Of a DNA stretch of 32,000 nt, positions 1-32,000 are shown one piece after another. The translations under genes were made by a program, and so were the position numbers. How positions within the stretch are numbered: position 1 is the first letter of the stretch; each line of letters opens with the position of its first letter. Under the pieces are notes generated by a model. It saw only the letters and a list, made by a program, of their open reading frames with translations. It had not been told where the DNA came from and made no database searches. Source of the DNA: Synechococcus elongatus PCC 6301 (GTDB lineage Bacteria > Cyanobacteriota > Cyanobacteriia > Synechococcales > Synechococcaceae). The stretch covers positions 1 through 32,000 of the forward strand of contig NC_006576.1 in assembly GCF_000010065.1 (NCBI RefSeq). Direction: 5' to 3'.

Positions 1-138
1 ATTTAAATCACTGGCATCAGCATTCGCAATATCATTGAGGTCAACAATACTTTCACCGCCAAACTCTTGTTGAATCGATTCAGCAATAGTTTGGGTAACG
101 CCTGTTTGAGTTCCGTAGAATAAGCCAATTTTGGCCAT
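1..138 (-). CDS. isiB: Flavodoxin IsiB, first 46 codons only (the gene runs off the left edge of the window)
   Basis: Not in the ORF track because it is short and partial. The reverse complement of 1-138 reads MAKIGLFYGTQTGVTQTIAESIQQEFGGESIVDLNDIANADASDLN, which contains the flavodoxin FMN-phosphate loop (GLFYGTQTGxT). It lies directly downstream of isiA, as in the iron-stress isiAB operon. The listed ORF 3..185(-) is a different frame. Confidence 0.9.
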   Translation of the reverse strand, partial: MAKIGLFYGTQTGVTQTIAESIQQEFGGESIVDLNDIANADASDLN

Positions 139-272
139 GGTTCTAAGCTTCCAATTCTGAGATGTTTGTTTGGGGTAGGGTACATCCCTAAAGTCTGTGA
201 ATCAACTTTAGATAGCTTGATTGTTGTCTAATAAAAACTGATCACTGCATAAAGTGCTTTTAACGAATTTTT

Positions 273-310
273 GAGAGGGATTTGCAGTGACTCCTAGCAG
301 AATCCCTCTC
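273..310 (-). promoter_or_regulatory. Intercistronic stem-loop between isiA and isiB
   Basis: GAGAGGGATT (273-282) and AATCCCTCTC (301-310) are perfect 10-bp inverted repeats separated by an 18-nt loop, 13 nt after the isiA stop codon. On the transcribed (minus) strand the stem is followed by AAAAAUU rather than a U-tract. It therefore looks like a processing, stability or partial-attenuation hairpin, not a classical intrinsic terminator. Confidence 0.5.
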
Positions 311-322
311 TTGCAGTTCAAC

Positions 323-1405
<1,083 letters not shown>

Positions 1406-1608
1406 TTAAGTTTTACGACGAACTCTAGGTATTCTAGCCGACATAGTGTTCATATAAGCTTCTTCTGACGAAAATTGAGCCCCTTACTCTTCATTGCTAT
1501 GCTCTACTTATCAGAAATTACTCTCAATAAAGAGAAGGCTCCCAGTAACTTTCTGGATCTGAATTGTGTTTCGGGGCAAAGTGCGATCGACTAGAAGTCC
1601 TGTATTCG

Positions 1609-1741
1609 GCAGAATCAGGGGATGCAAACGGTTCTGACGATTGATGGCCCCCATAGTCTTGACCTCGATGATGAGGTCTGGGCTGAACCGGCGGATGAAC
1701 AGGGCGATCGCATTTGCCTGACAATCGCGATCGGGGGACTA
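1609..1741 (+). repeat. Left copy of a ~133-nt direct repeat (duplicate of the RNB gene 5-prime end)
   Basis: GCAGAATCAGGGGATGCAAACGGTTCTGACGATTGATGG...GACAATCGCGATCGGGGG recurs at 2446-2580. I count about 10 mismatches by eye, roughly 92 percent identity. Confidence 0.9.
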
Positions 1742-1747
1742 GACTGA
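1622..1747 (+). pseudogene. 41-codon truncated duplicate of the RNB nuclease N-terminus
   Basis: ATG at 1622 gives MQTVLTIDGPHSLDLDDEVWAEPADEQGDRICLTIAIGGLD, then TGA at 1745-1747. The first 37 residues parallel the start of the 2459..3856 product (MQTVLTIDGPSSLDLDDGVWAEPVDEQGDRICLTIAIAG...). Confidence 0.7.
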
Positions 1748-1771
1748 AATCGTGATTGCAGTGCAAGCGTG

Positions 1772-2023
1772 ATGGCAAGTCTGACCGTTCGGAACCTGAA
1801 AGAGTCAGTGAAGGCGTCGTTGCGGCTACGAGCAGCTCGCAATCAACGCAGCTTAGAAGAGGAAGTCCGCATCATTCTGGAGCAGGCGGTAGAGCCAGAG
1901 GCTAGTGAGTTTGGGCTGGGGAGCCGCATTCATCAACGGTTTTTAGGTTTAGATGCAGACCAGATGGTCTTACCGGATCGTCCTGTCGTGACCCCAGAAT
2001 CCTGCTTTGCTGAGGATTGCTAG
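1772..2023 (+). CDS. vapB: VapB/FitA-like antitoxin, 83 aa
   Basis: MASLTVRNLKESVKASLRLRAARNQRSLEEEVRIILEQAV is the typical N-terminus of FitA/StbC-type plasmid-stability antitoxins. The ATG at 1772 sits one codon inside the track start (GTG at 1769). Its stop codon (2021-2023) overlaps the start of the downstream PIN gene. Confidence 0.85.
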   Translation: MASLTVRNLKESVKASLRLRAARNQRSLEEEVRIILEQAVEPEASEFGLGSRIHQRFLGLDADQMVLPDRPVVTPESCFAEDC

Positions 2024-2481
2024 GCGTGTTTTTGCTCGATACCAACGTAATTTCGGAGCTGTTTCGACCAATTCCGAATCCAGCAGTGTTGGCTTGGTAT
2101 GACCAAACCCCAAAACGAGAACTGTTCTTGAGTGCAATTACGGTAGCGGAGCTTGATCAAGGCGTAGCGCTTTTGCCCGAGGGTCGGCGCAAAGAAGGTC
2201 TTCGAGCTGCTGTAACAACTTTGGTGGAAATGGATTTTCGCGATCGCGTTTTGAGTTTTGATCTAGAGGCTGCTTGGCAGTATGGCGTGTTGGTGGAGGC
2301 ACGATCGCGCCAAGGACTCTCGGTTTCAGTCAATGATGCTCTGATTGCGGCGATCGCCCTATCTCGGCGCTGTGTGGTAGTGACGCGCAATCAGAAAGAC
2401 TTCTGCGGAGTTGCAGCGCTGCAGATCTTCAATCCTTTTGAGGCAGCAGAATCAGGGGATGCAGACGGTTCTGACGATTGA
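2017..2481 (+). CDS. vapC: VapC/FitB-like PIN-domain toxin
   Basis: The PIN acidic residues are visible: LLDTNV (Asp), ITVAEL (Glu), NDALIAA (Asp) and TRNQKDF. The start is TTG at 2017 or GTG at 2026, overlapping the vapB stop. The last ~12 codons (AESGDADGSDD) are read out of the right direct repeat, and the stop at 2479-2481 lies inside the RNB ORF. Confidence 0.9.
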   Translation: MLGVFLLDTNVISELFRPIPNPAVLAWYDQTPKRELFLSAITVAELDQGVALLPEGRRKEGLRAAVTTLVEMDFRDRVLSFDLEAAWQYGVLVEARSRQGLSVSVNDALIAAIALSRRCVVVTRNQKDFCGVAALQIFNPFEAAESGDADGSDD

Positions 2482-2580
2482 TGGTCCAAGTAGCCTTGAC
2501 CTCGATGATGGGGTCTGGGCTGAACCAGTGGATGAACAGGGCGATCGCATTTGCCTGACAATCGCGATCGCGGGGGTAGC
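2446..2580 (+). repeat. Right copy of the ~133-nt direct repeat
   Basis: Pairs with 1609-1741. It contains the ATG (2459) and the first ~38 codons of the intact RNB-domain gene. Confidence 0.9.
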
Positions 2581-3856
2581 GACGGCTCTGCCACATCTGG
2601 GAATCGAAGAATGCGTGGCACTGGCACGGTTGCAGTCGGTCTATCAAGGCACCCAGATGGTACGGGCAATGCTCTCGCCAGAACGGACTGAAGCATTGTC
2701 TTTGCTTCCAGGTGGGCCTCGTCCGGTGGTTTGTCTGCAAGCGTTGATCTCTCGACGGGGAGAGGTGCTGTTCTCGGAGTTCTGGGAAACCGAAGTTGAA
2801 TCTGTCGCCAAGCTCAGCTATGAGCAGGTCAATGGCGTTCTGGCTGGTAAGGAAGATCATGAACTGCGGGAAGTTCTGCGTTGGCTAGCGATCGCGGCTG
2901 GACGGTTGGATAAGAACCGGCGCGGCCTCTGGGGGCGATCGCGACAGGGAGAGTTCAGAGATGATTTGGGGTCAGTAATCACGGGCAAAGCGGAGCAGTT
3001 GATTGCTTCGACGGCGATCTTCTACAACCAGATGGCAGGCGAGAAGCTCAAGCAATCAGGCTTTCCGGCGCTGTTCCGGGTGCAAGACCCAAGACAGGAT
3101 GAGGCGATCGCGCCGTTGTTTGAGGAGCATGGTGGCAATCCAACGGTGTTAGCTCCGTTGATTAGTCACTGTTTGCCGAGAGCACAGCATCGCGTTAAAG
3201 CTGGGCTTCATTGGGCGTTGCAGTTGCCAGCCTATGCGCGATCGTCCAGTCCGCTGCGGCGCTATGAAGATTTGGTCAATCAACGGCAGTTGCTGGCGAT
3301 TTTGAGGGAGAGTCCTTCCTTCTATCCGCCAGAGCTATTGCTGGGGGTTTGCGATCGTTTGCAGGACAAGGCGACGGCGGAGGTGGAGCGGCAGAAGCAA
3401 AAGTCAGAGGAGAAGTGGCTGAGGGCAGCGTCTTCGGTCAAGCAACTAGAAACGGTGACAGAAGGACAGTTTTCAGCGGTGCTGCGACAGGTCTCGGTGA
3501 TTGGCTCGGTGCCGCCAGAGTTGGAGCAGCAGTTACGGGAGCGCTTGGAAAAAGGAAGTCTGACGCCGAAGCATGCGGCGCAGATTCTCTCGGAGGGGTT
3601 TCCTGCGGATCTGAAGCAGGGGTTGATCGACAAGCTCAGTCAGGGGGATCCGCTGCTCAATGGCCTGATGGTGCTCAATACGCTGGGGCAACTGATTGGG
3701 ACAGCTCCGCAGTTTGACTATGAGCCGGCGGAGGGGCAATGGTGTTGTCGCTTGGTTTGGCAGGAGCAACAGGTAGAGGCGATCGCTTCCTCAAAAGTCA
3801 GAGCTAGGGAACTGGCGGCACTGATGGTTCTCAAAGGAATTAGCGTGGCAGAGTAA
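2459..3856 (+). CDS. RNB-domain (RNase II/R family) exoribonuclease-like protein without CSD or S1 domains, 465 aa
   Basis: I chose the ATG at 2459 because the same ATG context is duplicated at 1622. The protein begins directly with RNB motif I (IDGPSSLDLDDGVW) and carries the motif-IV-like SSSPLRRYEDLVNQRQL. No cold-shock or S1 segments are present. The C-terminal ~190 aa are helical and unassigned. Confidence 0.8.
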   Translation: MQTVLTIDGPSSLDLDDGVWAEPVDEQGDRICLTIAIAGVATALPHLGIEECVALARLQSVYQGTQMVRAMLSPERTEALSLLPGGPRPVVCLQALISRRGEVLFSEFWETEVESVAKLSYEQVNGVLAGKEDHELREVLRWLAIAAGRLDKNRRGLWGRSRQGEFRDDLGSVITGKAEQLIASTAIFYNQMAGEKLKQSGFPALFRVQDPRQDEAIAPLFEEHGGNPTVLAPLISHCLPRAQHRVKAGLHWALQLPAYARSSSPLRRYEDLVNQRQLLAILRESPSFYPPELLLGVCDRLQDKATAEVERQKQKSEEKWLRAASSVKQLETVTEGQFSAVLRQVSVIGSVPPELEQQLRERLEKGSLTPKHAAQILSEGFPADLKQGLIDKLSQGDPLLNGLMVLNTLGQLIGTAPQFDYEPAEGQWCCRLVWQEQQVEAIASSKVRARELAALMVLKGISVAE

Positions 3857-4004
3857 TTGGGAACGATTCAGTTGAGATCGATTTAGGGATATTGAGAAGC
3901 TTGTAACCTATTAACAAAGAGATAAATCAGGTTTGAATTGTGAGTGAAGACATCACTTCTATCGATTAATTCAGCTAATCATCCACTGTTATTCTTGCTG
4001 AACC

Positions 4005-4385
4005 TCATTCATTTTCATTGTTATTTAGATTAAAATCATCAATTCCATGCACATCTATACTCTCTTTGATTTCAATTGGTGTGTTTGGATTCTCCCTGAC
4101 TTCATTGCGAACCCATTGATTAGCATCGAATGCTAACTTTTTTAGGACTATGATCGGTGTTTTTCTGTTCTCAGCAACTGCGCAATGAACCACATAATCA
4201 TGGTCTGCTGATAAGCTTTCTAATACTGCAACTGGGGTTTGGATGTTCCCTGCAACGGATGCTCGAACACTAACAAGCCTTGATTGTGCTAACTCTGTCA
4301 ATCGCCCAAGAGATGTAGTCTTCCTCTCTGCCTCAAGGATGAGTGCTTCTTCGTTTAATTTAGATTGATGCATGGCGATAATCAT
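4005..4385 (-). CDS. Leucine-rich-repeat-variant (LRV/HEAT-like) repeat protein, 126 aa
   Basis: Periodic ~23-aa repeats fit the LRV pattern: VRASVAGNIQTPVAVLESLSAD, VHCAVAENRKTPIIVLKKLAFD, VRNEVRENPNTP. The segment is AT-rich and has no HIP1 site. Confidence 0.7.
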   Translation of the reverse strand: MIIAMHQSKLNEEALILEAERKTTSLGRLTELAQSRLVSVRASVAGNIQTPVAVLESLSADHDYVVHCAVAENRKTPIIVLKKLAFDANQWVRNEVRENPNTPIEIKESIDVHGIDDFNLNNNENE

Positions 4386-4569
4386 GATTTGAGAACAAAA
4401 CTAACAGGGTAAGCTTGAATTAATAAGCCTTGTCTTATATGAGCGATCTCTGAGGGTACAATCTCTAAATCCTTGAACTTAATCACTGATGAAGAAGGGT
4501 ACTAACGATTAGTAGAAAAACTACTACACACTTCAGGGCCGCTGTGGTTGAAAAGCCGGTATTCAGGGG

Positions 4570-5064
4570 ATGTTGTGGGCGATCGCCGAGTGCTATCTGC
4601 CCTACTCTGATGGTTGAGGACGCCTCTTTGAGTCGATTTAGGGGTGTGCTTTAGGAAATGCAGCTGCTCTACATCACTAGCATTGAGCGCATGTCGTTAG
4701 ACACCATCACGCGCCAAACTTGCTCAATAGCCCAGCTTTTACTTTGGCATTGATTGTGGTAGTTCTTGCTCTGAGGCTCGGCCCCAACTCGCACAGAACC
4801 ACAGCCAAACCGAACAGTCGAGGATAACTACCAAGCTTGCTTAGCATCAGAGAGGCGGTTATCGACCCTTGTTGAATTGAAGTTGCCAGGGTCTGTCTGT
4901 AAAAACGGGGGAATAGAGCGGGAACTCATTGCAGAACGAACTAGAGCAAAGTTGAGGCTGCAAAAATTCCTCAACAGTAGCTCCCACCTAAAGATGTAGT
5001 TAGAAATCTGGGAGTTTCTATCCCTACCCTCTATCGCTAGATTCCTGCCTCCTCTCGCCCTTAG
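4570..5064 (+). pseudogene. Decayed serine recombinase (resolvase/invertase)
   Basis: Fragments appear in shifting frames, interrupted by several stops. These include [14 protein letters not shown] (compare GDxLVVxxLDRLGRS), [15 protein letters not shown] (the conserved ExERExIxERTxAGL helix) and a C-terminal HTH VVRNLGVSIPTLYR followed by a stop. Confidence 0.6.
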
Positions 5065-5288
5065 TGTGTATTTCCCCCTTGTCTCTGGTCGCCCCACAGT
5101 CTACAAAAATCCCAGCTTCTTTGCCCCTACTATTCCAGGATGATTGGATAGCGAGTTCAGAAACCGGGATTTTTGTTTAGCCTGCTAATAGTTTGTTAAA
5201 CTCAAATGTATATGTTGGGTTATGCTAGTGCTACATTTAACCTACCAAGACTCACACAACCAAAGCTGACAGACCATCAAGCTAGCCT

Positions 5289-6608
5289 CTAGGACACCCA
5301 AGTAGATTTGGGCATGAGGCAGTGGATATGGTAAGCCCCCGATTCCATACGGCCAATACGGGCATCCAGTGCCAAACTCGCTAGGGAGTAGGCATCCAGC
5401 GCTGTTAGCCTCTTTTCGTCTTTGATGCGATTAATCAGCGCTAGCGCCGCTTGGTTCATGGCTTCCATCGCATCGGCGTTGACCGCATGGGTAACGAAAT
5501 CTGTGCGGCTATCCTTCATCGGCAGCGAAGCCATGGCGGGGCCGTTGGTTTTAGGCAGCATGCAATACACACCCTTAAGCTGATTAACGACCTCGGCTAC
5601 CCGAATATCACCATAAGTGGCCATGTAGCGGCGGGCATCTCTGCTATTCAGGCCCTTCCATTCCGCCAGAAACTTGATCGTTTCCTCTTCCATAATGCGG
5701 ATGGCCGTGTTCATATCGCGGTCGTAGCCCACGGTCATCCAATGGGTGTCAGATTCAATTCGGGGCCAAGACAGAGGCTTTTTCTTGATTACTTCTACTG
5801 TGAGGTTGAGTTCGTTGAAGGCCGACTCTACCGCTGTCAGGTTGATTTCGCCGTTGCCCTGCACCGCGTGGGAGTCGCCCGACCATAGCAGTGCCCCTTC
5901 CACAAACACAGGTAAATAAACTGTTGTTCCTTCTACCATTTCCCGGCAGTCCATGTTGCCGCCAAAGGGGCCAGGAGGGACGGTGCTGTATTGGCCGCTC
6001 TCGGCGCGGGCTACACCCAAAATGCCGGGGAAGGGCCGCACCGGTAGCTCGATACCGGGTAGAAATTCGGTCTTGCCACGGGCCATATCCAAGTAAAAAT
6101 ACTTGGCCTGAGGTTTAGGGAAAAGCTTGGGAAATTGACCCAAACCTAACTCACCCGGCAGGTTCCAGTTGCAGCCGTAGGTGCGGGGAACAATCCGGTT
6201 AATTTTTACCTTGAGCACGTCGCCCGGCTCGGCCCCTTCAATAAATACAGGCCCAGTAATGGTGTGAGGGCCACGGCCAGGGTTATCAGCCCGCAGGCGA
6301 GTGATTTCCTCAATGGAAACGCCAGGGAGCACTTGGTTTTGGGAGGCCATCATCGTTTCGAGGATGATGGTATCCCCCGACTTAATACGGGCGCGGGGGG
6401 GTTCGGCATTATTGAACCAGCCCCACTGCACGGTTTCATCGGTAGCAGGCAGGAGATAAACTCCTCCTTGATACTGGCCCACAAAGCCTTCCTTCAGCGC
6501 GATCATTTCCTCACGCTTCTTCTGGGCCTTGGACTTCGAGGGACGCAGCACAGCTGCGGCTGCAGCCGTCGCAGCAGCACCTAACAAAAAATCACGACGT
6601 TTTGCCAC
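5289..6608 (-). CDS. Acetamidase/formamidase-family amidohydrolase with a twin-arginine signal peptide, 439 aa
   Basis: The ORF is full length with a GTG start at 6608. The N-terminus MAKRRDFLLGAAATAAAAAVL is a Tat-type signal. The body (GPHTITGPVFIEGAEPGDVLKV..., GGNMDCREM..., LWSGDSHAVQGNGEI) fits the FmdA/AmdA family. I found no HIP1 site in the gene. Confidence 0.85.
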   Translation of the reverse strand: MAKRRDFLLGAAATAAAAAVLRPSKSKAQKKREEMIALKEGFVGQYQGGVYLLPATDETVQWGWFNNAEPPRARIKSGDTIILETMMASQNQVLPGVSIEEITRLRADNPGRGPHTITGPVFIEGAEPGDVLKVKINRIVPRTYGCNWNLPGELGLGQFPKLFPKPQAKYFYLDMARGKTEFLPGIELPVRPFPGILGVARAESGQYSTVPPGPFGGNMDCREMVEGTTVYLPVFVEGALLWSGDSHAVQGNGEINLTAVESAFNELNLTVEVIKKKPLSWPRIESDTHWMTVGYDRDMNTAIRIMEEETIKFLAEWKGLNSRDARRYMATYGDIRVAEVVNQLKGVYCMLPKTNGPAMASLPMKDSRTDFVTHAVNADAMEAMNQAALALINRIKDEKRLTALDAYSLASLALDARIGRMESGAYHIHCLMPKSTWVS

Positions 6609-6714
6609 TGATGAAAACCAATAAACAAACCGAAAATACGGGAGTTAATTATTTGTTAAGGATTGCTGCGGGTGTGTAGCTTTTGTTACGTTTGCACTTC
6701 AATTCTGACAGTCA

Positions 6715-6818
6715 GAGATCATTTGCTGTCCGCCTAGGTTGCCCCATGCGGCTATCGTTGGATTTTTGCTTCCTCTCGCTCTTAAAGTACGATTTTCTCC
6801 CTTTTCTCTGGCCTCCCG
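6715..6818 (+). pseudogene. Second, shorter relic of a resolvase 3-prime end (imperfect direct repeat of about 5000-5095)
   Basis: Reads ...CGYRWIFASSRS-stop, compared with ...TLYR-stop-IPASSRP-stop at 5031-5064. The following pyrimidine-rich tail is also similar (TTTTCTCCCTTTTCTCTGGCCTCCC versus TATTTCCCCCTTGTCTCTGGTCGCCCC). I estimate roughly 65-70 percent identity by eye. Confidence 0.5.
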
Positions 6819-7098
6819 TTTAGAAGAAGCCAATAATTGGGTCTTGCCCAACCACTGCTCGGCTAGTTAGCAATGATTCAAAAACCGTAGTGCCAGATTG
6901 GCTACTGAAGCCAACCCATAATCCACTCAAGGGGAAAGCAAGTGAAGATTCAGCGAGCATAGAAACCGTTAAACCGCAGGGCAATCATCTCATTCCCCCG
7001 TGACGAGCTTCTGAACTACCAGCCTGTTCTACTTGCCTCCATCATTTAGCCCTTGCCCTGGGGACTAAGATAGCGTCATTGAATTCTGTACAGGAATC

Positions 7099-7659
7099 AT
7101 GAAGGGTGGGGCTAGGGCAGGAGCGGGTCGCCCAAAAGGTAGCGGCAAGTATGGCGAACCGACCAAAGCCGTTCGTCTACCCCTGAGTGTGATTGAGCAA
7201 ATTCCCCAGATCCTAGAACAGAGATCGTCCAGAACCACTCTGAGCGAGGTCTATCGCCCGCAACGCGGTGCGGTTCTAGAACTGCCGCTCTACCAAATGC
7301 CAGTCTCAGCAGGTTTCCCTTCCCCTGCCGATGACTATATTGAGCAACGACTAGACCTGAACCGGCATCTGATTAAGAACCCCGCCGCCACCTTCATGGC
7401 ACGGGTTTCGGGCGATTCGATGATTGGGGTAGGGATCCACGACGGGGACGTGATTATCGTGGACCGTTCCCTCGAACCCCGCGATGGGCAGATTGTGATT
7501 GCAGTCTTAAACGGTGAGTTAACCGTGAAGCGTCTACGGCAAGAGCGGCAACGACTGTTTCTGCAAGCCGAGAACCCAAATTACCCCGACCTTGAGATTA
7601 CGGATGCCAGTGCCTTTCAAATCTGGGGTGTGGTCACCAATGTCATTCACGCCCTTTGA
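7099..7659 (+). CDS. umuD: UmuD-like S24 self-cleaving peptidase with a long N-terminal arm, 186 aa
   Basis: The cleavage motif [12 protein letters not shown] (Ala71-Gly72), the nucleophile in [10 protein letters not shown] and the Lys in LTVKRL are all present. The gene is followed by umuC. Confidence 0.9.
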
Positions 7660-7715
7660 CAGAAGCGCAATCATCACGGTCTCGATTACGACACTGCCGC
7701 CAACGAGAGCTTGAG

Positions 7716-8972
7716 ATGTTCGCCCTGATTGACTGCAACAACTTCTACGTCTCTTGTGAACGAGTATTTGATCCCAAGCTGCAGGGGCAGCCTGTCGTTG
7801 TCCTCTCCAATAACGACGGCTGCGTGATTGCTCGTTCTGCAGAAGCAAAAGCTCTAGGGATTCCCATGGGGATCCCCTTCTTCAAAGTCAAAGACCTGAT
7901 ATCACAACATCAGATTCAGGTCTTCTCCAGCAACTACGCCCTCTACGGCGACATGAGCCAGCGAGTGATGCAAACCCTGGCAACACTCTGTCCTGATCTA
8001 GAGGTCTATTCCATTGATGAAGCCTTCTTAGACTTCTCAGGATTTCAAGCCCAGCCCCTGCAGCAAGGTCAATTGATTCGTCAAACCGTCGGGCAGTGGA
8101 CAGGCATCCCCGTCTCGATCGGCATTGCTGCCACCAAGGTACTCGCCAAAGTAGCCAACAAACTCGCCAAGCAAAATGGTGGTGTCTTTGTCCTGTCGCC
8201 ATCAAAAGTGCAAGCCGTCCTCATGACTCTGCCCGTTGAAGAAGTTTGGGGCATTTCCAGTCGTTGGGGTCAGCGGCTTCGGGCTTTGAACATCAGTACC
8301 GCCGCCGAACTCCAGGCCACTAACCTTAATCTGATGCGTCAGCAGTTCAACATAGTTCTCGAGCGGATTGTGCGAGAGCTACGGGGGGAATCCTGCTTAC
8401 CCCTCGAATCCATTGTCAATCCGCAGCAAAGCTTGGTAGTCTCTCGTTCCTTCGGGCAGCCAATTACAACGCTGCCAGAGCTTAAACAAGCCGTAGCGAC
8501 CTACGTCAGTCGAGCCGCCGAGGAACTACGGAGCCGGCAACTAACGACCAGCTATCTAACCGTCTTTGTAAGAACAAATCGGTTTCAAGAGAACTATGAA
8601 GCGCCCAATGCTAGTCAGGGCTTACTCACGCCCACCAATCACACGGGGAAATTACTGGAAATTGCCCTGCGTTGCACAGAATCGCTCTATCAACCAGGAC
8701 GAGCCTACAAGAAAGCTGGAGTCCTGTTTCAAGGGTTAGGGTCAGCGCAGTCAATCCAGCAGAGCCTGTTTGAGGAGTCCGACAGCGAGAAAGGAGCAGC
8801 GCTGATGGTGACGATGGACCGGCTTAACCGGCGGTATGGTCGGCAGTCCCTGCACTATGGAGCCACAGGAACTCGACAACCTTGGGCCATGCGCTCCGAC
8901 CAGCGATCGCCGCAATACACAACTCGATGGCAAGACTTACCCGAAGTCCATGCAAGAGCTCGAGAGATTTGA
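7716..8972 (+). CDS. umuC: Y-family translesion DNA polymerase UmuC
   Basis: The ATG at 7716 gives [41 protein letters not shown], a canonical UmuC/DinB N-terminus. The track start at 7656 is a TTG overlapping the umuD stop and adds 20 atypical residues. Confidence 0.9.
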
Positions 8973-9021
8973 ACAAGCGAAGCAGCTATCTGAAATCTCA
9001 TGTATTGAAAGAGGAAAAGTC

Positions 9022-9786
9022 ATGCAGAGCCAGCAAGTACTACCAGTCGATCAGCGATTTTTCAACGATGGAGCTTGGTACGTTTTGAGCTCAACTAGCT
9101 TGGGGAATAGCGGCTTAGAACCCAGCCAGATTGTTGGGCAACTACAGGGAGATATCGAAGCAATCCAAGCACTGATGTCAGCAGGAACTTGCCTGCCGTT
9201 ATTCTTTCCAGGGGACTGCGCCTTGGATCAAGTCATCATTGTGGTAGGTGACCTGACAGCTGAACAAGAGCGTGAATGGCTGGGTCGCATCCAGAGTTAT
9301 CTGCATATTCCTTGCGGAGAATTGATGCTGTTGGGTGGTGGTGGCTGCGAGGAAGATTGGAAGATCGCGATCAATCACCAAATTCCACCGAGTCCACACC
9401 TTTTTAACTTCCAAAAATTTACCATTCCACCGGGTGATTACCTAGTCGAGATTTATGCATTTCTAGGGAGCATGAATTTTAACTTCCAGTTAGAAGAGAT
9501 TCCCAAGAGGAAATGGCAGCAATGGTTCCACCTGCAAGATACTCCGAAGGCTGAACAACCAGAGTGGTTTAAGTTCTTATTAGAGAACGACTATATCGAT
9601 AGCGATCAATTTGATCTTCAGGAGTACATTATCCGTCTGAGCCCGTTGCAAGAAAGACCTCCATTACCAGCGCTAGATGAAGAAGTTGCTTGGTGTGGGC
9701 TTTATCAATTCCGTCAGCCAGCAGACTGCCCCATGGGTATTTCTCGATCTCAGTTATTGGCGCAGGCCTCTGCTAGCGATCTCTAA
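9022..9786 (+). CDS. Hypothetical protein, 254 aa, in tandem after umuC
   Basis: The ATG at 9022 is preceded by AGAGGAAAAG. It is in frame with the longer track ORF (8836..), whose upstream part overlaps umuC. I recognise no motif. The gene is AT-richer than the core genes and lacks HIP1. Confidence 0.6.
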   Translation: MQSQQVLPVDQRFFNDGAWYVLSSTSLGNSGLEPSQIVGQLQGDIEAIQALMSAGTCLPLFFPGDCALDQVIIVVGDLTAEQEREWLGRIQSYLHIPCGELMLLGGGGCEEDWKIAINHQIPPSPHLFNFQKFTIPPGDYLVEIYAFLGSMNFNFQLEEIPKRKWQQWFHLQDTPKAEQPEWFKFLLENDYIDSDQFDLQEYIIRLSPLQERPPLPALDEEVAWCGLYQFRQPADCPMGISRSQLLAQASASDL

Positions 9787-10342
9787 CTCTTGGGAACTAG
9801 ATCCATCCCGTATACGCATGACTTAAAGAGTGCTTGAGTAGAGCTTTCTCTCACCTTTAACAGACAATTTTCCTAGAAAAAACACACTCAATACATTGCC
9901 ATTGATGGACTATTCACCTGACTCATGCTTCCTAAGTCTAGGGATCTCGATGGCAGGGAACTCTATGGTGTGGATAGAGGGCAAGTGAGAGTCGATAGCC
10001 GGATTCTCAGTACTAGTTTAAAAAAGTCTCAATGATCTTTTCTCCCCTGCCGAGGCCAAGGGCTGATTGAGACCATTCAGCAGAAAACTGTACAGCAAGT
10101 AGAGGGTTATAGAGGACTTGTTACAGCATCCAACACTCCTGCTGTTCCCTGAGCCCTTAATCCCTTCTCTCCACGGGGGAAGGTGTTCTTCTGACCCCTG
10201 GACCTGTCCTAACTCATTAGCCATGAGCAAAATAAAATCCGGCCAAGGAGCTGCTAACCACTCAGGGCTAGCCATCACTCCTTAACCGGATTGTTGAAAC
10301 AGACTTAGCACGATCGCGGATTAATGCGATCGCTTCAGCTCA

Positions 10343-12227
<1,885 letters not shown>

Positions 12228-12229
12228 GG

Positions 12230-12823
12230 TTAAGCCGTGGCTTTGAGGGCGCGGCGATCGATGACGCGATCGATCAGGCCGTATTCAACCGCCTCACTCG
12301 CGGACATGAAGAAGTCGCGATCGGTGTCATCTTCAATGCGGCTGAGGGGCTGGCCGGTGCGCTCCGCCAAAACCTCGTTCAAGTTCTGCTTGATGTAGAG
12401 GATTTCGTTGGCTTGGATTTCGATGTCCTTAGCCTGACCTTGAGCACCACCCAAGGGTTGGTGAATCATGATCCGCGAGTGGGCCAAGCTGGTGCGCTTA
12501 CCTTTGGCTCCGGCTGCGAGCAGGAAGGCGCCCATGCTGGCAGCCAGCCCGACACAAACGGTCGAGACATCCGGTCGGATGTGGTTCATTGTGTCGAAGA
12601 TACCCAGTCCGTCATAGACCGAGCCGCCCGGCGAATTGATGTAGAGGTAGATATCTTTCTCGGGATCTTCCGCTTCGAGGAACAGCAACTGCGCCACGAT
12701 ACGGTTGGCGACATCAGAGGTGACAGGCTCGCCCAAGAAGATAATCCGCTCCCGCAACAGACGTGAGTAGATATCAAAGGCGCGTTCGCCCCGTCCAGAT
12801 TCTTCGACGACGATGGGGATCAT
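12230..12823 (-). CDS. clpP: ATP-dependent Clp protease proteolytic subunit, 197 aa
   Basis: [20 protein letters not shown] (Ser) and [10 protein letters not shown] (His) are typical of ClpP. The gene appears monocistronic here. Confidence 0.95.
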
Positions 12824-12953
12824 GAGGTTCTCGGTTGCTGCACGGTCGGTGAAGACTTCGTTATTGTAGCCAGAGGTGCCCTTCGGTCGTTGCTTGGCAA
12901 AGCGGGCGATCGCGGCTCACAATTGTTCCAGCTCCTGCGCGTCAGTGCCTAAC

Positions 12954-13718
12954 GTGACCTCTGTTCCTACCGTTTCCGATAGCAAGCGTGCCTTCTACGC
13001 TGCCTACCCGCGTCCCATCAATCCGCTCTATCGGCGCGTGGTAGAGGAGCTGCTGGTGGAAATCCACCTCCTCTCGGTCAACACCAGCTTTGTCTATGAC
13101 CCGCTGTTTGCCTTGGGGGTGGTGACGGCGTTTGATTCGTTCATGAGCAGCTATCGCCCGATCGAAGCGGTCGGCCCTCTGTTTACGGCACTGACCCAAG
13201 CGGTTCGCCAAAATCCGGAACAGTATCGCCACGATGCCAATGCGATCGCGGAGCAAGTCAGGGGTGTTGGCAGCGACACGATTCGTCAATGGCTGACAGA
13301 AGCTGAAGCACTAGGCAACGCGCCAGAGCTAGTGCGCAGCAGCTTCCAAGCGATCGCCGGGCGGTCGGAGTTCAAGTACAGCCGTCTGTTTGCGATTGGC
13401 TTGTTCAGTCTGCTGGAAACTGCCGCACCGGATCTTGTGCAGGACCCCGAGGCTCTTAAGACTACGGTGACAGCGATCGCTGAACGCTTCCATCTGCCCA
13501 GTGACAAACTGCAGAAGGATCTCGATTTGTACCGCAGCAATCTCGAGAAGATGGAGCAGGCGCGGATCACGATGGAAGAAGCCATCCAAGCCGATCGCCG
13601 CAAGCGGGAACAGCGCGAGCAGGAAAAATTGGCGAAAGCCGCTGCCGCTGAGGCCCCCGCAGCTCTCGAAGCCTCCAGCGACAATCCCGAGCCTGAAACT
13701 AGCGAAACGCCCTCCTAA
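12954..13718 (+). CDS. thf1: Thylakoid formation protein Thf1 (Psb29)
   Basis: [35 protein letters not shown] matches the conserved Thf1 N-terminal region. There is no in-frame ATG. I prefer GTG at 12954; GTG at 12945 is an alternative, and the track start at 12876 is probably too long. Confidence 0.85.
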
Positions 13719-13839
13719 GGCACCAACCGAGACCAGCGATCGCATCTGACTAGCGATGTCTAAAGCGATCCTGTGCAAAGCAAGTTCGGCTAATTCCCCA
13801 GTGTTAGCATCGCAGGCAATTGCGGCCCGAGGTTTCAGG

Positions 13840-14418
13840 ATGCAGACCCGAAGCTGGACGAGTGCAGCGATCGCCCTTGGATTGTGCTTGGGTGTGGGCT
13901 GGAGCGCACCAGTCTTCAGCCTGACGCCTTCGCAACGTCAGCAACTTAAAAGTCTTGGGATTCCGGTGGTGATTCCCAAGGCCATCCCGACGGGTTTTCA
14001 AGTCAAAAACGTTTCCGTCAAACCCTGCCCTGCCCAATCCAGTCGTAACAGCAGGGGCGTCTGTCGGTTTGGCCCAGACTACGAAATTCTTTACCGCAAT
14101 AGCCAAGGGGCTTGCTTCACGATGGTGGCGGTTGGGGGTGGGATCGGTGGCGTTGACCAAACCTACGGCTATGAGGTCGCAGTGCCATTGTTCCGTGAGC
14201 GCGTCATGCTTTGGTTTGGCGACCTCAACACCAACACTCCTTACCGCACGCCGACAGAGCAGCAACGACAACAATCCCAGTCCAATCTACGTTCCGATTG
14301 GCTGGGCAAGGGGCCTTTCTACGGCGTCAGCTACGTCCAGAGAGAGCCCCAATGTCGTCGGGGTATCTCCCCAAAGCAGGCTGAGCAGGTTTTGCGATCG
14401 CTGCAGTTTCTGCGCTAG
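13840..14418 (+). CDS. Hypothetical secreted protein, 192 aa
   Basis: The ATG at 13840 gives MQTRSWTSAAIALGLCLGVGWSAPVFS, which looks like a Sec-type signal peptide. I do not recognise the rest. Confidence 0.6.
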   Translation: MQTRSWTSAAIALGLCLGVGWSAPVFSLTPSQRQQLKSLGIPVVIPKAIPTGFQVKNVSVKPCPAQSSRNSRGVCRFGPDYEILYRNSQGACFTMVAVGGGIGGVDQTYGYEVAVPLFRERVMLWFGDLNTNTPYRTPTEQQRQQSQSNLRSDWLGKGPFYGVSYVQREPQCRRGISPKQAEQVLRSLQFLR

Positions 14419-14433
14419 TGACAGCCCAGAAAC

Positions 14434-15384
14434 CTAGACAGCAATCCGCGATCGCTTCGTCAGGTTGCGGAGCTTACGCAGCGCTTTGACCTCAACTTGG
14501 CGGACCCGCTCGCGCGAGACTTCCATCATCCGGCCGATTTCAGCGAGGGTATGACGTTCGCCATCACCCAGTCCAAAGCGGAGATAGAGCACCTGGCGCT
14601 CTTGGGGCGTGAGATGCTCGAGCCAAGCATCAAGCTGCTCGCGCTGCATGGCATTTTCCATGATGTCCATGGGCTCATTGCCGTTGGGATCAGCAATCAG
14701 CTCACCCAGGAAACTCTTGCCATCTTCACCACTGACTGGAGCATCTAGGCTGGTGCATTGGCGCGACTGACGCAGAATTGTTTCGAGGTCATTCAGTGGC
14801 AACTGAACCGCTTCTGCAATTTCTTGGCGAGAGGGCAAACGGCCTAGCTCGTGCGCCAGTTCCCGAGTCACTTTGCGGATTTGGCTCAGCCGTTCAGTCA
14901 AGTGAACCGGCAGGCGAATAGTGCGCGATTGGCAGGCGATCGCCCTTGTCATGCTCTGGCGAATCCACCAAAAGGCATAGGTGGAAAACTTGTAGCCCTT
15001 GGAGGGGTCAAATTTCTCGACAGCACGTTCTAGCCCGAGAGCGCCTTCTTGGATCAGGTCAAGAAACTCAAGACCCTTACCTTGGTACTTTTTGGCCACA
15101 GAGACCACAAGACGCAAGTTGGCCTTGATCATCCGTTCCTTAGCACGCTGCCCCAGCTGGATCGCTGCGGTTTCGGCCTCAGTAAACGTGCGATCGCTAG
15201 AAGTTTCTTCCAGCAGGTTCATCATCACCTGCACTTTCTGCCCCAGCTCGATCTCCTGATCGGCGGTGAGCAATGGAATCCGACCGATGGAGCTGAGATA
15301 CCAACTGACGTTATCTCTTGTTCGTCGCTGAGCCGTCGCGACAGCATGAGCCGAAGCACTCGCCATACGCACCCCCGAAAGCAT
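14434..15384 (-). CDS. Group-2 sigma-70 factor (RpoD-like), 316 aa
   Basis: The region 2 rpoD box (DLIQEGALGLERAVEKFDPSKGYKFSTYAFWWIRQSMTRAI) and the region 4.2 HTH (LAEIGRMMEVSRERVRQVEVKALRKLR) are present. There is no long region 1.1. It may be rpoD4 of S. elongatus, but I am not sure. Confidence 0.9.
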   Translation of the reverse strand: MLSGVRMASASAHAVATAQRRTRDNVSWYLSSIGRIPLLTADQEIELGQKVQVMMNLLEETSSDRTFTEAETAAIQLGQRAKERMIKANLRLVVSVAKKYQGKGLEFLDLIQEGALGLERAVEKFDPSKGYKFSTYAFWWIRQSMTRAIACQSRTIRLPVHLTERLSQIRKVTRELAHELGRLPSRQEIAEAVQLPLNDLETILRQSRQCTSLDAPVSGEDGKSFLGELIADPNGNEPMDIMENAMQREQLDAWLEHLTPQERQVLYLRFGLGDGERHTLAEIGRMMEVSRERVRQVEVKALRKLRNLTKRSRIAV

Positions 15385-15570
15385 TAAGAGAAAAATGCAG
15401 CAAGAAGTTGATTTTAACCAAGGCTCTTAAGGTTATCTTCAGATCAGGAATGTGTCGAAAATGTAAGAGGGATTACAGTTTCTTCACTTCTCCATGATTT
15501 TTAAATAACTACAGCTTAACGAAGTTCTGCCATCCTTGGGGCATTCTGCTGAGTTCTGAAAAATTTCTGT

Positions 15571-15756
15571 ATGGCTGACTACAAGTTACCCGCGCCTTTC
15601 TTCGTAGAAGTGAATGGTCAATTCTTAGAGTTTTGCGACCGCCAGTCGGCGCTTGAGTTCCTGCAAAAGCTCTACCAGCCGAAAGAGCAGCAGTGGCGGG
15701 TTATCGATCGGCTAGGGAGCACTCGCGGTCAAACCCAAATCAGTGTCTCGAAATAG
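15571..15756 (+). CDS. Small hypothetical protein, 61 aa
   Basis: This is an ATG ORF with non-repetitive composition, divergent from the sigma gene. I see no motif and no clear Shine-Dalgarno sequence. Confidence 0.4.
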   Translation: MADYKLPAPFFVEVNGQFLEFCDRQSALEFLQKLYQPKEQQWRVIDRLGSTRGQTQISVSK

Positions 15757-16173
15757 TTGCCTTGATAAATATTGTTGATTTTAGTGATTAAAAAGTAAGA
15801 CCTCTCAACATCACGAAATCAACGATCGCATCATCAGTTTTTTACAATCTCGTTACTCATTCGATTGCGACCGCTGGTCTCAGTCGCTGTTGGGCGGGGC
15901 CTAGGGTCTTGCCCTTTTGTCTTGCTAAAGTGGGGCGATGCTGAACTCCACTTCTGACCTCTCACAGCCCTGTGCTCTAACCGATCCTGCTACTAATCCA
16001 ACCTTGCAAGGGCGGCCTGACTCGCGGCAAGTTGAGAAAATCCCTGGCTACACACAGCCCGTCCATGTGATCGCTCTATGCGACTGGAGAACTAAGCGAT
16101 CGCACGTCTGCAGGTTGTGTGGGGTATTCGGTCAAGCAGCTTTGGCTGGGAATTGGGCTCTCGGAAATCCGTC

Positions 16174-17241
16174 ATGAGTGTGGGTCATCCCATCTCGCCC
16201 GATAACAGCCCCCACCATGCAACCCTCATTGTCAGCGGAGGCATCCTGCAGCTGGTGGGTCAGTTCGCTGCGTTGGCTGCTGCGGGCAGCCCAGACTCGG
16301 TGGATGTAGTGCTCACTGGTGCCTATGGTGCAGAGCGACGCCAGTGGGTCGAGCAGCATCTCCAAGCATGGCTCTCTTGGCGCGATCGTGGCGATCGCTG
16401 GCTCAGTCCCGAGGCGGCAGCATCTCAGCCCTATCGACGGGTGCTGATTAATGTCGAGTGGCAAGCAAAACAGCGTCAGTTTCTCAGCAACCGGCCCGAG
16501 ACCTGGATCTGTGGCGATAGTTTGGGTTTCTACTATCGTCAGCGTGATGAAGTGCAAGCGTGCCTGCAATCCTTGCTAGAGCTATCACTGCGTTCGCGAT
16601 CATCGCGGCAGCGACGCTATGTCCTCAGTCATCGGCCTTGCTGGTACAACCATCCGCCTCAGCGCTGGCAATGGGTGGCCCCCCAGTTTTATCGACAGAT
16701 TTGGCAGGATTATCAGCAGTTTTGCTGGCATGCCACGGAGTTTCCGCAACAATGGCAAGCTGCGACAGAACATCTACCCCAAGATCTCGACCCCATTCTG
16801 TTGTTATTACCCAATCTGTTGCCACAGCTGCGGCAGCCTGAGGACTTTTGGCTCCTGCTGACTGATTGGTGCCAACCGCTGCTCAAAACCCCTCGGCCAG
16901 TTTTGCTGAAGCTACATCCACGCTTCAAGGCACTCGACGTAGCGGATTGGATTGCTGCGCAGGACTGGTGCGATCGCATTCAGTGCCTGCCAGAGTCCCT
17001 CGGTGGCTACCCTGCGGAATTGATGATTGCGGCTTTGCGCCAATCTGGTTGGCAACCAACGGTCTATTCCCTCTCTACTGCCAATGTGAATAGTCGCCTC
17101 TTGCTCAACTGGCCCTGTCGTAGTTTTTCACTGCGATCGCTACGTCCCTATCGCGGAAGTTGGCAGCGCTGGCTCCACCTTCGACTACACTGGGCACGCA
17201 TTCAGGCGGCCGAGCGATCGCTCCAGTCGCTAGAACCGTAA
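16174..17241 (+). CDS. Hypothetical protein, 355 aa; possible glycosyltransferase-like enzyme
   Basis: The ATG at 16174 is the first ATG in the track ORF. The gene is HIP1-rich, which suggests a native gene. LLKLHPRF resembles the HP motif of sialyl/capsule-type transferases, but this is weak. Its stop is 12 nt before the next gene. Confidence 0.6.
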   Translation: MSVGHPISPDNSPHHATLIVSGGILQLVGQFAALAAAGSPDSVDVVLTGAYGAERRQWVEQHLQAWLSWRDRGDRWLSPEAAASQPYRRVLINVEWQAKQRQFLSNRPETWICGDSLGFYYRQRDEVQACLQSLLELSLRSRSSRQRRYVLSHRPCWYNHPPQRWQWVAPQFYRQIWQDYQQFCWHATEFPQQWQAATEHLPQDLDPILLLLPNLLPQLRQPEDFWLLLTDWCQPLLKTPRPVLLKLHPRFKALDVADWIAAQDWCDRIQCLPESLGGYPAELMIAALRQSGWQPTVYSLSTANVNSRLLLNWPCRSFSLRSLRPYRGSWQRWLHLRLHWARIQAAERSLQSLEP

Positions 17242-17253
17242 CAAGGAGGTGGC

Positions 17254-17928
17254 ATGCTGCGATCGCTATTGCGAGGACTTCGCCGTCGTTGGTCTTGGCA
17301 TCAACCCGCTTGGCGCGCCCGGTTTTACCAGTGGCTCTACCCGCAGATTCAGGCCGATCGTGTCGGCCGCCACCTGCAGCTCAGCGGTGAGGAGCGGATT
17401 TGGATTGCCCCGGGCTGCATCATTCACGATGAGGTAGAGCTCGTTGCAAAAGCAGGAGCCCGTATTCGCATTGGCCCAGGCTGCACCCTCTATCCGCGCA
17501 CTAAACTCTTGGCCTATTCAGGCGATCTCGTGCTGGAAGGGGATGTCTCGGTGAACTCCTTCGCGATCGTGTTTGCCAACAGCGGAACTAGCATTGGACG
17601 CATGACCCGCATCGCCTCTCATGCAGTCATCAACCCGACAGAGCATCGCTACGATGATCCCACCCGCCCAATTGATGACCAGCCCATTTCCAATCGACCA
17701 GTTCAAATTGGTGCAGACTGCTGGATCTGTACGGCAGCGATCGTTAGGGGGGGGACCCAGTTAGGCGATGGCAGTATCGTAGGAGCCCAAGCTTTAACGA
17801 GGGGAAGCTATCCAGCAGGGTCCGTCCTCGTTGGATCTCCAGCACGAATTCTGAAGCAACGCACAGTGTTGGCTGATCCGACGCAGCAACAGACGAGCCT
17901 AGCGATTGAGCATCAGGATGCCCTCTAA
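17254..17928 (+). CDS. Hexapeptide-repeat (left-handed beta-helix) O-acetyltransferase, WcaF/Maa-like
   Basis: AAGGAGG lies 8 nt upstream of the ATG. Hexapeptide repeats are visible in IGPGCTLYP..., IGRMTRIASHAVI and IGADCWICTAAIVRGGTQLGDGSIVGAQALT. Confidence 0.85.
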   Translation: MLRSLLRGLRRRWSWHQPAWRARFYQWLYPQIQADRVGRHLQLSGEERIWIAPGCIIHDEVELVAKAGARIRIGPGCTLYPRTKLLAYSGDLVLEGDVSVNSFAIVFANSGTSIGRMTRIASHAVINPTEHRYDDPTRPIDDQPISNRPVQIGADCWICTAAIVRGGTQLGDGSIVGAQALTRGSYPAGSVLVGSPARILKQRTVLADPTQQQTSLAIEHQDAL

Positions 17929-18243
17929 GAAGCTGTTGCATAGGAAAGGTGAAGAGGGAGCCATTACTCACGGGACTGTCGCTGGATGATCTGAAAGCTG
18001 GCCTCTTGGGCAGAAGCCGTCCATTCTCTCGGAGCGATCGCTGCTTGGCGACGACTTGCAGCGATCAGCTTGAGTTTGATCATTCCCTCGTTACGCTGAA
18101 GGCATGGTCAAACCCCGAGCTTTTCTCTACATCGGAGACTGCTGTTACTGCTTGTTTGCCAACGACTATCCCATGCAGTTCTGTTTGGCACGGGGCACAG
18201 CACCAGAAGGCGATCGCTGTCTGAACTTTCGCTCGATGCATAA

Positions 18244-18546
18244 GTGGCTCTTGAAAAAGTAAAGGCCCGTTGTCCACGTTTAAGTCTGGATTCTTTGGGC
18301 ATTAAAGCTGGAGATACTCTTACTTGTTCACGAGATGAGGCGCTCACCGCTACTGTTGTCAGTGGAGGCAAAGTTGATTTTCAAGGAGAAGTTCTTAGTC
18401 TTTCAGCCGCTGCCCTTAAAGCTCTTCATGGTGTTGGTTATAAAACATCTGCAGCAAGTGGTTCAAAGTATTGGATGTTTGATGGTGAATTGCTCAATGA
18501 AAGGCGCCGTAATGTAGAGTTAGATCAATTTTGTAAAATTATATAA
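18244..18546 (+). CDS. Small hypothetical protein, 100 aa
   Basis: GTG start, AT-rich. The segment VDFQGEVLSLSAAALKALHGVGYKTSAASGSKYWMFDGELL loosely recalls small domains attached to restriction- or defence-associated proteins (DUF4357-like). That assignment is unverified. Confidence 0.45.
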   Translation: MALEKVKARCPRLSLDSLGIKAGDTLTCSRDEALTATVVSGGKVDFQGEVLSLSAAALKALHGVGYKTSAASGSKYWMFDGELLNERRRNVELDQFCKII

Positions 18547-18579
18547 AGCAATGTCTAGATAGTAGTGTATCTGATTTAA

Positions 18580-18625
18580 TAATGCCCCCAAGATGACTGT
18601 GTAAGTCTATTCCCGAGGGCATTTT
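18580..18625. terminator. Candidate bidirectional hairpin terminator between convergent genes
   Basis: AATGCCC (18580-18586) pairs with GGGCATT (18616-18622). There is a partly paired interior (GACT/AGTC), and the stem is followed by TTTTT on the plus strand. Confidence 0.35.
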
Positions 18626-18668
18626 TACGCACGAGCTAGGGGCATCCCGCTATAGCTTAATTGCTCGA

Positions 18669-18830
18669 CTAGGCGTAAGCAGCTCCTATCATTTCGTCGT
18701 TAGAAACTAATCCCTTCTTGACTAGCTTTTCGGCGAGTGCTAGAAGTAAAGCTGCTTTCCGCTCATCTCCACAACGAAGAGCTTGTTTGCGTTCAGAAAT
18801 TAACTCGAAGTAGTAGTATCTCTTTGCCAT
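18669..18830 (-). CDS. Small protein, 53 aa (paralogue A)
   Basis: Below the ORF-track cutoff. AAGGAG lies 8 nt upstream of the ATG at 18830. Translation: MAKRYYYFELISERKQALRCGDERKAALLLALAEKLVKKGLVSNDEMIGAAYA. It is 72 percent identical to the neighbouring 53-aa ORF. Confidence 0.6.
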   Translation of the reverse strand: MAKRYYYFELISERKQALRCGDERKAALLLALAEKLVKKGLVSNDEMIGAAYA

Positions 18831-18943
18831 TCTTTCTCTCCTTGTTTGACCATCAAAACATCTGTAAAATTGATGAGAAATCTAAAAAGTTAGAGCTAAT
18901 CCTTTAATCATGACTTCACATTAGAAGAGATCACCAAAGAATT

Positions 18944-19105
18944 CTAAATATAAGCACCTGCTAACAATTCATCATCAGAGACCAAGTCTTTCTCGACTAG
19001 CTTTTCAGCCAGTGCTAATAGTAATGCTGCCTTTCGTTCATCCCCACAGAACAGAGCCTGCTTCCGTTCAGCCATTAAATCAACGTAGGAATATTTCTTA
19101 GCCAT
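18944..19105 (-). CDS. Small protein, 53 aa (paralogue B)
   Basis: Below the ORF-track cutoff. GAGAGG lies upstream of the ATG at 19105. Translation: MAKKYSYVDLMAERKQALFCGDERKAALLLALAEKLVEKDLVSDDELLAGAYI. The 18-residue core is identical to paralogue A despite 9 synonymous nucleotide differences. Confidence 0.6.
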   Translation of the reverse strand: MAKKYSYVDLMAERKQALFCGDERKAALLLALAEKLVEKDLVSDDELLAGAYI

Positions 19106-19150
19106 CGGTATGACCTCTCTGGTAAATGAATAATTGGATATTAGATCTTA

Positions 19151-19657
19151 TCAATCGATTTGACTGGGTAATGCCTCTAGTAGATCAATCAAGAAAGTAG
19201 TGACGGTTTCATCTTGATCCAGCTGAAGGGTGCCAGTCTCTAGACCCTCTAGGTAATTCACCAGATCATCACGATTAACAATTACAGGCGTCAGCTTTTG
19301 CTCGTAAAACCACCGATTGACTAACCCCTCAAAACGAAGTCTGAGGACTTGTTTTTCTGCAAGAGCTTTCTCTTGGTTCAGTCTTTCAATCTCATCTTCT
19401 AACTCTTTGACACGGTCGTTCTCTTCTTTTTTAATCCTGGGTCGCCCCCGCTTTCGAGGCTTTTCCTCAGAGTCCTCTAGGTCTTGGAAGTCACCATCGC
19501 CTCGGAAACGCCTGTTTCGATCTTCCATCTCTTCTAGAACAGACTGCGCGACTTCTTCGATTTCAGCATCACTGAGCAGGTCTCCAACCCGCTCTTTGGC
19601 CATATTGATTAGCTCTTGCAGCTCTTGGTTTCTCTCGAGGTCTGATTGTTGTGTCAT
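19151..19657 (-). CDS. Acidic coiled-coil protein with a central AT-hook-like motif, 168 aa
   Basis: The ATG at 19657 is preceded by AGGAGATACCCT. The translation MTQQSDLERNQELQELINMAKER... contains KPRKRGRPRIKK flanked by Glu/Asp-rich heptad-like sequence. The longer track ORF (to 19882) overlaps the upstream gene and has no ribosome-binding site. Confidence 0.6.
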   Translation of the reverse strand: MTQQSDLERNQELQELINMAKERVGDLLSDAEIEEVAQSVLEEMEDRNRRFRGDGDFQDLEDSEEKPRKRGRPRIKKEENDRVKELEDEIERLNQEKALAEKQVLRLRFEGLVNRWFYEQKLTPVIVNRDDLVNYLEGLETGTLQLDQDETVTTFLIDLLEALPSQID

Positions 19658-19769
19658 AGGGTATCTCCTGTTTCTTGAATGGATAGTTTGGATCATCGAG
19701 ATCCAATTGTGATGTGTTTGTGCTTGAGAAAAGTGACTGATTCCTTCTTTGAATTGAATAAAATGAGGG

Positions 19770-20665
19770 CTAAATGCTGCGATTGAAAAGTTTCTCTGCC
19801 AAAGTTTGGAAGCGATCGCTATCTTGTAATCCTGCAATCCAGTCATCAGGGATTGCTTCGAGCCCGTAGTGGGCACCCGCAATCTGTCCTGCGATCGCTC
19901 CCACGGTATCGGAATCTTCGCCCAGATTCACCGCTGCGAGTAAGCAATCTGCAAAGGATGTGGTGGTTCCAAATGCCCAGAGAGCAGCTTCCAAGGCATA
20001 GAGGGCATGACCCTGAGCGCGGATGTTTGTCGAGGTTTGCCAACTACCTCGAACCACTTCCACAATCTCAGCATCAGGATGTTGATACCAATGCCCTGAA
20101 AGCAAGTCTGTCTTTGACTCTCCTTGCAAGGCTCGAACCAGTAGCTCGGCAAAGTATCCCGAAAGAGCGATCGCTTGGGGATGACGATGAGTCGTGACGG
20201 TACTCTGTTGAGCTAAGTCAATGGCATCGGCAATATCTTGGTTGGACCAAATGGGAATCGGAGCCATCCTCATCAGAGCGCCGTTTCCCAGAGCATTTAA
20301 GCCCCCTGCTTCAACTTCCCCTGTCCTGAGGTAATGACTGAGAGCAGAGTGAGTGCCATTACCAATGTCAAAGCAATCGCCGATGACCGAGTTTTCGCCG
20401 TGTTGCCACCAACGACAGTAGCGATCGAGGTTATCTTTTAAATCCAACTTGCCGCAGGCCAGAAGTGATTCTGCGAGACATAAAGCCATGGAAGAATCAT
20501 CTGTCCATTGACCGGCTTTGAGGTTGAAAGGCCCGCCATCGCGATAGCCGGTAATCGGTTCAAAAGATCAGGCTTTTGAAACTCAACAGGTGCACCGAGT
20601 GCATCGCCGATGGCAAGACCAAGGAAACAGGCTTGGGCACGAGACAGTTGTGTGATTGATGACAT
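19770..20665 (-). pseudogene. ADP-ribosylglycohydrolase (ARH/DraG family) interrupted by a 1-nt frameshift
   Basis: The N-terminal frame reads MSSITQLSRAQACFLGLAIGDALGAPVEFQKPDL. The C-terminal frame continues FEPITGYRDGGPFNLKAGQWTDDSSMALCLAESL... to the stop at 19770. The two join if one extra T is added to the TTTT run (plus-strand AAAA, 20562-20565). GAGAGGTGGAG precedes the ATG at 20665. Confidence 0.8.
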
Positions 20666-20752
20666 CAACTCCACCTCTCAATGAAAAGCTAGCAATGATT
20701 ACGTTGAGTCGCTGAGGTTTCAGATCTCTATCAGGACTCGCAATTTAAGAGA

Positions 20753-20782
20753 GCCACCTAGTGGCGATCGCCACTAGGTGGC
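20753..20782. repeat. 30-bp perfect palindrome centred on a HIP1 site
   Basis: GCCACCTAGTGGCGATCGCCACTAGGTGGC is its own reverse complement. It lies about 90 nt upstream of the ARH start. Confidence 0.95.
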
Positions 20783-20967
20783 GTGACAAGTCACAATTGC
20801 GCAGTCTTAAAACAGAAAGCTCAACACAGTCAGGAAGTTGCAAAAATTCTGTCAACACTCGCTAAGAGGTGACTTTGCTCAAATCGAGCATTGCGGAAAG
20901 GGTTGTTCATGGTCTTCAGACTCCCTGAAGTTATACGCAGCACCTCGATTGGTTGCCACTACATAAG

Positions 20968-20995
20968 TTTATATCAAGCGCAATCATCTTGTCAA
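20968..20995 (-). promoter_or_regulatory. Near-consensus sigma-70-type promoter candidate facing the ARH gene
   Basis: The minus strand reads TTGACA (20995-20990), a 16-nt spacer, then TATAAA (20973-20968). This would give a ~300-nt leader containing the 30-bp palindrome. Confidence 0.3.
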
Positions 20996-21658
20996 CCCCT
21001 CCAGTTTTATGCTGAGTCGCGGATTATCCGTTGTTCGTTGCCGAGCCCTTGAGCATGGTGGAGTGGCAGTGCGATCGCGCAACTGCTCCGTCACGGTGAG
21101 AGGCCGTATCCTCATAGAGATCTAGTTCGACCTCTGGAAGACACTTTTCAGAAAATAAAATACTCTCGTTTCTAGAAGCTTAGGCTCACTACAATGAAAG
21201 GCAAGAAGAGAGTTTCCAGCAAATGGGATTGTGATGGTTTAGTCCTCATTACCGTAGAAGGGAAGAGACTTCGACTGGGTGTGGATGAGGCTGATGATGA
21301 GATCCTTGATGATGAAGAGAATGTTATGAAATCTGAGGATCAGTCTGAAATTTTGAGTCACGAGAAATCAAGCGAGGAATAATCCTGAGAAATCGGATAC
21401 TCCCAATAAAATGACCACAGAAGAGAAAAGAATGATTGACTTAGACTATGATCGCTGAGTTAGTGATGACTATGATGCTGTGATTATAGATTATGATAGT
21501 AATAGCGTTTAGCTCATGAAAGAGACAGAATATATTGCCTCTAAAAACAAGAAGCAGAGAAAAGAGGGAAGCTAGATAGCTGTTATAAAAAAGAATTGAA
21601 TCTACTCGACTCGCTAGACCTTCATCTGCACATAAGGAGACTCTGCTAGCAGTAGCTC

Positions 21659-21886
21659 TTAATAGAGGATGTAGTTCTCAATCTCTACCTTTCGACGCTT
21701 GATGCGCCATTCATGACCACAACTCAGGCATTGGCGCTCTGGATCTTCCCAGCCAATACAGCAACCGCCTAAGGCAATCTCTTGTCGCGCAGCCATTTCA
21801 AACGCCTCAGGTGTAGGCATACCATAGAGGATGTTGACGCCGGTTCTTTGCTTGCAAACAGGACAAATATACTTTTTTGAACTCAT
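21659..21886 (-). CDS. Small zinc-ribbon protein, 75 aa
   Basis: Two CxxC pairs are present (CPVCKQ and CLSCGH). AAGGAGGATG lies upstream of the ATG. The segment is AT-rich. Confidence 0.6.
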   Translation of the reverse strand: MSSKKYICPVCKQRTGVNILYGMPTPEAFEMAARQEIALGGCCIGWEDPERQCLSCGHEWRIKRRKVEIENYILY

Positions 21887-22064
21887 TCAAGACATCCTCC
21901 TTGACTGACGACCTTTACAAGTTATATCTGTCTCACGAAAGCGAAGAGGCTTTCTGGGGTAGAACAGAAGTGAGAAATTACTGTCTCTAATCCATGAGAA
22001 ATCCGCTGTATCCGATGAACATAAGGTATTCAGTGATAGCCGCGATCGCAGTTCCTAGCCTTGA

Positions 22065-22481
22065 CTAGACCACCATCTCTTTGCCGTGCTCATGAATCGC
22101 TTCCAGAGGAATCGACTGGAAAAATCGGGTGCCTAGAACTAAGTTCTTTTTCGTCAGCCCACCTTTCAAGTAGAAACTATAGTCAAAGAGCAGCGTGTCA
22201 TATTCCGTGAGAGATGCACGTACAAATGCATACTCATCATTAATCTTATTGGCCAAGTCAAGCTTTTGTTCTCGACTGAATCCCTCTTCAAACTCGAAGA
22301 TAGTAAATATCATGATTCTTGTTTGATTCTCGGAAATCATGACAGTACAGTTCAGCTCATCTTTGATCTTGAGATCTCCGTCGTCGTCCCATGCTGTTTC
22401 AATAAAAGCTGCATCATAGATTGCTTTGAGTAAGTCTTTGGAGACGTTATCGGGCGTAATCAAGTCGTTAGTCAGCATCAT
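22065..22481 (-). CDS. YbjN-like (type III secretion chaperone-like fold) protein, 138 aa
   Basis: The ATG-ATG at 22481/22478 gives MMLTNDLITPDNVSKDLLKAIYDAAFIETAWDDDGDLKIKDE...FDYSFYLKGGLTKKNLV. The pattern and length fit the YbjN family. The track start at 22535 is a TTG 18 codons upstream. Confidence 0.6.
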   Translation of the reverse strand: MMLTNDLITPDNVSKDLLKAIYDAAFIETAWDDDGDLKIKDELNCTVMISENQTRIMIFTIFEFEEGFSREQKLDLANKINDEYAFVRASLTEYDTLLFDYSFYLKGGLTKKNLVLGTRFFQSIPLEAIHEHGKEMVV

Positions 22482-22539
22482 GGTCGTTAAGTTTGGGGGG
22501 TAGGTGTGATCGTGGAATCCATCAAGGGCGGTCAAAGCT

Positions 22540-22728
22540 TCATACAGGCTGAGGGCCTCCCTTAATTCGGGCTCCTGGAATCATCGCTTGTGCAACACGA
22601 ACGGCGTCTGATTGGCTTTGCGCCTGCACGATAATTTCTCGATGTGTCCGCACTTGGTCGGTGGGCAGAAGATAGCGAACACGCCATGCTGTATCGGCCA
22701 TCGGTTTGTTTGAATTCGATGTCCCCAT
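22540..22728 (-). CDS. Small hypothetical protein, 62 aa (or 53 aa from the ATG at 22701)
   Basis: The ORF ends 58 nt before the ATG of the YbjN-like gene on the same strand. The sequence MADTAWRVRYLLPTDQVRTHREIIVQAQSQSDAVRVAQAMIPGARIKG looks like a folded protein. The competing overlapping ORF 22581..22826 looks less like a protein. Confidence 0.4.
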   Translation of the reverse strand: MGTSNSNKPMADTAWRVRYLLPTDQVRTHREIIVQAQSQSDAVRVAQAMIPGARIKGGPQPV

Positions 22729-22871
22729 TGTCCAGATTGCAAAAGCAGCTGTCTTAGTTCAGATGCGAATGACAAATGGTGATCATATGCCTTACTCGGG
22801 TAATCGTGGTAAGGCTCTGTCCACACTTGGGACTGATAGGCTAAAGACGTTTTGTCTGGGCGTCCTTTGCT

Positions 22872-23189
22872 GTGCTCCTCAACGCCTTTGATGTTGATCC
22901 TGAAGTCAGCGATCGCACGTTGGAAGTCTTCTGTGGCGATCTCTTTTCGCTGGGGCTACAGGTTGACCTGTTGGTGGTCTCGGCCTTTGAGGGTAACTAT
23001 GACCCCGTGCCTCGGACGCTGATTGGGCATCTCTTTGAGGAATGTCAGTTAGCGGTTGGTAATCTGCCAAGGGCGTTAGACCTCACCCAGAGTCCTGTCA
23101 AGGCATGGGTCACACGGCCGCTCCAGTCTTTAGACAATCCACCTTGCTGGCCCGAGGGTCAACGACACGCTTCAGTCGGTCAGCAGTAG
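22872..23189 (+). CDS. Hypothetical ORF, 105 aa, possibly the 5-prime fragment of a larger gene
   Basis: GTG start, native-like GC content, one HIP1 site. LEVFCGDLFSLGLQVDLLVVSAFEGNY loosely resembles the first strand-loop of macro-type ADP-ribose-binding folds; this is weak. The ORF stops exactly where the sequence turns AT-rich. Confidence 0.35.
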   Translation: MLLNAFDVDPEVSDRTLEVFCGDLFSLGLQVDLLVVSAFEGNYDPVPRTLIGHLFEECQLAVGNLPRALDLTQSPVKAWVTRPLQSLDNPPCWPEGQRHASVGQQ

Positions 23190-23535
23190 TCGCAAGCCCC
23201 AAACAGCCTGATCCACAGGCGGTGGAGTGGCCGGCATTTAATTAGATGTATTGTTTGCTAAATAGTTTTTCTCAATCTTTAAGACGTTGACGCCATAATA
23301 TTTTTGCCCATTTTAAATAACTTTTGCTTTCTGATAAGCAAGTAGAGTTATTAAAAGTAATTAGAGTATGAGAATGCTTTTGCTTTTTCCCTAGTTGCCG
23401 TGATCCAAAAAGGTGCTGAAGAGTGGATCTGGTGTCGCTCCAAGCTGGAACGGATTCGCTCGAAAAAAGATATTGCTCGCGCCTCTGTGGATGGTGAGAT
23501 TGGAGATTCAAAAGGACTCCTAACGCCATAGAAAG

Positions 23536-23737
23536 CTATGTACTACTGGCTTGGCTGGCTGAAGCGAGTAGAGGCAGAATCTCAAGCTAGAGACTGTAAT
23601 AGGTGAAACTTTCTTGATGTTCTGGTAGCTTTTCATCATCTCGGTAGAGTCAGCATGTATTCTCTAACCAAGTAAAGGTTCGCTCTACGACCCAAAGTTT
23701 TAGTTTGGCGCGAAAGTTATCCATGAGCGAATTTTTA
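23536..23737 (-). mobile_element. Relic of an IS4/IS5-superfamily (DDE) transposase C-terminus
   Basis: The minus strand reads RKNSLMDNFRAKLKLWVVERTFTWLENTC-stop-LYRDDEKLPEHQESFTYYSL-stop-LEILPLLASASQ. The WVVERTFxWL...RRL..DYEK...F pattern is characteristic of IS5-type transposase C-termini. There are two in-frame stops and no N-terminal part. Confidence 0.65.
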
Positions 23738-23766
23738 CGTCCACTCTAAGGAAGAACTTTCTATCA

Positions 23767-23838
23767 AGCGGGCGATGGGACTCGAACCCACGACGTTCAG
23801 CTTGGGAAGCTGACATTCTACCACTGAATTACGCCCGC
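23767..23838 (-). tRNA. tRNA-Gly (anticodon CCC)
   Basis: The minus strand is GCGGGCGTAATTCAGTGGTAGAATGTCAGCTTCCCAAGCTGAACGTCGTGGGTTCGAGTCCCATCGCCCGC plus a discriminator base. It folds as a cloverleaf: 7-bp acceptor stem, D arm ATTC/GAAT, anticodon stem TCAGC/GCTGA with loop TTCCCAA, and T arm GTGGG/CCCAT with TTCGAGT. CCA is not encoded. Confidence 0.95.
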
Positions 23839-23878
23839 AGTGGCACTGACTTAAGTAGCGATCGCCATTATAGGCGGA

Positions 23879-24379
23879 TTGTCGTCACTTCTGACCCCCG
23901 CTTCCGCTAGAGTGCGAACAGGCTCAGAGGAACTGTCTGTGAATGCAACCCAGCGCAAACTGTTGATGCAGCTCGTCATTGGTGCCGCTTGGGTCGACGG
24001 GGACCTCGATCAGCCAGAGCGACAGTACCTGCAAACTCTTCTGGAGCGGCAGAAGCTTGATCACGATCCAGACTTGCTGGTACTCCTCGAAACCCCAATC
24101 GGACTGCCTCAACTGGAAGCTTGGCTTGTTACCTTTCTACAGGGGACCAGCACCCCAACACGCTTGGCGGCTCTGGCCACGATCGCCAATCTACTGATGG
24201 CCGACGGCGTTGTTAATCGCAGTGAGCATAGCCTACTGGATGAAATCCACTCACTGATGGCGCAGATTCCCGCAAGTCGCGACGAAGGAGAGTATCGGCA
24301 AGCGGCCCCAGGCTTAGTCCAGGGATTGAGTGGTCTCGTGCGCCGCGCCCTAAATGGAGCCAAGCATCTCTTTCAGTGA
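23879..24379 (+). CDS. TerB-like (tellurite-resistance TerB fold) protein
   Basis: Two TerB-type helices are visible: LVIGAAWVDGDLDQPERQYLQTLL and IANLLMADGVVNRSEHSLLDEI. The start is uncertain: TTG at 23879, or GTG near 23939. Confidence 0.6.
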   Translation: MSSLLTPASARVRTGSEELSVNATQRKLLMQLVIGAAWVDGDLDQPERQYLQTLLERQKLDHDPDLLVLLETPIGLPQLEAWLVTFLQGTSTPTRLAALATIANLLMADGVVNRSEHSLLDEIHSLMAQIPASRDEGEYRQAAPGLVQGLSGLVRRALNGAKHLFQ

Positions 24380-24417
24380 GGCTGAACTGACCTGTGTTCT
24401 AAACAGCCGGAGTTGCT

Positions 24418-26613
24418 ATGCATCCCTTGCTAGGATCAGCGGCTGATTCTGTGATGAGATTGGCCATGACCGATGCTGCGATTGAACTGAATCGGCCAGA
24501 AAATTTCTTTAATCGTGAAATTAGCTGGCTGGCTTTCAATCAGCGCGTTCTACACCAAGCCCTCGACCCCCGCACGCCTCTGCTGGAACGCCTCAAGTTC
24601 ATGGGGATTTTCAGCAATAACCTCGATGAATACTTCATGGTGCGCGTGGCGAGTCTCTTGCAGCAAATTGAGGCTGGCGTCAGCAAGCGATCGCCCGATG
24701 GCCTCACCCCAGCGGAGCAACTCGAGCAAATTCGAGCCTGCCTTGGCCCCCTGGTGGAGCAACAACACAGCCATTTCTACCGAGAGCTACGCCCCCTGCT
24801 GGCTGAAACGGGCATCCATCTGCTCAACTACAACGACCTCAACCGCACCCAACAGCGATACCTCGATCAGTATTTCGCAGCGCAGATTTTTCCAGTCTTG
24901 ACACCGCTCGCGGTTGATCCGGCGCACCCCTTCCCCCACATTTCCAATCTCAGTCTCAACTTGGCGGTCTTGATCCAAGACGACAGTGTTGGCGAGGAGC
25001 AGTTTGCGCGGATTAAGGTGCCGAACATTCTGCCGCGCTTTATTGAACTGCCGGCCAAAACCCGCCGGCGATCGCAGCAACCGATTGTCTGGATGGGCGT
25101 ACCGATCGAACAGGTAATCGCCCACAACCTCAGCACGCTTTTCCCAGGCATGAGCGTGATCGATTGGTTTGTCTTCCGTGTCACCCGCGATGCTGACCTC
25201 GATGTCAAGGAAGACGAAGCTGACGATCTGCTGTTGGCGATCGAACAAGAATTGCGTAAGCGACGCCTGGGGGCAGGCTCAGTCGTCCGCCTAGAAATTG
25301 AGGCAGGCTCTCCAGCCTCCATCCTCGAAATCCTGATGAACGGCATGGACCTCGATCCGCAGGATGTCTATGCCCTACCCGGTCTCCTGAGCCTTGAAGA
25401 CCTGATGTCGCTGACGTCCTTGCCGTTGCCCGAACTGAAGGATCAGCCTTGGACGCAAGTGGTTCCCAAGCGATTGCGGCGGGTACAAATGCCCGTTGGC
25501 GAAGACCTGCAGCGTTCTAAGCCCAGTGAGGAAAGCGAAGACATCTTTACGGTGATTCGCCAGCGCGACCTGTTGATGCATCACCCCTACGATTCTTTTG
25601 CGGCTTCAGTCGAACAGTTCGTTGCCCAAGCCGCAACAGATCCCCACGTGCTGGCTATCAAAATGACGCTCTATCGCACCTCGGGAGATTCGCCGATTGT
25701 GCAGAGCCTGATGCAGGCTGCGGAGCATGGCAAGCAGGTGCTCGCTCTTGTAGAACTCAAAGCTCGCTTTGATGAAGAGAACAACATCACCTGGGCGCGG
25801 CGCCTTGAGAAAGCAGGTGTGCATGTTGTCTATGGCTTAGTGGGTCTCAAGATTCACACCAAAGTGGTGTTGGTGGTTCGCCAAGAGCGCAACCAAATCC
25901 GTCGCTATGTTCATATCGGCACCGGCAACTACAACTCCAAAGCAGCCCGCATCTACACTGACTTGGGGCTCTTGAGCTGCCGTGAGGATTTGGGCGCTGA
26001 TATTTCTGAACTCTTCAACTACCTGACGGGTTTCTCGAAGCAACGGGACTATCGCAAGCTGCTGATTGCGCCGGTCAGCTTGCGGGAGCAAATGATCGGC
26101 CTGATCGATCGCGAAATTCAGCATGCGATCGCAGGGCGTCCGGCAGCGATTCGCGCCAAGATGAACTCGCTAGTTGATCCTAAAATCATCCTCAAGCTCT
26201 ATGAGGCCTCACAAGCTGGCGTCGAGATTGATTTGATTGTGCGGGGGGTCTGCTGCCTACGACCGGGTGTGCCGGGGTTGAGCGATCGCATTCGGGTGAT
26301 TAGTATCATTGGCCGCTTCCTCGAACACTCGCGCATCTTCAGCTTCCACAACAACGGCCAGGAAGAGTTTTTCATCGGCAGTGCGGACTGGATGACCCGT
26401 AACCTCGATCGCCGCGTAGAAGCGATTACCCCTATTGAAGATGAAGCGATCGCAGCAGAACTGCGGGCAATCCTGGATATTTCCTTAGCCGACGACCGAC
26501 TGGCCTGGGATTTACTGCCCAGTGGTGAGTACCAACTCCGGCAACCGGTGGATCCCGAGACTCCCCATAGTTCGCAGCAGCAATTCATGAATCGCGCGGC
26601 TACCACCCGCTAG
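24418..26613 (+). CDS. ppk: Polyphosphate kinase 1
   Basis: The N-terminal FFNREISWLAFNQRVL is present, along with the two PLD-like catalytic modules (KIHTKVVLVVRQE and GRFLEHSRIFSF). Length is ~730 aa. In-frame ATGs at codons 13 and 17 are possible alternative starts. Confidence 0.95.
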   Translation: MHPLLGSAADSVMRLAMTDAAIELNRPENFFNREISWLAFNQRVLHQALDPRTPLLERLKFMGIFSNNLDEYFMVRVASLLQQIEAGVSKRSPDGLTPAEQLEQIRACLGPLVEQQHSHFYRELRPLLAETGIHLLNYNDLNRTQQRYLDQYFAAQIFPVLTPLAVDPAHPFPHISNLSLNLAVLIQDDSVGEEQFARIKVPNILPRFIELPAKTRRRSQQPIVWMGVPIEQVIAHNLSTLFPGMSVIDWFVFRVTRDADLDVKEDEADDLLLAIEQELRKRRLGAGSVVRLEIEAGSPASILEILMNGMDLDPQDVYALPGLLSLEDLMSLTSLPLPELKDQPWTQVVPKRLRRVQMPVGEDLQRSKPSEESEDIFTVIRQRDLLMHHPYDSFAASVEQFVAQAATDPHVLAIKMTLYRTSGDSPIVQSLMQAAEHGKQVLALVELKARFDEENNITWARRLEKAGVHVVYGLVGLKIHTKVVLVVRQERNQIRRYVHIGTGNYNSKAARIYTDLGLLSCREDLGADISELFNYLTGFSKQRDYRKLLIAPVSLREQMIGLIDREIQHAIAGRPAAIRAKMNSLVDPKIILKLYEASQAGVEIDLIVRGVCCLRPGVPGLSDRIRVISIIGRFLEHSRIFSFHNNGQEEFFIGSADWMTRNLDRRVEAITPIEDEAIAAELRAILDISLADDRLAWDLLPSGEYQLRQPVDPETPHSSQQQFMNRAATTR

Positions 26614-26670
26614 CGCCCGCTACTCATCAGGGCCATGGATCCGAGCCACACCTGTCCGGTAGATCCCAGT

Positions 26671-26988
26671 TCACTCGGGACGGCGATCGCTGCCTTTGAG
26701 GGGAGAAGAGTCCAGTTGTGGCACCTGTACCGGGAACAACTGAGAACGCTGACCGGGCGATCGCAGCTTGATGTGGCGAGCTAGCTTGAGTTCGGCAACG
26801 GGAGCGCGCAGCTGAGACAATCCTGCCGCAAGGCGGTCGGCAATGTCTGAATTTGGACAATCGATGCGAAGCACAAACCAAAAACGACTGATTTGGCAGT
26901 GACGCATGATCGCCAAATTAGCAACCAAGTCCGGGTCTTCTCAGTAGTAACTCAAGATCAGGTGCTGAAGCTGCTCACTGCGAGACAT
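26671..26988 (-). pseudogene. Hypothetical ORF interrupted by one in-frame TGA (or a shorter 85-aa or 78-aa CDS)
   Basis: The ATG at 26988 gives MSRSEQLQHLILSYY, then TGA (26943-26941), then the same frame continues EDPDLVANLAIMRHCQISRFWFVLRIDCPNSDIADRLAAGLSQL... to 26671. I recognise no motif. Confidence 0.3.
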
Positions 26989-27152
26989 AGGACAAGCAAG
27001 GGTTGGGAATTGTTTTTATTCAAGTCCGCCAACTGAGGAGATTCGAGAGCGCTCCAATTCCCTTAAGCCTGTGTGTCGATTCTGCAATGGAAGCAGGGAA
27101 GAACAAGCCCTCGTTGAGCCCGCTAAGACCGTTGCCCGAAGCCAGAAGACTG

Positions 27153-27329
27153 TCAGCCCTGCTGAGTTTGGGGAGCCGGACAGGTCGTCTGAGATTGGGT
27201 GGTTGGGCAACTGGGGGTGGGTTCAGCCTGTGCCGGGGCGATCGCTCCCAGAGATAGCACGAGACCAAGACCAGTAATCAGTAGGAGAGCAGAATGAATC
27301 CGAATCATGATCAACATCACCTGACTCAT
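27153..27329 (-). CDS. Small secreted or membrane-anchored peptide, 58 aa
   Basis: Below the ORF-track cutoff. Translation: MSQVMLIMIRIHSALLLITGLGLVLSLGAIAPAQA / EPTPSCPTTQSQTTCPAPQTQQG. This is a textbook n-h-c signal peptide with an AQA cleavage motif. Its ATG overlaps the TGA of the upstream ORF (ATGA). Its HIP1 site is read as Ala-Ile-Ala. Confidence 0.5.
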   Translation of the reverse strand: MSQVMLIMIRIHSALLLITGLGLVLSLGAIAPAQAEPTPSCPTTQSQTTCPAPQTQQG

Positions 27330-27565
27330 TTGAATTGGGAAGTAGGCGGCAAGCGATCGCCCCAGAGAAGACCGCTGAACTGGCGAATCTCATCGCTTTG
27401 GGCGCAAAGGATGTCCCCAGAAATCGATCGCACAAAGGAATCCCCCGACTTTGCCAAACCGTCTTCCGCCATCGCGATCGCACTGGGAGTAAGACCGAGC
27501 AACAGACCAAGGCTCGGGCTACCGTTCACCATCCATCTCGCGAGTTTCATGACACGTCTTCCCAT
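27326..27565 (-). CDS. Small putative secreted protein, 79 aa
   Basis: MGRRVMKLARWMVNGSPSLGLLLGLTPSAIAMA / EDGLAKSGDSF... has a signal-peptide-like N-terminus. It starts 57 nt after the cupredoxin gene on the same strand. Its HIP1 site is read as Ala-Ile-Ala. It is mutually exclusive with the plus-strand ORF 27294..27569. Confidence 0.45.
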   Translation of the reverse strand: MGRRVMKLARWMVNGSPSLGLLLGLTPSAIAMAEDGLAKSGDSFVRSISGDILCAQSDEIRQFSGLLWGDRLPPTSQFK

Positions 27566-27622
27566 CTAGAGTCAAGGACTAGAAAAAATGGGTAAGACGG
27601 TCATGTTGGCCTTGGCTGGCCT

Positions 27623-28141
27623 TTAGGCTGAGGCAGGCTGCACTTCGAGCACCCCACGAAACATGGCCATGCCGCAGGTGAACTCGTAGCGACCGGGTTG
27701 GGTGGGGAGGAATTCGATCGCAGTGACTTGGTTATTGGGTAGGTGCTGGGCGATCTGGAAATCGGGGAAGCGGACCTCATCAAGGCAGTGATTGGGATCG
27801 CGGCGATCGAAATGAAGTCGCAGCGGCTGACCGGCTTGGACGACCACATGGCTGGGTTGGTAGCCACCATCCACCGTAATTGTCAGCTCCTGCCATGTCT
27901 CCGCGATCGCAGCTGTCTGGGGTTTGGCGCGGCGCACCAAAAACCACCACAATTCCCAGCCAATCAGGACGAGACCCGCGCCCGTGACGGTTGTTTTAGC
28001 CCAAACAGGTTGGGCGACAGCACGGAAGGGTGCAGCGTCCGAGCCAGTGGTTACCGCGATTGCAGCAGGCGGGGGAGCGACCATCCATCCCGCATTCCCG
28101 ACAGTCAGGGTGCCAGACAAGAACAAAGTTAATAGAGTCAT
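27623..28141 (-). CDS. Membrane-anchored cupredoxin-like domain protein, 172 aa
   Basis: One transmembrane helix (GAGLVLIGWELWWFLV) is followed by a cupredoxin_1-type domain ending YEFTCGMAMFRGVLEV. Genes of this type commonly accompany copper P-type ATPases. It starts 33 nt after pacS. Confidence 0.8.
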   Translation of the reverse strand: MTLLTLFLSGTLTVGNAGWMVAPPPAAIAVTTGSDAAPFRAVAQPVWAKTTVTGAGLVLIGWELWWFLVRRAKPQTAAIAETWQELTITVDGGYQPSHVVVQAGQPLRLHFDRRDPNHCLDEVRFPDFQIAQHLPNNQVTAIEFLPTQPGRYEFTCGMAMFRGVLEVQPASA

Positions 28142-28174
28142 TGATCGGTCCTCAAAAGCAGAGCGACAAGGAAA

Positions 28175-30418
28175 TTAGCGAGGCTGAAACTGGCGTAGTC
28201 GTAGGGCATTAGTCACCACTGAGACAGAGCTAAAGGCCATGGCAGCGCCGGCCAGCATCGGGCTAAGCAACCAACCCAGCAGGGGGTAGAGGATACCTGC
28301 TGCAATGGGAATACCGGCAACGTTGTAGATGAAGGCGAAGAAGAGATTCTGACGAATGTTGGTCATCGTGGCGCGGGAGAGCTGAATCGCCGTGACGATG
28401 CCCTGCAGGTCGCCGGAAATCAAGGTGATGTCATTAGCGGCGATCGCAACATCCGTTCCAGTGCCAATGGCAATCCCCACATCCGCTTGGGCTAGTGCCG
28501 GTGCGTCATTGATGCCATCCCCGACCATCGCTACGACTTGACCGCGACTTTGGAGCTGGGCGACCTGGGCTGCTTTTTGGTCGGGTCGCACTTCTGCGAG
28601 GACTTGAGTAATACCCACGGCCTGGGCGATCGCGTCTGCGGTGCGGCGGTTATCGCCTGTCAGCATGACGACCTGTAGTCCCAGTCGTTGCAGCGATCGC
28701 ACCACGGCGACTGAGCTGGGTTTGAGCTGATCGGCAATGCTGAGAATTGCTTGCAGGTGACCGTCAGCGGCGACCCCGACTACGGTTTTGCCTGCAGCTT
28801 CCCAGTCTTCCCACTGATTCTGTAGAGCAGAGGTTTCAATACCCAATTCACCAAGCCAGCGCTGAGTGCCAATCTGGAGCCAGATGCCTTCAACCTGACC
28901 CTGAACACCACTGCCAGGAATGGCCTCAAAGTCCGTGACAGTCGAGAGTGTGATTCCTTGAGCTTCGCCATAGCGAACGATCGCTTCAGCTAAAGGATGC
29001 TCGGAGTAGTTCTCAAGACTTGCTGCCCAACCGAGTAGGGTTTGCTGTTGGTCGCGATCGCCGATCGCCAGAAAATCAGTGACACTGGGCTGTCCTTGGG
29101 TGAGAGTGCCGGTTTTATCGAGGATGACGGTCTGAATTGTTTGCGCCAGCTCCAAGCTCTCGGCACTTTTAATCAAAATGCCGTACTCAGCGCCTTTGCC
29201 TGTTCCGACCATGATGGAGGTCGGGGTTGCCAGCCCTAACGCACAGGGACAGGCAATGATCAGGACACCAACCGCCGTGATCAGGGCTAAGGTCACGTTG
29301 CCTATCCAGTTAAACCAGAGCACAAAGGTGAGGATGGCGATCGCAATCACCGCTGGCACAAACCAGCCTGTCACTTGATCCGCCAAGCGCTGAATCGGGG
29401 CTTTGGAAGCTTGCGCCTGCTGCACGAGTTGGACAATCTGTGCCAGAAAAGTTTCACGGCCAACCCGAGTCGCCCGTATCGTCAAGCTGCCAGTTTTATT
29501 GAGGGTGGCGCCAATCACCTCATCGCCGACTTGTTTCTGGACAGGTAGACTTTCACCCGTGACCATCGACTCATCCACGGTCGACCGTCCATCGATAACC
29601 TCACCATCGACTGGAACTTTTTCCCCAGGTCGAACCCGCACCCAGTCCTCTACTTGAACTTCCGTAATTGGCAGGGTGAGTTCCTGGCCTTGGCGCAGTA
29701 CTCGCGCAGTTTTGGCCTGCAAGCCAATTAACTGCCGAATCGCGGCGGAGGTCTGCCCCTTGGCACGCTCCTCGAGCGATCGCCCCAGTAACAGCAGGGC
29801 AATGATCACCGCGATCGCTTCGTAGTAGACATCCGGCGGCAGCCCCTGACGGGTTAACCACTGGGGAAACAGGGTGACTGCTAAGGAGTAGAGGAAGGCG
29901 GCACCGGTTCCCACTGCCACCAAGGTATCCATCGTGGCGGTGTTTTGACGGAAGGCTTTCCAGGCATTGATGAAGAAACTCCGCCCCGCCCACAACACCG
30001 GTAGCGTCAGCCCCAGTTGGAGCCCAGGATGGTGCAGCCACATGGGAATGCCTGGAATTGAGATGCCTAGCATCATCGGCAGCGAGCCAATCACCAATAA
30101 GCTGGCGATTAGTCCACTCACCCACACTCGCTGGGCCAATTGCCGTTGCGATCGGGCACGGCGATGCCGCTCCTGCGCTTCAACTTCGTTATCCCAGGGG
30201 TCTTGGAGGGGAAAAGCGTGGTAGCCTGCAGCCTCAATAGCGGCCTGAATCGCTGCCACCTGAGTCAAAGCGGGGTCATAGCAGACCTGCGCCTGCTCTG
30301 CACCAAAATTGACGCTGCACTCCTGCACCCCCGGCAATGCCTGAATGAGGGCTTCAATACGACCCGCACAAGCAGCACAGCCCATGCCTCGCAGCGTCAG
30401 AGTTTGCTGATTGACCAT
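28175..30418 (-). CDS. pacS: Copper-transporting P1B-type ATPase PacS, 747 aa
   Basis: The N-terminal HMA domain ([12 protein letters not shown]), the CPC motif ([13 protein letters not shown]), the phosphorylation site (DKTGTLT) and the hinge ([11 protein letters not shown]) are all present. The sequence and length match what I remember of PacS from S. elongatus PCC 7942. Confidence 0.95.
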
Positions 30419-30473
30419 GACTGGACTCCAGACTCGAACGTAGCTCTAATCGTCCCCAGTCTTAAGTCTCTAG

Positions 30474-30489
30474 TTGACTGCAGAGTCAA
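30474..30489. promoter_or_regulatory. Inverted repeat upstream of pacS (candidate operator or -35 region)
   Basis: TTGACT-GCAG-AGTCAA has 6-bp arms and a 4-nt spacer, 56-71 nt upstream of the pacS ATG. On the pacS strand the arm reads TTGACT, followed about 18 nt later by TTAAGA. Confidence 0.25.
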
Positions 30490-31031
30490 GACGAGTGACA
30501 AAACTTCTCTTAAAAGCGCGATCGCCCTGCCCCAGCCCAATTGGGCCTCTTTCGACCTGCTCTACTGCTTGCTCCCAGACGTAGCCAAGCTGAGGAGAGA
30601 ACGATCGGAGTCAAGCACATGTTAAGGCTCAAGTGCTTTGCCCGCTTGAGCGACGGCCCCTCGTCAATGCCTCTTTCGTTTTGTCGAACCGCATTGGATC
30701 CACTAGCAACTATGAGCTTGAGCAGGACGTTTTAAGCATGTTGAGCTCTTCTATTGCCCCAGATTCAGCGCTCAGGCCTTCGTTACGCTAGTGGCATTGA
30801 AGTCAGTTAGTTGAATGAGCTGTAATCAAGGTGCGATCGCCTTTCCTTTGGTTATTGGCTCACAACCTGAAGGGTAAACATTAGGCTGACAGTCCGTGCT
30901 GGCTTGAGTCAATCAGCCTGATCCGGTCAGTTGATCCCAGCCATCGCCTATCTCTGACTCGACTGGGATCATCATTCGTTCCTGCCTCTGCGCAACGACG
31001 ACCCACTCCATTCCTCTGCGATCCAGTCTCT

Positions 31032-31841
31032 ATGAAGATGCTTAGAGCACTTAAACACCACTGGCCAGAATACTTAATTGAAGCTTGGGGGCTTGGGCTG
31101 TTTATGGTGGCAGCTGGGGTTGTCGGAACGCTTGTCTTCTATCCCCAATCTCCTGCCTATCAAGCGATCGCAGACCCTTTCCTACAGCGAGTCGTGATGG
31201 GCTTGGGGATGGGTTTGACGGCAATGATCATCATGTATTCACCTTGGGGAAAGCGATCGGGGGCTCATATCAACCCAGCCGTAACGCTCACGTTCTACCG
31301 GCTTAAAAAAATTGCTGCCTGGGATGCTTTTTTCTACGTTGTTTTTCAGTTTATTGGTGGACTTCTAGGAGTCGTGCTGGTTGCCTTTTTACTACAAACT
31401 CCCTTTACCCAAGCACCGGTCAACTATGTAGTCACGGTCCCTGGAAAACAGGGGGCGATCGTTGCATGTATCGCAGAGTATTTCATTGCTGTACTCATGA
31501 TGAGTATGGTTCTCTTCACCAGCAATCAGCCAAAGCTAGAGCGATTCACTCCATTTTTTGCGGGCTGTCTCATTGTCAGCTACGTCATTTTTGAATCGCC
31601 GCTCTCAGGGTTTGGCATGAACCCTGCTCGAACCGTTGCCTCAGCTTTACCCTCGGGTATTTGGACAGCTATCTGGCTTTATTTCCTTGCACCGATCGCA
31701 GGCATGTTAACTGCAGCAGAACTCTATCTGCGAATGATCGGGCCTCGCAAAATCTTCTGTGCCAAGCTCTACCATGATCCTTTGTATCGCTGTATACACT
31801 GCGGCCATCTCATTCATTGGCATCGTCCTCATCTGAGATAG
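31032..31841 (+). CDS. MIP-family channel (aquaporin/glycerol-facilitator-like) with a Cys/His-rich C-terminal tail, 269 aa
   Basis: Both NPA boxes (HINPAV and GMNPAR) and six hydrophobic segments are present. The tail is FCAKLYHDPLYRCIHCGHLIHWHRPH. It may be the gene published as smpX in Synechococcus PCC 7942, but I am not certain. Confidence 0.9.
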   Translation: MKMLRALKHHWPEYLIEAWGLGLFMVAAGVVGTLVFYPQSPAYQAIADPFLQRVVMGLGMGLTAMIIMYSPWGKRSGAHINPAVTLTFYRLKKIAAWDAFFYVVFQFIGGLLGVVLVAFLLQTPFTQAPVNYVVTVPGKQGAIVACIAEYFIAVLMMSMVLFTSNQPKLERFTPFFAGCLIVSYVIFESPLSGFGMNPARTVASALPSGIWTAIWLYFLAPIAGMLTAAELYLRMIGPRKIFCAKLYHDPLYRCIHCGHLIHWHRPHLR

Positions 31842-32000
31842 GTCAAAAATATGGCTGCCAGACAGATTGGATGCGATCGCAGCCTAACAAAAGGCCTAGT
31901 TCACCTTATTAATAGCAATAATTGTGAATTTTTCTTATCCTCTAGGAGATAAGAAACTTTATCCTTTGTCACCTCGCAGTCCACCCAAAGCAATGGTAAG

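Follow-up and report, generated by a model that had tools for sequence, protein, structure and literature searches.

How does the start of a ribonuclease gene come to stand on both sides of a toxin-antitoxin pair? The question is raised by a locus of Synechococcus elongatus that lies in a 32-kb window (the whole stretch of DNA analysed, 32,000 nucleotides of strain PCC 6301, which corresponds to CP000100.1 ~1,599,031-1,631,030 in the numbering of S. elongatus PCC 7942; positions below are those of the window). We find that the two repeats at this locus are RNB 5' ends, the left one a silent relic and the right one the working start, and that they flank a self-contained FitAB-like vapBC module with its own leader. 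The relic-vapBC-RNB structure probably arose by recombination associated with HIP1, between RNB paralogues carried by plasmids and chromosomes, which would make its origin a known type of process in a modestly novel form. The locus sits in the main genetic model cyanobacterium and joins an unusual ribonuclease of the RNB-only kind to a toxin-antitoxin pair in one operon.

The repeated gene start and the genes beside it

A repeat search aligned positions 1609-1742 with 2446-2579 as direct repeats of 134 nt each that are 91% identical (122/134) without indels, which bears out the first-pass annotation of this DNA, where repeats of ~133 nt and ~92% identity had been placed at 1609-1741 and 2446-2580. 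A 40-mer from the repeat unit occurred exactly twice in the 32-kb window, as against 0 occurrences expected from shuffles, and no further copies of at least 45 nt were found there. Each copy consists of the ribosome-binding site and the first ~40 codons of the RNB-only ribonuclease gene Synpcc7942_1546, with the ATG 13 nt inside the copy and a product, MQTVLTIDGP(H/S)SLDLDD..., that carries RNB motif I. The translations of both copies thus agree with the earlier reading of them as an ATG and the first ~38 RNB codons including motif I, and the left copy does hold a 41-codon dead-end ORF while the right one is the true start of the 465-codon gene. The true homology of the left copy stops at the HIP1-type site near its 3' end, the last 8 nt of the apparent repeat (1735-1742) being vapB leader. 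A 9-nt insertion, GATGAACAG, is common to these two copies only, and the left and right copies of one genome are closer to each other than to the counterparts in the other strain, a likeness that, judged from the alignments, would require gene conversion or independent events. A count by hand on the alignment showed the derived changes at the 12 differences between the copies to be balanced between them, and therefore gave no sign of faster decay of the left copy. The coordinates of all features are collected in Table 1.

Table 1. Features of the repeat locus (window positions) and RNB 5' relics at other loci
Feature	Position	Strand	Remarks
HIP1-like site GCGATCGA	1583..1590	+	19 nt 5' of left copy; read from sequence
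X_L, left copy (RNB relic)	1609..1734	+	Ribosome-binding site and codons 1-38; apparent repeat extends to 1742
Dead-end ORF Synpcc7942_1543	1622..1747	+	41 codons, in left copy
HIP1-1 GCGATCGC	1704..1711	.	Inside left copy; mosaic crossover point in other replicons
Promoter-like site over junction	1718..1745	+	-35-like CTGACA (RNB relic), -10-like TAGACT (vapBC module); consensus scan
HIP1-2 GCGATCGG, 7/8	1727..1734	.	Single novel junction, RNB relic/vapB leader
vapB leader	1751..1777	+	Two operator-like direct repeats: CGTGATTGCA 1751-1760, CGTGATGGCA 1768-1777
vapB antitoxin, FitA-like ribbon-helix-helix, Synpcc7942_1544	1772..2023	+	Pfam PF22513 FitA-like_RHH, E=4e-17, residues 2-40
vapC PIN-domain toxin, Synpcc7942_1545	2026..2481	+	Pfam PF01850, E=1e-15
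Deletion scar	2441..2446	.	~40 nt judged against IITB6; base-by-base alignment
X_R, right copy (live RNB 5' end)	2446..2579	+	HIP1 sites 2541-2548, 2564-2571
RNB-only ribonuclease, Synpcc7942_1546	2459..3856	+	465 aa; Pfam PF00773, E=1e-34; no CSD/S1 domain
RNB 5' relic	L024 ~3150-3191		
RNB 5' relic	L024 5719-5842		HIP1 at both ends
RNB 5' relic	L024 7466-7558		
RNB 5' relic	L016 3887-3966		
RNB 5' relics	L026 12340-12505, 18264-18426		

Similarity between the 28 nt on the 5' side of the left copy and the spacer of S. elongatus IITB6 is marginal (p~0.016), and an extension of the copy to the HIP1-like site there was rejected as marginal (p~0.016-0.04); from its sequence, this site may correspond to the HIP1 found ahead of the RNB gene in IITB6. 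A third, older relic at 1463-1491 was likewise set aside as marginal (p=0.003 against the left copy, 0.37 against the right).

Between the copies, vapB is encoded first and ends 2 nt ahead of vapC. In domain content and gene order the module is like VapBC (FitAB-like) systems, with a ribbon-helix-helix antitoxin first and a PIN toxin of the ~130-145 aa class; it is unlike them in that vapC runs into the next gene and ends in a tail of 11 foreign residues. As had been noted before, vapC lacks a stop codon of its own and reads into the right repeat: it terminates at 2479-2481, 23 nt inside the RNB gene and in a different reading frame, and its final 11 codons (about 12 in the earlier count), AESGDADGSDD, come from the repeat. 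Homologues of VapC at E<=1e-10 number 2704, are typically 138-143 aa long and align to residues 1 to ~139 of the PCC 7942 protein, which the read-through tail lengthens to 151 aa; a VapC, P0212, is 85% identical.

The ribonuclease resembles the RNase II/R (RNB) family in its catalytic motifs, with D8, D14, D16 and D17 of motif I (DxxxxxDxDD) and SSPLRR (SPxRRY motif) invariant in 10 relatives. It differs from that family by the absence of cold-shock/S1 domains flanking RNB, by an uncharacterised C-terminal ~180 aa and by co-transcription with a toxin-antitoxin pair; the protein begins at RNB profile position 7, and no Pfam match was found in it beyond RNB. PADLOC gave no match for vapB, vapC, RNB or the LRV protein, and no mention of the locus tags of these genes was found in the main texts of papers.

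Transcription from the relic/leader junction

Published expression data place the start of the operon at the edge of the relic. Transcript #918 of Vijayan 2011 runs from 1,600,767 to 1,602,886 with three ORFs, i.e., it is a vapB-vapC-RNB mRNA, and its 5' end (coverage-based, as are the 5' ends in that study) corresponds to window position ~1737, at the junction of relic and leader. Read densities in Vijayan 2011 Table S5 are 0.96 reads/nt for ORF 1543, 13.2 for 1544, 5.2 for 1545 and 2.5 for 1546; with a cut-off of 2 reads/nt, ORF 1543 falls below the threshold and is essentially untranscribed under standard growth. The earlier suggestion of one transcript from a native promoter upstream of 1622 therefore holds for vapB, vapC and RNB, which are co-transcribed, but not for the promoter or the decoy ORF, given the 5' end at 1737 and the 0.96 reads/nt. 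The UTEX 2973 dRNA-seq TSS table, to the extent of the matches listed, contains no entry for the locus.

The promoter-like site found by the consensus scan spans this junction. Its -10-like element is conserved in IITB6 and in the vapBC locus of another cyanobacterium (L031), reading TAGACT/TAAACT. The two direct repeats in the vapB leader, both of which read CACGAT... in IITB6, are a candidate antitoxin operator.

These data bear on whether the relic is kept for a function of its own, as a small protein or upstream ORF, or by providing vapBC-RNB with its promoter/-35 region, an explanation we hold to be unlikely and one that is compatible with any of the origin models considered below since it concerns maintenance. 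The relic ORF is intact with its ATG, the mapped 5' end falls in its last bases and the -35-like CTGACA lies within it; the dN/dS between left and right copies is ~0.28, a value that is uninformative because it rests on 12 differences only. Against such a role, the ORF is read at the low density given above, relics elsewhere have lost the ATG (plasmid p11801_1) or are interrupted (IITB6), and the spacing from the CTGGCA box to TAGACT in IITB6 is too long for a promoter. Transposon mutants of Synpcc7942_1543 are viable, and mutants also exist in vapB and in vapC. As to persistence, recombination between the repeats would delete vapBC, and the toxin-antitoxin module may select against this loss, while the relic may supply upstream promoter sequence.

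Related loci and HIP1 at the junctions

The same relic-vapBC-RNB layout is present in S. elongatus IITB6 at a different chromosomal locus, ~81-83% identical at the nucleotide level. The chromosomal vapB-vapC-RNB of that strain is ~80% identical to window 1727-3828, with about equal nucleotide identity across the three genes (vapB 83%, vapC 81%, RNB 81.5%), and vapB is 89% identical in amino acids. Duplication of the RNB 5' end around vapBC, as proposed in the first-pass annotation, is thus confirmed, but an insertion event specific to PCC 7942 is not. The IITB6 vapC orthologue is 142 aa long, ends in ...NPFEPSV* with its own stop, and is followed by a 44-nt HIP1-containing spacer before RNB; because of this stop and spacer, the missing vapC stop of PCC 7942 is attributed to a later deletion of ~40 nt that took out the final 3 codons of vapC together with its stop, a HIP1 site and the greater part of the spacer. 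By this comparison, the deletion occurred in the PCC 7942 lineage and left vapC to end inside RNB. That exactly vapB and vapC lie between the copies is accordingly true of PCC 7942, but the tight fit is secondary.

Unoccupied states exist for both partners. The RNB gene occurs by itself on plasmids carried by S. elongatus IITB3/5/6/8, and vapBC stands alone in L031, where it is 61% identical and adjoins rnpB; since both occur alone, vapBC and RNB were joined at some point. The RNB-only gene family occurs on plasmids and chromosomes in the S. elongatus clade, and within IITB6 the chromosomal and plasmid RNB genes are 93.6% identical, rising to 99.5% over nt 151-350, both being ~81% identical to that of PCC 7942. 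An ancient PIN-RNB operon across cyanobacteria was considered and rejected: the PIN gene beside distant RNB genes (L013/L018/L019) is only 26% identical and has another antitoxin, the upstream genes in other relatives are unrelated, and there are no N-terminal relics outside the S. elongatus clade.

At three more places, RNB 5' relics flank cargo of another kind, namely, a GAF/GerE regulator, a DUF4351 gene, and pVip-like (viperin-like) plus Avs2-like defence genes. The repeat unit is therefore not dispersed at unrelated loci, an outcome that would have spoken against the duplicative reading, but recurs as relics wherever the RNB family sits. The relics all belong to a single clade and to a small number of replicons, and some of the junctions may be related by descent. 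A genome scan with the RNB alignment returned 6 loci, the S. elongatus representative being absent; in metagenome scans, a DNA pattern of the repeat unit gave 0 matches and the RNB alignment gave nothing new.

The relic ends drew attention to HIP1, a palindrome (GCGATCGC) and the most over-represented octamer in cyanobacterial genomes, whose function is debated. It has been proposed, among other things, to be a methylation target, an element of nucleoid structure, a signal for DNA uptake or a Chi-like signal. In PCC 7942, the single novel junction (1727-1734) lies in a HIP1-type site; in IITB6, GCGATCGC precedes the vapB leader at the same place, such that the left junction is inside HIP1 in both strains, and it is suggestive from these sequences that the IITB6 left relic shares the PCC 7942 junction. 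The homology of the L031 vapBC begins only at CTAAACTG (window 1739), 4-5 nt past HIP1. Relic 3' ends lie within 2 nt of HIP1 in 4 of 6 cases (binomial P~9e-4), both p11801_1 relics ending away from it, and at HIP1-1 two left-hand sequences are joined to three right-hand ones in five different pairings. Neither PCC 7942 copy has its 5' boundary at an exact HIP1. Across five loci, 37 of 200 homology-block endpoints fall within 3 nt of an exact HIP1 as against 6.4 expected, and 0 of 2000 simulations reach 37, an enrichment that may be inflated as HIP1 is dense (~2 per kb) and conserved and fading alignments may therefore stop there.

Recombination at HIP1 has precedents. Site-specific plasmid recombination associated with HIP1 at GGCGATCGCC in PCC 7002, and deletion or illegitimate recombination between HIP1 sites in S. 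elongatus PCC 6301/7942, are summarised by Elhai 2015 (PMC4390886), who also cites HIP1-promoted recombination of cloned sequences in PCC 7942 and E. coli as inefficient; a Chi-like or uptake role for HIP1 in transformation was proposed by Kamoku and Nielsen 2024. The locus is like these cases in having breakpoints in HIP1, in the same species group, with plasmids involved and a naturally competent host, and unlike them in that a segmental duplication leaves gene-start relics around cargo, in natural genomes as opposed to cloned test constructs, and recurrently at one gene family.

Origin of the duplicated gene start

We favor a route in which recombination took place between a second RNB locus and a segment carrying vapBC followed by an RNB 5' end. 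Ordinary homology within RNB would have joined one side, and the other would have been joined by a HIP1 in RNB codons 36-38 joined to a HIP1 just 5' of the vapB leader; because the incoming segment carried its own RNB 5' end, the resident 5' end stayed behind as the relic. The segment could have come from a paralogous locus that lay on a different replicon or chromosome copy, or else from a small circle that was cut out between two HIP1 sites and re-integrated in Campbell style; neither a circular intermediate nor a donor locus was observed. Among the IITB6 relics, the leftmost has the highest similarity to the live copy (95%), which does not fit simple sequential stacking. The published transcript shows how the product is expressed, with one vapB-vapC-RNB mRNA from the relic/leader junction and the relic ORF excluded. 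One illegitimate HIP1 junction plus RNB homology gives the observed product, so the previously invoked mechanism of unknown nature for a target duplication of >100 bp is unneeded. This route is like Campbell-type integration, or homology-facilitated illegitimate recombination, as known from naturally transformable bacteria, in pairing one homologous anchor with one microhomology join and in the direct duplication of the homologous segment around the inserted DNA; it is unlike them in that there is no vector or marker and the microhomology is a genome-wide palindrome.

S. elongatus is polyploid, and the repeats might instead stem from a tandem duplication in place, in which a vapBC-RNB operon already existed and the HIP1 of RNB codons 36-38 met the HIP1 5' of the leader in an unequal sister-chromosome exchange or a replication template switch; this would have duplicated the leader, vapBC and the RNB 5' end, and the upstream vapBC would then have been deleted, with the RNB relic left over. 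The RNB-HIP1/leader junction is the exact product of such an exchange, and the PCC 7942 copies are mutual closest relatives with their private 9-nt insertion. We nevertheless regard this origin as unlikely: each case would need a second precise deletion, nothing of a second vapBC was found upstream of the left copy, relics around unrelated cargo on plasmids are left unexplained, and stand-alone RNB genes are available as recipients.

A broader possibility, to us a long shot, is that the RNB 5' end with its HIP1 pair is a recurrent, integrase-free landing pad, where toxin-antitoxin and anti-phage cargo (vapBC, a DUF4351 protein, viperin-like plus Avs2-like genes) is captured, stacked and swapped between S. 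elongatus replicons by crossover at HIP1. An RNB-start relic would remain after every such event, and the process might run by way of HIP1-excised circles or with help from the neighbouring HNH endonuclease. If the landing-pad reading were true, HIP1, with a role unknown for ~30 years, would be a site of module exchange; if the pattern is not general, the locus would represent ordinary duplication and decay around mobile accessory genes.

Less probable still, and in our view very unlikely, is site-specific integration, with the cargo as remnants of integrative elements whose att site copies the RNB 5' end and whose integrase was lost, or with breaks made by an HNH homing enzyme. Such an integration would restore the gene and leave repeats of the attL/attR type. 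The series relic, cargo, live 5' end does recur with diverse cargo, and the target ORF is reconstituted each time; moreover, HNH endonuclease genes (57% identical homologues) adjoin relics on p11801_1 and the IITB6 chromosome, and p11801_1 also has a tyrosine recombinase gene ~5 kb away. However, none of the four or five cargo segments holds an integrase or recombinase, nor was one found beside them or near the window locus, no HNH gene was found in the window or in L002, relic lengths of about 86, 126 and 165 nt at different loci leave no fixed core, and the 0.7-kb vapBC segment is too small for a recombinase. Integrative elements that bring a replacement gene end (phage 21/e14 at icd; tRNA-gene islands) share with this locus the direct repeats of the target end, the regenerated ORF and a displaced fragment, but here it is the 5' rather than the 3' end, relic length is variable and no integrase stands at the segment end.

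Integron cassette arrays often carry toxin-antitoxin cassettes. The loci are like such arrays in promoter-proximal stacking, small toxin-antitoxin or defence cargo and repeats of ~100 nt or more, and unlike them in the lack of IntI, in repeats that are coding sequence and not attC hairpins, and in cargo of both orientations with its own promoters. An integron/attC reading was rejected, as no recombinase is among the genes called around the locus, the repeats are coding and the folds are unconvincing: folding either strand of each copy as single-stranded DNA gave z-scores of -1.35 to -2.42, with a local HIP1-HIP1 stem as the sole stem and no attC-like hairpin.

A transposition-like duplicative insertion of vapBC into RNB by an undescribed mechanism is highly improbable, for while the cassette is bracketed by target direct repeats and stand-alone RNB genes exist, the same layout occurs with other cargo types, IITB6 departs from the tight fit, the junction lies in a hyper-abundant palindrome, and neither a transposase nor an integrase nor terminal inverted repeats are present. 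A transposon or IS insertion was rejected on similar grounds, with no inverted repeats flanking 1743-2445, no transposase, and a duplication of 126-134 nt whose length varies by locus.

Under the favored HIP1-associated route, the PCC 7942 locus and its relatives would be natural HIP1 recombination junctions with a testable product consisting of relic, cargo and live gene. The annotation of Synpcc7942_1543 is to be corrected to a gene relic, and the older annotation of Synpcc7942_1544 as 'panthotenate metabolism flavoprotein' is wrong, the gene being the vapB antitoxin. The VapC C terminus, truncated and then extended, is relevant to studies of these genes and to isiA-proximal engineering.

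Repeated RNB gene start around vapBC

The window corresponds to about 1,599,031-1,631,030 of the S. elongatus PCC 7942 chromosome (CP000100.1) and starts within isiB/isiA. By repeat search, the 5' end of the RNB ribonuclease gene was found in two direct copies of 134 nt each, at 1609-1742 and 2446-2579, which are 91% identical (122 of 134 bases) with no indels. Exactly two matches to a 40-mer of the unit were counted in the window, compared to none in 100 shuffles, and no additional copy of at least 45 nt was detected within the 32 kb. An ATG lies 13 nt after the start of each copy and opens the product MQTVLTIDGP(H/S)SLDLDD..., which contains the first catalytic motif of the RNB domain. The great majority of VapC homologues, from a search of 1.84 billion representative proteins, are 138-143 aa long, and they align to residues 1 to approximately 139 of the window protein. 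Because the repeat begins at vapC codon 141, it supplies both the 11-codon tail of the gene (AESGDADGSDD) and its stop (2479-2481). The domain calls, the repeat search and the homologue lengths bear out what the first-pass annotation had described of the repeats, the ORFs, vapBC between them and the vapC stop.

Genes at the repeat in the window, and cargo found in the same layout
Feature	Coordinates	Replicon	Description
Left-copy ORF	1622-1747	window	Synpcc7942_1543; dead end, 41 codons
vapB	1772-2023	window	Synpcc7942_1544; FitA-like ribbon-helix-helix; between the copies
vapC	2026-2481	window	Synpcc7942_1545; PIN; between the copies
RNB gene	2459-3856	window	Synpcc7942_1546; 465 codons, opened by the right copy
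Cargo: vapBC		PCC 7942 and IITB6 chromosomes	
Cargo: GAF/GerE regulator region		IITB6	outer layer
Cargo: DUF4351 gene		pIITB6_1	
Cargo: 5.7-kb cluster		p11801_1	viperin-like radical SAM protein and Avs2-like STAND ATPase

A 2020 RB-TnSeq supplement carries an older label for Synpcc7942_1544, "panthotenate metabolism flavoprotein"; this ORF (1772-2023) actually encodes a FitA-like antitoxin. Upstream of the left copy, 1463-1491 is 72% identical over 29 nt to RNB codons 4-13 (shuffle P of 0.003 against the left copy and 0.37 against the right), and could be an older third relic or a chance match.

RNB and vapBC in relatives

The nearest RNB orthologues beyond the PCC 7942 group (88-90% amino acid identity) are encoded on 44.7- to 50-kb plasmids of S. 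elongatus IITB3, IITB5, IITB6 and IITB8, near a CyRepA1 replication gene and with no vapBC upstream; homology between plasmid and chromosomal RNB extends from about 12 nt before the ATG to the stop codon. A stand-alone vapBC, 61% identical, was found on a Logan contig with RNase P RNA downstream, and the leader it has in common with the window begins at CTAAACTG, i.e., window 1739 (CTAGACTG), and contains a -10-like box and ATCRTGAT repeats. Since RNB alone and vapBC alone both occur, the two parts were joined at some time.

A vapB-vapC-RNB trio is also present on the IITB6 chromosome (locus L024), with about 80% nucleotide identity to window 1727-3828, at a different site where GAF/GerE, glycosyltransferase and CrtO genes are the neighbors instead of isiA. 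Divergence from PCC 7942 is about equal along the trio (83% identity for vapB, 81% for vapC and 81.5% for RNB), and RNB 5' relics lie upstream of vapB at L024 5719-5842 (fragment A) and 7466-7558 (fragment B). The IITB6 VapC is 86% identical and of normal length (142 aa, ending in NPFEPSV and a stop); its gene ends in a TGA of its own, and between this and RNB come a HIP1 site (HIP1 being the abundant cyanobacterial octamer palindrome) and a 44-nt spacer. Base-by-base alignment revealed that PCC 7942 lacks about 40 nt at this boundary; thus the missing vapC stop, previously taken as a trait of the insertion, is secondary, and so is the cassette's "exact fit".

In IITB6, the RNB gene of the chromosome and that of the plasmid (L024 8474-9853 and L016 5019-6404, respectively) are 93.6% identical overall, each about 81% identical to PCC 7942, with 99.5% identity over nt 151-350 compared to 93-96% elsewhere. 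The tract is suggestive of recent gene conversion between the replicons, a pattern indicating that RNB paralogues on different replicons exchange sequence.

In two marine cyanobacterial MAGs (L013/L018 635-1036 and L019 ~3234-3818), a 41-42% RNB relative is directly preceded by the gene for a different PIN toxin, which is 26% identical to the window VapC and is paired with a non-RHH antitoxin; this PIN-RNB adjacency is a second and apparently independent one. Three distant relatives have a conserved 117-aa ORF directly downstream of RNB (L014 3551-3904, L017 3014-3367 and L020 3725-4078), with an AbrB-like Pfam match in L014 and L017. S. elongatus lacks this ORF.

HIP1 sites and the origin of the layout

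In PCC 7942, the RNB likeness of the left copy ends at GCGATCGG (1727-1734), the second HIP1-type octamer of the unit, and in IITB6 GCGATCGC occupies the equivalent position before the vapB leader. As vapC-spacer-RNB on the right is the native operon order, this relic/leader junction is the sole novel junction required. Fragment A, 95% identical to the live copy, has HIP1 at both ends; the first HIP1 position is where fragment B is broken, and the second is where the pIITB6_1 relic terminates. L024 ~3150-3191 is a HIP1-to-HIP1 piece followed by AACGGCTGTTCT, the same sequence as after fragment A, from which it differs by precise loss of the stretch between two HIP1 sites. Across replicons, two left-hand and three right-hand sequences meet at the first HIP1 position in five combinations. 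Both p11801_1 relics end away from HIP1; overall, HIP1 is no more than 2 nt away from 4 of 6 relic 3' ends, compared to about 9% expected (P ~ 9e-4). For homology blocks between five S. elongatus-lineage loci, exact HIP1 was found within 3 nt of 37 of 200 distinct endpoints, compared to 6.4 expected and with none of 2,000 simulations reaching 37, an enrichment to be read knowing that HIP1 sites are themselves conserved and that fading alignments may tend to stop there.

The layout of relic, cargo and live or decayed RNB 5' end occurs four to five times. Between the two p11801_1 relics (L026 12598-17949) are encoded the viperin-like radical SAM protein (PADLOC pVip, E = 1e-18), a DUF6375 protein and the Avs2-like STAND ATPase (E = 4e-99); this plasmid additionally encodes TIR, macro-domain and AbiEi genes.

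In the simplest account, which we infer from these comparisons, a locus carrying vapBC ahead of RNB would have recombined with a different RNB locus. On one side, the HIP1 octamer within RNB codons 36-38 would have been joined illegitimately, in a single exchange, to the HIP1 octamer preceding the vapB leader; on the other side, ordinary homologous exchange would have taken place within RNB. Since the incoming DNA would bring its own RNB start, the resident start would be left as a relic. Equivalently, a small circle excised at HIP1 and bearing leader, vapBC and RNB 5' end could have integrated by the Campbell route. A duplicative joining of the toxin-antitoxin module to the ribonuclease gene start, as first proposed, is thus retained, while the unknown mechanism invoked for it is not needed, as HIP1 exchange and RNB homology would suffice. 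HIP1-associated recombination and a Chi-like or uptake role of HIP1 both have literature precedent (PMC4390886; bioRxiv 2024.09.10.611283; bioRxiv 2026.06.24.733823).

The structures in PCC 7942 and IITB6 may stem from separate events or from a single event followed by gene conversion. On one hand, copies resemble each other more within each genome than between genomes; on the other, the sequence immediately to the left of the junction in IITB6 looks RNB-derived. Tandem duplication in place via the same HIP1 pair, with one vapBC copy lost afterwards, is a rival to the exchange between loci. A site-specific system driven by an integrase or HNH enzyme could be suggested by small homologous HNH endonuclease genes (57% amino acid identity) adjoining RNB relics on p11801_1 (L026 11931-12308) and the IITB6 chromosome (L024 3392-3715), but these are found at two of the loci only, with none in the window, and no recombinase was found in or beside any cargo segment.

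The VapBC and RNB components are of known kinds, and their joining probably represents one variant of recombination driven by short repeats and homology, a known process. What is new is that relics of a gene start recur around cargo of the defence type and are associated with HIP1.

Expression and flanking regions

Transcript #918 of Vijayan et al. 2011 (PMC3219970, Table S1), on the plus strand, covers three ORFs from Synpcc7942_1544 to 1546, with a 35-nt 5' UTR, a 3' end at 1,602,886 and a predicted 5' end at 1,600,767 (window 1737), which is approximate because 5' ends were coverage-based. Reads per nt were 13.2, 5.2 and 2.5 for 1544, 1545 and 1546, respectively, and 0.96 for 1543, with a cut-off of 2 for "transcribed" (PMC3219970). 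A consensus scan identified a -35-like CTGACA at 1718-1723 in the relic and a -10-like TAGACT at 1740-1745 in the vapBC module, the latter kept in IITB6 and the stand-alone vapBC. Altogether, transcript extent, coverage and promoter-like boxes indicate that vapB, vapC and RNB form one operon beginning at the junction. The single transcript anticipated by the first-pass annotation is therefore confirmed for these three genes, but not its start upstream of 1622: under standard conditions, no "native" RNB promoter drives the relic ORF. RB-TnSeq data include mutants of each of the four ORFs, which are therefore all non-essential.

The vapB leader has direct repeats at 1751-1760 (CGTGATTGCA) and 1768-1777 (CGTGATGGCA), both CACGAT... 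in IITB6 (L024 7726-7752); such parallel change in both half-sites is as expected of an operator co-evolving with its antitoxin, making this a putative operator.

In L025, a locus of another S. elongatus-like lineage, homology to the window extends no further than 87 nt upstream of isiA, and the whole block is missing from the site. Two short window segments on either side of the formamidase gene, 4981-5088 and 6754-6812, are similar to the 3' part of a resolvase/transposase-like ORF of helix-turn-helix type (L025 176-285), and in an S. elongatus-like lineage other than that of the window this ORF lies directly beside isiA, in inverted orientation. The flank of isiA thus looks like a hot spot for rearrangement. 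The known isiA antisense RNA IsrR was detected at 781-958 (plus strand; Rfam 107 bits, E = 2e-21) inside isiA (323-1351, minus strand).

The region downstream of RNB looks foreign too, given the low GC of 3860-5200 (0.38-0.48 compared to ~0.55 in its neighbors), which holds an LRV-repeat gene (4005-4385, minus strand). A dispersed element of ~115-140 nt with GATTTAGGG motifs and a central HIP1 lies downstream of RNB in PCC 7942 (4541-4655) and IITB6, and once more elsewhere in IITB6 (L024 10720-10834 and 15181-15295, minus strand), with 77-81% identity. A second direct repeat in the window, at 18676-18830 and 18951-19105, is 155 nt long and 75% identical, with the copies 275 nt apart.

Follow-up and report, generated by a model that had tools for sequence, protein, structure and literature searches.

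Two tandem 53-codon frames of Synechococcus elongatus PCC 6301 probably encode members of a mainly phage-borne small-protein family

Short open reading frames that belong to no named family are easily passed over. The window, a stretch of 32,000 nucleotides of the Synechococcus elongatus PCC 6301 chromosome, contains two such frames in tandem, copies A and B, which have been singled out from the sequence for the purifying-selection signature that their comparison seems to carry. The locus raises the question of whether these frames are genes at all, to which family their products belong, from where they have reached the chromosome, and on which partner they may act. The features on which the following argument is built have been collected in Table 1.

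Table 1. Features of the islet around the two 53-codon frames, with window coordinates.
Feature	Position	Strand	Description	Basis
Small-protein gene, copy A	18944..19105	minus	53 codons, ATG start, pI 4.9	ORF and profile match
Small-protein gene, copy B	18669..18830	minus	53 codons, ATG start, pI 9.2	tandem paralogue of A
Shine-Dalgarno box GAGAGG	19114..19119	minus	8 nt 5' of copy A ATG	read from sequence
Shine-Dalgarno box AAGGAG	18838..18843	minus	7 nt 5' of copy B ATG	read from sequence
Upstream partner gene	19151..19657	minus	168 aa from ATG, pI 4.5	conserved acidic domain in N-terminal 50 residues (alignments A3, A5)
ADP-ribosylglycohydrolase (ARH) gene, split in two frames	19770..20674	minus		PF03747 matches both pieces
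PDC-S57 fragment	18244-18546	plus	100-aa ORF convergent on copy B	PADLOC E 1.4e-22
Strong hairpin	18581..18623	.	~50 nt past copy B stop	RNA fold z-score -2.8
Sigma-70-like promoter candidate TTGACA-18-TAAACT	20966..20995	minus		consensus scan, 10/12 positions
tRNA-Gly(CCC)	23767-23838		low-GC stretch runs up to tRNA	

Coding signature of the two frames

The original prediction started from two tandem frames of equal length, each with a Shine-Dalgarno sequence, and rereading of the sequence has recovered both frames on the minus strand, with ATG starts and with boxes at suitable places (Table 1). The 38 of 53 shared residues have been reproduced as well, as BLASTP reports 38/52 identities, which equals 38/53 over the full length because A and B differ at their final residue. 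An 18-residue core (codons 20-37, CGDERKAALLLALAEKLV) is the same protein in both copies, and the recount has returned exactly the nine synonymous and zero non-synonymous differences that had been claimed for it, at codons 21, 23, 24, 25, 27, 29, 30, 32, and 33. Over the whole length, the Nei-Gojobori method has yielded 24.5 synonymous differences at 36 sites (pS 0.68) and 17.5 non-synonymous differences at 123 sites (pN 0.14), corresponding to a dN/dS of 0.088, so that the two classes of change are clearly not balanced. Indeed, when the 42 differences have been placed at random, none of 5000 trials (0/5000) has given as few non-synonymous changes as the 17.5 observed, the random mean being 30 and the random minimum 19.5. 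A six-frame check has found the synonymous excess together with the lack of stops only in the annotated frame, the other five frames containing 1-8 stops each. The flanking DNA of the two copies does not align, so the conservation is confined to the coding parts, and since an Rfam scan of positions 17500-22500 has produced chance-level matches only, this conservation is not attributable to a known RNA.

Judged by these substitution patterns, the view that A and B are genuine protein genes under selection and belong to no named family is supported, and we regard it as nearly certain that they are coding genes of the ~50-aa family described below, although part of the selection signal may have accrued inside a phage or mobile element. 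The further claim that the frames are invisible does not extend to gene callers, as the exact sequences of both A and B are present in a predicted-protein collection, on about 400 contigs or assemblies. The papers located on small proteins of cyanobacteria make no mention of the two copies. Within the genome, which consists of one contig of 2,696,255 bp, A and B are the only copies of the family. Their net charges are opposite (Table 1), the differences being concentrated at positions 19, 38, 40, and 44, which could reflect different partners or a heterodimer of A and B.

The small-protein family and its predicted fold

Close relatives of A and B, 72-84% identical, have been found as one copy in a congeneric species (G053) and in three metagenomic loci (L003, L004, and L005). 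Among five close sequences, all ten pairs have shown saturated synonymous sites (pS 0.68-1.1) at a low pN of 0.09-0.21. A profile search of 1.84 billion representative proteins has given 25 matches, nearly all of them 49-58 aa long and aligned end to end, and the family has been tallied at about 25 clusters at 50% identity, with 28 members used in the family scans. A homologue search had been proposed as a check on the coding claim, and the reading frame has turned out to be kept in every relative recovered, namely in G053, the three metagenomic loci, the about 25 clusters, IMG/VR viral contigs, and cultured cyanomyoviruses. Both copies align over their full length to the family (alignment A2), whose consensus reads x-S-x-Y-v-e-L-M-x-x-R-K-x-A-L-x-x-G-D-E-x-x-A-...-G-x-V-S-D-D-E-x-L-A-A-A-Y-[IL]-COOH, and belong to it by Y7, L10, R14, G21, A26, V42, and the C-terminus ...AY[IL]. 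Against a four-sequence profile they have scored E 1.7e-34 (A) and 4.7e-34 (B), values that are circular because this profile includes A and B themselves; independent support for the family is given by the 25 outside proteins, which have been recovered at E up to 5.9e-16, and by the columns that are conserved in alignment A2. The cysteine that had been described as conserved is common to A and B only, its place being taken by R, K, E, Q, T, or V in the relatives.

The statement that the proteins fall into no named family has held in the searches of Pfam, NCBIfam, and PADLOC, none of which has a match to A or B. The phage protein group phrog_3582 has been weakly matched by 18 of the 28 family members (best E 1.6e-06), copy A reaching E 0.14 (13.4 bits) and copy B giving no match. 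In tblastn searches of cultured phages, copy A, the proteins P0003 and P0008, and the member from the viral contig L017 have found no match, and cyanophages have been reached only by the longer queries of the G222 and MC09 type. A pattern scan with alignment A1 has returned nothing from genome contigs and one weak locus from viral contigs. Fused forms longer than 218 aa have been searched for and none has been found, which is weak evidence. A distant relative of 73 aa in G222 (L007, 56-1995) ends in ...EEEILGAAYL and stands directly after a 460-aa gene and is followed by a 110-aa ORF. Taken together, the family consists of unnamed, soluble proteins of ~50 residues that are mainly phage-borne.

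The helical character that had been predicted for the two proteins has been borne out by modelling, as AlphaFold with the family alignment has folded copy A into three helices (H7-20, H23-38, and H44-51) at a pLDDT of 91.8. The model resembles, and no more than resembles, one TPR-like helical hairpin with the turn motif G-D-E-x-x-A, followed by a C-terminal capping helix, which in the family ends in the conserved ...AAY[IL]-COOH. Fold searches of the PDB, BFVD, and VIA wide have produced only generic three-helix or TPR-like matches (Foldseek E >0.7, VIA Z <=6.4), with TPR-containing chains among the weak ones (Foldseek E >2, VIA Z 5.0-6.2), and the ESM Atlas has given no match at or above 0.8. 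In the comparison of the family profile with PDB sequences, single or consensus TPRs have appeared at E 0.002-0.03, and the N-terminal TPR of PICH (5jno_B) has been picked both by this search and by Foldseek, where it has ranked fourth. Pfam TPR models have no match to A or B and have matched only 2 of the 28 relatives, at E 0.03-0.05.

Small adjacent genes on a mobile islet, as the two copies and the acidic ORF upstream of them are, might also be taken for a toxin-antitoxin module, or the small proteins for a Nif11-type precursor or leader peptide, and the C-terminus ...DDELLAGAYI does loosely recall what we take to be the acidic end of Nif11 leaders, a likeness that serves as a lead only. 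Yet no toxin, antitoxin, or Nif11 model of Pfam, NCBIfam, or PADLOC has matched at E up to 0.1-1, and A, B, and the acidic partner alike match no model of a toxin-antitoxin system or known defence component. A leader would further be expected to carry a Gly-Gly cleavage site and a core peptide, but the window proteins end in ...AYI or ...AYA without either, and the conserved C-terminus is the protein end in every member. There is no maturase or transporter nearby, and the model is a compact, confidently folded domain. We consider the toxin-antitoxin and leader-peptide readings effectively excluded.

Gene neighbourhoods in phages and in the islet

In the phage loci whose gene order has been read, the small gene is linked to genes for kinase-like proteins. 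In metagenomic loci (L010/L011/L012 and L015), its start overlaps the stop of the kinase-like gene or lies within few bases of it, and on IMG/VR viral contigs of 35-150 kb (L017, L020) the small gene likewise follows such a gene. One of these contigs (L017) carries two kinase paralogues of 402 and 786 aa, each of which is directly trailed by its own small paralogue. The loci of two cultured cyanomyoviruses, MC09 and S-CREM2, have been read and show the small gene directly 3' of the kinase gene, the MC09 member reaching a profile E of 6.6e-09 and S-CREM2 gp13 an hhalign probability of 92% (E 5.6e-07) against the family. The gene in front of gp13 is gp14, annotated 'APH-like serine/threonine kinase (virion protein)'. 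This linkage is conserved, and since the phage loci are related to one another it does not amount to many independent observations; the locus L003, where the small gene is preceded by an 85-aa ORF and a metallopeptidase-like gene and not by a kinase, is an exception. The kinase-like genes keep the invariant Gly-loop G, the VIK Lys, the Glu, and the HxDxHxxN and DFG residues, and their profile has matched 72 PDB protein kinases and their model at least 500 kinase chains, while the individual kinase matches score below the Pfam gathering thresholds.

The S-CREM2 gp14 protein has been reported as a virion-associated kinase, and Table 3 of the virion proteome lists ORF13 (10310-10546) with 1 unique peptide and 11.5% coverage, beside ORF12, ORF14, and ORF15 (PMC10665884). 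By its coordinates, ORF13 is the small-family member. In the MC09 record (PP110486.1; L022, 2863-3102), the label 'serine/threonine kinase' has been attached to the 79-aa CDS WVQ00791.1, which is the small partner protein, and it is the 674-aa CDS immediately before it, annotated as hypothetical, that is kinase-like. The phage neighbourhoods also hold a zincin-like peptidase, SNase-type nucleases, and several proteins with a common N-terminal Cys motif. This motif of ~40 residues occurs in at least five proteins, namely the 422-aa and 290-aa proteins and the 402-aa and 786-aa kinases of L017 (338-8776) and a 211-aa protein of L014, and may represent a shared module by which virion-carried proteins are targeted or packaged.

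In the S. elongatus chromosome, the two copies belong to an islet with a GC content of 0.44-0.49 vs 0.55-0.58 in its flanks, and HIP1 sites, which occur at a mean of 2.7 per kb in the genome, are lacking over the 1.6 kb between 18210 and 19812. As had been described, both copies are preceded on their own strand by the AT-hook ORF and, farther upstream, by the ARH gene. The ARH gene itself is broken, its pieces 20438-20674 and 19770-20489 corresponding to PF03747 positions 1-30 and 54-287, and the 100-aa ORF that converges on copy B, which aligns with the candidate defence protein PDC-S57 over ~90 C-terminal positions only (117-207 of 212), looks like a truncated relic of it. By these two marks, the islet is decaying. 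ARH has also been considered as a conserved partner of the small gene and has been rejected, as it has no match in G053 or G222. The hairpin past copy B is followed by a T-run on the plus strand and is probably a bidirectional terminator for copy B and the convergent ORF, although the consensus terminator scan did not call it; on the other side, the promoter candidate of Table 1 is the best sigma-70-like match upstream of the string ARH, partner, A, and B. A zinc-ribbon gene with four Cys residues (21659-21886, minus strand, 75 aa) has a 73%-identical homologue (L023, 12-242) ~5.5 kb from the G053 module.

The island contig of G053 has only the small-gene module and the zinc-ribbon gene in common with this genome. 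The nearest outside relative, P0003 (83% identical), lies in a phage-type module, and its downstream neighbour has homologues in the kinase loci, again behind the small gene. It is highly probable that A and B are of phage or mobile origin.

Upstream of copy A, the place that a kinase holds in phages is taken by an acidic ORF. Its core ELQxLIxMAKxRVGDxLSDxEIxEVAxSV is found in the window and in its relatives, which are ~65 residues long; the window protein carries an AT-hook and a C-terminal region in addition. Every chromosomal relative, G053 and L004/L005 as well as the window locus, has the acidic ORF in front of its small gene. A sample of 401 cyanobacterial genomes has yielded clear acidic-domain matches (E about 1e-30) only in the two that carry a clear small gene as well; the acidic and the small-gene profiles have each given one further weak match, in different genomes. 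The viral and JGI metagenome contig scans have brought no match to the acidic partner, and PADLOC, Pfam, and NCBIfam hold no toxin, antitoxin, or defence model that fits it. A homology with the C-terminal tail conserved among the phage kinases has been rejected (hhalign probability 0.2%). With pN 0.18-0.25 vs pS 0.53-0.78, the substitution counts indicate that the acidic domain is under purifying selection. In L004 (436-3168), the next gene after the acidic partner and the small gene encodes a DnaJ-domain protein for which membrane segments are predicted, and behind it comes a 510-aa CARF-HEPN (Csx1/Csm6-like) protein (PADLOC E 2.2e-136).

Given such surroundings, A and B may be suspected of being an inert relic that has arrived with a phage or mobile element, whose selection signature dates from a phage past and whose frames are intact owing to their shortness. 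Two ORFs of 160 nt in a decaying islet could indeed stay intact by chance for some time, and the state of the islet, AT-rich, free of HIP1 sites, and with ARH split and PDC-S57 reduced to a fragment, is what this reading would lead one to expect. It is likewise favoured by the G053 island, which has almost nothing else in common with this genome, and by the genome itself, where homologues of the phage kinase, the metallopeptidase, and the ~200-240-aa downstream protein of the phage loci (L003, L014, L017, L020) have not been found. However, both copies have kept good Shine-Dalgarno boxes and ATG starts, and their exact sequences recur on the about 400 assemblies mentioned above. Furthermore, the acidic partner and the small gene have stayed paired in three lineages, where synonymous sites are saturated and pN is low in the small gene and its partner alike, from which it follows that the kinase-free module itself is under selection. 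On balance, we hold the inert relic to be unlikely.

Proposed role and comparison with known systems

The account that we prefer treats A and B as three-helix genes of a phage type that have become island cargo and whose products serve as a binding subunit of the upstream gene's product, and to this account as a whole we assign a probability of roughly 0.6. In phages, the family member is the gene right after, and often overlapping, a truncated virion-type Ser/Thr-kinase-like gene, with one small gene per kinase paralogue. The window copies are carried by an islet that is AT-rich and HIP1-free and extends to tRNA-Gly(CCC); the kinase has not been found in this genome, and in the host lineage the small gene is paired with the acidic upstream protein instead and has duplicated. 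The mini-protein might act as a protein-binding subunit, be it a regulator, a chaperone, or a packaging adaptor, of whatever the upstream gene encodes. That it binds the upstream product physically we infer from gene order alone, and we propose it tentatively, at somewhat below even odds; any activity in this host is likewise presumed.

The kinase linkage also admits a bolder thought. If the phage protein restrains its cognate virion kinase, as the one small gene per kinase paralogue on a single phage contig would allow, then kinase-free host copies could neutralise kinases injected by cyanophages, with acidic A and basic B covering two specificities in the manner of the orphan immunity genes of polymorphic-toxin loci. 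The host copies do stand without any kinase, they form a tandem pair of paralogues with opposite charges (pI 4.9 and 9.2), and defence-type genes adjoin the chromosomal relatives, namely the PDC-S57 fragment here and the CARF-HEPN protein in L004. This support is purely contextual, though, and defence islands take up foreign DNA of all kinds; moreover, the conserved acidic partner has no place in the model and no PADLOC family is matched. That the kinase-free copies and their acidic partner form a host-held device for capture or inhibition of injected phage kinases, made from a stolen phage regulator, is therefore improbable in our estimation, less likely than the inert relic and at the same time more interesting; if true, it would be an anti-phage defence of the 'orphan immunity' type built on a phage regulator.

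What has been gained for the preferred account of a binding subunit is, in the first place, that two unannotatable 53-codon frames have been placed in a small-protein family that can be defined and whose predicted fold is confident, and that phages with one small gene behind each virion-kinase gene provide a genomic rule that can be tested. Virion-associated kinases have been repeatedly reported from cyanophage proteomes; to our knowledge, their regulation and targets are unknown, and a dedicated small partner, if there is one, would open a way to both. In S. elongatus, a genetic model organism, the kinase-free chromosomal version with its acidic partner could be used to tell domesticated from passenger mini-proteins. 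The two copies also offer a worked example of how small genes may be called from the substitution patterns of paralogues and orthologues.

Among known groups, phrog_3582 has a profile of 46 positions that is similar in length to the small-protein family and has been aligned over the same region; it is made up of phage proteins, and its PHROG entry carries neither function nor context. As regards the fold, the predicted structure resembles the N-terminal TPR of PICH/ERCC6L (5jno chain B) and consensus-designed TPRs in its helix-turn-helix, its small-residue turn G-D/N-x-x-x-A, and its capping helix. TPRs are protein-binding modules that occur in arrays, whereas the family has one stand-alone repeat, and all TPR matches are statistically weak.

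The kinases upstream of the phage members keep their catalytic residues and have a short post-DFG region, in which they resemble the truncated kinases described for phage 'polyvalent proteins' (Iyer et al., 2017; PMC5512222). With a zincin-like peptidase and nucleases nearby the phage small-gene loci recall the loci of polyvalent proteins also in this respect (PMC5512222). The likeness to polyvalent-protein kinases and to cyanophage virion kinases (PMC5512222; PMC10665884) is a feature of the neighbour gene and not of the window genes, as A and B do not stand behind a truncated kinase gene and such a kinase has not been found in the genome. The nearest counterparts in cultured viruses are the small ORFs of the cluster-C T4-like cyanophages, S-CREM2 gp13 and its homologues in MC09, S-H34, S-N03, S-B68, and S-CRM01. 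These are 75-79 aa long, carry ~30 extra residues as a charged N-terminal tail, and are placed between virion proteins of a lytic myovirus, whereas the window copies are 53 aa long, duplicated, chromosomal, and without a kinase. The position right after a kinase gene is common to the cluster-C ORFs and the metagenomic phage loci, and the C-terminal 47-48 residues of these ORFs align with the family up to the shared ...AAAYL end.

Follow-up and report, generated by a model that had tools for sequence, protein, structure and literature searches.

An internally deleted copM gene and a small conserved gene follow pacS and a cupredoxin gene on the chromosome of Synechococcus elongatus PCC 6301

Gene order downstream of pacS

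The window analysed here, a stretch of 32,000 nucleotides at the start of contig NC_006576.1 of Synechococcus elongatus PCC 6301, carries on its minus strand a copper P-type ATPase gene followed by a cupredoxin gene and two small open reading frames (ORF79 and ORF58), as revealed by the ORF listing and profile searches. This agrees with the first-pass annotation, which had placed ORFs of 79 and 58 codons, with coordinates that held, directly 3′ of pacS and the cupredoxin gene on the same strand. The locus comprises the following features:

28175..30418, minus strand: pacS-type copper-translocating P1B ATPase, 747 aa, cluster gene 1 (Pfam HMA, E1-E2_ATPase and Hydrolase; TIGR01511 ATPase-IB1_Cu, 684 bits against a cut-off of 397)
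27623..28141, minus strand: membrane-anchored Cupredoxin_1 protein, 172 aa, cluster gene 2 (PF13473, E 1.9e-20)
27566..27622, minus strand: shortened cupredoxin-copM intergenic region (alignment with loci L009 and L011)
27326..27565, minus strand: ORF79, a copM/DUF305 relic (homology to the L009 CopM-like protein, and synteny)
27153..27329, minus strand: ORF58 as the longest frame, 58 aa; the conserved gene is 27153-27308, 51 aa (ORF listing and family alignment)
26671..26988, minus strand: downstream gene, homologue of Synpcc7942_1567, 105 aa, hypothetical (loci of relatives)

This stretch was identical across three independent PCC 7942-type assemblies (L111-L113). The cupredoxin gene had 59 cyanobacterial homologues in a homology search, with P-type ATPases as typical neighbours. 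At the other end, the Synpcc7942_1567 homologue, which is broken in the window by a TGA at 26943-26941, is outside the copper module and marks its end. A promoter and terminator scan combined with RNA folds revealed no convincing terminator from pacS to the end of ORF58 and no sigma-70-like promoter, and the minus strand between 26500 and 31000 yielded no terminator-like site in the scan. An Rfam scan of 26400-28300 returned nothing credible.

Since open frames of 58 to 79 codons are unremarkable by chance, it is homology rather than length that makes ORF79 and ORF58 real features. The most informative relatives were the loci L009 and L010, in which the cupredoxin is ~80% identical and is followed in synteny by a DUF305 gene, the 105-aa gene, a convergent ppk and TerB. 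Between its 211-aa DUF305 gene and the 105-aa gene, L009 carries a small ORF. Alignment of the region upstream of ORF79 with L009 and L011 (the S. elongatus IITB6 chromosome, of which the proteins are identical to PCC 11802 entries) showed that the window retains the left part alone of a palindromic element found in both (CTTGACTCTA, 27576-27567), and that a 79-bp segment of L009 (826-904) is absent at about 27567/27566.

ORF79 is the remainder of a CopM/DUF305 gene

CopM is a periplasmic or extracellular copper-binding protein. A His-His motif defines its DUF305 domains, and homologues of CopM adjoin copper ATPases (PMC4335983). The 211-aa CopM-like protein of L009 passed the thresholds of both relevant families (Pfam DUF305, 91.8 bits, GA 27; NCBIfam CopM, 94.3 bits, cut-off 90) and matched the Synechocystis CopM structure 5FEJ (E 3.4e-11). 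ORF79 in turn matched this L009 protein with an E-value of 1.6e-14 (phmmer), and scored below the cut-offs for Pfam DUF305 (PF03713, 18.1 bits, GA 27), with its residues 28-66 matching profile positions 112-150/151, and for NCBIfam CopM (NF049983, 18.5 bits, cut-off 90). Matches to DUF305 structures including PDB 7vw0 aligned its 'TPSAIAMAED' to the conserved '..HEGAIAMAE' helix.

In the alignment with L009, ORF79 corresponds to the first ~27 residues of the intact protein (MKL...LGLTP.AIAM) joined to its last 39 (AIAMAEDALAKSGDSFVRSISWDIIRTQSDEIRQLRGLL), so that a signal peptide is fused to the final helix and both His-His motifs are gone. Indeed, both HH motifs of L009 fall within the deleted 149 codons or at their edge, and the motif (..PHH.GAI.MA..) is absent from ORF79, which reads LTPSAIAMAED where L009 reads IPHHEMAIAMAED. 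Descent of ORF79 from a CopM gene is indicated both by this homology and by its placement, with the cupredoxin gene on one side and the small ORF, the 105-aa gene and ppk on the other. ORF79 is an internally deleted CopM/DUF305 gene, and not a novel small peptide. The proposal that it encodes a new small signal-peptide product is thereby overturned by the L009 synteny and alignment, and the cleavage site AIAMA/ED assigned to it turned out to be the deletion junction, with AIAMAED being the conserved helix usually found after the His-His motif of DUF305 proteins. The resemblance of the N-termini of both ORFs to signal peptides was confirmed.

Other records list ORF79 either with 74 aa or, with 62 aa, as 'DUF305 domain-containing protein', the name that NCBI gives to a truncated form (WP_238154198.1). 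A protein homologue search with ORF79 and ORF58 returned only the two ORFs themselves and one frameshifted variant.

The CopM of Synechocystis sp. PCC 6803 (Sll0788; two DUF305 repeats; PDB 5FEJ; Giner-Lamia et al. 2015, PMC4335983) resembles the intact L009 orthologue of ORF79 in having a signal peptide, two DUF305 repeats and His-His motifs, and the L009 orthologue adjoins a copper ATPase as reported for CopM homologues (PMC4335983). ORF79 differs in retaining only the signal peptide and the last helix, without a His-His motif and below both family cut-offs. Moreover, the chromosomal genes of S. elongatus follow pacS and the cupredoxin gene instead of making up a copMRS operon.

The deletion lies between two HIP1-containing direct repeats

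The end-points of the deletion were located by pairwise DNA alignment with L009:

27470..27481, minus strand: deletion junction GCGATCGCGATG, containing HIP1

L009 carries the 12-mer GCGATCGC(G/C)ATG twice, at positions 990 and 1437 (11/12 identical, 447 bp or 149 codons apart), and the window keeps a single copy at 27481-27470. Consequently, the loss from copM amounts to 447 bp (149 codons), is in frame and is bounded by two 12-bp direct repeats that contain HIP1; it came about by recombination or slippage between them. The earlier observation that HIP1 (GCGATCGC) is translated as Ala-Ile-Ala in both ORFs is correct, and in ORF79 this reading falls at 27481-27474.

A part in site-specific recombination has been suggested for HIP1, which also borders the PCC 7942 inversion (cited in Adomako et al. 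2022, PMC9239245). The event described here is like such HIP1-associated Synechococcus rearrangements (PMC9239245) in that both of its end-points are GCGATCGC-containing repeats, and unlike them in that it removed 447 bp from within a gene, between direct repeats of 12 bp. Simple slippage, or recombination over short homology, would account for the deletion equally well.

The relic drifts, and the ATGA overlap is a recent by-product

The first-pass annotation had pointed to an ATGA overlap of ORF79 and ORF58 as a signature of translational coupling. The overlap is indeed present at 27329-27326, where the ORF58 ATG (27329-27327) overlaps the ORF79 TGA (27328-27326), and it traces back to a single codon:

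27362..27364, minus strand: TGG codon at the ancestral stop position (TAG in the UTEX 3055-type chromosome L001, in L009 and in L011)

The frames of L001, L009 and L011 all end in ...GLL-TAG, 36 nt upstream of the overlap, and TGG is found only in the window type. Read-through of this TGG lengthens ORF79 by 12 codons (27361-27329) and thereby generates the overlap. Furthermore, the window ATG at 27329 corresponds to ACG in L009, in which the third codon of the window frame (CAG) is an in-frame TAG. Because the TAG present in three related lineages has mutated to TGG in the window, the ATGA overlap is a recent accident rather than a conserved coupling.

The loci L001-L008 come from a genome type consistent with UTEX 3055 and are 98.7% identical to the window. 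Between this type and the window, ORF79 differs by R4G, M6V (ATG/GTG), R11K, one synonymous change and the change of the stop to Trp. For the 39 C-terminal codons that ORF79 retains, NG86 estimates, which rest on small substitution counts and on synonymous sites that are saturated in most pairs, gave an omega of 0.054 between L009 and L011 (both full-length) and of 0.26 between the window and L009. When the pairwise counts for these 39 codons were split by branch, the window branch received ~7.25 non-synonymous and 2.75 synonymous changes, and the L009 branch ~0 and 4.25, respectively. With an omega of ~0.8 on the window branch, which includes loss of the conserved Trp in SISWDII, the sequence indicates that the ORF79 relic is evolving nearly neutrally there.

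These figures also bear on whether ORF79 has been re-used, in that selection could be preserving a new, secreted mini-protein of a single helix that arose through the in-frame deletion. The deletion did leave an open frame in both the PCC 7942/6301 and the UTEX 3055 types, and ORF79 is annotated as a gene in NCBI records. However, of the five differences between the types a single one is synonymous and the other four (R4G, M6V, R11K, stop/Trp) are non-synonymous or alter the start or stop, and neither the window-branch omega nor the lost Trp fits with selective maintenance. Moreover, the signal peptide has a break in its hydrophobic core (ARWMVNGSP), the length of the C-terminus is variable, and the upstream region lacks 79 bp found in relatives. 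We consider such re-use unlikely, and regard ORF79 as a decaying copM.

ORF58 belongs to a family of small genes that accompany copM

Judged by its sequence, ORF58 is a member of a real small-gene family that occurs in S. elongatus only and is tied to CopM. The family consists of seven distinct sequences with a CP-x2-Q-x-QTTCPAPQ core, all from S. elongatus, namely those of the window, L009, L011 and the plasmids pANL, pMAL, pIITB3_1 and pIITB6_1, the last six being the intact cases. The L009 (51 aa) and L011 (50 aa) ORFs are homologous to ORF58 and in the same place. Every member, on chromosome or plasmid, follows a CopM-type DUF305 gene of the same strand at a distance of 50-100 nt; in the window this gene is the relic.

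An exhaustive HMMER search of 1.84 billion representatives yielded three matches, all of S. elongatus type: the frameshifted UTEX 3055-type chromosomal copy, P0073 (50 aa) and P0074 (54 aa). P0073 is encoded on the large PCC 7942/6301 plasmid, pANL, where a 207-aa DUF305 gene precedes it by 52 nt; it is absent from the PLSDB gene table and has ESTPSCPKSQAQTTCPAPQNNNHQHQH as its predicted mature peptide. P0074 is encoded on the UTEX 3055 plasmid pMAL, where two DUF305 genes precede it, and carries the annotation 'hypothetical protein'. On pIITB3_1 the order is ATPase, cupredoxin, DUF305, DUF305 and small ORF, followed by a convergent two-component system annotated rppB/rppA. On pANL, pMAL and pIITB6_1 the small ORF follows CopM-type genes without an ATPase in the stretch examined, and the link of the small peptide to PacS that had been suggested is therefore replaced by a tie to CopM.

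Beyond these members, searches came back empty. Scanning every ORF of 80 other cyanobacterial cupredoxin loci with an HMM of the small peptide gave no further member, and the ORFs located 3′ of 43 DUF305 ORFs from cyanobacterial and metagenome loci included no comparable secreted peptide with Cys. The L009 CopM-like protein, when used to scan metagenomes, matched distant DUF305 loci only, without a homologue of the small ORF. Alignment of the small peptide against genome and metagenome contigs gave no related locus, a weak negative as the genome set did not return an S. elongatus cupredoxin locus either. The small peptide matched nothing in Pfam, NCBIfam or PDB. The ORF58 protein, whether taken as 58, 54 or 51 aa, had no exact match in the protein collection, although gene callers predicted it in other assemblies, as 54 aa (Logan) or 51 aa (NCBI GCA_051658205.1). 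In the literature we found no paper on Synpcc7942_1568-1570 or on pacS together with the cupredoxin in S. elongatus, and no S. elongatus Ribo-seq or small-protein study covering the pacS-cupredoxin locus. With its members being either 'hypothetical' or unannotated, the family appears to be undescribed.

Taken at face value, the window could hold a four-gene operon in which both ORFs are functional small periplasmic or lumenal peptides, coupled to each other by the ATGA and acting together with PacS and the cupredoxin. The shared strand, the short gaps, the overlap, the signal-like N-termini and the lack of a terminator-like site on the minus strand from 26500 to 31000 all fit this arrangement, as does the reality of the ORF58 family. 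Yet ORF79 is what a deletion left of a CopM gene, lacks the His-His motifs and evolves nearly neutrally, the overlap occurs in the window type only with an ATG (27329) that is not conserved, and the small gene occurs without an ATPase in the examined stretches of pANL, pMAL and pIITB6_1. Such an operon is thus largely refuted by the comparative data and has become quite improbable.

The conserved small gene starts at position 27308 and encodes a predicted secreted peptide

Within ORF58, alignment of the family defined the following elements:

27306..27308, minus strand: conserved ATG start, Met8 of ORF58 (MIR, MTR and MF starts align in all seven members)
27225..27308, minus strand: predicted Sec-type signal peptide MIRIHSALLLITGLGLVLSLGAIAPAQA (basic n-region, hydrophobic core and A-Q-A, read from the sequence)
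27156..27224, minus strand: predicted mature peptide EPTPSCPTTQSQTTCPAPQTQQG, 23 residues (codon alignment, NG86)

Because L009 has a TAG at the third codon of the window frame, the ATG at 27308 is the only start common to all members. It is preceded in the window by a Shine-Dalgarno-like AGGTG (27322-27318), and L011 and pANL have AGGAG 9 nt before the start. The conserved product is a precursor of 50-55 aa, which in the window begins with MIR and continues with a hydrophobic core (Kyte-Doolittle maximum of 2.6 over 10 residues) and A-Q-A|E, a layout that is the same in all seven members. In each of them the signal-peptide-like N-terminus ends in AxA|E and precedes the invariant core CP-x2-Q-x-QTTCPAPQ, which the window sequence SCPTTQSQTTCPAPQ matches. 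The 23-residue C-terminal peptide EPTPSCPTTQSQTTCPAPQTQQG with its two CP dipeptides nine residues apart had been read correctly.

Ten pairwise comparisons among five members, with small numbers of substitutions and with saturation of the synonymous sites in most pairs, yielded a pS of 0.28-0.84 and a pN of 0.10-0.29 (Fisher p <=6e-4, and 0.006 for the closest pair), and Cys and Pro were kept via differing codons (TGC/TGT and CCA/CCC/CCG/CCT). Because changes concentrate at synonymous sites, and Cys and Pro are kept despite codon change, the small ORF shows the substitution pattern expected of a translated gene under purifying selection. Conservation of the frame and of both Cys residues at orthologous and paralogous loci thus holds, with the UTEX 3055-type chromosome, which is frameshifted and has lost the second CP, as the place where it fails.

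The shortness of the ORF, the low complexity of its mature part and the lack of a protein family or structure match could in principle mean that the conserved entity is non-coding, such as an RNA or a regulatory element, and no peptide at all. Against this, substitutions fall mainly at synonymous sites (pS up to 0.84 versus a pN of ~0.2), the family retains the start, the AxA|E site and both Cys although the codons differ, and Rfam gave no match, making a non-coding origin of the conservation very improbable. The plus-strand frame 27294..27569 (91 aa, MNPNHDQHH...), which had been put forward as the translated alternative and is the longest frame in the interval with a His-rich start, is rejected with a negligible chance of being a real gene, as it has no family match, runs antisense to the CopM-homologous minus-strand frame, spans the deletion junction so that it cannot predate the deletion, and corresponds in L009 to antisense frames of only 29-36 aa.

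The ancestral cluster and its probable decay in the window

Together, these data lead us to assign a probability of roughly 0.8 to an ancestral cluster of pacS, cupredoxin, copM (DUF305) and a gene for a small secreted Cys/His peptide, of which the two ORFs of the window are the decaying 3′ half. Of the four-gene cluster proposed initially, the succession of ATPase, cupredoxin, a third gene and a small ORF does exist as the ancestral order; the third gene, however, is copM, of which only a relic is left in the window.

The small gene itself also appears to be affected by this decay. The window peptide ends in TQQG (last four codons, 27167-27156), while the six other members have His-rich tails (NHQH, NHQHNH, NNNHQHQH, NNNHQGHH and NNNHQHHH). 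The UTEX 3055-type chromosome also encodes TQQG at the tail codons, and in addition carries a 4-bp deletion at about 27199-27203 that shifts the frame after EPTPSCPT, with loss of the second Cys. Parsimony places five derived amino-acid changes on the window branch, three of them in the tail, and none on the L009 branch. ORF58 in the window nevertheless retains an open frame, the Shine-Dalgarno-like sequence, the signal peptide and both Cys, and its window-branch omega is ~0.5 and not 1. The window peptide may therefore still be made and functional, while the pattern of sequence changes suggests that the chromosomal small gene is decaying alongside copM and is probably nonfunctional or on its way out.

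The loss of small-gene features coincides with the destruction of the adjacent copM in the clade of PCC 7942/6301 and UTEX 3055. This coincidence fits a functional dependence on CopM together with redundancy with the intact pairs on pANL and pMAL. In PCC 7942/6301, the intact copM-peptide pair of pANL would then supply the function in place of the decaying chromosomal genes.

A putative role in copper handling

The small peptide of this family may have a copper-related function. After Sec export, the precursor would be cleaved by signal peptidase at AxA|E and release a 23-27-residue peptide into the periplasm or outside the cell, where the two invariant Cys-Pro sites and the C-terminal His-rich tail might bind copper or hand it to or from CopM. 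We advance only tentatively, at somewhat below even odds, the proposal that the 50-55-aa gene after CopM-type genes encodes a previously unrecognised secreted copper-handling peptide that would work with CopM in the periplasm or extracellularly.

CopK, PcoE, CusF and CopC are small Sec-exported periplasmic copper-binding proteins that are encoded in copper-resistance clusters. The S. elongatus peptides are like them (see also the discussion in PMC4335983) in being small, predicted to be Sec-exported, encoded in copper clusters and equipped with potential metal-binding side chains, and differ in lacking any sequence or fold relationship to them in Pfam, NCBIfam and PDB searches. In contrast to the Met-rich sites of those proteins, the predicted mature peptide of 23-27 residues is Pro/Thr/Gln-rich, with two Cys and a His tail.

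The plasmid copM modules (pANL, pMAL, pIITB3_1 and pIITB6_1) share with the chromosomal locus the same CopM subtype, with the C-terminus ...AIAMAEDALAKSGDSFVRSISW[DE]IIRTQSDEIRRLRGLL, and the small ORF 50-100 nt downstream. They differ in that their copies are intact, have kept the His tail and adjoin a convergent two-component system annotated RppB/RppA, and in having an upstream TTTCAT-N5-TTTCAA direct repeat instead of the chromosomal palindrome. A 'CopR iModulon / copMRS' response has been described for PCC 7942 in a preprint (10.1101/2025.07.21.665879).

Implications

These results correct the annotation of a model cyanobacterium, in that the 74-79-aa 'hypothetical/DUF305' gene after pacS and the cupredoxin gene is a pseudogene relic, and that the ATGA overlap found here is no evidence of coupling. 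They also provide a clean and datable case of an in-frame deletion between HIP1-containing repeats. The small conserved gene is easily overlooked and always accompanies CopM in S. elongatus, and with this family the CopM-type copper modules of a model organism gain a component. Its wider impact is modest, with the family confined to one species group and its copper role putative. If that role is true, the peptide may capture Cu and pass it to or from CopM, or serve as a small disposable copper sink, and in its chromosomal copy the window would offer a partial, naturally arisen knock-out of the CopM-peptide system. The intact pair on pANL makes one question on CopM copper handling directly testable in PCC 7942.

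Candidate regulatory elements upstream of copM

Elements ahead of the copM-type genes were compared between the chromosomal and plasmid loci, with the following features:
L009 805-840 (syntenic relative with an intact CopM-like gene) and L011 about 5560-5600 (S. elongatus IITB6 chromosome): imperfect palindrome in the cupredoxin-copM intergenic region
Window 27567-27576: remnant of this palindrome
L109 (plasmid pANL) about 3230-3290 and L110 (plasmid pMAL) about 1910-1970: conserved direct repeat upstream of the copM-type gene

The palindrome, CTTGAC(C/T)CTACAGCTAGCTCAAGGGTTGAGACT, is near-identical in L009 and L011, a degree of conservation that is notable because synonymous sites are saturated between these two lineages. 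It resembles a long-spacer MerR-type operator. In the window, the 79-bp deletion has left only its left end. The plasmid genes are instead preceded by the direct repeat TTTCATCGCGATTTCAA, which is unlike the chromosomal palindrome and matches the type of site that OmpR-family response regulators, such as the adjacently encoded RppA, bind.

The region of the downstream 105-aa gene

A non-coding block is conserved upstream of the 105-aa gene that follows the small ORF:
Window 27000-27093, minus strand: non-coding block (L009 counterpart about 1795-1890)

Between the window and L009, this block is identical at 90 of 94 positions (95.7%), compared with 85% identity for the small ORF and 45% for the 40-nt spacer ahead of the block. 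The fold predicted for the block is modest (z –1.9), and Rfam returned no match for it. Candidate roles for the block are those of promoter, 5′ UTR or small RNA.

Over 3.2 kb, the window differs at five positions from three PCC 7942-type assemblies that are identical to one another (L111-L113):
Window 26943, 26907, 26830, 28412 and 28434: positions differing from L111-L113

The one at 26943 is a C-to-T difference that turns codon 16 of the 105-aa Synpcc7942_1567 homologue into TGA; in ABB57597.1 the reading frame is intact. Because PCC 6301 was re-sequenced on account of doubtful SNPs (Adomako et al. 2022, PMC9239245), these five differences may be sequencing errors.

Variation among the cupredoxin and copM-like genes

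Further loci carry altered or additional members of the cluster:
L001 4189-4707 (UTEX 3055-type chromosome): cupredoxin gene
L013/L014 5001-5903: 300-aa protein of two tandem Cupredoxin_1-like halves, after a copper ATPase
L064, L065, L068, L070, L071, L078, L085, L088, L091 and L092: short ORF after a DUF305 gene
L011 5977-6162 (CP143871.1): copM-like gene with a tandem duplication

The glycine of the C-G-M motif, invariant in 30 aligned cyanobacterial cupredoxin homologues, is replaced by serine in L001 (FTCSMAMFRG), suggesting that the cupredoxin of this lineage may be impaired. In L013/L014, the order of copper ATPase, 300-aa double cupredoxin-like protein, DUF305 protein, His/Gly-rich 80-aa membrane protein and MerR regulator is a richer form of the ATPase-cupredoxin-DUF305 cluster.

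In Microcoleus and related loci, a short ORF (35-41 aa) recurs about 20-40 nt 3′ of a full-length DUF305 gene. Its product, for example MTQIHNMSDMNHSRSIVQE.LASQ.QEIEDMKKWRQ.WYKQ, resembles the last DUF305 helix, so that the ORF may represent either a gene for half a domain or a relic that has arisen repeatedly.

In L011, which encodes protein identical to PCC 11802 entries, the chromosomal copM-like gene is broken into ORFs of 141 and 106 aa by a perfect 92-bp tandem duplication; with one copy taken out, a 215-aa CopM-like ORF is regained. Unless the duplication is an assembly artefact, the chromosomal copM would have been inactivated here a second time and independently.
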